Below are positions 1 to 64,000 of a stretch of 64,000 nucleotides of DNA, piece by piece. The position numbers were made by a program, and so were the translations under genes. The stretch spans positions 1,240,001 through 1,304,000 of the forward strand of contig OZ251239.1 in the NCBI GenBank assembly GCA_965240325.2, written 5' to 3'. This DNA is from Rebecca billardiae RCC1528. Lineage: Eukaryota > Protista > Haptophyta. Within the stretch, counting starts at the first letter, position 1. Each line of letters opens with the position of its first letter. Under the pieces are notes generated by a model. It made no database searches and was not told the DNA's origin. It saw nothing but the letters and a program-made list of their open reading frames with translations.

Positions 1-1067
1 GCCGCTGCGCCACGCACAAGCTGGCCGGCATGGTCAACGTGGTCAGCCGCAGGTGCGAGCATGCCGGCTGTGATAAGCAGCCGTCCTTCGGCATGCCGGG
101 CGACACACGTGCCAGCCGCTGTGCCACGCACAAGCTTGCCGGCACGGTGGACGTGCAACACAGCAGGTGCGAGCATGCCGGCTGTGATAAGCAGCCGCAC
201 TTCGGCATGCCGGGCGACACACGCGCCAGCCGCTGCGCGACGCACAAGCTGGCCGGCATGGTCGACGTGAGGAGCCGCAGGTGCGAGCATGCTGGCTGTG
301 ACAAGCACCCGTGCTTCGGCATGCCCGGTGACACACGCCGCAGCCGCTGCGCCGTGCACAAGCTGGCTGGCATGATCAGCAAGCGCGCCTGGTTTGAGCG
401 CAAGCGGGCTGCAGCCCCTGAGCCTCAGCAGGGCGGCAGCGCAAAGCGCAGGCGCGTGCAGCGGAACGGTGGCGGCACGACTGCAGCAGCTGCCGCTGCT
501 GCCAGCTCGCAGCCTCAGCCGCAGCCACCGAGGGCCACGGCTCGTGCCGAGGCTCGCCCACCGCGTCGCCCTGACGTCGCGAGCGGCAGCGGCCCGCGCA
601 GCCGCGGCGATGGGCCGGGCAAGCGCGCGGGGCCGAGCAGGGCGCATGCAGCGCGCGCACAGCCCGCCCTGGGCAGTGCCCCGCCCGCGGACGAGCCAGG
701 CGGTGGAGGTGGCGGGGAGCACGTGGCAGATGCTCCGCTGCTCGGCCAGCTGGTCGAGCCTGCCTTGGGCACGCGGCACGCCGACGCTGCCGCCGAGCTC
801 GCTGCCGAGCGCGCCGCCACCGAGCGCATGCGCGCCGAGCTCGTGCGCGCGCGCATGCGGCTGCGTCTCGCCGAGCAGGCGGCCGACCCGTCGCACCTGC
901 GCGTGCTGCGCTTGGTCATGGAGGGCGAGGCTGAGCCCCTTGGCGCACTTCTGACGGGTGTTGATGCACGCTGTGACCCTGCGACTACACGAGATGAGAC
1001 TGAGCGCCATGCCACGCTGCACTACCTGCGCGAGCTCGAGGCGCGGGTCCGCGAGCCATCCGACTGA
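1..1067 (+). CDS. EsV-1-7-type cysteine-rich repeat protein, paralog 1 (5' end outside window)
   Basis: Open frame with 38-aa repeats CEHAGCDKxPxFGMPGDTRASRCATHKLAGMVDV (C-x4-C-x16-C-x2-H): 3 full repeats plus 1 partial at the window edge. Followed by a basic NLS-like segment (RKRAA..AKRRRV), a coiled-coil-like ELAAERAATERMRAEL and a C-terminus shared with three paralogs at 50-62 kb. Confidence 0.85.
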   Translation, partial: RCATHKLAGMVNVVSRRCEHAGCDKQPSFGMPGDTRASRCATHKLAGTVDVQHSRCEHAGCDKQPHFGMPGDTRASRCATHKLAGMVDVRSRRCEHAGCDKHPCFGMPGDTRRSRCAVHKLAGMISKRAWFERKRAAAPEPQQGGSAKRRRVQRNGGGTTAAAAAAASSQPQPQPPRATARAEARPPRRPDVASGSGPRSRGDGPGKRAGPSRAHAARAQPALGSAPPADEPGGGGGGEHVADAPLLGQLVEPALGTRHADAAAELAAERAATERMRAELVRARMRLRLAEQAADPSHLRVLRLVMEGEAEPLGALLTGVDARCDPATTRDETERHATLHYLRELEARVREPSD

Positions 1068-2421
1068 CTACCGAACTCCGCAATCCGAACGTCGTATGCG
1101 GTATGGCCCCGTCGGCGTACTGTCAGTTGCGTCAGAGACTGAGAGAGTACGTCCGCCCGGCGCCTGGCTCCAGCCACAGTCAGGGACGTCCACTGACCCT
1201 ATGGGGGGGGTGCATTTAGACGAACCCCTGGGAGCCAGGGAGCGATGAGGGTACCAATCGAAAGATCTCCGGGGGCGGCGGACGAAGCCGCAGGTTCAAA
1301 ACCGAAGCCGCAGACGATTTCGTATGTTTCTTTGTCCTTGAACGCGTCGTCACAGTCGAACACGGAGGACTCCGTCGTGCTGAACTTTTTTTTGGGCTCC
1401 CGGACCGGTCTCTCGCACGATGGAGCTCCGCCGAGCGGGCGAGGAGACGAGACGCCTTGGAGGCCTTGATCCGGGCGCATCCCCTGGTTGGCCGCGGCAC
1501 CCTGTCGCGCTCGCGCCCCGGGTGCACCTTCGTGCACTGAGAGTCACCGATGGGCGAGAAGCTGCTCGTCGACTCGAGCAAGCTGCGCGCTATCCGCGTC
1601 GAGCTGCTCGCGCCGGCGGCCACACCTCGCGGCGGTGCGGGCGTGCGCATGAGCTTGTCGGCTTCTAGCTGCTCGCGCCCCGGGCCGCGCCGTCAGCTCG
1701 TGGTGCCACGGGTATGCGCACGAGCTCGTGCTTGGCTGCAGCTCCTCAGAGGACTGCCACAGCTGGCTGGCTCAGAGCTTGTTCGCGAGTGCTGAGGTGC
1801 GGCGTGGCCTGCGCGGTGCGCCGCAGCGGTCAATGCGTTGCTCGATGATCCTGCACTGCGCTACGTCTTGACTCGCGAGGGAGGCGCCGATATCGGGGCT
1901 GTGTGTAATGCGTCATGGCATAGCACATAGCATCATATGATGCGCTGCTGATGCTATGTACTGCTACCGGCGGACCGTATATATTTACACACAGCCCAGA
2001 GCGCGCTAGCAGGCGGCGCGCTCACTCTCCAAGTCCAATAAGCCCGCCCTCTTCTGCACTCTGCAGCTGCGCGCCGCTTGGCCGGCGCGCGGCGACGCGG
2101 TCGCGTACTACGAGTACGACCTCATGGCTCATCCTCATCCAGGCGCCCACGCGGGCGCACGGGGGCGACAGCCGCGGCTGCCGCTTGCCGGAGCTGCTCG
2201 CCGCTAGGTCGGCGGGCGGCGACGTCGACTACGACCTCACCCTCATCCAAGTGCTCCGGAAGGCGCTCGGCCGCGGCGGCACTTCTGCCGTCGCCGCCGC
2301 GTCGGGCGCGTGCCCCAGGCCGAGGCGGTGCTCCATCCCGGCGGTCCCGCTCCCGTAGGGGGGCAGGGCTGCGGGTGGCGCACTGTCTGACCTGGACGGA
2401 AGGCGCGGACGCATTCTATGA

Positions 2422-2487
2422 GTGTCTGTTGCACTCTGAGCCTGACGCTTGTCCGTCTTGTCCGATGCTGCCACGTCGTTAAATATA
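2422..2487 (+). repeat. Dispersed short motif ending GTCGTTAA before a TA-rich tail (copy 1; others at about 42150-42200 and 43884-43920)
   Basis: gtgtctgttgcactctgagcctgacgcttg...ccacgtcgttaaatata matches gtgtctgctgcactctgagcctgacgcttgcccgttgcataccacgtcgttaaatata at 42150 and ctctgacgcctgcccgttgcataccacgtcgttaatata at 43886. Confidence 0.6.
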
Positions 2488-2659
2488 CCAGACTCTACGT
2501 ACGCAATATGTAGCGCGTCGATATCGGCACCCGCCCGCGCCGCGGCCGCGCCGAGCCCCGCGAGCCCGAGTCGACTTACGGTATTGTGCTGCTGGCTTAA
2601 CTACTACGACTATGACTCGGACGCGCCGTACGCCCCGGACTATATTCTATATAAGTATA

Positions 2660-5487
<2,828 letters not shown>

Positions 5488-5807
5488 ATATACCGTGATG
5501 ATACAGCAGAGAGTCAGCGCGCATCATCGTCGTCCGGACTCCGGTCTAGCTCAGACTCCGGTGACTCTAAGACGGTCCGTGATGATGAATACTATGCTGC
5601 CGTGGCACCGTCTGATGCCCGCGTGCCCGTGGGCGTGTCGCCGCGCGCTCTCCGACTGATGTCGATGATGACGCGTCCAGTGACTACGATGACTGTGAGT
5701 CATCAGCAGCAATAATTATATTGCATGCATGCTGCTGCGTAGTGCTGTCAAACTTGTCGTGGGTGGCGACTGATGCCCGGCGCCTGCAAATTGTGAACGC
5801 GCGACAC

Positions 5808-7172
5808 TCAAGACCGTCGTCGTCGGGCGGCCCACTCCATCATTCCTGCTGGCAGATGGTGCTCGAAGAGCGCAGCCCGTTCCGAGGCCATCGCGGCGTC
5901 GATGGCCCGCTCGGCGCCGTCCGCGGACGTCGCGGCGGCTGCGCCGCGCGTGGCGGCGGCTGCGCCTCGCGCGAGCAGTTCGTGCCGCGCCTGCCTGCCC
6001 CACAGGCCGAACGAGCCCTTGGGGCATCGCAGCCGCGCGGGCGCCGCCGTCGGCGCAGCGGAGCTCGGCCCCTGCGGGAAGAGCCCGCGCACGAGCTCGT
6101 TGTTCAGCGCGTGGTGCACGCGCGACTGCCGCGTGAAGTGCACGTCGTCAATGTACACCTGCCCGCTCGGCCTGCCAAACGTCATCGCCTCGCTGATCTC
6201 GCCCGCCTCGAAGACGGCGGCGAAGGGCGCGAAGTGGCGCAGGGCGCGCTCGTCCGTGTAGGCGGCGTGCGCCGGGCGCGCGGGCCGCGTGGTCGTCTTC
6301 CACACGACGCACGGCGCCGCGGCGCGCGCGGCGCGCGCCAGCCCGACCCAGTCAAACCCGGGCTGCTCGCGCCACAGCCCGCCCGTGTTGATCACCAGGA
6401 CGTCAGGGTGGAAGCGCGCCACCACCTCGGTGAGCGCGCTCGGCAGCCGCAGGTCCCGGCGGTACTTCTTCACGTCACGCATGTGCCCGATCACCCGCCC
6501 GCTCCACGTGGGCGGGAGCGAGCCGTACTCGCCCCGCATGTGCGTGTGCACGCCGCGTGACGCGTAGTACACCGACATCAGGCTCACGTTCACGTTACAC
6601 GCCGGCAGGTGGAAGTAACGGTTCTCCATGTTGAGCATGCGGTAGATGGGGAAGCCCGGGTGGCAGTCGCACCGCTCCTCGGGCGCGAGCTCGTGGTGCG
6701 TGCCGTGCATGTGCGCCACCTTTTCGCTCGTGAAGTTCGAGTGCCAGCGCGCCCACGTCCACTCCTCGCCGGGCACGTTCTCCGCCCGTCGGAACCACGC
6801 GTGGTCCTTGCCAAACTTGAGGCGGTACACGAGGTCGAGGTACTGGTCGCGCGTGAGGCAGTCGCCGACGAAAAAGATGCTCGTGTCGCGCGGGATGCAC
6901 GGGCAGTTTGTGCCGTCGTCCGCGTCGCAGATGCAGCACGCGCTGCCGTTCGCGAGGACGTGCGGCGTCGCGCCCCTCGGCAGAGGGTCGCCGGAAGAGG
7001 CGGCATCTACCGCGCCGAGCACGCACGCGACAAGCAGTGCGAGAGACCGGCCCTCGTGTGGCGAGCCGAGCGTGATGGGCGACGTCGCGCACCCCGTCTC
7101 CCGCCCGGCCGCGCGCGGGCACCGGCGGCTCGCGGCGAGCCGTGTGCCCGTGTCCGCCGCCATGCTGCTCAT
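5808..7172 (-). CDS. SGNH/GDSL-like PC-esterase (acyl-esterase/acyltransferase) family protein, probably secreted or membrane-anchored
   Basis: Hydrophobic N-terminal segment (LALLVACVLGAV), block I IFFVGDCLTR, DVLVINTGGLW, VVWKTT and a C-terminal DxxH (IDDVHF). Confidence 0.7.
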   Translation of the reverse strand: MSSMAADTGTRLAASRRCPRAAGRETGCATSPITLGSPHEGRSLALLVACVLGAVDAASSGDPLPRGATPHVLANGSACCICDADDGTNCPCIPRDTSIFFVGDCLTRDQYLDLVYRLKFGKDHAWFRRAENVPGEEWTWARWHSNFTSEKVAHMHGTHHELAPEERCDCHPGFPIYRMLNMENRYFHLPACNVNVSLMSVYYASRGVHTHMRGEYGSLPPTWSGRVIGHMRDVKKYRRDLRLPSALTEVVARFHPDVLVINTGGLWREQPGFDWVGLARAARAAAPCVVWKTTTRPARPAHAAYTDERALRHFAPFAAVFEAGEISEAMTFGRPSGQVYIDDVHFTRQSRVHHALNNELVRGLFPQGPSSAAPTAAPARLRCPKGSFGLWGRQARHELLARGAAAATRGAAAATSADGAERAIDAAMASERAALFEHHLPAGMMEWAARRRRS

Positions 7173-8042
7173 GACGACTTCTTCGTCGCATAATTCTGCA
7201 TACTGTATGATTGATTTTCACACTTCACACTATGATCCTACCGAGTACCGTAACAGTAGCCAAGCCCTTGTAGTGCTCTAGATCTAGACCTTAAACTAAG
7301 ACTAAGTACTACAGCCGGCTGCGGCTGAGATACGACATGCGCACAGTACTGTACGGCGTACGAGATGCCAGATCGTCAGGCCACTGATGCTGAGATCAGC
7401 GGCCGGCCCAACCGAAGCGCGCCGGCGGGCACGGCCGGCGGGCGCGGGGCGGAGCCCGCCGCCAGCCGCGACGGCGTGACGCCCGGACGGGCCCGCGAGG
7501 CCCGGCGTCGCGCGGCCGGGCGCTGGCATGAGGCAGCCGCGCTGCGGTTCGCGAGTCAGCCGCGGCCGGGGCCGCGGAGCGCTGCGCTCGGGCGGCGGCA
7601 GCGAGTCGTACTGGCGTTCGGGTCGTGCGCGCGGCGCGCGGCGTGAGGATCATGCTGCACAAGGCGACGACGGGTCACTAGCTGACCGCGTCGACTAAGT
7701 TAGGTCGCTGGGGGGTGAACGGGATGAGAGAGCACACGGTCGGGTGTGCTCGAGGTCGGTGCACCTCGGCCGCGGGGGGCGGGGCGCGCTCGGGGATGGT
7801 CGGGGTGGACCATCGCCAGGCGCACGGCGCCCCCCGGGGGCGGGGCGCGCTCGGGGATGGCCGGTGTGGGCCATCGCCGAGCGCACGGCGCCCCTGGCGC
7901 GGGGGTGAGGGCCCATTCGGTCGGCAGGCGGGCGGGCGGAAGGCACTGCGGCTCGCCCGCCGGATCCTTTCCGTTGCCAAGCGGCATGCAGCAGCCGCGG
8001 CGAGCAGCGAGCAGCCCTCGGGCTCGGCAAGCGGCGGCCGGC

Positions 8043-10078
8043 CTATGCGGCTGCCCGCGGCTGCTGCTGCAGCGCGAGCAGCTGCTCCTGTTGCTGGCGC
8101 AGCAGCGCCTGCGCATGCAGCAAGCGCGCGCTGTGGAGGAAGGCGAACTGCCCCGGCAGCCCCGCCGCCTCCGGGTGGTACCCGAGGGATGCGAGCGAGT
8201 CCGCCGGGAGCGACGCGGCCGGCGGCGCGCCGGGCTCGCCGCTGAGAGGTTGGCTCGGCGCGAAGACCGGCGCGTACTGCGCGAGCGGATCGGCCATCGG
8301 CTGCGGCGGCCGCGGCGGCGCGAGCGGCGCGGATGGCGGCGGGAGCATCGGCTGCGACTGCGTCTGCGTCTGCGTCTGCGTCTGCGGCGGCGGCCGCATC
8401 GGCTGCGACTGCGGCTGCGTGTGCGGCGGCCGTTGCAGCGGCTGCAGCGCGGGCAGCATGAGCTCGGCGCGCAACGCGGGCTGGGCGGCCGTGGGCGAGG
8501 CTCTGCCGACCGGGAGAGACTGCACGTCGCACTCCGAGTCGCCGTCGCCCGACGAGCCCTCGCCGCCCGCCACCGAGCGCTCGTACGGGTCGGTCTCCGA
8601 GTCCGAGCCGCCGGAGCCGCCGGCGGAGCCACCGGAGCCGCCGGCGGAGCCGCCGGAGCCGCCAGAGTCGCCGGGCTGCCGCTGCTGCTGCGCAAGCGTC
8701 TGCGCGGCGGGCAGGCGCGCTCGCGGCGCAGACGCAGGGCGGGGGGCACTGGGCGGTGAGGCGCAGGGCGCGTGCGCGCGGGGGGCCTTTCGAGCGCGCG
8801 GGGCTTTCGAGCGCGCGCGCGCGCGGCGTAGCGCACCAGGCGGTGGAGCTCGGCGATCTCGTTCGGCGAGGCGAGGCCCTGCGAGACGCGCAGCTGCAGC
8901 CGAACAAACGGGCGGACGACCGACTGGATCTTGCGGTACGGCCAGCGCTGCACGCCGTTGTCGCGGCACACCTTCTTGATCACGGTGGCGCACACGCCGA
9001 GCGAGCGCGCGGCGCGGGCGATCGGCTGGTCGAACTTCTTCGCGATCGTCTCGAAGGGGATCAGCTTGGGCTTGCGGCCGACGCGGCGGCGCATGGGCAC
9101 CGCCAGGGCGAGCCCGGCGGCGTCCGCGCCGAGTCGGCTGTAGCCCTGCCCGAGCGAGTCCGGTTCGGAGACGGGCGTGGCGATGGCGGGCGTGGCGAAG
9201 GCGGGCAGCGGGAGGTGGTCCGGCTCCCCGGGGCCCGGCCCTCGGAGGTTGGGCACCATCGGGATCGCCGGCGTGCGCATGCCGTCGTCGGCGCCCGGCC
9301 CGCACGCGTGGTGGCGCAGCGCGGCGCCGTGCGACGGCGCGTGCGCAAAGTCGTGAACCGCCGGCGCCGGCAGCGAGCCGTTGCCAAAGGGCGGCGTGGT
9401 GGTGGAGACGGGCAGGAACGCGGCGTACGCGTTGAGCCCGGCGGCGTGCGACGAGGCGGGCAGGCCGCCGCCGCCCGAGAGGGCGCCACCGACGCCGCCG
9501 AATGCGACTGCCGCGGAGGTCGCCGTGTGCTCGTGCGGCGCGGCGGCGCCGCAGCCGGGCCACAGGAGCGAGGAGGGCTCGGGCGGGGCGGGCGGCGGGA
9601 GGCCGGCGGAGAAGAGCTGCGCGCTCGGCGGCGCGTGGTGCTGCATCGGGTGCGGCAGCGGGTGCGGCTGGTGGAGGGACTGCGCCTGCAGCTGGTGCGT
9701 GGCAGCCAACCGGCCGCCTCCGAGCAGCTGTTGCGCGCTCAGGTCCGCCATGGCGTGCGCGTGCGCGTGCGCGTGCACGTGCGCGTGGGAGAGCGAGAGC
9801 GGCGCGAACGCGTCCGCCGGCGCCTTGCCCGGCGCCGTGTCCGACGCCTCGGGCAGCTGCTGCGAGAGCGCGTTGCAGTAGGCAGCCAGCTGCACCTTGG
9901 CCGTCACCAGCGAGTCCGTCGGCGGATGCGACGCGCCGAGGCCGCCGTGGTTGAGGCTCCACGCGCGCAACTGCTGCGCGCGCAGGCCGTGGAGGTGGGA
10001 GGCATGCGCCTGCGCCATCTCGGCGTCGAAGCCGAGCTGAGGCGCGTCGATGCCCAGGTTGTCATGGCCCAGGGACAT
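8043..10078 (-). CDS. RWP-RK domain transcription factor (2 exons; intron 8700-8836)
   Basis: IPFETIAKKFDQPIARAARSLGVCATVIKKVCRDNGVQRWPYRKIQSV is an RWP-RK domain. A phase-0 GTGCGC..GCGCAG intron joins LHRL to TLAQQQ in the 8043 frame, giving a Q/P-rich tail. Confidence 0.9.
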
Positions 10079-11323
10079 GGGTCGCCTGGGAGTGCGCGAG
10101 AGGGCGGCTGTGGCCCGATGTGGGTGAGCGCGATTCTTGACGGGGCTCGCTCAGATATCGTAATCTTCGGCGGCACCCACCAATTCCAGCCATATTCGTC
10201 GGTTGGCCAAGGGTTGGCTAAGATTGCCAACGCGTCGAAACGTCGGTTTTGTACAAATACAGGTGGATACGGGTGATCTGGACAGTGGCCGACCCAACTC
10301 ACGCGGAGGCCTCCCTGGGAGCATTGGGGTCGAAGGGGCGCCAAGGACGGACTTCAGGGGGTCCCTGGAGTTCCGCCACAGCGCGCTTTCTGCGCTGCGG
10401 GCCCGTCTCCGCGCGTGGCGGCCGCAATGGCACTGTCCAATTAGCCCCTGGCACTGGCTGAGGCATGGGAATCGAGCTCAGAGACGCGCGCGCGGAGGGA
10501 AAGCGTGTGCAGCGGCTCAGACGGTTGCTCTGGGACCTACCCACGCCAGCGCAACCGCGCCTTGCCTCGGAGTCCGCCCTTCCTGAGTCCGCGCACGCGC
10601 CTTGCGGCTTGAAACGCTGGCGTTCGCCCTTGTGCGCGGGACTCACGAAACAAGGCGAAGGCGGCGAGAAGCGCGACCTGGCGCGTGCGCAGACGACGTC
10701 TCACGACCAGGTGAGTTCAGCGAACATCGTGCGCCGTCGTGGCGACCCGCCAGTGGGCGCTCGTGCTCGTTCGCCCACGAGCCCTCGCCACGAGGCCCGC
10801 CGCCCGCTGAGTGTCCAGATAGCCCCTGTGTCCAGTTAGCCCGTATCCACCTGTACATCGATTTGCTTTGGGCGACCCCACAATCTCTCACAATCTGGGC
10901 GGTTTGTGCCGGATCGCACGAGCGGCTATAAAACGAAGCGGAAGAATTCGAGATTGATTGGATCGTTTCCCGGCCCTACTTTGGTCCCCACGCCGACACC
11001 AGATTCACATCAGCCCTATGATACAGCTAAAGCCAACCGGAAACAATGCTTTGATCGCTGTTGATCGAAGGAAAGTCCGCGCATCATCGATGAAAATGCG
11101 CGAGCTCGCCCCGAGCTGCCGATGAGGTATGAATAATGGATGTTGATTTGGGGACGTTGGAAAGCAGGCTCATCAAAACGTTTGACGTCGCAAAAACCAA
11201 TTGGTCCCGGACCAGGGATATAGTATCTCCGTGGAATCCCCCATCCAACCGACGCGAACACGTACTACGCTCGGGGCAAGGGGAGTCTCGGGGTCTCCGG
11301 ACTTCACAAAAGCCTCATCCGGA

Positions 11324-12595
11324 TTAGCCATCCGCGTCAGCCTGGCACCGACGCCGCGCCTCCGACGCCACCATCGCCTCGAGCACCACCTCGGCGTAGC
11401 CGCACACGCGCGCCGCCTCTGCGCGCGCGACGAGCGTCGCAAAGCAGTCGGCCGGCAGCTCGGCGGCGCGCGCGAGCCGGCGCACCTCGGCGCGGAAGGC
11501 GCCGAGCCGCGCGGGCGCGTCGGGCGTGCGCGCCGCGTCGCGCGCGGCGTGCGCGAGCGCGGGCTCGTCGCCGCGCTCGAGCTGCTGCTGCAGCGCCTGC
11601 ACGTGCTGCCAGGCTGCGACGGAGCCGCCCTTGTCCGGGTGGAGCGCCGCGCACACCTTGCGCCACACGCCGCGCCGGAGCGCAAAGTACGGCCCGCGCG
11701 CGCGCGCGTACACGTCAAAGAGCCGCTCCGCGCGCGCCAGTGAGCCCTCCAGCTCGAGCGCCGCCGCCGCGGCCGCGTCGCGCGCCGCGGCCGCGTCGGC
11801 CTCTGACGCGGCGGACGCCGCGGCTGGCGGGCCCGGCGCGCCGCGCGCGCCCGACTCGGCCGTGGCCGGCGCGGCCGAGCCGGGCGCGCCGCTCCGGCTC
11901 GGCGCGAGATCGAGATCGAGATCGAGATCGAGATCGAGATCGAGCACAGGAGGCTGCGCGCGGACGGCGCGCGCGCATGCGCGCAGCCGGGGGCGGCGCG
12001 TGAGCGCGCGCGCGCGCATCGAGCCGTGCGCGAGCGCGCGCGCCCCGTGCGCGCGCCATCCGAGCGCGGCGCGCGCGGCGCCGCCCGCGTCGCGCGTGGC
12101 GCGCGCGCGCCTGCAGCCCGCACGTGAGCGCCAGGGGCGAGGGCAGCGCGCGATATTTGAGCAGCTTGGGCGAGTCCAGGACAAGGGGCAGCAGACGCTT
12201 GTCGGCCCTGTGGGGGCGTGCGGAGGGCGTGCGCGGCGCGCGCGGCGCGAGGACGCGCGTGGGGGCGGGGTCACGCGCCTCAGCCAGAAGATTCGAACGA
12301 TCACAAGGAGACGAAGCAGTGCACACAGCACAAAGCATGCAGCAGCGCACGCAGCGCATGCCATGCATGCATACGCGCGCGCGCCGCGCGGCAGCGGGCA
12401 ACAAGCGCCCGCGCGGCAACGATGGTGTGGACGTCGGCGAGGGGAGCGCGCGGGGCGTGGGCGCGCATGCGGGACGCAGCGCCGCGCGCCGGCGTGAAGG
12501 GCGGGCGCGTGCACGCCCTGGGCGGGCGGGGCGAACACAGCCGCCCCCGGCCACGCCGCGCGCCCGCGCGCGCGCGCGCGGGCGCGCGGCCGCGC

Positions 12596-12628
<33 letters not shown>

Positions 12629-15600
12629 CCTGCGGAATCGGCGGATGCAAATGAAATCGTTGCCGAAAATGCTCGCGAGCTGCTCGGCGGAGCGGCGGCG
12701 CAGGATGCCCTCCACCGAGCGGCCGAGGTAGACGGCGCACCGCCGGCCGAGCGCGGCGCGCGGCGCCTCCACCGTGCCTCCCTCCTCATCCTGTCGCGGC
12801 ACCGCACCGCACCGCGCGGCGCGGCGCGGCGCGGCGCGGCGCGGTGGCGGGGCGGTGGCGGGGCGGTGGCGGGGCGCGGTGGCGGGGCGGCGCGCGCGTT
12901 GGCGCACACTCGCGCGCGCGCGAGCGAGCGCGCACGCGGCTTGGAGCGCTGCTGCCCCTCGCGCTCGGGGGAGGGCCGCGCCGGGCCCTGCGCCCCGCGT
13001 GCGCGCGTGTGCGCCCCGCGTGCGCGCGTGTGCGCACGGCTGGCCGGGAGGGGGCAGGGCGGGGCTGGCGCTGACGCCCCGGCTGCGCGCGGGCGGCCCC
13101 GGCTGCGCTTGCGCGCGCGTGCGAACACACACGCGGCTGGCAGGCGCCGGGTGGCGCGCCGACGCATCGGTCGGTCCGGCGACGGCGCGCGCCGGCTGAG
13201 TGGGCCTCCGGCAGGCGCGCGCGCGCATAGACCAATAAAAACAAAAGTAAACCGCCCCCAAAACCCAACAAAAGAAAACAAATGCGCACGCACCTCAAAC
13301 ACTTCGTTCGAAAAGAAATACGTCCCTCGCATCGGGAAGTTGTGCTCGAACGCGGCGAATGGCGGCGTGAGGAGACGGCCGCGCACGCTGCCGCACGGCA
13401 GGGCACGCTCCTCGAGCAGGACGGCGTGCGCGGCTGCGTGCAGCGCGCGCGGCGGCGGTGTGGGCGACGAGGCGGCGCCAGGCGGCGCGGGCGGCGCGCC
13501 GGGCGGCGCGGGCCAGGCGCTCGGCACAGGCTCGGCCGCCGCGGGCGCGCCGCGTGCCTCCGCGCCCGCGGCGGCGGCGACATCGGTGCACGACGCCGGC
13601 GGCGACGCGCGAGCGTGCTGCGCCGCGGGCGGTGGCGCGGCGAGCGGCGGCGCGGGCGTGCACTCTGCCACACTCGGCGGCAGCTCCGGCGAGGCGCGCC
13701 GCACGGCCGAGCGCGCGACGAGCCAACCCCAGCGCACCACAAACAGACCGGCGCCGTCGTCGCGGCCCGCGGCGGCGGCCGACGGCTCGGCCGCGGCGCC
13801 GTCGCGCTTCGTATCTGTCGCCGCTCCGCCAGCGGCCGCGGACGTCGCCGCCGCCGGGCGCGCCGCCGCCGCCTCCACCTCAGGCACGAGCTCAATCGTC
13901 ACCGCCGCCGCCGCCGCACCGCCGCCGCCGCCTCCGCCGCCGCCGTCGTCGTCGCGGCGGGCGCGCGCCGCCGCCGGCCGGGCGGCCGGGGCGCCGGTAC
14001 TGGTGCTGGCGCCGAGCGGCGTGCTGCCCTCGGCGGCGGCCGGCGCGCCCGGCGGATCGCGCTCGGCCGCGGCCGCCGCCTCGTACGCCAGCGCGGGCGC
14101 GCGAGGCTCGACAGCCACGCCCGCGCTCGGCGGCGCCAGGGCCGCGACGGCGGCGGCGCGGCCCGGCGGCGCGGCGGCCGCGGCGGCCGCCGCGTCGCGC
14201 GCCGCCTGCCCAACCTCTGCGTTCGCCCTCGCCGCCTTCAGGTCGTGCAGGCTGGCGAGGCGGTAGTGGCAGCCGGCGGCGAGCGGGCACTCCGCGCAGC
14301 TCGGCACCTCCGCGCACAGGATCGCGCCGTGCGTGATCATCTGCACATGCGCTCGGAACAGCAGCTCCACGATCTCGAGCTCTGTGATCTCGGCGCGCGA
14401 GATTGCGGCGGCGCTCGCGGCCGTGAGTGTCTCTTCGACGAAACTCTGGGCGCGCACCGAGTAGCGCTTGAGCGCGGGGGGCACGTCCTCGATCTCGAGG
14501 GCCGAGATCGACGTCCACGGCCCGCGCAGCCGGATCGGCTGCTGCGGCGGCGGCGGCTCGGCGGACGCGGACGCGCCGCCGCCGCCGCCGCCGCCGCCGC
14601 AGCCAAAGGGCGGCGGCGCGCCGCGCGCGGGCGCGAGCGCGCCGCGCACAGGCGACTGGAGTGAAGGGTCGGGCTCGGCGGGCTGAGCGGCCGCGCTCGT
14701 CGAGGGCGCGGCGCGCGCGGCGGTGGTGCCTGCCGGCGGCGCGTGTGGCTGGGTAGCCGGGTTGGCGTTGATGGGCGCGGCGGCGTGCGCGTGCGGCGGC
14801 GGCGGCCATGCTGGCAGCTGCGCTGCGGCGCCGCCAGCCGCCGCCTCCGCCGCCGCCTCCGCGCTCGCCTCCGCGCCCGCCTCCGCGCCCGCCTCCGCGC
14901 GCGCCTCCGGCTCGGCGTCGTCGCGCGCAGAGGCCGCCCCCGACTCCGCCGCGCGCCGCGCGAGCTCGAGTCTCGTCGCGTCGCACACGTGGTACGCCCG
15001 ATGCACTCGGCAGAACAACCGCGGCGTCGCCTCGATGGCGATGCGAGCGCTTGGCGTCGCGCGACGGAACAGCTCGGAGCCGAGGTCGCTCGCGCGGGGC
15101 AGAGGCTGGGGCGGCGCGGCGGCGGCGCGGCGCGGCTCGGCCGCGTGCGGCGCGAGTATGAGCGCGCCGCACCCCGGCGGCCCCAACGCGGTGGCGACGC
15201 CGCCGCCGTGGGCCGCGGCGGCGACGACGGCAGTGGGGAGGGCGGGGGTGGCGCACGGCGCGCTGAGCGCGGCTCCTGTGACAGACATCGGCATAGGCAC
15301 CGCTGGCGACCCGCTCGGCGGCAGCGGCGCCGCCATCGAGCAGTCGCCGCCGCCAGCCGCAGCCACGAGCGCGAACGCGCCGTCGGCCGCGCCGCCGCCG
15401 AGCCCTCCCGCCGCCGCCGAGCCCGCCGCGGGCGCGCTCGGCGCAGCCGCGACCTGGCTCACCGCCGCCGCCGCCGCCGGCGCACCGCAGTGTTCGGTGG
15501 TTGGCCTGAGCGGCGCTGGCGGCGGCCGTCGGTCCGGCGGCGGTGCGTGCCGCGCGCTGGGCGGCGCGACGCGCACGCTCGCGAGCGGCACGAACGTGCA

Positions 15601-15681
15601 TGGGTCGAATGCGACAGCCCTGCCATCGCTCAGGGCCACCAGCGCCGCGGCCGGCAGCGCGGCGGCGGCAGCCATATTGTT

Positions 15682-15713
<32 letters not shown>

Positions 15714-18700
15714 GCGCCGCGGCGCGCGGCGCGCCGCCGCCGCCCGCGGGCGCGCGGGCGCGCAGCGCGGTGCACACGCGGTGTATGCACACGCTCTTGC
15801 GCGTGCCCTGCCCCCCGAAGCGTGGCTTGTCCAGGCAGCTCGCGCACTGCCCGCAGTCCGCACGCGCGCAGCCTTGGCACACGCCACACCGCGCGCGCCG
15901 CACGCGCGCGCCGCCGCCGGGCGGCGCGGCCGAAGTCATGCTCGCCTCCGGCCGGTTGTCGGCCAGGCTGCCTGCCGGGAGCGGCCCGGACACTGCGGCG
16001 GAGGCGATGCTCGGCGCCGCCGCCGCGAAGCAGCCCTCCGCCGGCCCGCCGGGCGGAGGCTGCGCCGACGGGCCGCACGGCGCGGAGGCGTCCGCGCCCG
16101 CCGCGGCCGCGGCCGCGGGCGCGGCTGCTGGTCCCTCTGGGTGACGCGCGGGCGGGTGCGCTGCGGAGGCGTGCGCCGCGGACATCGGCGTCGCAGCCGC
16201 CGCGCCGAGCGCCCCGCCATCCGAGCCCGCGCGGCCCGAGCCCGCCGCCGCCGCACGCGGCGCGGCTGCGCCGTGCTGCGCTGCCCCTGCACTGAGGCGC
16301 GCGTCGGCGCGCGCCGGCGGCGCGCCGGCGAGCTGCGCGACAGCCGCGGCCGGCGGCGCGGGGCCGGCGGCGCGCCACGCGGGCTGCACCTCGGCTCCGG
16401 GGCGAGGGTGTGGCGTGTGCAGGCCCGACCAGCCCGCGGCAGGCTCGGGCCCGACGGCGCCGCCCGGCAGCGGCGTCGCGCGTGGCGGCACCACGGCCGC
16501 TGCTTCGCGCGCCGACGCGCCCGCCGCCGCGCCGCCAGACGGCGGCGCGGCGGGCGCGCCGCGAGCGAGCGCGCAGCGCGCGGCGGGCGGCCGCGGGCTC
16601 GGCGTGCGCATGAGCACGGCCGCGGCTTGGACGGGCGCGCGCGGCGGCGAGAGCGCAGCCGAGTCCGTCTCCATCGGCGTGGGTGCTGCGCGCGCCGTCG
16701 CCGCCGCGCCCGCCGTTGCCTCGGCGGGCGGCGCGCGCGCGGCAGTCGCTGCCAGCTCAGCACTCGCCGCCGCCGCCATCACTTCCCCCGCGGCGGCCGC
16801 CGCCGTCGCCGCCGTCGCCGCCGCCACCGTTGTGTCCATGCGCTCGCCGAGCGCCCTGTCGGCTGCCGGCGCGCACGGTGGTGGCGGCGGCGGCATCGCC
16901 GCGTCCGCGTGCGCGGCGGCAGCCGGCGGGTACGCGCTCGGCGGCGACGCCGCGAGCGCCCGCGCATCCTGCGGCGCCTGCGGCGGCGGCGGCGGCGGTG
17001 GCATCAGCCGCAGCGGTGAAGGAGCGCCGCCACACGCGCCGCCGGTGGCCGCAGCGCCCGGCGGCAGCGGCAGCGCGGGCGGCTTCGGCGGCGCGACCGC
17101 GCGGGCGGGTGGCACGCGCACCGGCCCGCCCGCCCCGCCCGCGCCGCCGCCCGCCGCCCCCTTCGCCTCCCGCTCCGAGCGATGCTCGCCCTGCGCGAGC
17201 ACGCGCCGCGAGCCGCCGCCAAGCGCATCGACGGGGTCTGCGCCGATCGGAGTGAGCCAGCCGAGGCGCGTCATGACGCGGAGCACGTTGGCGTCGACGG
17301 CGAAGTCGACGCGGCGGAGGCGGTAGAGCACGAGGCACGCGATCGACTTGCGCGAGATCCCGGCGTACTGCATCAGGTACGCGCGCACCCGCGGCGTCGG
17401 CCAACTGTCGAGCGCCTCCAGACACGTTCTGCCCATGGTTGCGTGCACGCCTTTTAGAAACGCGAGAATGCGCTCGGCCTTGATGTGAAAGTACGGGCCG
17501 TGGCAGATGAGCGGCTCGATGTCCGCGGGCGCGCACCGGCGCACCGCGTCCCAGTCCGGCTCGCGCGCGCGCGGCGCCACGCTCAGCGACAGCCGCACCC
17601 GCCCGCCGCGCTCGACGCGCACGGCCGCGCGCGCGGCCGCACTCGGCGGGAAGGCGGCGTAAAAATTCGCATACGAAACGGAAGACCACGAGTTTCTGGT
17701 GTTCTGCGCGCAGATGAGCCCGATCAGCGTGCCGATCACCGAGGTGTGCCACGGGCGCGAGATGTGCGCGAGCGGGCCGTACACGCGGTCGAGCGCCGCC
17801 GAGAACGCGCGGAACGTGCCGAGCGCGTTCGCCGCGCTCAGCGCGCCATCGGGTCGCGCGCTCGCCAGCGCAGCCGTCTCGGCGCGCAGCGCTCGGAAGG
17901 CACCGCGGTGGTCGATGCGCGCGGGGCGGGAGGGGGCGGCGGCGGAGGCGGGGCCGACGCGCATCGGGAGCGGCGTCGCGCTGCCCAGCGCGCGAGCCAG
18001 CGCGCCGGCGAGCACCACCGCCATGCCGCCCGACCCGGCGCCGGCCGTGCCGTCGGCGCCGTCGGCGGCGCCGCGGCCGCGCGCGCCCGCTGCCGCGACG
18101 ATTAGCGCTCGCGACGACGGCGGCGGAGGCGCCGCCGCCGCGGCCGGCGCCGCGGCCGGCTCCGGCGGCGTGCTCGCTCCGCCCGCAAGCGCCTCGGCGA
18201 GGGCGGCGGGGGCGGCCGGCGGCGGCATGGCGGCGTCGACGGGCCCCGCCGACGCCGCGTGCCGCCCCGCGCCGTGCGCCGCTCCGAGCGGCGAGGCCGC
18301 AGCCGCCGCCGCGCGCGCCTCGGCCGCGCCGCGCGCGTCGTGGGCCGCGGGCGGCGGCTGAGGCGGCGGCGGCGGCGGCGGTGCGGGGACGGCGCGCGCG
18401 CGGACGCGCAGGCGGACGCGTGGCAGCGCGCGCGGCGCGCGCGCGCCCACGGGCTCCCCCTGCGCCACCGAGCCCGCGCGTGCGCCCGCCGAGCCATCGG
18501 CGGCGGCGGCGCCCGCACCGCTCGCAACGGCAAGCTCCGCGCAACACGGCTGCTGCCGCCGCCACGCCGCGTGCGCGGTGCGCACGTGCGCGCGCCACCG
18601 CTCGGGCGCGACGGCGCCGAGCGCGCGGCCCGACGCATCGACCTCGAAGAGCGCGTCGAGCCGGAGGCCGAGCAGCCGCTCCCACCCGAGATTGCTCGAG

Positions 18701-20886
18701 GGCGCGCCGATCTCCCCGCCGAGATTGCTCGAGGGCGCGCCGATCTCCCCGCCGAGATTGCTCAAGGGCGCGCCGATCTCGGCGCCGAGATCGGCCGAGC
18801 GCGCCCAATCCGCACTCGCCTGCGCGGCTCCAGCGCGCGCGCCGGTGGCGGCCGCGGCGGAGGGCGGCGCCAGCTGTGGCGCCGAGGGCCCCGCGCCATC
18901 CGCCGGCGGATCCGACGCCTCGGTGGCCGCGTGCGCCCCGGCGGCGGCCCGCGCCCCGACCGCGCATGCCGCAGCGCCGGGCGGCCGCGCGCCGCCCAGT
19001 CCCAGCCCGTCTCCGCCGCCCTGCTTGGCGCCGTGCCTGGGGCGCGCGCGCGCGCGCGGCGAGGGCTCGCCGCCGGCGAGCGCGAGCAGCGCCGGCAGCC
19101 GGCGGCGCTTGATCGGCCGACCGGCCGCGGAGTGCGCGCCGCTCCAGCCGCACGCGCCGCCGGCCGCCGCGCCGCCGCCGGCCGCCGCGCCGGTCGGGGC
19201 CTCATTCGCCTCCGCCTCCTCCGCCTCCGCCTCACACAGCGGGCAGGCGTAGGCGTGCGCGCTGCGGCCGAGGGCGGCGAGCTCGGCCGGGCCGAGGCCC
19301 GCGCACAGCGCGTGCACCCACAGCTCGCAACGGTCGCAGCACACCATCGCCCAGTCCTCCTCCGCACACGCTGTCGAGTTGGCGGCGGCGGCGGCGGCGG
19401 CGGCAGAACCTGCCGCGTCGGCGGCGGCTGCGGCGGCGGCTGCGGCGGCGGCGGCGGCGGCGGGCTGCGTGGACGGCGGCGATGGCGGCGCTGAGCGGGC
19501 GCAGCCGGCCGCGCGCGCGGTGCCGGCGTGCGCAGCCGCTGCGCCCGCCCCTGCGCCCGCGCCCGCCGCCGCCGCCGCCGCCTCGGCGCCTCCGCCGGTA
19601 CGCACCCCAGGCAGTGCCCACAGCTCCAGGCAGACGGGGCAGTACTCGCGCGCGCGCCACCGGGCGGCGCACGGCGCGCACGCGTGGATCAGGCCGCGGC
19701 CGGGCACCGTGCACGGCTGCACGCGGCACGCGGGCGGCTGCGCGCCGCCATTCGCCCGCCGCGCCTCCGCGACGCCGGCACCGCCGCCGCCACCGCCGCC
19801 GCCGCACGATTCGCACGCGCGGCCGGGCGGCGCGCGCGCAGGGTCACACGCGGGGCAAAGGTATTCGGTGCCGCCCTCGAGGCGCACGAGGGCGGCGGCG
19901 TCGAGCCCGTCGCACGCCGCGTGCACCCACATCGCACACCCGTCGCAGCACGCCATCTCCACCGAGTCCGGCGCCCACGCCGCCGCGCACACCGGACAGT
20001 ACGCCCCGGCCGCGTGCGCGCGCGCGCACGACTCGCACAGCAGCAGCCGCCCGTGGTCCGGCACCGCGGCGGGGCGCAGCCCGACGGCGGCGTGGGGCGA
20101 GCGCGGGGGGCAGACGGCGCAGCGCCGCGCGCGGCGTTTGGCGCTCGCGCCCGTCGCCGCGCTCGATGCGCCGCGCTTGCACGCGCCCTTGCTCTCCGCA
20201 GCCGCGGCCGGCGGCGGCGCCGCCGTCCTGGGCGGCGCGCGTGACGCAGCGGCGCCGACGCGCGCGCGCGCGGCGCCGGCAGAGGCCGAGGACGGCGCCT
20301 CGGCTGCGCGCGGGCGTGCGGCCGCGCGGGGCCCGTCGGCGCGCGCATCGCCGCGCCGTGCGCCTCCGATGCGCCCACCACGCGCGTGAGCGGGCCCGGC
20401 CTTCTCCGCGGCGGCGGCGGCCGCGCTCAGAGCCGCCCGCCAGCGCTCGGCTTGCAGCGCCACTCGCGCGACCTTGCCGTCGTCAAACTTGATCGTGCGC
20501 CGCGCGCGGGCGGCGTGCTGGGCGGGGTCGCCCGGCGGCGCGTCGAGCACCACGCCGGCGAGCCAGCCGCGCGGCTCCCCGCGCCAGACTTGAATGCGAG
20601 CGCCAAGACTCGGCTGCTCGCGCGCGCCGCCGCCGGCCGACGCGCGCCGCGTGGCAGCCTGGAGCTGCGGGGCGATGGGGTCGGCGGTCTCGGCGTCGGA
20701 AAACTTGCGCGGGGCGTGCCGCGCGCGAGGCGGCCGAGGCGCCGCGCTGCTTCGGAGCAGGCGCATGGGCACGCGGCGGGGTCGTGAGTCGATGACGATG
20801 GACGGCTGAGCCCGGGGAAAGACGGGCCCGAGCTTGCGGGCCGAGCCTTTTGCGGTGACGGCCGGGCGCGAAAGCCCTGCACGCAT
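11324..20886 (-). CDS. DEMETER/ROS1-like 5-methylcytosine DNA glycosylase/lyase with Tudor, two PHD, CXXC, HhH-GPD, 4Fe-4S and DME-type RRM domains, and a probable C-terminal J-like domain
   Basis: HhH-GPD (SVIGTLIGLICAQNT...GISRKSIACLVLYRLRRVDFAVDANVLRVMTRLGW) with catalytic K (17347-9) and D (17293-5). FeS motif CAEVPSCAECPLAAGC at 14269-14316. DME RRM VRGRLLTPPFAAFEHNFPMRGTYFFSNEVFE|DEE..AVYLGRSVEGIL..FICIRRFRR|ADKRLLPL across GT-AG introns 12791-13293 and 12208-12629. The last exon (11324-11953, HPDKGG) needs a GC-AG intron at 11954-12110, which is less certain. Start is 20886 or 20766. Confidence 0.88.
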
Positions 20887-21201
20887 CAGGTACGTGAGTC
20901 GCCCGGTCGGACGAAACTTGGTGACGACCGGAGTGCTGGACTACCGCCTTTGGCCGGACCGCCTCACCTTTTGTCGCTGCAGACCGCCTGCAGTGCAGAG
21001 CCGCACCGTGTACGCCCGTCTCACAGTATGATCGTCAGCAACGCGACAGCGACAGCGTTGGCCATTGATTCCAAGGGCGTTGAGCTCAGTGGCAGCTGCC
21101 TGCCGCAGCTCGGGGGCTCGGGGCTGGGCGAGACCGACGGATCGGTCAGCTATGCCTTCCGTCGTCGGACTTGGCGCGCCGCGCTGTGCGTGCGCAGCGA
21201 C

Positions 21202-21891
21202 TCAGACGCCGCGCTTCTGCCGCTTTGCACGAGGCTGCTCCGCCTCGGGCTCAGCAGCCTTGTCGTCGTCGTCGTCGTCGCCACCGCCGTCACCGCTGCC
21301 ATCGTCGTCGTCGTCGTCGCTGCCGTCGCTGTCGTCGTCGCTGTCCTCCTCGTCGTCGCTGCCCTCCTCCTCCTCCTCGTCGTCGTCGTCGTCTCCCTCG
21401 GTCGCGTCGCCTTCCTCCTCGCCCTCCTCATCGCTCTCCTCCTCGCCCTCGTCCTCCTCCTCGCCCTCGTCCTCCTCCGCCTCCTCCTCCTCGTCCGCCT
21501 CCGGCTCAGGCCGGCCATCTGCTACCCACTTCTCATAGTCCTTGAGCGGCAGCGGCTCGGGCGTGCCCACGGCGTCATCGGCGGTGCGCACGAGCACCAC
21601 GTCGCCCTTGATCGCCGCCTCGAACGAGCTCTCGGGCAGCGTGTGCCGGTTGCGCTTCCCCGTCGCGCCGTCCTTGCCGACCGCCTGCACGTTGAGGGCG
21701 CGGATGGCGCCCACGACCGTCGGCGTGCCCTTGAGCAGCTCGCACACGTTGCGGTGGTCGATCGAGACCTCGGTGCAGGTGCCGTCGGCCTTGAGGACTA
21801 CGGCGAGGACCGCGGCCGACGGCTTCGACATGACCGCGGTGGCGAGCGCCTGCGCGGCGACGTTTGCCGGTGCACCCCGCGTCTTGGCCAT
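21202..21891 (-). CDS. Small globular domain (DUF5880-like) with a long acidic tail and basic C-terminal NLS; histone-chaperone-like architecture
   Basis: Clean 229-aa ORF: AVVLKADG..NRHTLPESSFEAAIKGDVVLVRT..LKDYEKW, then about 80 aa rich in D/E and AKRQKR. Family assignment is from memory of the motif only. Confidence 0.65.
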   Translation of the reverse strand: MAKTRGAPANVAAQALATAVMSKPSAAVLAVVLKADGTCTEVSIDHRNVCELLKGTPTVVGAIRALNVQAVGKDGATGKRNRHTLPESSFEAAIKGDVVLVRTADDAVGTPEPLPLKDYEKWVADGRPEPEADEEEEAEEDEGEEEDEGEEESDEEGEEEGDATEGDDDDDEEEEEGSDDEEDSDDDSDGSDDDDDDGSGDGGGDDDDDDKAAEPEAEQPRAKRQKRGV

Positions 21892-22026
21892 GACTCTCCG
21901 CTCGCGACCAGGCTTTCGGCACGCGCGTGGTGCCTTTCAGCTTGACCAACGGTCTCCACTCTCCACCGCCGCCGGACGTGTGCAGCCGGACCGGCCTCTT
22001 GACGAAGCGAGGCGGAACCACACAAC

Positions 22027-23258
22027 ATGGCGCCATGGCGGCGCCAGGCGTGCACGAGAGCGGTACTGTATTGTAGGGGGCCGCGCGGCAAAGCGCTCCT
22101 CCTAACGGCCGCACTCGTGCTCCACGCCCGCGCGGCCGCGGCGGCCGCGGACACCGATGCATGCGCGCGGCTGCGCGCGGCGAACAACCGCATGCTGATC
22201 GTCGCCGAGCGCGGCTCCGTGCTCGAGACGGTGCACGCGGGCGCGCTGCACCGCGCGGGCTGGGACGTGGGCTTTGTGCTGTGGACGACGGCTGGGCCCG
22301 GCTCGCCGACGATGGCCTCCTCGCGCTCGATCATCGCGGAGGCGGGCCGGCCGATCACGTTCCTCAGATTCCTGTGGCAGCAGCCGACGGGCGCACAGCT
22401 CATTGACGCCGTCAGCGAGTTCCGCCCGTCGCTTGTGCTCGGCGCGAACGTGCGCGCGATGGCGCTGCTCGAGGGCGCGGTGAGGGCGCTCGAGGGCAGG
22501 CCGGCCAGCGCGCCGCGCCGCGAGGCCGCCGCTCGCATCCGCTGCTCGCTGCCCGCGCCCTCCGCCGCGCTGAACGCGAGCGGCGGCGCATCGCTCGCCG
22601 TGTCCAAGTCAGGCGCTCTGCTGCTGGCGCAGCGCGCAGGCGTGCGCATGCCGTGGACGCTGTACGTGCCGCCCGAGGGCCTGGGCGACCGCGAGGCCGC
22701 GGAGGCCGAGAGGCGCGTGCCGGTGTACGTCAAGTCAGACCGCGACGGCGGCGGGAAGGGCGTGAAGTGGTGCACGTCCGCGGCGTGCGTGCGGCGCGCG
22801 CTGCGCGGCGCGCGCGGCGCGCCCGCGGTGCTGCAGGCGCGCGCGGACGGTCCCCTGGTGTCGGTGGTGGGCGCGGCGCTGGGCGGGCGCGTGCTCGGCG
22901 CGTTCGCGCGGCCGGTCGTGCTCACGCAGGGCGGCAGGCTCGGCTCGAGCCTCCTGCAGACCAGCGTGAACCACCCGGGCGCGCTCGCGCAGGCGAGCGC
23001 GCTCGCCGCGGCGCTCGGCGTGACCGGCTTCTGGGCGGCTGATTTTGTGGTGGTCGGCTGCGCGGCGGGCGCGGGCGCAGGGGCTGCGGGCGCGGCCGAC
23101 GCGGCGGGCGTGGGCAGCGCCGCCCGGGGCGGCGAGGCCCTGCTGATCGACCCGAACATGCGCTTCAACACCAACGCGCTGCTCGACGGCGCCGCGCTCG
23201 GGATCGGGGTCGGCCTGGCCGAGCGCCTGCTGCACGCCGCACTCGGCGAGCCCGCGCT

Positions 23259-23309
<51 letters not shown>

Positions 23310-24015
23310 GCCGGCCGACGCGGGCGTGGCGGCGGGCGTGGCGGCTCCGAGCGGCGGGCAGCAGGCGAGCGCGCGACCGACGTGGCCGTCGCGTCCGGCC
23401 TCGCCGGACGCCCCGCCGTCGCCTGCCCCGGCGGCGCTCTTGCCACTGCCGCACTCGCTCACGTACGCGCGCTTCTCCCCGGGGTACCTCTCCAAGCACG
23501 GGCTGCCGACCCAGTTCTTCTGCGCAGACGTTTTCGTGCCGATACCGGTGGAGATGCCGAACACGACGCGGGCGGTGACGCGCGCGCGGGTGCGCGTGGA
23601 CGCGGGCGCGTGCACGCTCAGCGCCGACGGCGGCGCCGCCGAGCGCGCGCGGCCGCTTGCTCCGGGCGCGCCAGCCGGTGGCAGGGCCGTGTCGTCAGGC
23701 CCTGCGCTGCGCCAGATGTGCGCGGGCCCGGCGGCGCCTTGCGTTGGCCGATGCACGCCCCTCGCCACGCGCACGCCGGCACTCACGGTCTGCGAGGCGG
23801 TCGCCACCGTGTGCACGCGCGAGTGGCTGCTGGCGCACACCAAGCCGTGCGAGCCAGCCGGTGCGCAGCGCGTGGCTGGTGCTGCCTCGGCCCGCCCCGG
23901 CGCGCGAGGCGGCGCCGCGCGCTCCACCTCGACGGTCGCCGCCTTCTGCGGCGGCGGCTCGCTCCGGTGCCGCGGCTCGGGTCAGTGCACCGTGGACGGC
24001 CTCACAGGTGGCTGA
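22027..24015 (+). CDS. ATP-grasp fold protein with an N-terminal signal/TM segment
   Basis: SKSGALLLAQRAGVRMPWT, VYVKSDRDGGGKGV, VLQARADG, GFWAADFV and LLIDPNMRF follow the ATP-grasp motif order; hydrophobic ALLLTAALVL near the N-terminus. Confidence 0.65.
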
Positions 24016-24289
24016 CGACGGCTGATCGGTCGTGAAGATCGATCACTAGATGTCCTTCTAATTAAGAGCGCAGTAGCTTACCCCGTACTCATCTGTCTCA
24101 TAGGTTAATAGGTACGGGTACCTGGCTGTGGAGTCGTTCTCTAAACGACGGTTGGGCGGCGGAGAGTCCGGGAACACCGGACAGTTTGGAACGCTCTGCT
24201 TGGGCTGCACGACTGCAGGCGGCGGAAGCGCGTTGGGGCCCGGCGAGGAGTCGCGCGCGTGGATTTCAACGGCCGCGTGCGCCGCACTC

Positions 24290-24906
24290 ATGGCGAAGGC
24301 GGTGGACGTCTCGTCCCTCGCGGAGTGCATCGACTCGACGGGCCTCGAGGTGCTCAACGCCTCGAACCCGGAGCTTCTGCCCAAGGTTCTGAACGGGGGC
24401 ACCGAGCAGCCGCTCAAGTCCGACTGCGACGAGCAGCTGCTCGTGAGAATCCCGTTCACGCAGCCCGTGAAGCTGCACTCGCTCGTCATCACTGGGGGGG
24501 CAGGTCCGTCGCGCGCCGCGCCGTTCCCGCCGCGCGCCCGCCCAGCTCGCCCTCGCCAACCCGTCCGCGGCGCGCGCTCGTGGCCCGCGTGGCGCGCCAC
24601 GCCGTTCGTCCGCGCGCAGCGGCGCCGAGGCATATCAAGCTCTTCACGAATAAGGTCTCGATGACGTTCGACGACGTGGAGTCGTTCCCACCGACGCAGA
24701 CGCTCGAGCTCTCCGCCTCCGACTTCACCGACGGCGTCGCCACCGTGCCGCTGCAGTACGTCAAGTTCCAGTGCGTGCAGTCGCTCACCGCGTTCGTTGA
24801 GGACAACCTGGAGGACGGCGAGGTGACGGAGCTCGGGCGCGTGCAGGTGCTCGGCGTGCCGATCAAGGCGACAAACGTGAACGAGCTCAAGAAGCAGGAG
24901 GGCTGA
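24290..24906 (+). CDS. PITH-domain protein (stand-alone TXNL1/PITHD1-like; intron 24504-24619)
   Basis: LKSDCDEQLLVRIPFTQPVKLHSL | APRHIKLFTN..FDDVE..LQYVKFQCVQSLTAFVEDN; a phase-1 GT-AG intron joins the two ORF-track frames. Confidence 0.92.
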
Positions 24907-25527
24907 TGCTAGGCGCGCCTCCGCCGAGCGCCGCCGCGCCTCGGGCAGAGCGATGCACGCAGAGAAGTGACGGACGCTCCCCTAAAGGCGGCCCTCGGGC
25001 CTGCGGGGACGGCCTGACCCTGTCGATGCAGCTCGCGAGCGCGGCGGCGATGTGCGCCGGCACGTGGCCTCGGTGGGAGGGCGTGCGGCTGGCGCAGGCA
25101 CACGTGCCTTGCGCCCCTTGTACACCGGACACGGATATGCGGCGTGGACGAGCCTGAGGGTGTGACAATGTGCCGCGACGTCTGTCGGCTGGCCCGTCTC
25201 ACTCTCAATTCTCATCACCCGCGCGCCGACGGTGGAACGAATTGCACCATGATATACTACATGTATGACACTACTTCAGCCTTGCGCCGACCGCCATGAT
25301 ACGTTGACGGCCGTCGAGCTGCCTATCATGGGGTCGCCGCAGCTCCACTGTTAGGTCTGCGCGGTGCCGGTGTCACAGGCCGGCCCGCGCGGACGCTTTT
25401 GCTCATTGGCCATTGCTATGCTGACGATACTTTGTAACAAATCACAGGACATGCATGCAAGGTCCGTACTCGTACGCCCGCCGCGCGCGCGCGCTCGTCG
25501 AGCGGTCCGCTGATTCGCCCGCTCGAC

Positions 25528-27102
25528 ATGGCCGCGCCGAAGCCGAACCTGCGCGCCAAGCTCGAGAGCGTGCCCGAGTCGGCGCGCACCCCGCTGATGC
25601 GGCGCTACGCGCGCGCGTACGCGCTGCTCGACGAGGCCCAGGCCGCGCTCGAAGCGCTCCCGACGCGCGCGCGCGCTTCGCTCGCCGCCGTGGCGGAGGA
25701 GGCGTCAGCCGTGCGCGCGTGCGCGCAGATCGCGCGCGCGCTCGAGCTGACGGACCTGCGGCTCAGCCCGACCGTGGAGCTGATGCAGGCGATCCCACTC
25801 GTCGACGCGATCGCGCACCTGACCCCCGCGCCCGAGGTCCCGGAGGACCGGCCCTCGGTCGACAAGGCGAACCGAACGGCGCTGCTGAGGGTTGGCGCCG
25901 CCGAGGCGGTGGTCGTGCTCGTGGGCGCGTGGCGGCTGGTGTGCACGCGGCCGCTGGCGCCGGCGATGCGCGCGTGCGACGAGCTGCGCCTGCACCTCGA
26001 GGCCGGCCTCCTCGACGCCGAGCGCTGGGCGCGCGCGGGCGCGTGGGCAGCTGACACGCCGGATGCCCTGCTGCCGCTGAGTGCGTTCGCGCGCGCGCTC
26101 GGCCGCGTTGGCGCCTACGCGTGCCGCTCGCTGTACCGGCAGCCCGCGCAGCTGCGCGAGGACGTCCCGGGCGCGAACATGCACGGCGCGCTCGACACGG
26201 CGCGCCTACGCGCAAACCTCGCGCGCCACGCGCGCTGCGCGCTCCGGCTCTCACCCGGCTATGCGCACGCGCACGGCGCGCTGGGCTGGGCGGCGCACAC
26301 GGGCGGCGCGGCGGGCGCTGAGGAGCTGGGCGGGTACGCGGACGCGCTGCACTGCTGGCGCGCGTGCATGGCGTGCGCGGACGCGGCGGGCGACGACGTG
26401 CTCCGCTGCGTCGCGCGCATCGAGGTCGCCACGTTCATGGCGGTCGGCGGAGACGGCTGGGTCGGTCTGCCGTCGAGTGGCGCCGGCGTCCCGCCTGCCG
26501 TCGTCGTCCGCCGCGAGCTGCGCTCGGCCGCGTACGCCGACCCGGACCCCAAGCTCGAGGTGCAGGCGCCCCCGAGCGCGCGAGAGGCGATCCTCGCGCG
26601 CGAGCGCGCGCGCGCGCAAGACCCCGCGCGCCGCTGCGCCCTCGACCCGGGCGAGAGGCTGCTGGTCGAGCACTGGGTAGCGCTGCCTCTGTGGGCGGAG
26701 GCGCGCGCACTTTCCGAGAAACTGCTCGCGCCGTGCGGGCTCGACGAGTACGCGTACGGGGAGAGCTCGGGCTCGGCCTTCTGCGCGGCGTTCGAGCAGA
26801 TGACGCGCGAGGCGAACGGCGGGCGGGGCCTCGCGCGCGGCAACTTCGCCAACGCGCAAGTCTTCCGCTTGCCGAGCACCGTGCGCACGCCGGGCGACGG
26901 GCGCGCGGACCGCGCGCTCGCGGAGGAGCGGCTGCTGCGCTGCCACGCGTGCGGCAAGCTCAGCCCGGGCGAGAAGCTGCGCCAGTGCGCGCAGTGCCAC
27001 CAGGTGCGCTACTGCGACCGCGAGTGCCAGCGGGCGCACTGGAAGAAGCACAAGCGCGAGTGCGCCGCGCTCGCCCAGGCCTCGGCCGCGCAGAAGAAGT
27101 AG
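25528..27102 (+). CDS. MYND-type zinc finger protein with helical/TPR-like N-terminal part
   Basis: C-terminal CHACGK..LRQCAQCHQVRYCDRECQRAHWKKHKREC in a 524-aa ORF. Confidence 0.88.
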   Translation: MAAPKPNLRAKLESVPESARTPLMRRYARAYALLDEAQAALEALPTRARASLAAVAEEASAVRACAQIARALELTDLRLSPTVELMQAIPLVDAIAHLTPAPEVPEDRPSVDKANRTALLRVGAAEAVVVLVGAWRLVCTRPLAPAMRACDELRLHLEAGLLDAERWARAGAWAADTPDALLPLSAFARALGRVGAYACRSLYRQPAQLREDVPGANMHGALDTARLRANLARHARCALRLSPGYAHAHGALGWAAHTGGAAGAEELGGYADALHCWRACMACADAAGDDVLRCVARIEVATFMAVGGDGWVGLPSSGAGVPPAVVVRRELRSAAYADPDPKLEVQAPPSAREAILARERARAQDPARRCALDPGERLLVEHWVALPLWAEARALSEKLLAPCGLDEYAYGESSGSAFCAAFEQMTREANGGRGLARGNFANAQVFRLPSTVRTPGDGRADRALAEERLLRCHACGKLSPGEKLRQCAQCHQVRYCDRECQRAHWKKHKRECAALAQASAAQKK

Positions 27103-27802
27103 GCAGGGGCCTCAGCCGCTGCCGCAGCGTCAGCGGCGGGGTCGGGCGGTCGGCGACTCGGCGTCAGTAGTGAGTCAGTGCGGTAGTGTGACGTAAGCAC
27201 GTTCATATATATATATATATACACATGGCTGATGACGCGAACGCGTCAGCATAGTACCGCGTCGGTAAGTCGTCGGCCGAGACCGACGACCGGGCCGACT
27301 CACGACCGGGCGGGCGATGCCGGAGTTGCCGGACGACGCGCGATGTCGAGTAACGACGATGTTGACAATAATGCCATATATATATCGTAGTATATCAGCT
27401 CATGACGATTCGACGACATGTCACACATGACGACATCAGTCATCATGACGATCGATGGCTGACGATGAGTGATGAGCCCCGCAGTGAGGCACGGTGAGCA
27501 GCAGTAGTGTGAGACTGAGTAGGGCCACGAGGGCCAGCTCGGACGGGCCGCTCCGCGCGATCCGGGATGTTATTCGGATGCGTGCCGCCGAGGCCGGCGG
27601 GCGGCCCGAGATAGCTCATACGTAGTACGCGCTGCTATACATGTCAGCACATGTGATCAATGACACTGGTTCATCTAGTATCATGCGCGCATATTGCAGC
27701 GCGCTAGCGTCCGCCGTCCTGCTGGATCCACACCATCACCACCGCATCAGGCGCAGCGGGCGGGCCGCCGCGGCCTGCGCACGCCCCACGCAGCGCGTGT
27801 GC

Positions 27803-29100
27803 CTACGGCTTCTTGCCCTCGACCCACCAGGCGTCGTCCTCGAGCAGCCGGCTCGAGTCGACGAGCAGCTTGTAGAAGGACTCGCCCTCGGGCTGCTGCG
27901 CGTCCGCCGCCATCTCAGCGCGCATCTTGGCGCTCTGCAGGAAGGTGAGGAACTTGACCTCTGCGTCTGAGAGGTCCGGGTGCCAGATGTCGAAGACGAG
28001 GACGATCCGCGTGCCCTCGCCGTCGTGCCACGCCTCGTGCTCGAACGAGTCGTCGAAGAGCAGCGCGCGCCCCGCCACCGCCTCGTGCACGGTGTCGGCC
28101 ACGCGCATCCGCGAGCCTGACACACCGACCAGGGGGAGGTGAATCCGCAGCTTCTTATTGGTCGGCCCGTGGTGCTTGATGATGTGCGTGCCCGGCGTGA
28201 GCGCGGAGAAGAAGGCGTGCTCGTACGCGCGCGGCACCGTCGCGAGCAGTTCGCACGTGCGCGGGCACAGCGCGCGATTGCGCTCGAATCCAACCTGGCA
28301 AGCACAGCCGGCGCGCGGCGCGGCGCGCGCGGCGCGGCGCGCGGCGCGCAGGGCGGCGCGCAGCGCAAGGCGCGCGATGCCGTGAGATGCCTTCCGCGCG
28401 CGCCGGGCGGCGGGTGGTGGTTCCGCGCGGCATCTCGCGCGCGCGCGCGCACCTCGTGCAGCGAGAGGTAGAACACGTTCCAGTCGCCCGCGTCGTGGCT
28501 CAGCTGGCCGTGGCCGTCGGTGGAGTCGACCGCGTTCTGCGACGCCCAGCTCGGGATGCGGAGCGGCTGGAACCCGCGCGCGCCGCGCAGGGCGAGGAGC
28601 TCGCGCGCGATCTCGTCGGCGTGCGCCTCGATGTTCGCGAGCCACGGGAAGCGGCTGCCGTCCCACACGGGCTGCGCCGTCAGCTTGGGCAGCAGCTCGG
28701 GGCAGCCGGACTGCCAGGGCGACGCGGGCGGCGCGCGCACGCGACCGTTCAGGAGCATCAGCACCCACGGCCGCAGCCGGTCGAAGGCGCTCGCTGACGG
28801 GTCGGCGATGCGCCGGAGCCAGCGCTTCGCGATGACCATGCCGAAGTCCGAGAGGCAGTAGCTATGTAGGAACGCGTCCACCTTGCCCCACACGCGCCGC
28901 GCGCGCTCGTCGTCGTCCGCCGCGGCCGCGCGCTTGGCTGGCGCAAGCCTGATGCTGACACGCACGCTCGGTCCAGCGCGCTCGATGGAGAGGCGCACGC
29001 GCGCTTTTGGCTGCGGCAGGGTGCCGCCGGGCGAGGCGCGCGTCGCCCCCCGGCACTCCTCGCAGCGCGCCCACGACGGCTTGCGCACCCACGTCGACAT
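27803..29100 (-). CDS. Aspartyl/asparaginyl beta-hydroxylase family (2OG-Fe dioxygenase); intron 28295-28452
   Basis: GDWNVFYL..|..CPRTCELL..AFFSALTPGTHIIKHHGPTNKKLRIHLPL..FDDSFEHEAWH..RIVLVFDIWHPDL; phase-0 GTGCGC..CAG intron. Start could be 29211. Confidence 0.9.
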
Positions 29101-30257
29101 GACGGGGAGCGGAGCCACCGCCGACTGCCGCCAAGCGGAAGGGTGGTCCCGCCGCTTGCCACGCGCGTGACCAACCGTCGCCGCGCGAAAAAAGGCGGCG
29201 GAAAAGTCCATCACAGAAATGTTGCACCGGCCTGACAGCACTTAGCGCAGTTTCTGCTGACGAATAAACTGCTGCGCCCACCGCGACGCACCGCGCGCGC
29301 GCTGGCGGCTGGCGCGTTGCCACCACGGCTGGCTCTTGGTGCGGCGTGCGGGCGCGGGATCCCGTGCGGGCGCGGGATCCTCGTTGCGCACGTGTGTGCG
29401 AGCGCGAGTGCCCGGCGGGCCGTGCACAGCGACGGCTGCAAGTCTACGCCGTGCAGCAGTTGTGCTCGCCCCGCGCCTGCAGACCGGTGGGCCATCCGCG
29501 GTGCGTGCCGTTGCCGCGCCGTCGTGCCCGAGCGGCCGTGCGCAGCGACGACTGCATCGACGCGCGCCTCGCCGTGCGCCTCGGTGGGCCTTGCAGAAGT
29601 GCCGCGCTGCCGCGCCTGGCTTAATCGCACGCGCGACTGCAGCGCGCCACCGCCGGGATGACTGCCGTTAGTCGGCGCTGAACAGCCAACTCGTCGCATC
29701 GTCGTCGGGTCTGCCGGCCCTGGCAAGCTTCTCTGTCGCGTCCTAGACGCGCTGTGTTCGACCAGCCCCACCGGGACATGCGGCCGCCAGGCCCCCGCAG
29801 TTTATCCACGCCTACTACCGCCCGCCTGCGCTAGCTTGCATCTCTAGCTAGGACTTAATAGGGTGCGCAGTCAGACTAGTGTCGAGTAGTGACTGCGCTC
29901 TGACATGCACTGCTCATCAATCAAGCCTCGTCAATCGGCTCGTCAGCATGCATATCGTCATCATCATATTGCCACAGTCACGCGGCCAACGGCGGCCATG
30001 CCCGGCCCGATTCCCCTGGCGGAGACGTCGTCGCGATATATTATTCAGCAAGGCGGTATATATATCGTCACGCCCGTATCGTCGAAGTTATCCGCGCTCA
30101 TTATATCACTACTATATATCTAATATCAGTGCCCCGACGACTTACACTACGACGCCCTCTCTCTCTCTCTCTCTCTCTCTGGCTCTCTCTCTCTCTCTCT
30201 ATATATAGTCGCCGCGCGCCGGATATCATCATATGCACTGCTGATGATGCTAGCTTG

Positions 30258-32330
30258 CTAATACCGCCGACGGTAAGATCGACCCCTGCCGAGCGTGCCC
30301 AGCACGGGCGGCGGCAGCGCGCCGTCCTCCTCCGCATCCTCCGCCCCCGACTCCTCGTGGCTCGACAGCGGCGCGGGCGTGCTCCCGGGCCCGTCCGAAC
30401 TGTCCAGCTCGTCGCCTGGCTCGGGCTCGTCCGTGTCCTCGGACTGATCTTCGTACGGCATCATGAACGCCGAGAGCGTGCGCGGGCGTGCGCGGAGGTC
30501 GTCGTCCTCGCCCTTGTAGTCCTTGAGCCCGCCGATGCTGAACGTGTGGTGCCGGCCGGTCCGGCGGCGACGCGCGTGTGTGGAGCTCTGGTGGCTCAGC
30601 TGCAGCTGCGCCCACATCGCCGAGTTGGGCGCGATCGGCGAGCCAGCGGCCGGCTGGTCAGCGGCGGCGGCGGCCGGAGCCGCGCCCAGGGCGCCGTCCG
30701 AATCGGCTTCTGCGACCGGCGCGATGACCGGCGAGCGCACGCTCGGCGCGCGCGCGCGCCGCGCCTCGGTGCTGAACATCGGCACGTCGGCCACCGGCGC
30801 CGCCGCGGGGGCCTCGTCCGCGGCGCTCGCCGCGCACTCGTTGAGCGCCAAGGTGGGCGCGGCGGCCGCGGCGGTGGCGGCCGACGCCTCGAGCGCCTGG
30901 GCGGTCGACGCGGTGGGCAACACGGCGAGCTCGTGGACGGGCAGCAGGCAGCTCTCGAGCACGCGCAGCACCTCCTTCACGCCCGCCTCGTCCTTGTCCA
31001 TGCTGATGTCGAGCCCGGCGGAGTCGAACTCGTCGCGCTCGGGCGAGCCGCGCGGGTCGCCCGTCATGCCGATGATCATGCCGCTGAAGCCGGCCTCGCG
31101 CAGCGCGCGCGTCGCGCCAATGCCCGTCATGCGGGGCATCTGCAGGGCGGCGCGTGCGCGCGCGGGGCGGCGTGCGCGCGTGAGGCCGCGGGCGGCGGGC
31201 TCTGTGCGAAGGGTGGCCGCGCGCCAGCCGGCGACCATCCGCCGCGAGCGCGCCCCGCGCAAGCAGACACCGCGCGTGAAGGCGCGTGCGCTGTGGCACA
31301 CACCTGGTTGTCCATCACGATGATGTCGTACTGCTCGCCCTTCTCGACGATGCGCTCGACCGCCTCCTTGCCGTCCCGCGCCTGCTCGTACGGCGCGCCC
31401 ACGCGCTCGAACACGCGCTTGACAAAGCTCTTCTGCAGGATGCGGTCGTCGTCCACGTACAGGCAGCGGAAGCCCGGCGGGAAATCGTACCCGTCGAGCG
31501 ACGGGCGGCGCTTCGGGGGCTTCTTGGTCTTGGCCGCGACGGCGGCAGTGCCGAGCAGGCTGGGCGGCTGCGCGCCGAGCGGCACGGCGAGACCGGCGCC
31601 GTTGGTCACGCACGTCGGCGAGCCCCTCGGCGCCACCGCCGCCGCCGCGCCCTCGGTCTCGGGTTTGGCGAGGCGCGAGGCGGTGGGCGTGGGTGGCAGC
31701 CGGCGCTGCGGCGGCGGCGACGCCTCGAGCTCGTCGGCCGACATGATGGGCTCGCACACGACGGGCACGTGCGCGAGGGTCTGCCGCGGCCCGGCAGCCG
31801 GAGGCGCAGCGCCGAGACTGCGCTGCAACCTCTCCTGGCTGCGCGCGAGCGTCGTGCTGCGCGCGCGCGCGCGCGCCGACGCGAGGCGATCGTGCAGACC
31901 TGGCGACGAGACCGTCGACGCCACCAGCGGCCCAAGCTCTCCTTCGTTCGACTTGGCGCGCCACAGCCGGAGGCGCAGCTCAAAGGTGGCGCCGAGCCCC
32001 GGGCCGGGCGAGTCGAGGTGCAGCTCCGAGTTGTCGTGCAGCTGCAGCAGCTGCCGCGTGATCGACAGCCCGAGCCCGGTGCCGCCCGAGCCCTGCAGCT
32101 GCCCCTGCCCCACCTGCGAGAAGGCCTCGCCCTTCTTGAGAGTCTTGAGCTCGTCCGCGCCCATGCCGATGCCCGTGTCGACGACCGAGAGCGAGACCGC
32201 CGCCTGGTGCTCCGCGGCCTCTGGGTGGCGCGCGCACGGGCTCGAGTCGGACGCGCCACCTGCCATGTGCATGTTCATCACGGCCGCGCGCAGAGTGATC
32301 GTGCCTCCGGGCTCGCTGAACTTGAGCTGC

Positions 32331-32362
<32 letters not shown>

Positions 32363-34081
32363 CGAGCGGCGTCGCGGGCGGCGCGCGTCATCTCCAGCGC
32401 TTCGGCGCTCGCGCGCGCACCGCACGCGCCCGGCGCGGCCGCGCACCGCGTTGGAGACGCCGTTGTTCACGCACTGCTGCAGCCGGCGCGCGTCCGCGAT
32501 CAGCGGCTGCAGCAGCAGCTCGGGCGGGAGCGGCTCGACCCGAAGCGTCACGCCCTTGCGCTCCGCCAGCCCCATGAAGGTCGTGCAAGCGTCCTCGCAC
32601 AGCTGGCTCAGGTAGAAGGGCGCGGGCGCGAGGATGAGCCGGCCGCTGTCGATGCGCTCGACTGCGCGACGAGGCGCGCGCCGCGCGCGCGTGAGGGAGC
32701 CGATCGAGTCAGCGCTGGGCGGCGCAGGGCGGCGCTCGGGCCGGCAACACGCACCAAAGGGACCGCGCGCGCGGCATGGGCGTGACGCGTGCGCGCCGCG
32801 CGCGCGCGCACAGTCGAGCATGTCCGAGACGATGTGCTGCATCAGCATCGACATCTTGCCAAGCGCGTCGACCGAGTCAGTCACGTCGCCGTGGCCCAGC
32901 GACGTCGAGCCGTCCAGCTCCTGCAGCGTCGAGACGATGTTGGCCACTGCGAGCAGCGGAGAGCGCAGGTCGTGCATCACGACGCGGATGAGGCGCGAGC
33001 GCGCGTGCTTGGCTGCGAGCGCGCTCTGCAGCTGCAGCTGCTGCTCGGTCTCACTCTCCCGGAGCGCGTCGACCGCGAGCGTCGCGCGCTCCATGGCCAC
33101 CTCGAGCATCATGTGCTGCGCGGCAGCGAGCGAGTCGGCGGTGAGCTGGTAGTGGTGCTGCGCGCGCTGCGCCGAGACGTGCGCGAGGCGACTGAGCAGC
33201 GTGCCGCAGAGCAAGAGCGCGAAGAGTGCGCCGCCCTCGAGCATCGGGACGGGCTGCTCGGCGCGCGAGTGCACCACAAGGAGGACGAGCTGCTGCAGCG
33301 CGATGCAGCCGCCCAACGCGCACGTCGCCGTGGCCTGCATCGGCAGGACCATCGCGGCGACGGCGGGGACGGCGAGCGCGCGCAGCAGCTTGTCGAACTG
33401 GCCGAGCGCTCGGTGCGCTGCGGCCAGCGCCTCGGCGCCCGGAGCTCCGGTGATCGGGGCCACGCGGCCGCCGTCGAGCGCGCCGATGAAGCAGGCGGCG
33501 AAGAAGAGTACGAGCGCGAAGGTGACGCCCTCGACGGTGCGGAGCCGCATGCGCAGCCGCGGCAGGGCGAAGCCGAAGCAGGCCATGCCAGCAGCTGCGG
33601 CCATCGCGCCCACCGCGCAAACGGCTGCCCACGTCGACGGGGCCCGAGCCGCACCCGCCAGCCGCAGGGTGGTTGCGACGGCACAGAGAAGCGCGAACGC
33701 CGCGCCCGCGAGTACCAGCCGCGTGGGGTACTGCGCGAGCAGCTCCGCCGCGTACGCGCACTCCCGTTGGGCGTCGGCAAACTTGAGATTGAGCGTGAGG
33801 CGCGGCGGCTCGACCTTCTCGAGCGGCGGCGGCGGCGGCGTCGTCGACGACGTCGGCATGTGATCTTGCTGCACGTTTCCCTCGCCAGCCGCCGGGTCGG
33901 TGTCGCACTCCGCGGCGGCTGGGGCCGCCGCGGCGGCAGCAGGCGACGCGTCCGCGTCCGAAGTCGACGAAGAGTCCGAGTGCTCCGCTAAGCAGACGTC
34001 GGTTGAGGCAAGCGAGAGCTGGGAAGGGTTGCTGCCGATCATGGCGCACAGCACGGGCCGGCCGGATTGGTCACGTCCCAT
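30258..34081 (-). CDS. Membrane hybrid histidine kinase (TM block-HisKA-HATPase-receiver), copy 1; introns 32662-32811, 32327-32446, 31140-31303
   Basis: H-box [13 protein letters not shown]|FERIDSG, N-box NNGVSNA|LKFS, G1 VVDTGIGM, G2 GGTGLGLSI, receiver YVDDD..VMDNQ|MPRMTG..IIGMTG; several hydrophobic helices N-terminally. Confidence 0.92.
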
Positions 34082-36939
34082 CAGACGTGAGGAGCGAGGG
34101 CGGAGGGGAGCGCAAGGTTGGAGCTACGGTGCCGCGTTAACCTTGTGATTCACTTGCGTGGGTCGCGATTCGCGCGACGAATCAATTTCCGCACCCGCGG
34201 AAGTGAGTAAGCGATACCGTTTTCAATATGACCAAAAAGGCATGATGCACGTTTCTGTACTTCTCGAGAGTTCGAACGTCGCCAATCGCGGTAATCGATG
34301 CGGTAAGGAGTCTGATCTGCGAGACACTTGGTTAAGGCGTGATTAATACATTTTAATATACCTATTGTGAAATCATGCCGGCTTTTCGTTGAACGTCAAT
34401 GAACATGAGTACATGACAGATGATGTCTACTGTATTGTTCGCTACGTATGTATGAATACCCAATTACCCAGCGGTATTCTGATTGAACCGGCATACCGGT
34501 TCGATACAGGGGGCCATAGTAGTAGTATTACAAGTGCCGAGTCTGAAACACCCGACGCTCTAGGTTGACCGCCGCCCGCACGACTGCTGCTGCTCGGCTC
34601 ATCATCGTCTGAGCTTTGGCACCCAGGCACACCGGTTGTGAGGTTACGCGGTTTCAGTGATGCCCGCCATGACTCATGAGGATACATCTAGCTGGCGGGA
34701 TCTAAATCTGGGCACTTGTCCCAGCCCGCGCCAGTGCTGCTGATCGGCTCGTCGTTAGTCGGCTCAATGACCGCTCAAGCAGCCAGTTAAAGGCTTTCAG
34801 CCATATTGCTCCGAGCGGAAGCCAGCTACTCCGCGCTCCTATCTGCAAACGCCCTGCGATCGACTCATTGTGGGGGGGCTGCGCCCCCCCACACCCCCCC
34901 GCCCATTTTTAATTCTCTCCTGGGGCGGTAGCACCAAGGAGCGGTAGCACCAAGGAGCGCAGGGGTGACCTGTTCGCCGTAACATCTTGGCTTCGAGGTC
35001 TGGAACAGCTCCGCGCTGCATGTGCGCGCGCGATCGTGATGTGTCGTAGCACCTCGGCGTCGATCGCCGCGCGCCACTAGCACGTTGGCGCGATTCGCTC
35101 TGGATCGCAAGTGCCGACGCAAGCGCGAGACGAAGCGATTCGCTCCGCACGACGACCGCGCGGGAGCCATCGAGTAAAACGTGGCCATGTAGTACTTCCA
35201 AGATGCTCGAGGAGCGCTTGCCGACGACGAGGTCGTAGCCAGCGCGGCCCGCAGACAACCACCGCGACGTACATGGGTGTCTGCAGCTACTAGTATAAGC
35301 CACGCTGTCAGCCGTCAGCGATTAAATTGCCCATGCAGTTGCGGCCCTCGGCGGGGCGGTCAACAGCGGGGCGGGGGCGGGGCGCGACGCCATCATCCTC
35401 GCGGTGCACAGGAGTCTGTGAGCTCGACGAGCAGCCGCGAGTACTCAGTCTCGGCGGCCGCGCCCCCAAACGCAAGCAGCGGGGAGCAGGTTGGCTTTGT
35501 AACGCGCATGGTCGCGGCTAGGATCGAATTCTTGAGGGTCTTCGGCTGGTGGCGCGGCCCTGGTGCGGGCGCGGAGATGGTCGTCGACATCGTGGTCGAC
35601 GGATTCAGGTCGTTGTTTGTTTGCCCAGTCCGGCCGCCGGCAACGACTGGTGCACACCCAGATGCCTTTGGAAACCTGAAAACCACTCCACCGTGTAACT
35701 TGGAAGACGCCGACTTCGTGTCGACAATCGGACACTGCCGCCGACGAATCAGGAGACCCGCGTCGTCCTACCTGTGTCGTTAAATCATAGAATGGGCCGC
35801 CAGACGGCCAGTCTGATCACCCGGAGCCCGTTATACTTATAAAGGGGAATGTATATATATATACATATAGTACATTTTACTATGTTTTCACGTAGTGCAC
35901 ACAATTTGGTTAATAAGGCGTGAATGGCGGCGGCGGCGGCGGCCAAAGCGCGCGCAAGCAAGCCTTGGGGCAGCGGAGCTGACAAATCAACAATGCATAC
36001 TTGCGCGATTATAAGGAAATCAATACGGAAATCCGAAATGTACACGTCGTGGGGATACCTCCGATTTCATCTGGAATGTTTTTGCGATATCATTATTTAA
36101 TATAATAAATAATAGTGTATTCAATTGCTGCAACAAGTTATTATTGTTGCGATATCGTCGTCGGATATTTCCCAGCAGCACAGTAGACGTAGTGACCTCA
36201 GGCTCGAGTTGCAGCAGCGTGGTGCGAGGGGCAGGATTATACCCGCGTCTAATAAGTATACATAGTAGAATGCTTGCTATCGGGCCAATTGTGAATGCTG
36301 TATTTGGCGCAAGTCCTCAACCTCTACCGCGCGGTAGCAGGGCGTACGGTCACTCCCCCGTGCAACGGGTCAAGTGGCCAGAGTACTCGTCTGGTCGTCG
36401 TTGGCTGGCACGGGCCGCAGCGCTAAAGCACCCTGCTGTCACTACACCCGACTCCTTCAGTACTCCGAGCTGCGCGGCACGACTCACTCGGCACGATCGC
36501 GGACGGGTCGGATCCGAGCTGATGATCAGCCAGAGTTGGACAGTTCGTGGCGCAGCTAGTAAATAAGTTGTCAGACGGACGTCCGATGCCGATGGCACGA
36601 TCGCGGACGGGTCGGATCCGAGCTGATCAGCCAGTTGGACATTTGGCATCAGCTAGTTGTCAGACGGACCGGGACGTCCGATTAGTGACGGGTGCCGGGT
36701 GCGGTCTCAGGTCCACTGCTGTGATTGTGTGAATTAAGTGTGAATGAGTCTCGCGGGATCGCAGGCAGGGCGACCGGGTCGGACTAATAGTTAGACTGTA
36801 CTCTTCAGTCATCTCAGAACCGACTTCAACTGGCGAACTGCCACTACGGCAGAGAGCCGCGATTGCACGGCCACCGCGTCGGCCCCCAACTGCATTGATT
36901 CTATGCAGAAAAGGACCAGCAGCGGAACGCGGTTGATGA

Positions 36940-37139
<200 letters not shown>

Positions 37140-37159
37140 CGTCAGCAATTAGCAGATCA

Positions 37160-40100
37160 TCATGATGCACTAGTACCGCAGACGGTCAGATCGACTGCCG
37201 ACTGCCGGGCGTGCGATGCCCAGCCGTGACTGGGCTGCGGCAGCGCGCCGTTCTCCTCCGCCTCCTCCACCCCCGACCCCGCGTGGCTCGACAGCGGCGC
37301 GGGCGTGCTCCCGGGCCCGTCCGAACTGTCCAGCTCGTCGCCTGGCTCGGGCTCGTCCGTGTCCTCGGACTGATCTTCGTACGGCATCATGAACGCCGAG
37401 AGCGTGCGCGGGCGCGCGCGCAGGTCGTCGTCCTCGCCCTTGTAGTCCTTGAGCCCGCCGATGCCGAACGTGCGGTGCCTGCCGGTCCGGCGGCGACGCG
37501 CGTGTGTGGAGCTCCGGTGGCTCAGCTGCAGCTGCGCCCACATCGCCGAGTTGGGCGCGATTGGCGAGCCAGCGGCCGGCTGGTCAGCGGCGGCGGCGGC
37601 CGGAGCCGCGCCCAGGGCGCCGTCCGAATCGGCTTCTGCGACCGGCGCGATGATCGGCGAGCGCACGCTCGGCGCGCGCGCGCGCCGCGCCTCGGTGCTG
37701 AACATCGGCACGTCGGCCACCGGCGCCGCCGCGGGGGCCTCGTCCGCGGCGCTCGCCGCGCACTCGTTGAGCGCCGAGGTGGGCACGGCGGCCGCGGCGG
37801 TGGCGGCCGACGCCTCGAGCGCCTGGGCGGTCGACGCGGTGGGCAACACGGCGAGCTCGTGGACGGGCAGCAGGCAGCTCTCGAGCACGCGCAGCACCTC
37901 CTTCACGCCCGCCTCGTCCTTGTCCATGCTGATGTCGAGCCCGGCGGAGTCGAACTCGTCGCGCTCGGGCGAGCCGCGCGGGTCGCCCGTCATGCCGATG
38001 ATCATGCCGCTGAAGCCGGCCTCGCGCAGCGCGCGCGTCGCGCCAATGCCCGTCATGCGGGGCATCTGCAGGGCGGCGCGTGCGCGCGCGGGGCGGCGTG
38101 CGCGCGTGCGCGTGTGAGGCCGCGGGCGGCGGGCTCTGTGCGAAAGGTGGCCGCGCGCCAGCCGGCGACCATCCGCCGCGAGCGCGCCCCGCGCAAACAG
38201 ACACCGCGCGTGAAGGCGCGAGCGCTGTGGCACACACCTGGTTGTCCATCACGATGATGTCGTACTGCTCGCCCTTCTCGACGATGCGCTCGACCGCCTC
38301 CTTGCCGTCCCACGCCTGCTCGTACGGCGCGCCCACGCGCTCGAACACGCGCTTGACAAAGCTCTTCTGCAGGATGCGGTCGTCGTCCACGTACAGGCAG
38401 CAGAAGCCCGGCGGGAAATCGTACCCGTCAAGCGACGGGCGGCGCTTCGGGGGCTTCTTGGTCTTGGCCGCGACGGCGGCAGTGCCGAGCAGGCTGGGCG
38501 GCTGCGCGCCGAGCGGCACGGCGAGACCGGCGCCGTTGGTCACGCACGTCGGCGAGCCCCTCGGCGCCACCGCCGCCGCCGCGCCCTCGGTCTCGGGCTT
38601 GGTGAGGCGCGAGGCGGTGGGCGTGGGCGGCAGCCGGCGCTGCGGCGGCGGCGACGCCTCGAGCTCGTCGGCCGACATGATGGGCTCGCACACGACGGGC
38701 ACGTGCGCGAGGGTCTGCCGCGGCCCGGCAGCCGGAGGCGCAGCGCCGAGACTGCGCTGCAACCTCTCCTGGCTGCGCGCGAGCGTCGTGCTGCGCGCGC
38801 GCGCGCGCGCCGACGCGAGGCGATCGTGCAGACCTGGCGACGAGACCGGCGACGCCTGCAGCGACCCGAGCTCTCCTTCGTTCGACTTGGCGCGCCACAG
38901 CCGGAGGCGCAGCTCAAAGGTGGCGCCGAGCCCCGGGCCGGGCGAGTCGAGGTGCAGCTCCGAGTTGTCGTGCAGCTGCAGCAGCTGCCGCGTGATCGTC
39001 AGCCCGAGCCCGGTGCCGCCCGAGCCCTGCAGCTGCCCCTGCCCCACCTGCGAGAAGGCCTCGCCCTTCTTGAGAGTCTTGAGCTCGTCCGCGCCCATGC
39101 CGATGCCCGTGTCGACGACCGAGAGCGAGACCGCCGCCTGGTGCTCCGCGGCCTCTGGATGGCACGCGCACGGGCTCGAGTCGGACGCGCCATCCGCCAT
39201 GTGCATGTTCATCACGGCCGCGCGCAGAGTGATCGTGCCTCCGGGCTCGCTAAACTTGAGCTGCGCGGCGGCGGCGGCGGCGGCGGCGGCGGGCGGGCGG
39301 CGTCGCGGGCGGCGCGCGTCATCTCCAGCGCTTCGGCGCTCGCGCGCGCACCGCACGCGCCCGGCGCGGCCGCGCACCGCGTTGGAGACGCCGTTGTTCA
39401 CGCACTGCTGCAGCCGGCGCGCGTCCGCGATCAGCGGCTGCAGCAGCAGCTCGGGCGGGAGCGGCTCGACCCGAAGCGTCACGCCCTTGCGCTCCGCCAG
39501 CCCCATGAAGGTCGTGCAAGCGTCCTCGCACAGCTGGCTCAGGTAGAAGGGCGCGGGCACGAGGATGAGCCGGCCGCTGTCGATGCGCTCGACTGCGCGA
39601 CGAGGTGGGCGTGGCGCGCGCGCGAGGGAGCCGATCGAGTCAGCTGGACGACGCAGGGTGGCGTTCAGGCCGACAACCGCCAAATGAACCAGGCGCGCGC
39701 GCAGCACGGGCGACGGGCCGCAGGCGTGACGCGCGCGCCGCGCGCGCGCGCACAGTCGAGCATGTCCGAGACGATGTGCTGCATCAGCATCGACATCTTG
39801 CCAAGCGCGTCGACCGAGTCAGTCACGTCGCCGTGGCCCAGCGACGTCGAGCCGTCCAGCTCCTGCAGCGTCGAGACGATGTTGGCCACTGCGAGCAGCG
39901 GAGAGCGCAGGTCGTGCATCACGACGCGGATGAGGCGCGAGCGCGCGTGCTTGGCCGCGAGCGCGCTCTGCAGCTGCAGCTGCTGCTCGGTCTCACTCTC
40001 CCGGAGCGCGTCGACCGCGAGCGTCGCGCGCTCCATGGCCACATCGAGCATCATGTGCTGCGCGGCAGCGAGCGAGTCGGCGGTGAGCTGGTAGTGGTGC

Positions 40101-41026
40101 CGCCCGCGCTGCGCCGAGACGTGCGCGAGGCGACTGAGCAGCGTGCCGCAGAGCAAGAGCGCGAAGAGTGCGCCGCCCTCGAGCATCGGGACGGGCTGCT
40201 CGGCGCGCGAGTGCGCCACAAGGAGGACGAGCTGCTGCAGCGCGATGCAGCCGCCCAACGCGCACGTCGCCGTGGCCTGCATCGGCAGGACCATCGCGGC
40301 GACGGCGGGGACGGCGAGCGCGCGCAGCAGCTTGTCGAACTGGCCGAGCGCTCGGTGCGCTGCGGCCAGCGCCTCGTCGCCCGGGGCGCCGGTGATCGGG
40401 GCCACGCGGCCGCCGTCGAGCGCGCCGATGAAGCAGGCGGCGAAGAAGAGTACGAGCGCGAAGGTGACGCCCTCGACGGTGCGGAGCCGCATGTGCAGCC
40501 GCGGCAGGGCGAAGCCGAAGCAGGCCATGCCAGCAGCTGCGGCCATTGCGCCCACCGCGCACGCGGCTGCCCACATCGACGGGGCCCGAGCCGCACCCGC
40601 CAGCCGCAGGGTGGTCGCGACGGCACAGAGAAGCGCGAACGCCGCGCCCGCGAGCACCAGCCGCGTGGGGTACTGCGCGAGCAGCTCCGCCGCGTACGCG
40701 CACTCCCGTTGGGCGTCAGCAAACTTGAGATTGAGCGTGAGGCGCGGCGGCTGGACCTTCTCGAGCGGCGGCGGCGGCGGCGTCGTCGACGACGTCGGCA
40801 TGTGATCTTGCTGCACGTTGCCCTCGCCAGCCGCCGAGTCGGCGTCGCACTCCGCGGCGGCTGGGGCCGCCGCGGCGGCAGCAGGCGACGCGTCCGCGTC
40901 CGAAGTCGACGAAGAGTCCGAGTGCTCCGCCGCTGAGCAGACGTCGGAGGAGGCGAGCGAGAGCTGGGAGGGGTTGCTGCCGAGCATGGCGCACAGCACG
41001 GGCCGGCCGGATCGGTCACGTCCCAT
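37160..41026 (-). CDS. Membrane hybrid histidine kinase, copy 2 (tandem duplicate); introns 39593-39753, 39261-39377, 38066-38237
   Basis: Near-identical exons and the same intron positions as copy 1; H-box, N/G boxes and receiver Asp intact; differs in the last about 15 aa. Confidence 0.9.
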
Positions 41027-42268
41027 CAGCACGTGAGGAGCGAGCTTGAGGGCGGAGGGGAGCGTGGGGTTGGTGCCACGATGGGTGGGTTGTTCGATGT
41101 GTGATGAGAGTGCGCGTTGTGCGCATCCTTGCGGCACCCGATTCTGAAGAATTGATGAACAATTCGTCAAATTGCTGGTCGCGATTCGCGATTCGCGTGA
41201 ATCACTTTCCCAATTCTTGAACGGACACAATTGGATGATTTGGATCCCGTTTTCAATATCACGGAAAAGGCCTTGATGACAATTTGGTGCTGCTAGAGAG
41301 TTCGAACGTCGTCATCGATGCACTGATACGATAATGAGCCTGATACCCCACATATAGATTTGTACATAACAGCATACTGTAGCCATAAAATGCAGGAATA
41401 AATTGCGACCAAACGTGATGGTACTTTGTCGTAATGATATCAGTCCCATTCATTAAGAAGAACAAACATCAGAGTCGATCGATGAATGATGGATGATATC
41501 ATGATGTGCTTCCGGAAGCACGTGCCGGTCGTGGACGGAACACTACTGACTCACACCTAGGCCTAGCAAGGGCGCGGGAAGGGCTGTCAACTCCCAGTGG
41601 CGCCGAGTGGCGGAGGTTGGTGGCCCCTCAACTCGTGCGGCCTCGCGCCGCAGCCGGGCTAAGTCATCTGGGCCCCGCGCGGACCGCCCCGCGCCCGCTC
41701 CGGGGCGCCGTGCCCGGGGTCGGCCGCCGCCGGTGCGCACGCCGCCGCGCCTGCATGCTGAGTTCCGTGCGCCCACGGTAGCGGCCGCAGACACGGCGCG
41801 TTGTTTGGGCGTCGGCTGGCTAGCACGTCGTAGCTTGACTCCCACGCCGCATGCCGTGACTCGACCGGCGCCCTCGCTGCATGCCTCAGGCCCGAACCCG
41901 CGCTGACGCCCGCGCGCCGCCGTGGCCACGCGCCAATGCCTGCTGCCAGCGCGCGCGCGGTGAGCGGTCGGTGGTGGGCGTGGGTTCGGGGGCGGGGCGC
42001 GCGCCCGGGGCAATGCTCGCGTATGACGATGGGCGCGCGACGTGCCGCCTCGCGCCGCCGCGCTGGCGCCGGCCTGCAGGTTGGCGCAGCACATACTCGT
42101 TTATTCGTCAGTCAGCTGTCGAAAGTGCATATATATATGTATATGTATGTGTCTGCTGCACTCTGAGCCTGACGCTTGCCCGTTGCATACCACGTCGTTA
42201 AATATATATATATATATATATGAATATATATACATATATTCATATATAGATGGAGTGATGGGCGACTA

Positions 42269-43786
42269 CCAGGTCGTTCCCCCTGCACTGGGAATCCGCG
42301 GTTTGGACATACAAGAAAAACAGCCGGAGGACGCACCCGTCGCTACCCGCGAATAAGATTTTCAGGTCTCGCGGGTGCGGATGTGCGTCAATCGATGAGC
42401 TGGTCTCGCAATCCCAAAATTGAGCCGCAACGAGATAGAGGGCAGGGAGCCCCCGGTGGCGGCTCGGCAGGCGAGGGCCGACCAAATCTTGACCTTTTGC
42501 CCTCGGCGGCAGGCGGCAGCGGCGAAGGCGGCCGAGCGCCGTTGGCGGGGCGCGCCCGGGGCACGGCGCTGCGGGCGCGGATGTGCTCGCGGAGCCGGCT
42601 TGCGTGGACAGGCTGTCGCGGGAGAGTATCTGGCGCCCTCCTGTGCCGCGCGTCTCGCGCCACGCCTCTTTTCGCCGCGGCTCAGGGCAGCGCGCACGCG
42701 CGCGCCGCCTCGAGGCCAGCACAGCCGCGCCGGCAGCCAACCGCGCGCGCGCCGTGCGCGGCGTGGTCGGAAAGGAACAAGGGGTGCTGCCGGGCGAGAT
42801 GACGACATCATGTGCGCACGCTATGCCGCCCCGCGGCGCCGCGAAAGGGCACGATAACGGATCCGCACAGCTGTTGACGAGTGCTGATTTCTTCAGTCGT
42901 GCCTGAAGCCAGACCTGAGCTCGAAGAAGATGATGAAAGTGCATCCGCGCGAGGAAGCGTCGCACCCAGCACTTCTACATGACCACGCGGTGATGAACAT
43001 TCATGGAAGAGTATCCCGCTTGCCCGTCTGGGACTGTTCTGTGTCTCAATGATCGTCCCGACAAGGGTCACGACCGCGAGGCCGTGCCGCACACCATTTG
43101 TGACAACTCGAAGAGGCGTGCAAACGGACCGGCGACACGCTCGGCAAGGCGTGGCGGGGCGGCATGGCGTGCGCACATGATGTCGTCATCTCGCCCGGCA
43201 GCCGCGCCCGTTCCTTCCCGACCACGCCGCGCACGGCGCGCGCGCGGTCGGCTGCGGCGCAGGCAAGGCTGGCCAGTTGAGGCGGCGCGCGCCGTGCGCG
43301 CTGCCCTGAGCCGAGGCGAAAGAGGCTTGGCGCAAGACGCGCGGCGCAGGATGGCGGCAGATACTCTCCCGCAACAGCCCGTCCACGCACGCCGGCTCCG
43401 CGAGCACATCCGCGCCCGCAGCGCCCTGGCCCGCATCGCACTCGCCGCCGCCCGGCCGCAGGCCGGCGGGTCAGAAATCGGTGCTCGCACCCGCGAGGGC
43501 TCCCGCCTCCGGTCGCACGCGAAGAACTCATTCCTAGAGCATCGATTTCGTGAGCGGACTATCGCTGACGAGGCTGATTACTGCTGTTCCACGGCTTTGC
43601 CGCGCTCGGGATTTGGCTTCTCGAATGGATGGATCTGGTTTCGTCATTTTTAATTGGAAAGCTCGATTAGATCGTTCAAGTGGTCTGATAGAGCAATCGG
43701 AAGACTAAATCTGCGTTGCTATGCCGCGGCCTCGCGCTCTGAATAGTGCGAAACCGCGGATTCCCAGTGCAGGGGGAACGACCTGG
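42269..43786. mobile_element. Non-autonomous TIR/foldback element (Tc1/mariner-type TA TSD)
   Basis: TA|CCAGGTCGTTCCCCCTGCACTGGGAATCCGCGGTTT at 42269 and its reverse complement ending CGACCTGG|TA at 43786; internal imperfect inverted arms at about 42500-42833 versus 43155-43450. Confidence 0.8.
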
Positions 43787-43916
43787 TATACGAGGGGGGG
43801 GGACGACGGCGAGGAGCGCTGACCCTGGTCATGGTGTTTGTCTCTGCTGCTCCGGATCTGCTGCTAATGCTATACAGCTTGCTGACTCTGACGCCTGCCC
43901 GTTGCATACCACGTCG

Positions 43917-43918
<2 letters not shown>

Positions 43919-43983
<65 letters not shown>
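43919..43983. repeat. (TA)n microsatellite
   Basis: Perfect TA run immediately after the GTCGTTAA motif. Confidence 0.95.
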
Positions 43984-43985
<2 letters not shown>

Positions 43986-45359
43986 AATTTTATTTGTAAC
44001 ATTGAAAATGCTGCTCGGTGCTCCTCGCAGATATTAGTTTGGAGACGACCATAGGATGAATGCCGCGAAGCGCAACTACGGACACGCGCAGCAGACCGTC
44101 GGCCTGTCGGGCATGCACTGACTGACGTGTCGTGGTCAGATTCCGGTGCGGCCGGCCATGCGCGTGGCATGCGCCGTCACGCGGCACTGCGGCGTGTCCG
44201 GATCGGCTCATTCCGGATAATCAATGCATGATGGCTGAGGCCGACTATATCTGCGGCTTCAAGTTCAGGAGCTCGACGAGCGGGGCCGCTTCAGCCTCGG
44301 AGCCAAGTATCCGGTCAGTAGTACTTATAGTCACTATCTGATCTGACTCAGCAGTGCTGGGTTCGGCCAGTCCGGCGGGGCGGCGGATCTAAACAGCCGC
44401 GGATTTTCCGCCCCCGGGGGCGCCCCCGGCCCGCCGGCGCGGGCGCGCGGTTAAACTTAAAAGTTAAACGGCCAGCGAGGCCGCCTGACGACGAGAATAA
44501 ATGGCGCGGGCGGATTTTCACCGCCGTCGTTTTTTCGGCGCGCGCTCACGCGTGCAACTGGTCCAGTCTTGTGATCTCATGATCTCATACGTCTTAGTAG
44601 TCTTAGCAGTCTTCCGACGAGCGGAATATTCTTCATTCCGAATCCAGGTCCGCCGGCCGCGGGCACCGGTCGGTCTACACGCAGTAGAGCAGATGGTGCG
44701 CGCAAGCGCTGCACGCGTTCTGGGGCGAGTGCCGTGCGCCTCGGACCGTTCACCCCGCCACGCTCCTCACTTTCTTGGCCGAGGCCGAAGTCATGGCCGA
44801 GCCCAGGGTGCCCCAGGTTGGTGGCGAGCGCGGCGCGGACTGAGCCCTCAGAATCACCGGAGGGGCTCGCGGCCGCCGTCCCCGCAGGGACTTGTCGCCA
44901 GATCCTCTCTCGGCGGGGGCTGCGAGCTCGCGGGGCAGCTGCACGCGCTCGAGGATGCCATCCTTGCTGGCAACCTTGGGCACGGCATCCTTCGGCGGGA
45001 GCGCGGTCGGTGGCGAGGCCGAGTTGGTCGGGCGCGAGCTGGGCAACGCCGAGTCCTGTGCGATCTGGTGCTGCCCTTGGGGCTGCTGCCCGTGCGGCTG
45101 TGCGTGCTCTGCGTGCCGCCCGCGCACATTCCACACGCGCTTCTTCGTGCTCGCCTTCTCCAACCCGGCGAAGAGGTTCATCGCATGGCGGCGGCTCAGC
45201 ACATCACGACCATCGTTGCTGGGGCTGCTCACCCGTCACGCCGTCTGGGGCGACCTCCGGGCGCTTTGATTCCCGGACTCTCCCTCCTCAGCGCTCACGA
45301 ATCACGATGAGCCGACAGTGGGCGCGATTGGTCGGCGGGCGGCGGGCGCGAATCGCGAG

Positions 45360-47229
45360 ATGGAGGCACGCGCGCAAGCGGCGGTGAACGAGGCGGCATG
45401 CGCGCAGCACGCGGCGCGCGCGCGCCTGTCCGGGGCGCACGTGGCGCTCCGCGCATCCATTCAGGACGGCCGAGACGATGCCGAGATCGCTGCGCGCGCC
45501 GAGGTCGAGGCGGCCGCCGTCGCGTGTCACTTGGCGGATGAGCGCTTGAACGAGGCCCACGCCGCGCTGAGGAGCGCGATCCTGGCGTCCGAGCGCATGC
45601 CTTCCGAGCGCACCGAGCGTGCACGCGCTGCGGACGAGCGCAGCGCCGGCCGCGAGAGGCGCGCACGCGCTGACGCGAGTAGCGAGGACGGAGGCGCGAC
45701 CATCGGGATCTTGCCGTTCGAGCTGCTCGTGCGCGTGCTCGGCTTCGTGTCCGTGCTCGACGTCGCGAGCGCCAACAGCGTGGGGCGCATCTTCCGCGGC
45801 CGTGTCTCGCGGGGCGTGCGCTCGCCCGTGGAGGCGACCCTGCGAGAGCGGCTCGCGGCGCGCCGGCTGCCTCTGCCGAGCGCGCCCCCGCGCACCGCGC
45901 TCAGCTGGACGCAGGAGCTCTTCGAGCGCGAGCTCGTCGCGCTCGGAGCGTGCGCGCACTCCAGCGTCGTCGCCGTGAGCCAAACACTGACCGCCCTGGT
46001 CGACGCCACGGGCGCGCTGCACACATGCGGCCGTGAGGCCCGCCGCCAACATGTGACGGACGCGGTTGTGGAGTTCACGGCACCCGCAGCGCTCGGCCTC
46101 GGAGGCGACGACGCAGCGGAGCCTGTGCCCCATCCGCGCGCCGTCTCCGCTCTTTCCGACGTCCGCATCGTCGCAGTGGCTGCGCAAGCGAAGCATTGTC
46201 TTGCCTCGACCCGTGGGTACATGCTCGCGCTCAGCGACGCGGGCGCGGTCTTCGCATGCGGACGTAGCTCCTGTGGAGAGCTCGGGCTTGGCGCGGTGCA
46301 TTCGGTGCGTGTGCCCACGCGCATCGACGCGCTCAGCAGCGAGCACATTGTGTGCATCAGCGCTGGCAGCTCGTATTCCCCGCATTCCCTCGCCGTCTCC
46401 GCGACTGGGCGCGCTTACAGCTGGGGCAGCGGCGCTCACGGCAAGCTTGGCCACGGCGACATCGAAAGATCAGCACACACCCAAGCAGATTGTCGCACTG
46501 GCACACGAGCGCGTCGCTGCTGTCTCTGCTGGGGCGAATGTCAGCCTCTGCCTCACAGCGCGCGGCGCAGTCTACTCTTCCGGGCACGGCCAGTCTTCCT
46601 GTCTCGGGCACGGAGGGCCGAAGCCGGAGAGAGTGCCGAGGCGCATCGAGGGCCTGGCGGGAGTGCGAGTCGTGCACGTGAGCGCGGGCTCGAGGCACTG
46701 CCTCGTGGTGGACTCGGCTGGGCAAGTGTACTCGTTTGGCGGCGCCGCCGAGCCAACGGGCCACCCCGGGGCCCGCGCCCAACCCGTGCCCAAGCGCATC
46801 GAGGCGCTAGCCGCCGTGCATGCCGTGCGCGCGTGCGCGGGCAAGAGCAGCAGCACCGTGCTCGACATCAACGGTGCTGTCTACACCTGGGCCACTGGCC
46901 CGATTTGGCTGCTTGGCATGGGCCAATGGCTTCCACGGCGCCGCAGGCAGGTGCCATCTGCGCAGCCCTTGGCAGCGTTTTCTGCCAAATCTGTCGTCGA
47001 TCTCGTCCTCGGCGACGACCACGCCCTCGCCGTCACCGCGGATGGTGACGTGTATTCGTGGGGCGGCGGGCTGGCGGGACACCGCCAACCTGCAGTCCCT
47101 CTAGGACTTGCAGCTTGCGACTGGTACCGTGGACACAGCGCTGTGGAGCGGACGGCGGCGGTGTACGCGCCGGAGCGTCTCGAGGATGCACCTCGCATGC
47201 TCGTACTCCGCCGCCAGCCAATGCTCTAA
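45360..47229 (+). pseudogene. F-box plus RCC1-repeat protein with a +1 frameshift at about 46465-46467 (pseudogene or sequence error)
   Basis: F-box ILPFELLVRVLGFVSVLDVASANSVGRIF. RCC1 blades (GAVFACGRSSCGELGLG, GRAYSWGSGAHGKLGHGD) continue as DQHTPKQIVAL..GAVYSSGHG..GQVYSFGG..GDVYSWGG in another frame after ATC GAA A GAT. Confidence 0.8.
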
Positions 47230-47630
47230 CTGCGACGAGACGACGACGACTCACAGACTACGGGCTGAGCTGCCTGTCTCGGAGCGCGGGCATGGCAGGG
47301 CCCGGGGCATGGCAGGGCCCGGGGCCGCGGGGGCCCGGGCCGCCGGGCGCCAGTGCCCAGTCGTCACTGGTCGTCAGTCGACCATAGTCCTACTGACGAT
47401 ACTCGGCGGATGGCTGCTGACTCCGCTGCGACTCGTCGTCGTAGTATATTAGTCGCGCGCGCGTATAACGGTACGACGTCGTAGCGCAGTGACGATGCGC
47501 GGCCCGCGCGTGCCGCTGTGATTGATGCGGCACGCGACCGGGCACGCGCACTCTGTCTGTCTCTGAGTGTTGCGCGCCGGCCCTGACTTGGTGTGAGTGG
47601 CAGCGTCGCGCGCCCGCGGATGGGCGATCA

Positions 47631-48413
47631 TCAGCGCGCGGCTGCCGCATCAGCCGGGCCCGCCCCTTGCGCTCCCAGCGGCACGGCGACGGGCGCGGAT
47701 TGGGCGTGCGACTGCGAGGCAGGCGGCGGGCCTGACTGCGGCTGCCCTGCCGAGGGCGGAGGATGCCACACGGGCGTCAGCCCGAGGTCCTTCTGCAGCT
47801 CGACCGCCTTCTGCACCTCGTGCGAGCGCAGCTCGAACTTTGGCACCTCGTACTTGGCCAGCTTGCGCCGCTCCGCCGGGCCCGACACGCCGTCGCGCAC
47901 GTGCACGGGCGTGTTGGTGAGTACCTTGAGTAACGCGGAGCGCACATCCTCAGCGCGCGCGCCCGACGCGTACCAGACCTCCAGGCGGTAGAGCGGGCGG
48001 CCGCGCGCGCTCTTGTCGCACACGCGCGCGCCCGTGATCCCGCCGTTCGGCTCGAGCGTCTCCGTCACCATCGCCAGCACGATCAGCTCCCAGAGCGCGT
48101 CGAGCACGCCCGGCGCAAATGACTTGCGCGCGAACCACTCGCCGCCGCGCTCGTTGACGGGGTCCTCCCACTTGGGAAGGATGCCGTCGCGGAAGACGGA
48201 GAGGGACTCGACTGTGCGCCCGACGCACACGCCCCGCTGGAACAGCTCGCTCGGCGGCGGCACGTGCGAGTAGTAGCTCCAAAAGTCCTCCGCGGTCGCC
48301 GTCATCCCCAGCCGGCGCATCTTTGTGTCCCAGCTCGCCTGGCCGTCGGCATCGGCGAGGTGCTCGTACCACACCCAGCTCGCCCGCAGTGGCGTCGCCG
48401 GTGCGCCGTCCAT
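47631..48413 (-). CDS. eIF4E: Eukaryotic translation initiation factor 4E family protein
   Basis: PLRASWVWY..SWD..TAEDFWSYY..SVFRDGILPKWEDPVNERGGEW..LWELIVLAM..ITGARVCDK..YRLEVW; cap-stacking Trp residues retained. Confidence 0.93.
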   Translation of the reverse strand: MDGAPATPLRASWVWYEHLADADGQASWDTKMRRLGMTATAEDFWSYYSHVPPPSELFQRGVCVGRTVESLSVFRDGILPKWEDPVNERGGEWFARKSFAPGVLDALWELIVLAMVTETLEPNGGITGARVCDKSARGRPLYRLEVWYASGARAEDVRSALLKVLTNTPVHVRDGVSGPAERRKLAKYEVPKFELRSHEVQKAVELQKDLGLTPVWHPPPSAGQPQSGPPPASQSHAQSAPVAVPLGAQGAGPADAAAAR

Positions 48414-48703
48414 CGGAGCCCGCCTCGCCCGAGCGCTCGCCCGACAGCGCGAGATGCGCCCGACCGCGGCGTTGGACGAGCCAATGAGGACGGCGGCCCG
48501 GCCTGCCGAGCTCCGCCCGCGCTGTAGCAGGCTAGCAGCCGGAGTTTATTTTCGTCGCCGCCTTTTGGCATTTTTCGTGTCGCGATTCGTCTTTTCGATC
48601 GGTGGTCGTCGTCACTGTCACACTGTGACTCTCGCGGCCTGTCGCCGACGGCTACGGCAGTGCCCGCACTGGGACCCGGCGTGACGGCGCGAACGCCGCA
48701 GCC

Positions 48704-50245
48704 TCAGACCTGCTGCCCCGCTGCGCCGACCGGGAACTGGCGCAGGAACGCCTCCGCGCCGCCCTTCTCGATGCACTCGCGCATCGGCCGGCCGCGCGCG
48801 AGGATGTCCTCCTCGGTGCAGTCCTCTCGGAAGTCGCAGCACAGCCCGTAGCCGTCGACCGAGACAAAGGGCGGGAGGCTGCCCGTGCGCGTGCGCGCGT
48901 TCATGCCAAAGTAGATCGAGCGCCCGACCTGCGAGCCGAACGAGCCGACGAACATGTCCGCGTGCGAGAGCACCTCCAGCTCCGCCGCGAGCGAGAGCGG
49001 CACGTGCTCGTCCAGGTTTTGACGAAACTCGACCCACGGCTTGGGCTTGGCGAGCTGCTCGCGCGGCCAGTCGACCGTCACCCAGTCGAAGGAGGTGGTG
49101 TTCGACACGGCCTCGCGCACGATGGCGGGGTCGTCGGTGGCGAGGTACACGGTCTGCAGCCCGTACCGCTCGCGCAGCATCTCGAGCTCGCGCGCGTACA
49201 CGTCCCACGTGTAGCAGTACCGGAAGAGCCGCTTGCCGCCCCGGATCATCATGTTGCGCGGGCCCTTGGTGCGCTGCTGCGACCCCTCGCACGAGTCGCC
49301 GTGCCGGACCTGCACCGCCGCGCTCGGGCCGGTGCGGCCCGGGCAGCGGGGCGGGATGGTGCCCATCTCGGCGGGCCGGCCGTCCGCGCAGCGCACGCGG
49401 ATGCGCGGGCGGAGGTACTCGAGCAGCGCGTCCGTCGGCCGCGTGAGCGCGCGCATCACCACCCCCATCAGCACGTACTGCAGCGGAGAGTCAGGGCCGA
49501 CCGCGCCGGGCGGCCAGACGGCGGCGGGCGGCCGCGCCGTGGCGGGCGGCGGCGGCTTGGGCGGGAAGCGCTCCCAGAGGCAGAACCAGCCCGCCCGCCG
49601 CCCTGGGCAGATCGTCCCGTTCCGCGTGTAGTGCCAGTCCGGGTCGTCCCGGACCTGCCAGCGCATCTGCGCCGGCAGGCCGGCGACGGCGCGCGCCGGG
49701 TTGGTGAGCGCCGCGTGGTTGGCGACGGCGAACTGGTGGAGCATCTTGCCCACCGTGCACGGGTGCTTGCGGTCGTTGATCACGTAGATGTTCTCCACAC
49801 GCCGCGAGCCGCGGCCGCTCACGTGAAAGTCGTCGGCGTGCGCGCCCGCGAGCGCGGCGTACGTCTCGTCCAGCGCCTGCTGCTGGCAGCGCGCGACGCG
49901 CGCGTCGGCGAACTCGGCGCGCCATCTCGCCGGCTCGGGGAGCTGGCTGAGCATGATGTCGAAGCGCTCGTCGCACTGCTGCCCCACGCGTCCCGGCGGG
50001 CAGCCGCGCAGCCGGAGGAGCGGCACGTCGCGCTCGTCGTCGAGGTCGCACGGGCGCTCGGCGGGAGCGGCCGCGCGCGCGGCCGGGCCGTCGATCGCTC
50101 GCGCGGGGTGCTCCGGCGCGTCCGCCGCGGCGAAGGTGACCACCGCCGTCGTGCGCGCGATCTCGCGCGCCCACACGCGCTGCACGACGAGCCACGCCGT
50201 CACGCACGCGAGCGCCACGAGCATGGCCGCGCTGGTCGAGCGCAT
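48704..50245 (-). CDS. GT23 / alpha-1,6-fucosyltransferase-like (FUT8/NodZ-type) type II membrane glycosyltransferase
   Basis: N-terminal TM (AAMLVALACVTAWLVV); motifs AVQVRHGDSC, VYLATDD and ELEVLSHADMFVGSFGSQVGR. Confidence 0.8.
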   Translation of the reverse strand: MRSTSAAMLVALACVTAWLVVQRVWAREIARTTAVVTFAAADAPEHPARAIDGPAARAAAPAERPCDLDDERDVPLLRLRGCPPGRVGQQCDERFDIMLSQLPEPARWRAEFADARVARCQQQALDETYAALAGAHADDFHVSGRGSRRVENIYVINDRKHPCTVGKMLHQFAVANHAALTNPARAVAGLPAQMRWQVRDDPDWHYTRNGTICPGRRAGWFCLWERFPPKPPPPATARPPAAVWPPGAVGPDSPLQYVLMGVVMRALTRPTDALLEYLRPRIRVRCADGRPAEMGTIPPRCPGRTGPSAAVQVRHGDSCEGSQQRTKGPRNMMIRGGKRLFRYCYTWDVYARELEMLRERYGLQTVYLATDDPAIVREAVSNTTSFDWVTVDWPREQLAKPKPWVEFRQNLDEHVPLSLAAELEVLSHADMFVGSFGSQVGRSIYFGMNARTRTGSLPPFVSVDGYGLCCDFREDCTEEDILARGRPMRECIEKGGAEAFLRQFPVGAAGQQV

Positions 50246-50494
50246 CGTGCCGACGGCGACAGGGAGCGCCGGGCTGCTTCTTGGCGACCAGGTACGGTAG
50301 AGCTGCGCAAAACGACTGTACGTACGACTGTTGATCACTTGATTGTACTCGTCGTTTCAATATAGAGTGTACGTACGATGTTGATCATCAGTGTGCGGCG
50401 TGCGCGATGGCACTGTGTTTCAGAACTTCATGCAGACTCATGCTAGCGCCCCCTCTGCAGCTGGATACATCCACCAGCCTCCTTCAGCATGCAA

Positions 50495-52009
50495 TCATCG
50501 ACGCGACGGCGCTGCAGCTGCTGGCTCGCGCACCCGCGCCTCGAGCTCGCGCAGGTAGTGCAGCGTAGCGTGGTGCTCAGTCTCATCTCGTGTCGCGGGG
50601 CCCTCGCGCACTTCGCCGGCCGGTGGTGCACCCGCGGGCTCGGCACCGCCCTCCATGACCAAGCGCAGCACGCGCAGGTGCGACGGGTCGGCCGCCTGCT
50701 CGACGAGACGCAGCCGTGTGCGCTCACGCACGAGCTCGGCGCGCGTGTGCACGAGCTCGGCGCGCATGCGCTCGGTGGCGGCGCGCTCGGCGGCGAGCTC
50801 GGCGGCAGCATCGGCGTGCCGCGTGCTTGCGGCGGGCTCGACCAGCCGGCCGAGCAGCGGAGCGTCTGCCACATGCTCCTCGCCACCTCCACCGCGTGGC
50901 CCGTCAGCGGGCGGTGCAGTGCCCAGGGCGGGCTGCGTGTGCGCTGCATGCGCCCTGCTCGGCCCCGCGCGCTTGCCCGGCCCATCGCCGCGGCTGCGCA
51001 GGCCGCTGCCGCTCGCGACGTCAGGGCGTCGCGGAGGGCGAGCCTCGGCGCGAGCCGTGGCCCTCGGCTGCTGTGGATGCGACTGCGAGCCAGTGGCTGC
51101 GGCAGCTGCTGGGGTCGGGGTGCCGCCATTGTGCTGCACACGCCGGCGCTTTGTGCTGCCCCCCAGCCGAGGCTCAGGAGCTGCAGCCCGCTTGCACTCG
51201 CGCCACGCGCGCTTGCTGATCATGCCATCCAGCTTGTGCGTAGCGCAGCGACTGAGACGTTTGTCGCCCGGCATGCCAAAGGACGGATGCTTGTCACAGC
51301 CGGCATGCTCACACCTGGGGTTCTTCACGTCCACCATGCCGGCCAGCTTGTGCGTGGCGCAGCGGCTGGCACGTGTGTCACCCGGCATGCCAAAGTACGG
51401 CACCTTGTCACAGCCGGCATGCTCGCACCTGCGGTTGTGCACGTTGACCATGCCAGCCAGCTTGTGCGTGGCGCAGCGGCTGGGGCGTGTGTCGCCCGGC
51501 ATGCCGTAGCCCGGCTGCTTGTCACAGCCGGCATGCTCGCACCTGCGGCTCTTCACGTCCACCATGCCGGCCAGCGTGTGCGTGGCGCAGCGGCTGGCAC
51601 GTGTGTCGCCAGGCATGCCGAAGGACGGCTGCTTGTCACAGCCGGCATGCTCACACCTGGGGTTCTTCACGTCCACCATGCCGGCCAGCTTGTGCGTGGC
51701 GCAGCGGCTGGCACGTGTGTCACCCGGCATGCCAAAGTACGGCACCTTGTCACAGCCGGCATGCTCGCACCTGCGGTTGACCACGTCCACCATGCCGGCC
51801 AGCTTGTGCGTGGCGCAGCGGCTGGGGCGTGTGTCGCCCGGCATGCCGTAGCCCGGCCGCTTGTCACAGCCGGCATGCTCGCACCTGCGGTTGTGCACGT
51901 TGACCATGCCAGCCAGCTTGTGCGTGGCGCAGCGGGTGCGGGTTGTGTCGCCGGGCATGCCGAAGGACGCCTGCTTGTCACAGCCGGCTCGATTGCACGT
52001 GCGGGGCAT
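50495..52009 (-). CDS. EsV-1-7-type repeat protein, paralog 2 (7 repeats, intact)
   Basis: 504-aa intronless ORF: seven 38-aa Cys/His repeats, NLS-like segment and the shared coiled-coil C-terminus. Confidence 0.88.
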   Translation of the reverse strand: MPRTCNRAGCDKQASFGMPGDTTRTRCATHKLAGMVNVHNRRCEHAGCDKRPGYGMPGDTRPSRCATHKLAGMVDVVNRRCEHAGCDKVPYFGMPGDTRASRCATHKLAGMVDVKNPRCEHAGCDKQPSFGMPGDTRASRCATHTLAGMVDVKSRRCEHAGCDKQPGYGMPGDTRPSRCATHKLAGMVNVHNRRCEHAGCDKVPYFGMPGDTRASRCATHKLAGMVDVKNPRCEHAGCDKHPSFGMPGDKRLSRCATHKLDGMISKRAWRECKRAAAPEPRLGGSTKRRRVQHNGGTPTPAAAAATGSQSHPQQPRATARAEARPPRRPDVASGSGLRSRGDGPGKRAGPSRAHAAHTQPALGTAPPADGPRGGGGEEHVADAPLLGRLVEPAASTRHADAAAELAAERAATERMRAELVHTRAELVRERTRLRLVEQAADPSHLRVLRLVMEGGAEPAGAPPAGEVREGPATRDETEHHATLHYLRELEARVREPAAAAPSRR

Positions 52010-52115
52010 CCCCCTGTGTGGACTACGCGAGGAAGGTGGAGTGCCGCAAGGATGATGGTGAAAAATGACTTATCGAGGCGAGGCCGTCGTCATCGTGCGC
52101 CAGCCTGGCCGGAGT

Positions 52116-55100
52116 CAAGGCCGTATGGATTCAATCTTTCATGAAAGATTGAAATGGCCATTGAAAGTTTCAGTATTTTTCATGAAAATTTCATGAAAAG
52201 TGAAAGATTGTGAAGTTTTCACGTCCTGCGCTGCGGGAATTAATTTATTCCCAGCAGTGACTAAAATGATTTTCCGCCCACCATGTCGGCGGCATCGAGC
52301 CGCCTCGGCGGAGCAAGGCCGGGCGCTACGGCGCGTGCGGCGCGTGAGGCGCGCGCACGCACGCGCGTGGCGCGCTCCACCTTGCTTAGCCCCGGCTTTT
52401 GTCCTGCTCCCTGGCTCCCTGCTGCGCGTCTCCGCGCCGCAGACTGACGGCGCCGACTACTACGAGCCGTGATCACACGGCGGCTCGGCGCGTGTGAGCC
52501 TGCTGTATGAGCGAGCTCAGACGACCGAGGTCGAGGCTGACTTCGACCGGCTGCTGCAGGAGAAGCCTCAGCAGGAGCTCGAGGCTGAGAAGGCTGCTGA
52601 GCGCTTGCGGACGCTGACTCTGGACAACCGGGTGATGGATTCTATGGAGCCACTGTCGCCTTGGGGGTGCTCGGTGCTCTCGAGGCCCGAGATGTTGTTG
52701 AATGTTTCGCTGCAGGGTGTATGAAGGGCTGACGGAAGGCATGCCGAGGATAGTAGCATGTTGCGCCAAGGCCGCATGCCGTGACAGTGACGATCCACGC
52801 GCTGTCGGCCAGCACCGCTGGCTTGCCGTGCGCAGCCGCGCCACGCGCGGCCATGCTGGCAAGGAATATATTTTCGGAGAAAATCACGTCATTTTTTATT
52901 CCCGCCGAGCAATCTTTCATGAAAGATTGGAATAAGCCCATTTCACGTAACCAACCTCCAATAGCTGGCGGGTGTCTGAACTACAAACAATTCTGTCCGA
53001 GCCGAGAGGAGTTTGGGGGGAGGGCCGGGGCGGTGAGCCGCGTTGCCAGCCGCTCGGTGGCGCCGCCGCCGAGGTCGTCTCCGCGTCACACATCGACGTG
53101 CGTCGGTGTGATGTGTCTCATCGGGCGTGTGTGAGTACTTGCAGGGGCCCTGCATTCCTTTAAGGCTCGGCATCGCACTCCTCCGAGTGTGCACGCTCGT
53201 CAACGCCGTGCCGTGCGACTGCTGCGCGTGTGGGCTTACACGCCGGCAATGTAGGCGAGACGAGCGGGGCTGAGCGCCAAGAGATGGGCGCTTCCACGCG
53301 GGAGTAGTCTGGTGCGAGGCCCCCGATCCCTCGCGCATCGGCTCGAAGCGCGCCTGGAGCTGAAGTAGCGAGTCTGTCCGCTGCCCACGCGATGGCCACA
53401 CCATCGTCCAAATCGCAGAAACACGTCGTTCTGAGGTGTTTTAGCTCAGCTTGGGATGGGGGAGACAAGACTGTGCAGGAGAGTGCCCAGTGCTTCAGGC
53501 ACGCTTCGAGCCGATGCGCGAGGGATCGGGGGCCTCGCACCAGACTACTCCCGCGTGGAAGCGCCCATCTCTTGGCGCTCAGCCCCGCTCGTCTCGCCTA
53601 CATTGCCGGCGTGTAAGCCCACACGCGCAGCAGTCGCACGGCACGGCGTTGACGAGCGTGCACACTCGGAGGAGTGCGATGCCGAGCCTTAAAGGAATGC
53701 AGGGCCCCTGCAAGTACTCACACACGCCCGATGAGACACATCACACCGACGCACGTCGATGTGTGACGCGGAGACGACCTCGGCGGCGGCGCCACCGAGC
53801 GGCTGGCAACGCGGCTCACCGCCCCGGCCCTCCCCCCAAACTCCTCTCGGCTCGGACAGAATTGTTTGTAGTTCAGACTCCCGCCAGCTATTGGAGGTTG
53901 GTTACGTGAAATGGGCTTATGGCCTTTGAAACTTTCAGTATTTTTCATGAAAATTTCATGAAATGAAAGATTGTGAAATATTTCATCCACATCCATAGTC
54001 AAGGGTAGTAAGGGCAAGGGAGGCTCCCTTGGTAAGGGTGAGCACTCCGCTGGCGACAGCCGCGAAGGTCGGCAGCCCTCTGTTTGCCGCGAGCGGAGCG
54101 GAGCGAGTGCTATCAGCGGCGGAGGGCGCTGAGGCCGCGCACGGCGTGAGGCGCGGCGTCGGCCGAGTCGGTCCGCGGAGGATGCGCGGCGCTCGGCCCG
54201 CTGCGCAGCGGCAGTGCGCCTCACTTTGCCCCGAGCGCCGTCCTCCGCGTCGCCTCCTTCCCGCCTTGGAGCAGCACGCATGTGCGCGCCGGCACCTTGA
54301 AGGCGGCACGGGCTTGCTCAGACGACCGCGCGCGCGTGGCGCGCGACTTGGTCGGCTGCGCGCGCGCGCCGCCGCGGTGCAAGGTAGCGCCGCCGCATGC
54401 GCGCGCCGTGCCAGCGCGAGAGCGTGTGCGCGGACCTGAGTGCGACCTCACACACATGTCGAATGCTGCTTGGCATCCGACTTGCGGACTGACGGGAAGC
54501 TGGAAAAGACAGCGGCGTGAGTGTTGGTACCATCGATGCGGAGCCTTAGCGTCCACTTGCATTCGTGCTGAGAAGGAATAGACAAGACTAGGCCTTCGTC
54601 CTGGGTATCCAATGTCACTCAACACCTCGCTGATCGACCCGACGAGTGCCAGCGTGAGGCACAGCAAATCATTCGTGAGAGCAAGCAGACAAGCGAGCAC
54701 TACGCTCATGAGATGGCCGTGAGCAAAGGCTCGCGCGGGCACGGCGCGCGCATGTGGTGGCGCTACCTTGCACCGCGGCGGCGCGCGCGCGCAGCCGACC
54801 AAGTCGCGCGCCACGCGCGCGCGGTCGTCTGAGCAAGCCCGTGCCGCCTTCAAGGTGGCGGCGCGCACATGCGTGCTGCTCCAAGGCGGGAAGGAGGCGA
54901 CGCGGAGGACGGCGCTCGGGGCAAAGTGAGGCGCACTGCCGCTGCGCAGCGGGCCGAGCGCCGCGCATCCTCCGCGGACCGACTCGGCCGACGCCGCGCC
55001 TCACGCCGTGCGCGGCCTCAGCGCCCTCCGCCGCTGATAGCACTCGCTCCGCTCCGCTCGCGGCAAACAGAGGGCTGCCGACCTCGCGGCTGTCGCCAGC

Positions 55101-55126
55101 GGAGTTGCTCACCCTTACTACCCTTG
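52116..55126. mobile_element. Composite non-autonomous foldback insertion, CAAGG...CCTTG termini, 7-bp TSD CCGGAGT (P/Galileo-like)
   Basis: CCGGAGT|CAAGG at 52109-52120 and CCTTG|CCGGAGT at 55122-55133. Empty site cctggccggagtgccttg at about 57466 and 61836. Contains palindromes 52932-53360/53492-53920 and 54000-54420/54730-55126. Confidence 0.8.
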
Positions 55127-55294
55127 CCGGAGTGCCTTTGCCGGACGCGGGAAGCTGGAAAGCACCTGTCAACGGAAGGGTGTCAGACTTGGATCTCGCA
55201 GCCGGCGAGATCGGCCCGCCCGCGCGAATCTGCTCGGCTGCCGCCTGCCAGCGGTCCGACCGCGGCACCGCGCGCGCTCGCCGCGCGCGAGGGA

Positions 55295-55612
55295 ATGGCG
55301 CTCGGCCGCCCGGCGGCGCGGCCGAAGGATGCGTCGTTCGACGAGGCGTGGACGCTCGTCGACCCCGCGCAGCCCTCCTCCCCGCCGCGCCAGTCCGCCG
55401 CCGCCGACGCCGCCGACGCGGCGGACGCGGACGCGCACAGCCTCGTGCGCTGTCGCATCTGCGAGGTGCTGGTTGACGCCGCGGCGATCCAGTCGCACGC
55501 GCAGCTGTGCGTGCTGGTGTGCGCGCACGCGCAGGAGGCGTGCGCGGTGAACGAGAGGCTGCTCACCGTCGACCGCCGCCTCGCCGCCTCGATCGCGCAG
55601 AGTGCGAGCTAG
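55295..55612 (+). pseudogene. Truncated 5' copy of the AGC kinase gene (105-aa ORF retaining the CRICE..H..C finger)
   Basis: MALGRPAARPKDASFDEAWTLVDP..CRICEVLVDAAAIQSHAQLC..SAS*, nearly identical to the start of the gene at 61979. Confidence 0.8.
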
Positions 55613-55863
55613 CGGGGCCGCTGTGCGGTGTGCCGCTCAGGCGAGACCGCGAGTGCCGGTCCTGCGCGATGTCGAGAGACGAGCTAAGGACGGACCGGGA
55701 TCATCGGACGAGAGTCGTGATGCCACGCGTGACCAAGATGGCGGGCCGCCCGGTGGCGCCATTACCTCATGGCACCACTCTCCCACAGCGGCCGGCCAGC
55801 GTGACATCATAGTATTCCGGATTGCGTCGCGCGATTCCCGATTCAGAGAATCAGTCAATCAGC

Positions 55864-57369
55864 CTACGTCGTCCCGACTGGACGGACGCCGCTGACGCCT
55901 GGCGCACGCACCCGCGCCTCCAGCTCGCGCAGGTACCGCAGCGTGGCATCGCGCTCATCATCAGACCCACCGCGTGTTGTCGCCCCCCCGCGCACGTCGC
56001 CGGCCAGTGGTGCGCCCGCGGGCTCGGCGCCGCCCTCCATGACCAAGCGCAGCACGCGCAGGTGCGACGGGTCGGCCGCCTGCTCGACGAGACGCAGCCG
56101 CATGCGCGCGCGCACGAGCTCGGCGCGCATGCGCTCGGTGGCGGCGCGCTCGGCAGCGAGCTCGGCGGCAGCGTCGGCGTGCCGCGTGTCCGCGGCGGGC
56201 TTATCGACCAGCCGGCCGAGCAGCGGGGCATCTGCCGCATGCCCACGGCCGGCGCTGCTGCCCGGCCCGTCCGCGGGAGGAGGAGTGCTTAGGGCTGGCT
56301 GTGTGTGCGCTGCATGCGCCCTGCTCGGCCCCGCGCGCTTGCCCGGCCCATCGCCGCGGCTGCGCAGGCCGCTGCCGCTCGCGACGTCAGGGCGTCGCGG
56401 AGGGCGAGCCTCGGCGCGAGCCGTGGCCCTCGGCTGCTGTGGATGCGACTGCGAGCCAGCGGCTGCGGCAGCTGCAGTCGTGCCGCTGTTGCGCTGCACG
56501 CGCATGCGCTTTGCGCTGCCGCCCTGCTGAGGCCCAGGAGCTGTAGCCCGCTTCCGCTCGCGCCAGGCGCGCACGCTGATCATGCCGGCCAGCTTGTGCG
56601 TGGCGCATCGACTGAGACGTGTGTCGCCCGGCATGCCGAAGGACGGCACCTTGTCACATCCAGCATGCTCACACCTGCGGCTGTTCACGTCGACCATGCC
56701 AGCCAGCTTGTGCGTGGCACAGCGGCTGGCACGTGTGTCACCAGGCATGCCGCAGGACGGCTGCTTGTCACAGCCGGCATGCTCGCACCTGGGGTGCTTT
56801 ACGTCGACCATGCCGGCCAGCTTGTGCGTGGCGCAGCGGCTGGCACGTGTGTCACCCGGCATGCCAAAGTACGGCTGCTTGTCACAGCCGGCATGCTCGC
56901 ACCTGCGGCTCTTCACGTCGACCATGCCGGCCAGCTTGTGCGTGCCACAGCGGCTAGCACGTTTGCCGCCCGGCATGCCAAAGGACGGCTGCTTGTCACA
57001 GCCGGCATGCTCGCACCTGCGGTTGGTCACGTCCACCATGCCGGCCAGCTTGTGCGTGCCACAGCGGCTAGCACGTTTGCCGCCCGGCATGCCAAAGGAC
57101 GGCTGCTTGTCACAGCCGGCATGCTCGCACCTGCGGTTGGTCACGTCCACCATGCCGGCCAGCTTGTGCGTGCCACAGCGGCTAGCACGTTTGCCGCCCG
57201 GCATGCCAAAGGACGGCTGCTTGTCACAGCCGGCATGCTCGCACCTGCGGTTGGTCACGTCCACCATGCCGGCCAGCTTGTGCGTGCCGCAGCGGCTGGC
57301 ACGTGTGTCGCCGGGCATGCCGAAGGACGGCCGCTTGTCACAGCCGGCTCGATTGCACGTGCGGGGCAT
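55864..57369 (-). CDS. EsV-1-7-type repeat protein, paralog 3 (7 repeats, intact)
   Basis: 501-aa ORF with the same architecture as paralog 2 but different variable residues. Confidence 0.88.
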   Translation of the reverse strand: MPRTCNRAGCDKRPSFGMPGDTRASRCGTHKLAGMVDVTNRRCEHAGCDKQPSFGMPGGKRASRCGTHKLAGMVDVTNRRCEHAGCDKQPSFGMPGGKRASRCGTHKLAGMVDVTNRRCEHAGCDKQPSFGMPGGKRASRCGTHKLAGMVDVKSRRCEHAGCDKQPYFGMPGDTRASRCATHKLAGMVDVKHPRCEHAGCDKQPSCGMPGDTRASRCATHKLAGMVDVNSRRCEHAGCDKVPSFGMPGDTRLSRCATHKLAGMISVRAWRERKRATAPGPQQGGSAKRMRVQRNSGTTAAAAAAGSQSHPQQPRATARAEARPPRRPDVASGSGLRSRGDGPGKRAGPSRAHAAHTQPALSTPPPADGPGSSAGRGHAADAPLLGRLVDKPAADTRHADAAAELAAERAATERMRAELVRARMRLRLVEQAADPSHLRVLRLVMEGGAEPAGAPLAGDVRGGATTRGGSDDERDATLRYLRELEARVRAPGVSGVRPVGTT

Positions 57370-57597
57370 CCCCCCGTGTCGACTACGCGAGGAAGGTGGA
57401 GTGCCGCAAGGATGATGGGGATGACTTATCGAGGCGAGGCCGTCAATCCGTCATCGTGCGCCAAGCCTGGCCGGAGTGCCTTGCCGGACGTGGGAAGCAC
57501 TTCAGACTGGATCTCGCAGCAGGCGAGATCGGCCCGTCCGCGCGAATCTGCTCGGCTGCCAGCGGTCCGACCGCGGCACCGCGCGCGCTCTGAGGGA

Positions 57598-57905
57598 ATG
57601 GCGCTCGGCCGCCCGGCGGCGCGGCCGAAGGAGGCGTCGTTCGACGAGGCATGGACGCTCGTCGACCCCGCGCAGCCCTCGTCCCCGCCGCGCCAGTCCG
57701 CCGCCGCCGCCGCCGCCGACGCGGCGGACGCGGACGCGCACAGCCTCGTGCGCTGTCGCATCACTGCGAGGTGTTGGTCGACGCCGCGGGGATCCAGTCG
57801 CACGCGCAGCTGTGCGTGCCTGTGTGCGCGCACGCGCAGGAGGCGTGCGCGGCGAACGAGCGGCTGCTCGCCGTCGACCGCCACCCCGCCGCCTCGTCCA
57901 CGTAG
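57598..57905 (+). pseudogene. Second truncated, frameshifted 5' copy of the AGC kinase gene
   Basis: Same ATG context; 2-nt insertion in the zinc-finger codons (cgcatcACtgcgag, about 57763); similarity ends at about 57900. Confidence 0.8.
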
Positions 57906-58168
57906 TGCGAGCGGGGCCACTGCGCCGACGCTCACTGGCGAGACCGCGAGTGCAGTCCCCCAGTGTCGATCGGAGAGTGACGACTAAGCCCGCCGGGACT
58001 TACTGGGATTATCATCGACTCACAGAGTCATGATGCCACGCCTGGCCATGGCGGCGGGCCGCCTGATGGCGCTCTTACCTCATGGTACCACTCTCCACCA
58101 GCGGCCGGCCAGCCGACCCGCGTCCGTGCACGGTCCGTGACGTACTCAGTTCATTCAAAACTGCGCCG

Positions 58169-58606
58169 TCATTCCGATAATCGGCCGGTCGTCTCGACCG
58201 GGACGGGCGCCGCTGACGCATGGCTCACGCACCCGCGCCTCCAGCTCGCGCAGGTACCGCAGCGTGGCATCGCGCTCATCATCAGACCCACCGCGTGTTG
58301 AGTCGCCCCCCCGCGCACGTCGCCGGCCCGTGGTGTGCCCGCGGGCTCGGCCGCGCCCTCCGTGACCAAGCGCAGCACGCGCAGGTGTGACGGGTCGGCC
58401 GCCTGCTCGACGAGACGCAGCCGCATGCGCGCGCGCACGAGCTCGGCGCGCATGCGCTCGGTGGCGGCACGCTCGGCGGCGAGCTCAGCGGTAGCGTCGG
58501 CGGGACGCGTGTCCGTCGGGCTCGACCAGCCGGCCGAGCAGCGGAGCATCTGCTCCATGCCCACTGCCGTCGCTGCTGCCCGGCCCGTCCGCGGGCGGAG
58601 CAGTGC
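58169..58606 (-). pseudogene. Decayed C-terminal region of EsV-1-7 paralog 4
   Basis: Homologous to the coiled-coil tail of paralogs 1-3 but downstream of a TAA at 58607-9, with further indels at about 58515 (-2) and 58301 (+2). Confidence 0.75.
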
Positions 58607-61600
58607 TTAGGGGGGCTGTGTGCGCGCTGCGTGCGCCCTGCTCGGCCCCGCGCGCTTGCCCGGCCCATCGCCGCGGCTGCGCGGGCCACTGCCACTCGCG
58701 ACATCAGAGCGACGCGGAGGGCGAGCCTCGGCGCGAGCTGTGGCCCTCGGTGGCTGTGGATGCGACTGCGAGCCAGTGGCTGCGGCAGCTGCAGTCGTGC
58801 CGCTGTTGCGCTGCACGCGCATGCGCTTTGCGCCGCCACCCTGCTGAGGCTCAGGGGCTGCAGCCCGCTTCCGCTCGCGCCAGGCGCGCACATTGATCAT
58901 GCCAGCCAGCTTGTGCGTGGCGCATCGACTGAGACGTGTGTCACCCGGCATGCCGTGGGATGGATGCTTGTCACAGCCGGCATGCTCGCACCTGCGGTTG
59001 GTCACGTCGACCATGCCGGCCAGCTTGTGTGTGGCGCAGCGGCTGGGATGTGTGCCGCCCGGCATGCCACAGGACGGCCGCTTGTCACAGCCGGCATGCT
59101 CGCACCTGCGGCTCTTCACGTCCACCATGCCGGCCAGCTTGTGCGTGGCGCAACGGCTGGCACGTGTGTCGCCAGGCATGCCACAGGACGGATGCTTGTC
59201 ACAGCCGGCATGCTCGCACCTGCGGCTCCTCACGTCGACCATGCCGGCCAGCTTGTGTGTGGCGCAGCGGCTGGCACGTTTGTCGCCCGGCTTGCCGAAG
59301 TGCGGCTGCTTGTCACAGCCGGCATGCTCGCACCTGCGGCTCTTCACGTCCACCATGCCGGCCAGCTTGTGCGTGGCGCAGCGGCTGGCACGCGTGTCGC
59401 CGGGCATGCCGAAGGACGGATGCTTGTCACAGCCGGCATGTTCGCACCTGCGGCTGACCACGTCGACCATGCCGGCCAGCTTGTGTGTGGCGCAGCGGCT
59501 GGCACGTTTGTCGCCCGGCTTGCCGAAGTGCGGCTGCTTGTCACAGCCGGCATGTTCGCACCTGCGGCTCTTCACGTCGACCATGCCGGCCAGCTTGTGC
59601 GTGGCGCAACGGCTGGCACGTGTGTCGCCCGGCATGCCACAGGACGGATGCTTGTCACAGCCGGCATGCTCGCACCTGCGGCTCCTCACGTCGACCATGC
59701 CGGCCAGCTTGTGTGTGGCGCAGCGGCTGGCACGTTTGTCGCCCGGCTTGCCGAAGTGCGGCTGCTTGTCACAGCCGGCATGCTCGCACCTGCGGCTCTT
59801 CACGTCCACCATGCCGGCCAGCTTGTGCGTGGCGCAGCGGCTGGCACGTGTGTCGCCAGGCATGCCACAGGACGGATGCTTGTCACAGCCGGCATGCTCG
59901 CACCTGCGGCTCCTCACGTCGACCATGCCGGCCAGCTTGTGTGTGGCGCAGCGGCTGGCACGTTTGTCGCCCGGCTTGCCGAAGTGCGGCTGCTTGTCAC
60001 AGCCGGCATGCTCGCACCTGCGGCTCTTCACGTCCACCATGCCGGCCAGCTTGTGCGTGGCGCAGCGGCTGGCACGCGTGTCGCCGGGCATGCCGAAGGA
60101 CGGATGCTTGTCACAGCCGGCATGTTCGCACCTGCGGCTGACCACGTCGACCATGCCGGCCAGCTTGTGTGTGGCGCAGCGGCTGGCACGTTTGTCGCCC
60201 GGCTTGCCGAAGTGCGGCTGCTTGTCACAGCCGGCATGTTCGCACCTGCGGCTCTTCACGTCGACCATGCCGGCCAGCTTGTGCGTGGCGCAACGGCTGG
60301 CACGTGTGTCGCCCGGCATGCCACAGGACGGATGCTTGTCACAGCCGGCATGCTCGCACCTGCGGCTCCTCACGTCGACCATGCCGGCCAGCTTGTGTGT
60401 GGCGCAGCGGCTGGCACGTTTGTCGCCCGGCTTGCCGAAGTGCGGCTGCTTGTCACAGCCGGCATGCTCGCACCTGCGGCTCTTCACGTCCACCATGCCG
60501 GCCAGCTTGTGCGTGGCGCAGCGGCTGGCACGTGTGTCGCCAGGCATGCCACAGGACGGATGCTTGTCACAGCCGGCATGCTCGCACCTGCGGCTCCTCA
60601 CGTCGACCATGCCGGCCAGCTTGTGTGTGGCGCAGCGGCTGGCACGTTTGTCGCCCGGCTTGCCGAAGTGCGGCTGCTTGTCACAGCCGGCATGCTCGCA
60701 CCTGCGGCTCTTCACGTCCACCATGCCGGCCAGCTTGTGCGTGGCGCAGCGGCTGGCACGCGTGTCGCCGGGCATGCCGAAGGACGGATGCTTGTCACAG
60801 CCGGCATGTTCGCACCTGCGGCTGACCACGTCGACCATGCCGGCCAGCTTGTGTGTGGCGCAGCGGCTGGCACGTTTGTCGCCCGGCTTGCCGAAGTGCG
60901 GCTGCTTGTCACAGCCGGCATGTTCGCACCTGCGGCTCTTCACGTCGACCATGCCGGCCAGCTTGTGCGTGGCGCAACGGCTGGCACGTGTGTCGCCCGG
61001 CATGCCACAGGACGGATGCTTGTCACAGCCGGCATGCTCGCACCTGCGGCTCCTCACGTCGACCATGCCGGCCAGCTTGTGTGTGGCGCAGCGGCTGGCA
61101 CGTTTGTCGCCCGGCTTGCCGAAGTGCGGCTGCTTGTCACAGCCGGCATGCTCGCACCTGCGGCTCTTCACGTCCACCATGCCGGCCAGCTTGTGCGTGG
61201 CGCAGCGGCTGGCACGCGTGTCGCCGGGCATGCCGAAGGACGGATGCTTGTCACAGCCGGCATGTTCGCACCTGCGGCTGACCACGTCGACCATGCCGGC
61301 CAGCTTGTGTGTGGCGCAGCGGCTGGCACGTTTGTCGCCCGGCTTGCCGAAGTGCGGCTGCTTGTCACAGCCGGCATGCTCGCACCTGCGGCTCTTCACG
61401 TCCACCATGCCGGCCAGCTTGTGCGTGGCGCAGCGGCTGGCACGCGTGTCGCCAGGCATGCCGAAGGACGGCCACTTGTCACAGCCGGCATGCTCGCACC
61501 TGCGGCTCTTCACGTCGACCATGCCGGCCAGCTTGTGCGTGGCGCAACGGCTGGCACGTGTGTCGCCCGGCATGCCACAGGACGGATGCTTGTCACAGCC

Positions 61601-61738
61601 GGCATGCTCGCACCTGCGGCTCCTCACGTCGACCATGCCGGCCAGCTTGTGCGTGACGCAGCGGCTGGCACGTGTGTCGCCGGGCATGCCGAAGGACGGC
61701 CACTTGTCACAGCCGGCTCGATTGCACGTGAAGGGCAT
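58607..61738 (-). CDS. EsV-1-7-type repeat protein, paralog 4 (25 repeats; C-terminally truncated)
   Basis: 1043-aa ORF. First repeat Cys codon at 61726 and last at 58990 gives 24 x 114 bp, so 25 repeats. NLS-like segment retained; premature TAA in a C6 run. Confidence 0.85.
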   Translation of the reverse strand: MPFTCNRAGCDKWPSFGMPGDTRASRCVTHKLAGMVDVRSRRCEHAGCDKHPSCGMPGDTRASRCATHKLAGMVDVKSRRCEHAGCDKWPSFGMPGDTRASRCATHKLAGMVDVKSRRCEHAGCDKQPHFGKPGDKRASRCATHKLAGMVDVVSRRCEHAGCDKHPSFGMPGDTRASRCATHKLAGMVDVKSRRCEHAGCDKQPHFGKPGDKRASRCATHKLAGMVDVRSRRCEHAGCDKHPSCGMPGDTRASRCATHKLAGMVDVKSRRCEHAGCDKQPHFGKPGDKRASRCATHKLAGMVDVVSRRCEHAGCDKHPSFGMPGDTRASRCATHKLAGMVDVKSRRCEHAGCDKQPHFGKPGDKRASRCATHKLAGMVDVRSRRCEHAGCDKHPSCGMPGDTRASRCATHKLAGMVDVKSRRCEHAGCDKQPHFGKPGDKRASRCATHKLAGMVDVRSRRCEHAGCDKHPSCGMPGDTRASRCATHKLAGMVDVKSRRCEHAGCDKQPHFGKPGDKRASRCATHKLAGMVDVVSRRCEHAGCDKHPSFGMPGDTRASRCATHKLAGMVDVKSRRCEHAGCDKQPHFGKPGDKRASRCATHKLAGMVDVRSRRCEHAGCDKHPSCGMPGDTRASRCATHKLAGMVDVKSRRCEHAGCDKQPHFGKPGDKRASRCATHKLAGMVDVRSRRCEHAGCDKHPSCGMPGDTRASRCATHKLAGMVDVKSRRCEHAGCDKQPHFGKPGDKRASRCATHKLAGMVDVVSRRCEHAGCDKHPSFGMPGDTRASRCATHKLAGMVDVKSRRCEHAGCDKQPHFGKPGDKRASRCATHKLAGMVDVRSRRCEHAGCDKHPSCGMPGDTRASRCATHKLAGMVDVKSRRCEHAGCDKRPSCGMPGGTHPSRCATHKLAGMVDVTNRRCEHAGCDKHPSHGMPGDTRLSRCATHKLAGMINVRAWRERKRAAAPEPQQGGGAKRMRVQRNSGTTAAAAATGSQSHPQPPRATARAEARPPRRSDVASGSGPRSRGDGPGKRAGPSRAHAARTQPP

Positions 61739-61978
61739 CCCCCCGTGTCGACTACGCGAGGAAGGTGGAGTGCCGCAAGGATGATGGGGATGACTTATCG
61801 AGGCGAGGCCGTCAATCCGTCATCGTGCGCCAAGCCTGGCCGGAGTGCCTTGCCGGACGCGGGTTCGAAGCACTTCAGACTGGATCTCGCAGCCGGCGAG
61901 ATCGGCCCGCCCGCGCGAATCTGCTCGGCTGCCAGCGGTCCGACTGCGGCACCGCGCCCGCTCGCCGCGCGCGAGGGA

Positions 61979-62079
61979 ATGGCGCTCGGCCGCCCGGCGG
62001 CGCGGCCGAAGGAGGCGTCGTTCGACGAGGCATGGACGCTCGTCGACCCCGCGCAGCCCTCCTCCCCGCCGCGCCAGTC

Positions 62080-62112
<33 letters not shown>

Positions 62113-64000
62113 GGACGCGGACGCGCACAGCCTCGTGCGCTGTCGCATCTGCGAGGTGTTGGTCGATGCCGCGGCGATCCAGTCGCACGCGCAGCTGTGC
62201 GTGCTGGTGTGCGCGCACGCGCAGGAGGCGTGCGCGGCGAACGAGCGGCTGCTCGCCGTCGACCGCCGCCTCGCCGCCTCGATCGCGCAGCGCGAGCAGC
62301 TGCACGCGCTCGAGCTGCGCGACAGCGCGCCTCCGCTCCGGCCGATTTTCGCGCCGATCGTCTCGCTCGCGTCGCGCGTGCTGTGGCTGCCCTCGGCGCG
62401 CGGCGGCGCGGAGCAGCGGCGCGAGGAGCCGCACGCCGCCGCGCCCCGCGCCGCGCCCGCCGCGGACGACGGCGAGCTCGCCCCCGCCTCCTCCTCCTTT
62501 GAAACTGGCCGGCTGCTGCGGCTTCGGGAGATCGTGGCGGCCGCGGTGGGCGATGATGGCTCGGCCGCGGCGGCGGCGGCGGCGCAGGAGGCGCACGTGC
62601 TCGCGCTCGCGCAGTCGCGCGCGTCGGACGAGGGCGACGAGGAGTCGGCGGACGGTGCCGCGGACGAGGCGAGCGCGCCAGCCGAGCCCAGCTGGGGCGC
62701 GGGCGCGCTCGGCGCGGCCGGCGGCGGCGCGGCCGGCGCGGCGGGTGCGGCCGGCGGCGCGGCGGACGCGGAGGTGCCGGGCGGCGTGCCGCTGCGCGCG
62801 CTCGCGGAGGAGGTGGACGGGCTGGTCCGCGCGGCGCGCTCGCAGCTCGGCGCCGCGTGCGTCGAGGCCGTCCTCGGCAGCGCCGTCCTCCGCCTCCTCC
62901 GCGCGCGCGCCGAGTCCCTCTGCCGACTGCGAGTGCGCGTCGCGCGCCTGCCGCCGCGCGAGGCGCGCGAGCACGGCGCGCCGGCGGAGGCGGCGCACGC
63001 CGAGTCGGCGTCGGCGGGCGCGCAGGTGCCGTGCATCCGCGACTTTGACGTCGTGCGCGAGCTCGCCGCCGGCGGCTTCGGCCGCGTCTACCTCGCGCGC
63101 AAGCGCGTGACCGGCGACGCCTACGCGATCAAAGTGCTGCCCAAGCCGGCCGGCGGCGGCTTCGACTCGCGCGACGAGGCGGTGCGCCGGCGCGCGCTGG
63201 CGGAGCGCGAGGCGCTGGCGCGCGCGGACCACCCGTGCGTCGTGCGCCTCTTCTACTGCTTCCAGTCCGCGCGCTCGCTCTACCTCGTCATGGAGTTCCT
63301 CCCAGGTGGCGACATGCGCGCGCTGCTCCGCGCCGCGTGCCGATTGGACGAGGCGCGATCTCGGCTGTATCTCGCGGACGCGGTGCTCGGGCTGGAGTAC
63401 TTGCACGAGCAGCTGGGGATCGTGCACCGGGACCTGAAGCCGGAGAACATGCTGCTCGGCGCGGACGGGCACGTCAAGCTCGCCGACTTTGGGCTGGCGT
63501 GGGTGCGCCGCCGCGCGAAGGGCGGCGGCGCGCGCGGCGGCGCGCGCGGCGGCGCGGCGGGCGGCGCGGAGGGCGGCGGCGCGGCCGAGGCTGAGGGGGG
63601 CGCGCCGGCTGCCTACGGCGTGGCGGGCGGGCACGCCGCGCACGCGGCCGCGCCCACCGGCGTGTCGGCCGCGGAGCTCGCCGAGAGCGGCGCGTGTGTG
63701 CCGAGCCCCGCCCTCGCCGCGGAGCACGCGCCCAGCGCGGACGGCGGCGATGACGCGCGCGGCGCGGCGCCTCCCGGCAACATGGCCGCCGCGGCCGCGG
63801 CCGGCGGCGCGGCGGCGCAGCAGCAGGCGGCGGCGGCGGCGGCGGCGGCGCGCGCGGAGGGCGAGGACGAGGGGCGGTGCTTCTCCCTCGTCGGCTCGCT
63901 CCCGTACCTCGCGCCCGAGGTCGTCCTCGGCAGCGGCCACTCCTGCCCGGTCGACTGGTGGGCGGTGGGCGTTTTATTATTCGAATTTGTTTGCGGCTAT
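61979..64000 (+). CDS. AGC Ser/Thr kinase of the Greatwall/MAST/Rim15/IRE type (3' end outside window)
   Basis: Open frame from ATG 61979 to the window end, absent from the ORF track because it has no stop. N-terminal CRICE..SHAQLC finger; IRDFDVVRELAAGGFGRVYLARKRVTGDAYAIKVL, LYLVMEFLPGGD, HRDLKPENML, DFGL, long insert, VGSLPYLAPE, DWWAVGV. Confidence 0.92.

Follow-up and report, generated by a model that had tools for sequence, protein, structure and literature searches.

Background

DEMETER/ROS1 (DME/ROS1) enzymes were described in a 2023 review as known in plants and green algae only (PMC9861306). In ROS1, the C-terminal domain forms part of the pocket for 5-methylcytosine (5mC) (PMC7617993), residues R903 and M905 are needed for the processing of 5mC:G, and the substitutions T606L and D611V kill the enzyme (PMC3794587). 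H3K4me3 promotes demethylation by the ROS1 family in Arabidopsis, according to a 2025 study that left open how the enzymes are regulated (PMC11842272). For algae, section 9 of Zhang et al. 2019 (PMC6717269) describes chlorophyte and stramenopile DME homologues with a classical CXXC, Tudor, PHD, AT-hook and DnaJ domains, gives Iyer et al. 2011 as the source for these accessory domains, and proposes that algal DME is regulated by methylation status and chromatin state. Such accessory-domain fusions are already known from algal sequence analysis, and the concept dates back to the 2011 and 2019 papers.

Gene structure and domain order

The locus described here lies in a 64,000-nucleotide stretch of algal DNA (the window, whose coordinates are used throughout), and all of its features are on the minus strand. 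The gene occupies 11324-20886; it opens with the first ATG that follows an in-frame TAG (20941-20943), closes with a TAA stop (11324-11326) and encodes a predicted protein of ~2,780-2,860 residues, the exact length being set by the position of a third intron. Exon 1 (13294-20886) is a single frame of 2531 codons. In 5' to 3' order it encodes first the Tudor-fold domain and the two PHDs, then an HhH-GPD segment, next a long insert with a CXXC finger, and lastly the iron-sulfur loop and the opening part of the C-terminal domain characteristic of the family; its product is 29% Ala, 12% Pro and 11% Gly. The host alga is very GC-rich and probably a haptophyte, and the gene is taken to be nuclear in the explanation favored below. 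An earlier, sequence-only reading had presented this locus as a DEMETER/ROS1-like demethylase outside green plants, with one reading frame joining chromatin readers to the glycosylase. The family membership, the shared frame and each domain that it listed, close to the positions it gave, were recovered in the present analysis. Relatives show the arrangement as well, and the nearest named one is a haptophyte and thus outside green plants.

The C-terminal domain is split by two introns with canonical GT-AG splice sites, as had been proposed for an RRM at this position. Its first part (13294-13392; RRM_DME positions 1-29, 15.6 bits) ends in GTYFFSNEVFE at the donor of intron 1 (12791-13293; 503 nt, GTGCGT...ACAG), a boundary taken from homologue alignment. 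Exon 2 (12630-12790) encodes the middle of the domain (RRM_DME positions 49-87, 25.9 bits), and after intron 2 (12208-12629; 422 nt, GTGCTG...ACAG, holding a (TGC)11 repeat) exon 3 begins at 12110-12207 with the conserved RLLPLVLDSPKLLKY...ALTCGL, its 3' end not being fixed. The rough sum of the two partial scores exceeds the 34.6-bit cut-off, and intact relatives reach 49-53 bits. Over its first part the domain can be aligned with ROS1, and RRM_DME is present at one locus in the 72-Mb genome (i.e., as a single copy).

Downstream, the last exon encodes a J-like domain (11564-11725) with an HPDKGG motif at 11644-11624. All five sequences compared share HPD(K/R)GG, the top five matches of a PDB search with a profile of the tail are all J domains, though at E values of 0.012-0.4, and 92 of 100 matches in a language-model search are DnaJ clusters (best score 0.92); Pfam DnaJ gave no match on the tail. 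At least one further intron is needed to reach this exon. A total of 136 donor/acceptor pairs preserve the frame, and few are left if GT donors are required; our preferred guess for intron 3 ends one exon at 11948 and starts the next at 11823, removing a (GATCTC)6 repeat. Microsatellites occur at the 3' end of the gene, and the conserved J-like domain had been missed in the sequence-only reading.

The glycosylase core and its substrate

The HhH-GPD segment (17248-17760) ends in RLGWLTP and holds the plug Gln within CAQN. The catalytic residues Lys1180 (codon 17349-17347) and Asp1198 (codon 17295-17293), 18 residues apart, align with the catalytic pair of ROS1, in which a D-to-N variant chain marks the Asp. 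The core also carries a 24-residue insert specific to the window protein. The comparison of DME/ROS1 with Nth that the sequence-only reading had suggested comes out in favor of ROS1/DME: judged by match scores among solved structures, the segment is closer to ROS1 (55.3 bits, 7e-14) than to endonuclease III (31.5 bits, 1.3e-6). The iron-sulfur loop, taken together with the first part of the C-terminal domain, has ROS1 as its sole solved match (1e-5).

The glycosylase fold is interrupted after RLGWLTP, ahead of the helix that leads to the iron-sulfur loop, by a low-complexity insert of 916 residues (14500-17247) that is rich in Ala, Pro and Gly and occupies a site different from that of plant IDR1. 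Embedded in this insert is a canonical CXXC zinc finger (15772-15906; Pfam 42.3 bits against a cut-off of 26.5) with two CGxCxxC clusters, all eight Cys and RFGG in place, and with K-S where relatives show (K/R)-Q. The second glycosylase segment (14269-14499) contains the [4Fe-4S] loop CAEVPSCAECPLAAGC (14316-14269), whose four Cys (C-X5-C-X2-C-X5-C) align with those of the ROS1 loop; the first two are separated by X5 here and in all five relatives, versus X6 in ROS1. The permuted CXXC of the streptophyte type is absent between the iron-sulfur loop and the C-terminal domain, where a 292-residue linker holds three Cys only, in agreement with the algal DME type of PMC6717269. DemeN, a feature of angiosperm DME, and a Lys-rich N-terminus are not present in the protein.

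At the helix-invading and pocket positions, the plug Q607 of ROS1 is kept, and four other ROS1 residues are replaced both in the window and clade-wide (R903->G, M905->Y, T606->A, D611->N); the wedge loop reads HGPY(F/Y)H in the clade versus SRGMNH in ROS1. Because the clade departs from ROS1 at these four positions, 5mC excision is an activity that we infer. An alternative, unlikely in our view but deserving serious weight, accepts the architecture as described and holds that the main substrate is not 5mC:G, the protein being a chromatin-guided repair glycosylase for another lesion or modified base (e.g., T or U paired with G at CpG, an oxidised derivative of 5mC, or, as for endonuclease III, an oxidised pyrimidine). 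E. coli Nth also has Ala before the plug Gln, which counts in favor of a repair substrate. A further point in favor is the clade-wide replacement of residues on which ROS1 depends for 5mC:G processing or catalysis (PMC3794587). The fusion of Tudor domains to plant MSH6 and PDS5C provides a precedent for reader-guided repair (10.1101/2022.05.28.493846) and favors the same alternative. Against it, the DEMETER C-terminal domain, which is part of the 5mC pocket in ROS1 (PMC7617993), is conserved here, and the plug Gln is retained. The genome further contains several C5 methyltransferase genes, one of the DNMT5 type plus PF00145 matches at three other loci. Their presence argues against a repair substrate, and it also goes against the lack of DNMTs that the sequence-only reading had named as part of a refuting outcome. 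A Tyr wedge is workable in other HhH glycosylases (MutY, OGG1), a further point against this alternative.

Predicted chromatin reader domains

The Tudor-like domain that had been placed at about 20450-20610 was found at 20425-20619 and is of the PDS5C/RDM15 (PTM/DIR17) type, 7 extra residues being inserted in a loop. A full-library HMMER search with this segment recovered the Tudor domains of three library proteins (P0007, 1.5e-8; P0008, 8.5e-7; P0013, 6e-4), and a profile built from these finds the RDM15/PDS5C Tudor structure 7DE9 at 3e-17. An AF2 model made with the alignment has five strands (pLDDT 82.6), and its best Foldseek match is again 7DE9 (E 7e-4, TM 0.68/0.75). These results identify a five-stranded Tudor barrel homologous to known members of the PDS5C/RDM15 and PTM/DIR17 type. 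Searches with the isolated segment gave less: Pfam found no Tudor family at E values up to 10, a word search returned nothing at E up to 1, a direct PDB search yielded 7DE9 alone (E 0.64), and AF2 from the single sequence was uninformative (pLDDT 55). The sole Pfam match to the segment, TibC_1st (E 0.21), is unrelated. Candidate Tudor matches were discarded where the scores were sums of weak repeat matches in bacterial repeat proteins (P0006, P0009, P0010) or, for a protein without a Pfam family, strongly biased (P0012).

The aromatic cage of this domain is degenerate. The RDM15 cage residues W616, Y623 and Y641 and the acidic pair D643/D645, whose roles are described in PMC8184781 along with those of the peptide contacts, align with R, L, F, D and K here, and E647 aligns with Ala. 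Relative to 7DE9, two cage aromatics out of three are gone, as are two further residues that contact the peptide (W616->R, Y623->L, D645->K, E647->A), so that methyl-lysine reading is doubtful and the domain may not serve this function.

Each of the two PHD fingers is accompanied by a Cys-pair knuckle (PHD1 at 19843-20121, core 20001-19843, detected by Pfam and structure search; PHD2 at 19231-19728, core 19644-19231, detected by Pfam). Pfam PHD is matched in two stretches with 44.5 bits against a cut-off of 24, and the Cys4-His-Cys3 signature is present. The nearest solved relatives of PHD1 are the PHDs of DIDO1, MLL5 and BPTF and PHD3 of MLL1, all of which read H3K4me3; PHD1 therefore falls, by nearest relatives, in the H3K4me3-reader class, with this mark as its predicted ligand. 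PHD2 has ~95 Ala-rich low-complexity residues in the loop between zinc-binding pairs 1 and 2.

Relatives and integrity of the gene model

Five relatives, namely Emiliania huxleyi EMIHUDRAFT_451890 (P0001) and the proteins P0002-P0005, show 49% identity in the glycosylase core and share with the window protein the order HhH, RLGWL, insert, iron-sulfur loop and C-terminal domain, including the RLGWL-insert-FCL layout and the C-X5-C iron-sulfur spacing. The J-like tail is kept in all four relatives with complete C-termini (P0001-P0004), which have both the RLLPLVLD.P.LLK motif and the HPD(K/R)GG tail, and a CXXC lies at the same site within the insert in four of the five, none having been seen in P0001. 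The N-terminal modules are swapped among relatives (a GNAT-like segment in P0001 and P0004; FHA and an extra CXXC in P0005), and no Tudor was seen among the five. The window protein is the longest and most Ala-rich of the group. P0004 is encoded by an uninterrupted 7.5-kb ORF on contigs from two independent runs that are 100% identical; both contigs begin 10-13 nt upstream of the ATG, as in transcript assemblies, and are possibly the transcript of a relative.

The length of the open frame is weak evidence by itself, since Markov-1 simulated sequence of the same composition contains open frames of up to 2254 codons, and the case is therefore carried by colinear domains and homologues. The 2861-codon ORF as listed passes through ~330 stop-free codons of introns 1 and 2, the true first exon having 2531. 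These properties lend some support to the view that the model is wrong, either because readers and glycosylase are separate units or because the "exon" consists in part of stop-free introns, in which case the protein would be much shorter and might lack some modules. The loss of the third-position GC (GC3) peak in two stretches of exon 1 (~aa 171-230 and ~441-470) can be read in the same way, as can the start of the PHD2 loop, which opens with GTGCGT, the donor hexamer of intron 1. A 235-nt intron from this hexamer to the nearest ACAG, the most conspicuous candidate in the loop, was rejected because it shifts the frame and destroys the finger, which speaks against a faulty model; an in-frame alternative of 141 nt within the loop is possible. 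All eight conserved blocks share one frame across 7.6 kb, and no in-frame stop was found that could end a separate upstream gene. Relatives encode PHD, HhH, CXXC, C-terminal domain and J tail as single proteins, and P0004 lies on transcript-like contigs from two runs. An erroneous model is consequently very unlikely; we regard the gene as real, on a model that is founded on homology, and expect all of its parts to be on one transcript. That the locus is a decaying or silent relic, with low-complexity expansion reflecting relaxed constraint, is the most improbable explanation of all: the high Ala content, the 916-residue insert, the degenerate Tudor cage, the window-specific core insert and the 3' microsatellites would fit it, but exon 1 and the later exons are free of stops and frameshifts, the catalytic Lys/Asp and the HPD motif are preserved, as is every Cys of the CXXC and of the four-Cys iron-sulfur loop, the splice sites are canonical, and GC3 peaks in the coding frame along most of exon 1, including the folded domains.

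Proposed function

The domains and their order, the catalytic pair, the conserved architecture and the methyltransferase genes are together best accommodated by a DEMETER/ROS1-family bifunctional glycosylase/lyase of ~2,800 residues, and we consider it fairly probable that this enzyme performs 5mC-type excision guided by its fused modules. Most likely, the core flips out and excises 5mC or a close derivative at CG sites methylated by the DNMT5-type and other C5 methyltransferases of the genome, after which base-excision repair would restore cytosine. The accessory modules would most likely set the place and duration of enzyme action. The two PHD fingers, being of the H3K4me3-reader class, would dock the enzyme at the nucleosomes of active promoters, while the CXXC on its long disordered insert would bind unmethylated CpG nearby. 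The C-terminal J-like domain would recruit Hsp70 and might release or remodel enzyme that is tightly bound to its product, and the Tudor fold with its degenerate cage probably serves another contact. Substrate, reader ligands and J-domain role are here assigned from sequence. The self-targeting demethylation machine of the sequence-only reading thus stands in part: fused modules and methyltransferase genes are present, whereas the Tudor cage is degenerate and the ROS1 residues for 5mC:G are replaced.

A more elaborate version is speculative and, we think, quite unlikely to hold in full. It would give haptophytes a distinct DEMETER clade of their own, serving as a self-contained eraser against DNMT5-type CG methylation, placed on H3K4-methylated nucleosomes by PHD fingers, gated by CXXC and recycled by Hsp70. 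From its position within the catalytic fold, the CXXC would sense unmethylated CpG neighbors and thereby control catalysis, and the J domain, which resembles that of T antigen, would use Hsp70 to strip a slow glycosylase from its abasic product. We know of no DNA glycosylase for which such an Hsp70-driven recycling step has been described.

Target finding by DEMETER/ROS1 enzymes is still an open question in plants, and the algal in-cis fusion represents a natural experiment in which the PHD, CXXC and J modules are separable and individually testable. If the fusion works as proposed, it would offer a direct demonstration of chromatin state coupled to base excision. With this locus the family extends to haptophytes, a group of algae that are important ecologically and have DNMT5-type methylation. 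The value of the locus lies in a gene model that is well anchored and in particular residues that can be tested, with no new principle involved.

Comparison with known systems

Endonuclease III (Nth), the second-best group among solved structures, shares the HhH-GPD and iron-sulfur fold and the Lys/Asp chemistry with the window protein, but it lacks the C-terminal DME domain, the inserts and the reader modules, and it scores 31 bits versus 55 for ROS1. Arabidopsis ROS1/DEMETER (PDB 7YHO-7YHQ) resembles the window protein in the Lys/Asp pair 18 residues apart, the plug Gln, the [4Fe-4S] loop and the C-terminal domain, as well as in long disordered linkers within and after the glycosylase domain. 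Unlike ROS1/DEMETER, the window protein has its insert after RLGWL instead of at the IDR1 site, with a classical CXXC on it; a Tudor and two PHD domains are added at the N-terminus and a J-like domain at the C-terminus, the wedge loop and two pocket residues are changed, and the first two iron-sulfur Cys lie one residue closer together. The Tudors of PDS5C/RDM15 and plant MSH6 (H3K4me1 readers on chromatin or repair proteins, 7DE9) are the nearest relatives of the Tudor here in fold and sequence, and in both settings a histone reader is joined to a DNA-repair-type enzyme. The domain here departs from RDM15 in having Arg for W616, Leu for Y623, Lys for D645 and Ala for E647, and with cage and acidic residues thus replaced, H3K4me1 reading of the RDM15 style is unlikely.

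A close parallel is found in the algal DMEs of PMC6717269 (Fig. 5), and since these were already listed with CXXC, Tudor, PHD and DnaJ, the novelty of the architecture is lower than the sequence-only reading had implied. The 2019 text names chlorophytes and stramenopiles, and the word "haptophyte" is absent from it. Like the window gene, the algal DMEs combine CXXC at varied positions with Tudor, PHD and DnaJ, and the logic set out for them matches the one proposed here, with CXXC for methylation status and PHD/Tudor for chromatin state.

Gene structure and reading frame

GC content varies from 58 to 83% per 2 kb across the window and is about 80% over the glycosylase gene, which appears on the minus strand as an open frame from an ATG at 20886 down to 12301, with an in-frame TAG upstream at 20941-20943. 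The length of this frame is weak evidence in this genome, because first-order Markov simulations of the region gave frames with a mean of 851 and a maximum of 2254 codons and because the listed ORF passes stop-free through two real introns (~330 codons). The case for the gene rests instead on eight conserved blocks that are colinear in one frame and on a third-position GC signal that persists across the folded parts of the ORF. The same single frame holds all Pfam and NCBIfam domain matches, namely two PHD fingers, an HhH-GPD domain, a CXXC finger, an iron-sulfur segment and the start of RRM_DME (the Pfam family for the DEMETER-specific C-terminal domain), and this bears out the observation in the sequence-only reading.

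The 3' end of the gene model was set by homologues, the nearest named one being from Emiliania huxleyi. In the homologue alignment exon 1 ends at 13294 (reading ...GTYFFSNEVFE) and is followed on the minus strand by a 503-nt intron at 13293-12791 (GTGCGT...ACAG). Exon 2 (12790-12630) matches RRM_DME positions 49-87 with 25.9 bits, the sole match to this family across the whole genome (a 72-Mb assembly of 41 contigs), and a second intron of 422 nt (12629-12208; GTGCTG...ACAG) leads to exon 3, which starts at 12207 with the conserved RLLPLVLDSPKLLKY motif. Since the last coding block, ending at the TAA at 11324-11326, lies in a different frame from exon 3, at least one further intron is required. 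With GC donors permitted, 136 donor/acceptor pairs keep the frame; the preferred candidate is a GT-AG pair that ends the exon at 11948 and starts the next at 11823, takes out a (GATCTC)6 repeat, and would yield a protein of 2,837 residues. Two microsatellites, (GATCTC)6 at 11906-11941 and (TGC)11 at 12596-12628 (minus strand), sit inside the presumed 3' introns. Introns here can lack stops over hundreds of codons, and gene calls that follow open frames are therefore drawn too long in this genome. Exon 1 may also contain hidden in-frame introns, the likeliest site being the 95-residue Ala-rich loop of the second PHD finger (PHD2), which opens with GTGCGT, the hexamer also seen at the donor of intron 1. 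Of the donor/acceptor pairings in this loop, the most obvious one was ruled out, since it would disrupt the finger as well as the frame. The stretch of the ORF that separates PHD2 from the glycosylase core carries three tandem 11-residue units, EIGAP(L/S)SNLGG (18680-18780, minus strand), and immediately upstream of the gene lies a separate 229-residue ORF (21202-21891, minus strand) whose C-terminal half is extremely acidic and rich in Asp and Glu.

For P0004, one of five relatives of the window protein (P0001-P0005), two independent runs (Logan, SRR22185023 and SRR15181881) gave 100% identical contigs that carry the entire 2513-residue ORF without a break. These contigs are 7.6-7.8 kb long and both start 10-13 nt ahead of the ATG, which is consistent with full-length transcript assemblies and with one mRNA joining all modules.

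Glycosylase core

Membership of the window protein in the DEMETER/ROS1 family is well supported by comparison with solved structures; 5mC as its substrate stands on less firm ground. In Pfam and NCBIfam the HhH-GPD domain gives a weak match at residues 1056-1213, followed by a MutY/Nth-like iron-sulfur segment at ~2182-2207 and by RRM_DME, matched over its first 29 positions, at residues 2503-2531. Among solved structures the HhH segment matches best to Arabidopsis ROS1, a 5mC glycosylase/lyase (7YHQ, 55 bits, 7e-14), with endonuclease III next (31 bits, 1e-6). Lys1180 and Asp1198 align to the catalytic pair of ROS1, the Asp being recognizable from ROS1 chains that differ by D to N. Downstream of the insert, a match spanning the iron-sulfur loop and the first part of the C-terminal domain has ROS1 as its sole solved structure (1e-5); in the ROS1 structure the C-terminal domain contributes to the 5mC pocket (PMC7617993).

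Accessory modules

In ROS1 the RLGW(V)P motif leads straight into the helix preceding the iron-sulfur loop, whereas in the window protein 916 residues (31% Ala, 16% Pro, 12% Gly) lie between them, with a complete CXXC finger at the middle (zf-CXXC, residues 1661-1705; 42.3 bits against a Pfam cut-off of 26.5). At the position of plant IDR1 the window protein has only ~27 residues. Each of the five relatives also carries an insert after this motif, in four cases with a CXXC finger inside it, so the insertion site is conserved across the clade; the window finger has K-S where the relatives have (K/R)-Q.

The two PHD fingers score 44.5 bits on a cut-out piece (Pfam cut-off 24). The nearest solved structures to the first (best E 2.8e-6) are DIDO1, MLL1 PHD3, MLL5, an Arabidopsis Alfin-type finger and BPTF, which are H3K4me3 readers. 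Both fingers retain a Trp two residues ahead of the His that binds zinc, and in both the first Cys is preceded by a Tyr; in BPTF and ING2 these positions make up the H3K4me3 cage. H3K4me3 reading by the window fingers is a lead.

For the N-terminal segment, Pfam, word searches and single-sequence folding gave nothing useful in support of a Tudor domain, and a language-model search indicated Tudor families at lead level only. A full-library HMMER search returned eight matches, half of them Tudor proteins aligned across their own Tudor domains (P0007, 1.5e-8; P0008, 8.5e-7; P0011, 1.4e-4; P0013, 6e-4). The other four were set aside, three being bacterial repeat proteins whose scores add up from weak matches and the fourth a protein of no Pfam family with a biased score. 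A profile of the window domain and the Tudor segments found the RDM15/PDS5C Tudor structure 7DE9 (3e-17), then the 53BP1 and LBR Tudors; AlphaFold run with its alignment gave a five-strand barrel (pLDDT 82.6), for which the best Foldseek match was again 7DE9 (E 7e-4, TM 0.68/0.75). RDM15 binds H3K4me1 via W616, Y623 and Y641 together with D643 and D645, while E647 and Q654 hold H3R2 (PMC8184781); the aligned window residues are R, L, F, D, K, A and E, respectively. Only one of the three cage positions thus keeps an aromatic residue, which makes a canonical methyl-lysine reader unlikely: the Tudor fold proposed in the sequence-only reading stands, while its reader function is less secure. A Tudor of the window type was found in none of P0001-P0005; instead, P0001 (Emiliania huxleyi EMIHUDRAFT_451890) and P0004 carry an N-terminal GNAT-like acetyltransferase segment and P0005 an FHA domain and a second CXXC, so that N-terminal accessory modules are exchanged within the clade.

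The last exon holds a further module that was missing from the original domain list, a segment marked by the invariant motif HPD(K/R)GG, which four relatives keep. The Pfam DnaJ model did not match the C-terminal tail. A five-tail profile against the PDB placed J domains in all top five positions (TIM14 and polyomavirus T antigens, E 0.012-0.4), and DnaJ clusters made up 92 of 100 language-model matches (best score 0.92), making a J domain likely but not proven.

Substrate and proposed mechanism

The plug Gln of ROS1 (Q607) is retained in the window protein. R903 and M905 of ROS1 are replaced by Gly and Tyr (the wedge loop reads HGPYFH where ROS1 has SRGMNH), and T606 and D611 by Ala and Asn; in ROS1, the R903A and M905G mutants lose activity on 5mC:G pairs, and T606L and D611V are inactive (PMC3794587). 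All four differences recur in the five relatives, which marks these wedge and pocket residues, as aligned, as a trait of the whole clade and not as decay. They leave room for another mode of base-pair interrogation or for another substrate, and an enzyme of the same architecture acting mainly on something other than 5mC:G is the main alternative, although we consider it rather improbable. The genome also encodes DNA methyltransferases, the lack of which had been named as an argument against a demethylase: a DNMT5-type open frame of 2279 codons (C18:777000-783837, minus strand) in which a C5 DNA-methylase domain precedes an SNF2-related one, as in the DNMT5 architecture, and three further C5-methyltransferase loci well above the PF00145 cut-off (C8:3087977-3088969, C12:1436287-1437594 and C11:484665-485171). 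We somewhat favor chromatin-reader-guided excision of 5mC, to which Hsp70-assisted turnover of the enzyme might be added.

Comparison with known DEMETER homologues

Section 9 and Fig. 5 of Zhang et al. 2019 (PMC6717269, citing Iyer et al. 2011) describe chlorophyte and stramenopile DME homologues with classical CXXC fingers at distinct positions, Tudor and PHD readers, AT-hooks and DnaJ, and regulation of the algal homologues by methylation status and chromatin state is proposed there. The idea of a reader-coupled demethylase, put forward in the sequence-only reading, had therefore been published before. Haptophytes are unnamed in the text of that article, and a 2023 review still places the DME family in plants and green algae only (PMC9861306). 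To these known systems the locus adds a haptophyte member of the family, the exact site of CXXC insertion within the glycosylase fold, clade-specific wedge and pocket residues, and a degenerate Tudor cage.

Follow-up and report, generated by a model that had tools for sequence, protein, structure and literature searches.

A CXXC zinc finger in a probably translated, expanded loop of a DEMETER/ROS1-family glycosylase gene from the haptophyte Rebecca billardiae

Introduction

In the haptophyte Rebecca billardiae RCC1528, a gene of the DEMETER (DME)/ROS1 family of DNA glycosylases carries an in-frame insertion of 926 codons between the two halves of its catalytic domain, and within this insertion lie a complete CXXC zinc finger and a second, Cys/His-rich island. 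The stretch analysed is probably the middle of one such gene, with the insertion translated as an expanded loop bearing both modules, and with the glycosylase halves folding together. This indicates that the DME-type fold can accommodate a very large insertion, with domains of its own, at a loop other than that used by plants, and that haptophyte algae retain a reader finger in that loop.

The general idea of an algal DME glycosylase with a classical CXXC domain is already published. Zhang et al. 2019 (PMC6717269), citing Iyer, Abhiman and Aravind 2011, describe classical CXXC, Tudor, PHD and DnaJ domains in DME homologues of chlorophyte and stramenopile algae, place the CXXC “at distinct positions”, and propose that it couples the glycosylase to methylation status. 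The set of accessory domains, as described in that text, is identical to the one found here, and the Rebecca gene almost certainly belongs to this group.

Gene and domain organisation

The gene lies on the minus strand, as do all features described below, at about 11.4–20.9 kb of the window, the whole stretch of 64,000 nucleotides from contig OZ251239.1 that was analysed. It encodes, in order, a Tudor-like region, PHD fingers, the glycosylase domain, an RRM_DME domain and a J-like tail (LHPDKGG), the last without a Pfam match. One PHD finger is found at 19846..19998 (Pfam PF00628, 32.7 bits with two stretches), and a second match to the same family near 19222–19374. Two protein libraries were searched for proteins or transcripts of the same species and gave none, the best identity being 61%, and a search for RNA sequencing runs of this organism listed none either.

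The N-terminal half of the HhH-GPD domain (17245..17829) contains the ICAQNTRN base-flipping segment and an HhH motif that bears the catalytic Lys (nt 17347–17349, segment position 161), followed by the catalytic Asp (nt 17293–17295, segment position 179) in the helix VDANVLRVMTRLGW. The C-terminal part of the domain (14230..14466) comprises the helices LKRYSVRAQSFVEETL and LFRAHVQMITHGA and then the [4Fe-4S] loop, in which four Cys are arranged as C-AEVPS-C-AE-C-PLAAG-C (nt 14269–14316). By phmmer, the N-terminal half matches ROS1 (7yhq, E 2.6e-14) and the C-terminal half matches ROS1 residues 422–461 (E 0.008). An alignment of 78 sequences shows no variation at the catalytic Lys and Asp or at the four Fe-S Cys. 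That alignment also bears out the unusual Fe-S spacing reported in the initial annotation: C-x5-C-x2-C-x5-C is common to this gene and its close relatives, as against x6 in the plant-type rows and in two remoter algal relatives.

RRM_DME (PF15628) is present on two exons. The first piece (13294..13380) ends in NEVFE, followed by a GT donor; the second (12630..12790) was delimited by PF15628, tblastn with orthologues and splice sites, and a GT-AG intron of roughly 503 nt, read from its splice sites, separates them (12791–13293). Searched separately and unjoined, the exons score 21.9 bits (profile positions 1–28) and 27.4 bits (49–85), each alone below the cut-off of 34.6; the orthologues score 56–59 bits. 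Between the Fe-S loop and the RRM, where streptophytes have a permuted CXXC and the initial annotation had seen none, there is no match to PF15629, and the linker of roughly 310 aa has only three Cys in translation.

In the AlphaFold model both glycosylase halves have pLDDT above 90, except for an extra loop of 24 aa, and the C-terminal part (14230..14466) lies at 86–95. The two halves superpose on ROS1 (7yhp_A) with a Z of 23.8 and an rmsd of 1.8 Å over 225 residues spread across model positions 1–1194, a reassembly that is expected from homology and is no proof of folding; against EndoIII-3, 225 of 242 residues are matched. The model, which was the check proposed for the split domain, thus predicts that the halves assemble into one domain like those of ROS1 and EndoIII.

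Site and extent of the insertion

The plant-type and EndoIII-type rows of the 78-sequence alignment cover segment positions 85–195 and 1122–1194 only, and the insertion is therefore taken as 926 aa (14467..17244), placed after the catalytic-Asp helix and before the helix that follows it in the four-helix/Fe-S lobe. The split described in the initial annotation is thus found in the sequence: the HhH-GPD half ends in RLGW (nt 17257, ORF aa 1210), and the Fe-S lobe resumes after 926 in-frame codons. The estimate of roughly 900 aa was close, and the restart, put at about 14540, falls instead at IEDVPPALKRY (about 14493), a minor difference. Outside the two islands the insertion is mostly rich in Ala, Pro and Gly and is predicted to be disordered, with pLDDT below 50.

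The spacing from the catalytic Asp to the Fe-S motif is 58–61 aa in plant-type and 32–44 aa in EndoIII-type relatives; spacings of 162–987 aa occur only in the clade formed by this gene and its haptophyte relatives, in which the loop after the catalytic-Asp helix (RLGW) holds 235–926 residues. In plant DME-type enzymes the catalytic domain is made discontinuous by a disordered linker of 258 aa that joins helices 6b and 6c, and 4c and 4d are separated by a second, short insertion (PMC3045615). At the 6b/6c site this gene has 24 aa and its relatives none, and by alignment the site of the large insertion is different from both plant DME-specific sites.

The relatives checked were six ORFs, one of them partial and the others full-length, and two genome loci that were read anew. 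The order GW, CXXC, CHHC island, IEDLP restart and Fe-S loop is identical in this gene and P0001–P0006, and the Emiliania huxleyi and Prymnesium genome loci have the same block order. The CXXC stands at an equal relative position in P0002–P0006, in P0008/E. huxleyi locus L003 and in Prymnesium locus L007, so that the insertion site and layout, which orthologues had been proposed to settle, are shared among the haptophyte relatives. P0002, P0004 and P0008 were considered as transcripts and rejected, their record names being those of metagenome scaffolds and the sequences hence genomic ORFs; the sole candidate transcript among the relatives is P0005, found in Logan contigs of two runs.

Coding status of the insertion

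We infer that the insertion is translated, from its frame-specific composition, from the block order and stop-free inserts of the relatives, and from the AlphaFold model. Its reading frame is free of stops over all 926 codons, as had been claimed, against five and one stops in the other two frames; 6.2 would be expected, and P is about 2e-3. Arg makes up 7% of the translation in frame, compared with 36% and 29% in the other two, and the reading frame has the lowest Arg content in every 40-codon window listed across the insertion. This test was calibrated on the homology-defined introns, and in the gene's own introns Arg stands at about 20% in every frame. Positional GC was also tried as a means of telling exon from intron and was dropped, because the introns are themselves about 80% GC and the two were not separated. 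In the relatives, the orthologous inserts are stop-free in DNA of 58–72% GC, with P from 1.4e-12 to 7e-4.

A different account would have part of the insertion, possibly with the CXXC, act as an in-frame intron or exitron that is spliced from some or all mRNAs; the loop of the main protein would then be shorter, or the finger would be present in only one of two isoforms. Since at least two canonical GT-AG introns of the gene, 420–500 nt long and GC-rich, are stop-free, an in-frame intron inside the insertion is possible, and the E. huxleyi gene model EMIHUDRAFT_451890 excises about 324 nt (108 codons), in frame and with GT-AG ends, that include the CXXC. That “intron”, however, cuts through the first zinc cluster. 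Moreover, the depletion of Arg spans the whole insertion in frame but not the true introns, conservation of the CXXC and the CHHC island extends to both sequence and order, and the inserts of lower-GC relatives are open in one frame only, all of which makes removal by splicing unlikely. Far less probable still is that 80% GC has given rise to the long open frame, with the CXXC belonging to a separate nested gene or a decayed pseudogene: spurious open frames of hundreds of codons do occur on both strands here, but the conserved blocks all fall in one frame and in the order found in relatives at 58–72% GC, where they lie in single ORFs or contigs, and the probability of no stop is about 2e-3 even in this GC-rich stretch. 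A translated loop is thus the preferred reading. In both E. huxleyi and P. parvum the public gene model leaves out the CXXC; these models are flagged here as hiding the finger, and because of them the layout may be invisible in protein databases.

The CXXC finger and the second island

The CXXC finger (15772..15906; Pfam PF02008) matches zf-CXXC with 50.4 bits (E 2.2e-13), and its core, CGVC...CIHRVC, occupies aa 1667–1705 (nt 15772–15888). The ZF-CxxC pattern consists of CxxCxxCx4/5CxxCxxC and CxxRxC, with eight zinc-binding Cys (PMC3685328). The finger found here reads CxxCxxCx4CxxCxxC-x15-CxxRxC (CGVCQGCARADCGQCASC ... CIHRVC) and has all eight, so that the initial description of a complete CXXC within the insertion is upheld. 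The linker has the length of that in MLL1/2, with RFGG in place of KFGG. The best PDB match is KMT2B (4pzi, E 7.8e-16), and the closest fingers are the type-1 fingers of KMT2B, MLL1, KDM2 and DNMT1 (E 8e-16 to 1e-7); TET3 and CXXC4/5 match far less well (E 2e-3 to 9e-3). By these scores the finger is MLL/DNMT1-type, or type-1-like, and not of the TET type; the initial annotation had seen a convergence with TET1/TET3 logic.

The initial annotation had also assumed that KFGG-type fingers bind unmethylated CpG. It is a KQ or RQ dipeptide, and not the KFGG motif, that reads CpG (Long et al. 2013, PMC3685328), and here the dipeptide is K-S, the DNA-loop tripeptide being R-K-S compared with K-K-Q in KMT2B. 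The dipeptide is KQ or RQ in six relatives and RK in Prymnesium. As Ser replaces the CpG-reading Gln, strict readout of unmethylated CpG may be weakened or changed in this gene.

The second island (14920..15117) contains the motif C-x2-H-x3-H-x-C (CRVHRAYHVC, nt 14983–15012) followed by a helix, and is modelled by AlphaFold as short strands and a helix with pLDDT 68–81. The motif is kept in this gene, in four of the six relatives from the first search and in the Prymnesium genome locus. The island has no Pfam match, and a feature search of Atlas gave no usable match.

Functional implications

In the proposed arrangement, the RLGW surface loop would be expanded into a mostly disordered Ala/Pro/Gly tether carrying two small folded modules in fixed order, the type-1-like CXXC and then the C-x2-H-x3-H-x-C island. 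Judged from sequence, the nested CXXC would act as a flexibly tethered DNA-binding module, which would keep or guide the enzyme on DNA that is dense in CpG and probably unmethylated, beside its substrate, much as Zhang et al. 2019 had suggested for algal DME homologues. The earlier suggestion that it keeps unmethylated islands clear does not suit this genome region: CpG observed/expected is 1.27 in the 64-kb stretch, and with one CpG about every six bases there are no vertebrate-style islands to be kept clear. The idea of a reader inside the enzyme survives in its anatomy; the case for its function is weaker than first stated, given the K-S dipeptide, the type-1 character of the finger, the CpG-dense DNA, the loss of ROS1 residues and the prior publication.

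It is also conceivable, if on balance doubtful, that the protein is a DME-family member by ancestry yet no 5mC demethylase, its substrate at CpG being T mispaired with G, or some other damaged pyrimidine; a repair glycosylase would then be recruited to CpG DNA through the CXXC, much as in MBD4 but by another kind of reader. The flipping segment has an A-Q pair, which we take to resemble that of E. coli EndoIII and which would favour such a role. Mutagenesis of ROS1 has shown F589, T606, D611 and Y1028 to be important for activity or 5mC preference: mutation of F589 or Y1028 reverses the preference from 5mC to T, and T606 and D611 are essential (PMC3045615). In alignments with this gene the four become S, A, N and V, respectively, again in keeping with repair. 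Against it stand the RRM_DME domain, the closest overall similarity being to ROS1, and the retention of Q607 and N608, the only ones kept among the six pocket or flipping residues compared; in addition, the enzyme of this clade is coupled to PHD and Tudor-like chromatin readers, an arrangement more in keeping with an epigenetic role than with repair. Quite unlikely, and argued by analogy, is that the CXXC and the disordered arms would form a DNMT1-like intramolecular gate, or that the whole clade would be a CpG-directed T:G repair enzyme. As a gate, a finger seated on unmethylated CpG would, through the tether, keep the catalytic cleft at a distance from that DNA or shut against it, and excision would be limited to methylated patches flanked by unmethylated DNA. 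A DME-type glycosylase with a tethered CXXC remains the favoured reading, and would offer DNA demethylation biology a natural reader-in-enzyme construct of putative function.

Comparison with known systems

Like Arabidopsis ROS1 and DEMETER, the Rebecca protein combines the Lys and Asp of the HhH-GPD domain with a [4Fe-4S] loop and a C-terminal RRM_DME, and disordered sequence breaks up its catalytic domain; among structures, ROS1 matches it best. It differs in that the large insertion follows the catalytic-Asp helix rather than forming the 6b/6c linker of plants, in having no permuted CXXC, in an Fe-S spacing of x5 rather than x6, and, with respect to ROS1, in F589, T606, D611 and Y1028, which are not conserved. 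With the type-1 ZF-CxxC fingers of KMT2A/B, KDM2A/B, DNMT1, CFP1 and MBD1 (CXXC3) it shares the eight Cys, the full-length xFGG linker and CxxRxC; K-S, however, replaces the KQ/RQ that hydrogen-bonds CpG, and the finger is nested in a loop of another domain, theirs being placed between domains.

A CpG-sensing finger on a writer or eraser of cytosine methylation, putative in this gene, is known from the CXXC-autoinhibitory linker of DNMT1 and the N-terminal CXXC of TET1/TET3. The TET fingers, of type 3, have a short linker and carry HQ, and the scores against them are far lower; the autoinhibitory role of the DNMT1 linker is only putative for this gene. MBD4 likewise joins a reader of CpG context to an HhH-GPD glycosylase, but its reader is an MBD, of the opposite type and N-terminal, where this gene has a nested CXXC, and MBD4 is without the Fe-S loop and RRM found here.

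Gene structure and relatives

GC content ranges from 58 to 83% in the window and is about 80% around the glycosylase gene, where a minus-strand open frame runs from 20886 to 12301; as open frames carry little weight at such GC, homology was used as the guide. On this strand and in frame, Pfam matched two PHD fingers, zf-CXXC (clearly, at 50.4 bits with the segment searched alone), HhH-GPD (weakly, at 19 bits, under the cut-off) and the start of RRM_DME, whose exons were searched one by one and unjoined. Searches against solved structures matched Arabidopsis ROS1 in two places: 17227-17829 (E 2.6e-14), covering the base-flipping and HhH-Asp segments, and 14200-14580 (E 0.008), covering a helix and the Fe-S loop. 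Between the PHD fingers and the glycosylase domain, the linker carries an imperfect tandem repeat, three copies of GEIGAPSSNLG (18750-18860, minus strand). The last exon (11384-11944, minus strand) contains a J-domain-like motif, LHPDKGG, that is kept in relatives; Pfam DnaJ gave no match for this exon.

Word searches identified relatives in Emiliania huxleyi (EMIHUDRAFT_451890) and Prymnesium parvum (AB1Y20_000123), together with several environmental proteins, with BLASTP identities of 45-53% in the N-terminal half. An exhaustive HMMER search gave a top identity of 61% across matched stretches, and neither approach found a protein from the same species. The closest relatives recovered are from haptophytes.

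Site and conservation of the insertion

The translated segment 14230-17829 was aligned with 10 relatives from algae and with 67 of plant or EndoIII type from the HMMER search. None of these 78 rows departs from the catalytic Lys, the catalytic Asp or any of the four Fe-S cysteines. Outside segment positions 85-195 and 1122-1194 the plant and EndoIII rows are empty, which sets the insertion at 926 residues (nt 14467-17244), with helix VDANVLRVMTRLGW directly before it and helix LKRYSVRAQSFVEETL after it; this bears out the initial annotation of a glycosylase split by a CXXC-bearing insert. Among representative homologs, the Asp motif and the Fe-S loop lie 58-61 aa apart in plant-type and 32-44 aa apart in EndoIII-type proteins; spacings of 162-987 aa occur only in the clade of the window gene. 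In ROS1 itself, a 258-aa linker joins helices 6b and 6c, and a short second insertion separates 4c from 4d (PMC3045615), whereas the 926-residue insertion occupies a third site; at 6b/6c the window protein is longer by 24 residues, and its relatives show no extra sequence.

Six related proteins or ORFs (P0001-P0006) share with the window the order RLGWL, CXXC, C-x2-H-x3-H-x-C, IEDLP..LKR restart and Fe-S loop, with the Cys/His motif found in the window and in four of the six. Insert length varies from 235 to 920 aa. P0002, P0004 and P0008, the last an ORF matching the E. huxleyi locus, come from metagenome scaffolds, and P0005 from contigs that are hardly longer than the ORF, in two sequencing runs. 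In two remoter algal relatives (P0013 and P0045) the CXXC is N-terminal to the glycosylase domain, not nested. The environmental protein P0003 carries a pair of classical CXXC fingers, the first N-terminal and the second inside the insert, as well as precomputed FHA-type Pfam matches (PF00498, PF16697). A motif of about 20 aa, V.V.L.LAV...G.V.V.L, occurs in one to three copies ahead of the CXXC in P0002 (880-950), P0003, P0004 and P0006; the copies are predicted to be beta-hairpins, and the insert in the window has no clear copies.

In the window, the Cys/His island (14920-15117, minus strand), in which the motif is followed by a helix and which is present in most relatives, had no Pfam match and no usable match by features in the Atlas. 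This island is a candidate for a small module that binds zinc.

Coding status of the insert

Mapping of orthologs by tblastn placed two introns with GT-AG ends (12791-13293 and 12208-12629, minus strand). Their GC content is as high as that of the exons and is no help in telling exon from intron. Arg codons, however, make up about 20% of every frame in both introns, and 7% of the insert's reading frame versus 36% and 29% of its other two frames. This pattern resembles that of the conserved flanking exons, and the reading frame is the Arg minimum in every 40-codon window listed across the insert. Stops number 0 in the reading frame versus 5 and 1 in the others (P about 2e-3); the inserts of relatives, in DNA of 58-72% GC, have 0 versus 4-32 (P 1.4e-12 to 7e-4). 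These features, together with the conserved sequence islands within it, are indirect evidence that the insert is translated, although an in-frame intron of modest size may lie inside it.

The public models of both named relatives lack the finger; both genomes encode it. EMIHUDRAFT_451890 excises an in-frame, stop-free GT-AG stretch of about 324 nt (positions 5235-5570 of E. huxleyi CCMP1516 locus L003, KB867347.1) that codes for a complete CXXC and is in frame in the genome and in P0008. This model is probably mistaken; otherwise the stretch would be an alternative exitron. AB1Y20_000123 omits an open exon some 1.6 kb long (positions 5815-7450 of P. parvum locus L007, CM083856.1) containing beta-hairpin motifs, a CXXC (CKKCPACLRPHCGACAAC...) and the Cys/His motif KMYCRQHHVYHVCDWTR. 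Bounded by two short stop-containing stretches, this exon shares its frame with both neighbouring exons and has 0 stops, whereas either of the other frames has about 30 across the 2.2 kb around it.

Predicted fold

AlphaFold2, run on the 78-row alignment, gave most of residues 1-200 a pLDDT above 90, with lower values in an extra loop at about 71-90, and residues 1121-1190 a pLDDT of 86-95. The CXXC scored 54-76 and the Cys/His island 68-81; all other stretches were below 50. Once low-confidence stretches had been cut, the model superposed on the ROS1 cryo-EM structure 7yhp_A with Z 23.8 and an rmsd of 1.8 Å over 225 residues that reach from model position 1 to 1194, and covered 225 of the 242 residues of Deinococcus EndoIII-3. 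The two halves are thus predicted to reassemble, as such coverage would need both in place, this being a homology-driven prediction and not proof. The model of P0002, which has the shortest insert, has a mean pLDDT of 75.8, with beta-hairpin repeats ahead of the finger.

CpG reading and substrate

In the finger, the eight cysteines follow the canonical pattern, the linker is of full length and carries RFGG, and the second cluster is CxxRxC. The nearest match is KMT2B (E 7.8e-16), followed by MLL1, KDM2A/B, FBXL19, DNMT1 and MBD1; the fingers of TET3 and CXXC4/5 score far lower. According to Long et al. 2013 (PMC3685328), KFGG is structural and CpG is read by a KQ/RQ dipeptide that is absent from type-2 fingers. 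The dipeptide is KQ or RQ in six relatives and RK in Prymnesium; in the window the aligned tripeptide is R-K-S, which makes canonical CpG readout doubtful for this gene. Positions 1-64000 have a CpG o/e of 1.27 and a GpC o/e of 1.34, with no sign of methylation-driven CpG loss, and because CpG occurs every ~6 bases a CpG reader would gain little positional information.

By its fold, Fe-S loop and RRM_DME, the protein is assigned to the DME/ROS1 family. ROS1 residues that matter by mutagenesis (PMC3045615) are nevertheless altered (F589 to Ser, T606 to Ala, D611 to Asn and Y1028 to Val), with Q607 and N608 retained. Given the four replacements, T:G or another pyrimidine lesion is a fair rival to 5mC as substrate. 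The earlier proposal that a tethered reader of unmethylated CpG could guard islands is partly supported: the split fold and CXXC stand; the K-S in place of KQ/RQ, the CpG density and the changed ROS1 residues weaken the rest.

Comparison with known DME homologs

Literature searches found nothing specific to haptophyte DME. Zhang et al. 2019 (PMC6717269), with reference to Iyer et al. 2011, describe a permuted CXXC as a streptophyte DME feature, and chlorophyte and stramenopile homologs are said to carry at least one classical CXXC at distinct positions, along with Tudor, PHD, AT-hook and DnaJ domains; these accessory domains may tune the glycosylase by methylation status. That account already covers the domain set and the functional idea of the initial annotation. 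The window gene is a further member of this described algal kind, DME with a classical CXXC, in which the nested topology and the conserved second island may be undescribed details.

Follow-up and report, generated by a model that had tools for sequence, protein, structure and literature searches.

Four tandemly duplicated paralogues of the known EsV-1-7 repeat family (PF19114), here called P1 to P4, can be recognized from their sequences in a 64,000-nucleotide stretch of the Rebecca billardiae RCC1528 contig OZ251239.1 (the window), and we lean, with slightly better than even confidence, towards reading their products as nuclear, modular nucleic-acid-binding arrays, most likely binding DNA, that evolve by unit shuffling. 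Each protein would comprise a chain of 38-residue modules, a bipartite NLS-like basic linker and a lineage-specific tail that is low-complexity and then helical. P1 (positions 3-1067, forward strand) is the 3' part of an array gene clipped by the window start, identified by ORF translation and by alignment of its tail with those of P2 and P3; it retains one partial and three full units, with the array ending at about 395, followed by the NLS-like linker and the conserved tail. The other three genes lie on the reverse strand. P2 (50495-52009, 504 aa) and P3 (55864-57369, 501 aa) were found complete by ORF analysis, Pfam and unit extraction. P2 has a seven-unit array at 51200-51997, a bipartite NLS-like motif at about 51140-51193 and a tail at 50495-51199, and P3 has a seven-unit array at 56560-57357 and a tail at 55864-56559. 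P4 (58607-61738) is a 1043-aa ORF holding a 25-unit array (58877-61726) and the NLS-like linker.

Sequence upstream of the genes was also duplicated, as detected by self-BLAST. The conserved proximal segment of P2 (52010-52115, reverse strand) was 88% identical to 57370-57477 before P3 and to 61739-61846 before P4. The longer segment upstream of P3 (57370-58113, reverse strand) belongs to a duplicated cassette, with 93% identity to its counterpart upstream of P4 (61739-62297, reverse strand) and 85% identity to a third copy at 55183-55800; about 3 kb with two inverted-repeat pairs lie between this third copy and P2. Neighbouring genes were cellular, with eIF4E and a FUT8-like glycosyltransferase match that was weak and below threshold, and the ORFs scanned at 61765-63110 had no Pfam match. 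An integrated giant virus as the origin of the locus was rejected in view of these cellular neighbours and the G+C content of about 70%. Tandem clusters of EsV-1-7 genes have already been described for brown algae (10.1101/2024.02.19.579948).

A preliminary description of this DNA had assigned the repeats to EsV-1-7, and an HMM check bore this out with E-values from 1e-99 to 0. PF19114 (EsV_1_7_cys) matched P2 with 326 bits (E 1.4e-99, seven stretches), P3 with 338 bits (E 2.2e-103, seven stretches) and P4 with 1165 bits (E 0, 25 stretches), all above the Pfam gathering score of 25 bits. Side matches of P4 to HypF_C, Inv-AAD and Zf_WRKY19 were rejected as sums of weak matches in which no single stretch passed; they arise because P4 repeats its Cys/His motifs 25 times. 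Tandem Repeats Finder reported a 114-bp period with 6.7, 6.7 and 24.7 copies in P2, P3 and P4, respectively, and full units (at least three in P1, seven in P2, seven in P3 and 25 in P4) occupied the N-terminal halves of the proteins. The unit motif C-x4-C-x16-C-x2-H was spaced at exactly 38 aa in 42/42 units, and the same motif spacing was found in homologues. C1, C6, C23 and H26 were invariant in all 42 units and are among 14 unit positions with zero entropy. The 42 units comprised 26 distinct DNA and 23 distinct protein sequences, and the arrays were basic, as previously noted, with a net charge of +3 to +3.7 per unit. Translation of the ORFs and unit extraction reproduced exactly the 25 units of P4 and the slot strings described earlier for P2 (QASF-RPGY-VPYF-QPSF-QPGY-VPYF-HPSF) and P3 (RPSF-QPSF-QPSF-QPSF-QPYF-QPSC-VPSF).

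An AF2 model of P2 residues 1-272, spanning the seven-unit array, reached a pLDDT of 91.2 and a pTM of 0.61 with no metal, and showed short beta strands around Cys3His sites and no helices in the array. The ligand pattern and this metal-free model suggest probable zinc binding, with one ion per module, and the frozen scaffold would build a regular basic rod. These small, basic, beta-rich modules with a Cys3His ligand set would also suit arrays that bind RNA or single-stranded nucleic acid in the manner of CCHC/CCCH zinc knuckles and act post-transcriptionally; we consider this improbable, although the window proteins do not in themselves discriminate between DNA and RNA. No structural relative with known DNA binding was found for the array by Foldseek against the PDB (nothing, best E 0.84), by VIA-align against 48,161 chains (best Z 2.4) or by a profile search of PDB sequences (no match). 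This outcome agrees with an alternative that we regard as unlikely but deserving of weight, in which the arrays serve as zinc scaffolds with a structural or protein-binding role, or bind polyanions without specificity, the variable positions being unconstrained surface and the paralogue differences neutral by-products of tandem duplication.

The pattern of variation bears on this alternative in both directions. Differences between units fell at fixed positions, as the preliminary description had proposed, but were not confined to its two slots: entropy across the 42 units ranked positions 35, 9, 36, 11, 20, 37 and 12 highest, and positions 20, 37, 18 and 33 vary too. The pN/pS ratio was 0.26 in the scaffold versus 1.57 at the seven variable positions. 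Pooled, slots 9, 11 and 12 gave a ratio of about 1.0, a value that a simple absence of constraint could produce, in line with an unconstrained surface. We compared these values with a neutral simulation run on a tree of only 26 distinct units, a tree being assumed although the units recombine. Positions 12, 37, 18 and 33 stayed inside the neutral expectation, which again fits neutral divergence, and positions 9, 11 and 36 showed a nominal excess only (P 0.015-0.034). Position 35, with a pN of 0.647, lay above every simulated value (P 0.0005), which speaks against a neutral surface. So does the finding that five codons had a pN of at least 0.39, over the neutral 95% range (1.8 expected, P 0.03), while half of the unit was frozen, with 19/38 codons at a pN of 0.05 or less (2.3 expected). 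Evidence for the positive selection anticipated at the slots is firm at one position only, 35, with the excess at 9, 11 and 36 nominal and the pooled ratio at 9, 11 and 12 at 1.0. Judged by eye only, the residues found there (Q, R, H, K, N, S, T, W and Y) are of types that typically contact bases, which would likewise count against a neutral scaffold.

Units have been duplicated and exchanged between paralogues, as had been supposed. The first and last units were orthologous between genes, and the inner units were nearest to units of other genes. Within P4, units 4-23 were built from two di-unit types in a higher-order repeat (periods 114 and 456), and only about eight unit types were present among its 25 units; most of P4 is a recent higher-order duplication. 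We propose that the arrays change via unequal crossing-over, in which blocks of one to six units would be duplicated, lost or exchanged, and that rapid replacement of residues at the variable positions may add to this change. A DNA alignment of the four tails revealed a 1-bp deletion near 58612 that puts the TAA at 58607-58609 in frame and ends P4 early. A second deletion, of 2 bp, lies near 58517, and downstream of it a remnant of the helical tail (58169-58564, reverse strand) was recovered out of frame from the ORF list and this alignment.

The frameshift and early stop of P4 raise the question of whether the whole cluster is decaying or silent, a set of recent segmental duplicates that is unexpressed and has no present function. 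We judge this very improbable. It would accord with the lack of transcript evidence in the one run found, which was of unknown kind and gave contigs of 150-400 bases on intergenic parts and a few repeat units but none on either the P2 or the P3 tail; this outcome is uninformative in both directions. Decay would not explain why both P2 and P3 have kept an intact ORF and a conserved segment upstream, and neither would it explain the low pN/pS of the scaffold or the constraint on the tails, where dN/dS was 0.39-0.49 at a dS of 0.25-0.27. The tail is under purifying selection, and the genes have therefore been kept as coding.

The basic NLS-like linker said to be common to all copies was present as a bipartite KR-x12-KR(R/M)R motif conserved in 4/4 copies, P1-P4, which is consistent with a nuclear location and argues against a post-transcriptional role in RNA binding. 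The P2 tail was P/A/R/G-rich and then helical, and the tail, a putative coiled coil in the preliminary description, showed a weak heptad bias. Tails of the window genes were not similar by BLAST to any of 103 homologue tails and had neither a Pfam match nor a homologue at E 0.001 or better in a large protein collection, and an ESM Atlas feature search scored 0.71 at best, short of the useful level. A tail without a homologue anywhere searched would also be in keeping with a decaying cluster. The preliminary description had regarded this region as an effector tail; with neither homologue nor Pfam family, an effector function is not assignable. The role of the tail would probably be nuclear, either in self-association or in recruiting partners.

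In 158/225 retrieved homologues, a conserved C-terminal domain was joined to the array, with invariant RPD, ExDE-x-QH and R-x-NPD motifs and a CxxC..CxxC ribbon that was also C-terminal. A model of this domain (pLDDT 91, pTM 0.81) matched almost only PD-(D/E)xK nucleases, and its best structural matches were the catalytic domain of the homing endonuclease I-Bth0305I (Z 8.9, 94/97 residues) and Vsr (Z 8.0). The array-nuclease homologues came mostly from giant-virus contigs, on which two of the genes adjoined capsid and VLTF3 genes, and one ESM Atlas cluster combined EsV-1-7 units with a nuclease domain of the GIY-YIG type. Viruses carry such arrays fused to two unrelated nuclease domains, in the position that a DNA-targeting module usually takes, which counts against a purely structural or unspecific scaffold. 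Moreover, the partner domains, Vsr/EDxHD-like and GIY-YIG, are DNA nucleases, which argues against RNA as the target. Among 78 distant nuclease-bearing homologues, unit differences within a protein were greatest at positions 11, 36, 9 and 35; the same positions vary family-wide, as unconstrained ones also would. The nuclease domain and the zinc ribbon were absent from the window genes by BLAST against the homologue tails, by Pfam and in the protein collection. Nucleic-acid recognition, as earlier supposed, is backed indirectly: with no nuclease in the window genes, the case for DNA depends on relatives of 40-51% identity.

For nuclear DNA-binding arrays of this kind, the binding target would be set by few residues, namely those at 9, 11 and 12 after the first zinc knuckle and at 35 and 36 before the next. 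Viral or transposon DNA had been suggested as the target, and nothing we found pointed to either. A broader and more doubtful possibility, which we advance tentatively, is that EsV-1-7 arrays join C2H2 fingers and TALE repeats as a third class of natural, modular DNA-reading proteins, used in giant viruses and some phages to aim nucleases and taken over by algae as fast-evolving nuclear regulators. If so, each 38-residue module would read a short DNA step via positions 9, 11, 35 and 36, the Vsr-like or GIY-YIG nucleases aimed by giant viruses and some phages would be natural counterparts of ZFNs and TALENs, and the present cluster would be a natural unit-swap series. Piecewise reading of DNA, if true, would provide a new compact zinc-based DNA-recognition scaffold; if not true, the cluster would be an unremarkable, lineage-specific case of repeat-family expansion. 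P2 and P3 share a common scaffold and tail with seven units each and have different unit strings, and these paralogues, together with the viral nuclease relatives, make the binding target of EsV-1-7 repeats directly accessible to experiment.

Among known systems, the closest is the EsV-1-7 family itself, which is large in brown algae and includes EsV-1 ORF 7 and the Ectocarpus protein IMMEDIATE UPRIGHT (IMM), a developmental regulator. The window genes have the motif and the 38-aa period of this family, but their units are far more alike within a gene, one gene carries 25 of them, the host is a GC-rich alga and the tail is an orphan. Window units also have G at position 13 and R at position 22; in the family, position 13 is N in 88% of cases and position 22 is Y or F. 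Viral array-nuclease proteins (such as P0005, P0012 and P0004) were the nearest array relatives, at the identity given above, and shared with the window both the unit length and the most variable positions, 9, 11, 35 and 36. Instead of the viral zinc ribbon and nuclease, the window genes carry the NLS-like linker and a low-complexity/helical tail, an arrangement that was also seen in other cellular homologues such as P0049 and Coccomyxa P0013.

The plant WRKY19-type zinc finger (PF24906) gave weak HMM matches over about 10 residues on the C-x4-C knuckle, those of P2 and P3 being below the Pfam threshold, and, outside EsV-1-7, came closest in predicted shape among the ESM Atlas clusters (TM-score 0.25); we treat this resemblance as a lead, not a relationship. 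The arrays of PRDM9 and KRAB C2H2 proteins are likewise tandem zinc modules that undergo unequal crossing-over and change fast at few positions. The window units, in contrast, are not C2H2 beta-beta-alpha fingers, and zf-C2H2, KRAB and SET domains had no Pfam match in the window genes. TALE repeats are metal-free helical hairpins of 33-35 residues in which positions 12 and 13 form the repeat-variable di-residue, whereas the window units have 38 residues and a Cys3His ligand set, are beta-type in the model and are assigned by Pfam only to EsV_1_7_cys. A TALE-like correspondence of one unit to one base found no support here. The likeness to TALEs, PRDM9 and KRAB zinc-finger proteins put forward in the preliminary description does not extend to fold or sequence, but it holds for organization, in modular, shuffled chains with fixed variable positions. 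TAL effectors in particular likewise combine long chains of near-identical units, fixed variable positions and recombination shuffling with an NLS, which in the window proteins is predicted.

The window has a G+C content of about 70%, and 114-bp (38-aa) tandem repeats make up the N-terminal halves of four paralogous ORFs: P1 (3-1067, plus strand), which is interrupted by the window start, P2 (50495-52009, minus strand, 504 aa), P3 (55864-57369, minus strand, 501 aa) and P4 (58607-61738, minus strand, 1043 aa). Pfam assigned EsV_1_7_cys (PF19114) to the array ORFs with E values of 1.4e-99, 2.2e-103 and 0, matching 7, 7 and 25 stretches, and extraction of the units reproduced exactly the unit strings of P2 and P3 and the lists of tetrads and dipeptides in the preliminary description. 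The array genes are new members of the known EsV-1-7 family, and this identity is settled. Brown algae are already known to have expanded the family in tandem (10.1101/2024.02.19.579948). In the Ectocarpus genes no other Pfam domain accompanies the repeats (10.64898/2026.04.27.720984), and the family's function is called unknown in the literature (PMC7457493).

The 42 units comprise 26 distinct DNA and 23 distinct protein sequences, with C1, C6, C23, H26 and ten further positions invariant throughout. Variation had been ascribed mainly to two slots, the tetrad after CDK (positions 9, 11 and 12) and a dipeptide (positions 35 and 36). These slots are real but not exclusive: entropy across the 42 units peaked at positions 35, 9, 36, 11, 20, 37 and 12, so that strong variation extends to positions 20 and 37, with weaker variation at 18 and 33. 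Nei-Gojobori counts on distinct units gave a pN/pS of 0.26 for the scaffold versus 1.57 for the seven variable positions (1.0 for positions 9, 11 and 12 jointly, 1.8 for 35 and 36). Because choosing positions by their variability is circular, neutral codon evolution was simulated on a tree of the distinct units, with the scale set to match the pS seen in the data (0.23). With a small sample of 26 units, and a tree that is an approximation because units recombine, position 35 (pN 0.647) lay above the per-codon maximum in all but 0.05% of neutral simulations, while positions 9, 11 and 36 were high only nominally (P 0.015-0.034), position 20 was borderline (P 0.06) and positions 12 and 37 fell inside the neutral range. 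Five codons had a pN of at least 0.39 (1.8 expected under neutrality, P 0.03), and 19 of the 38 had a pN of 0.05 or less (2.3 expected). A fair summary is that the unit scaffold is frozen, position 35 evolves clearly faster than neutral, three positions are suggestive and the rest are merely unconstrained. The main rival to a DNA-binding reading takes the array for a scaffold in which the variable positions are simply free to change. At two otherwise conserved scaffold positions the change is clade-specific: position 13 is G here but N in 88% of the family's units, and position 22 is R here but Y or F in 93% of them.

Comparison of the units also revealed shuffling. The first units P3.1 and P4.1 were mutual nearest relatives across genes, as were the last units P1.3, P2.7, P3.7 and P4.25, and inner units were often nearest to a unit from another gene or the same as a neighbour (P2.3 = P2.6 and P3.2 = P3.3). 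Units 4-23 of P4 are built of two di-unit types, A (QPHF..VS then HPSF..KS) and B (QPHF..RS then HPSC..KS), in the order AB ABB ABB AB, which agrees with periods of 456 and 684 bp. The P4 array is therefore composed of about eight unit types rather than 25 independent "letters".

An AF2 model of the seven-unit P2 array (pLDDT 91.2, pTM 0.61) placed short beta strands at unit positions 12-13, 22 and 32-33, the array itself being free of helices. No solved structure resembling it was found by Foldseek against the PDB, by a profile against PDB sequences or by VIA-align. Along the sequence, a C-x4-C knuckle is bordered on one side by positions 35 and 36 of the preceding unit and on the other by positions 9-12 of its own unit, and the two slots may therefore form one patch per putative zinc site.

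Immediately behind the array, a KR-x12-KR(R/M)R motif compatible with the bipartite NLS consensus is present in each of the four copies, and the arrays themselves have a net charge of +3 to +3.7 per unit. The tails that follow are alignable over their whole length in P1, P2 and P3, and their dS of 0.25-0.27 and dN/dS of 0.39-0.49 indicate that they are kept as coding sequence. The tail is an orphan, P/A/R/G-rich and then A/E/R/L-rich, with only a weak heptad bias, by a crude count, for the proposed coiled coil; it had no Pfam match, no homologue at E ≤0.001 among candidates from 5.8 billion proteins and no useful neighbour in the ESM Atlas. In P4, a 1-bp deletion near 58612 puts a TAA (58607-58609) in frame, a second deletion of 2 bp lies near 58517, and a remnant of the tail persists as an ORF at 58169-58564. 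P4 thus encodes a truncated protein, has become a pseudogene or reflects an assembly error.

The four genes belong to a duplicated cassette that comprises the gene, a conserved segment just upstream and another segment beyond it. The upstream segment is present three times (55183-55800, 57502-58113 and 61875-62290; 85-94% identity), and the extra copy at 55183-55800 is parted from P2 by about 3 kb that may be an insertion. This stretch contains two inverted-repeat pairs, 52932-53360/53492-53920 (429 bp, 99.3%) and 54032-54420/54730-55118 (390 bp, 98.5%), and its ORFs had no Pfam match; the ORFs scanned at 61765-63110 had no Pfam match either, to a kinase or otherwise. Directly beside P2 lie ORFs at 47631-48413 and 48704-50338 (both minus strand), one of the eIF4E family (PF01652, E 1e-25) and one with a weak, below-threshold FUT8-like glycosyltransferase match (E 0.003). 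These neighbours point to a cellular, not a viral, setting. Elsewhere in the window, three 100% identical 194-bp copies (2790-2983, 3517-3710 and 4471-4664, about 730-950 bp apart) are adjoined by a perfect (AT)64 run at 2662-2789, and similar AT runs occur at 36942-37075 and 43920-43983 in DNA that is otherwise 60-70% G+C.

The best homologues (40-51% identity) matched the array half alone; the Logan protein P0049, which combines an NLS-like KRQRR with a proline-rich tail, reached 67% over four units. Homologues of named origin come from Coccomyxa, Sphacelaria, Heterosigma, Discosporangium, Scytosiphon and Effrenium, among others, most of the remainder being metagenomic, and EsV-1-7 clusters found by shape in the ESM Atlas were almost all Nucleocytoviricota. 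The nearest non-EsV shape there was, by label, a plant WRKY19-type zinc-finger cluster. In 158 of 225 retrieved homologues the array is followed by a conserved domain about 190 aa long (e.g. P0005:335-539; alignment A3), in which a CxxC..CxxC ribbon precedes invariant R-P-D, E-x-D-E-x-Q-H and R-x-N-P-D motifs. Pfam did not name this domain and its profile matched no PDB sequence. Its AF2 model was confident (pLDDT 91, pTM 0.81), and Foldseek matches were almost purely PD-(D/E)xK nucleases at E about 0.01 (McrC, SfsA, Bax1, DdmD, Vsr, Hjc, PspGI and arenavirus endonucleases). The top VIA-align match was the I-Bth0305I homing-endonuclease catalytic domain (Z 8.9, 94/97 residues, rmsd 3.0), followed by Vsr (Z 8.0). 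The domain is read here as a zinc ribbon with a predicted Vsr/I-Bth0305I-like PD-(D/E)xK nuclease fold. A 52-member ESM Atlas cluster labelled Uroviricota combines, by its automatic label, EsV-1-7 units with a GIY-YIG nuclease domain and is a lead. The searchable literature yielded no link of EsV-1-7 to nucleases. Among the 78 nuclease-bearing homologues whose units are in register, within-protein differences were greatest at positions 11, 36, 9 and 35, which stood clear of the fifth-ranked position; an initial set of 40 had given the same result. The slots thus characterise the family as a whole and are not peculiar to this locus.

We favour the reading of the arrays as nuclear, modular, putative DNA-binding proteins, on the strength of the nuclease fusions, the variable positions shared with relatives, the basic net charge, the NLS-like motif and the faster-than-neutral change at position 35. 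Their function is not settled, and the earlier label of a "TALE-like programmable system" is not accepted as shown, since it would call for a code, an effector, a target and expression. Giant-virus contigs harbour the genes of P0012 and P0004 (array-nuclease genes at L001 10001-11329 and L004 10001-11689), with genes for the major capsid protein and VLTF3 only a few kb away. Free-standing homing endonucleases often sit beside core genes, and these two viral array-nuclease genes are placed likewise.
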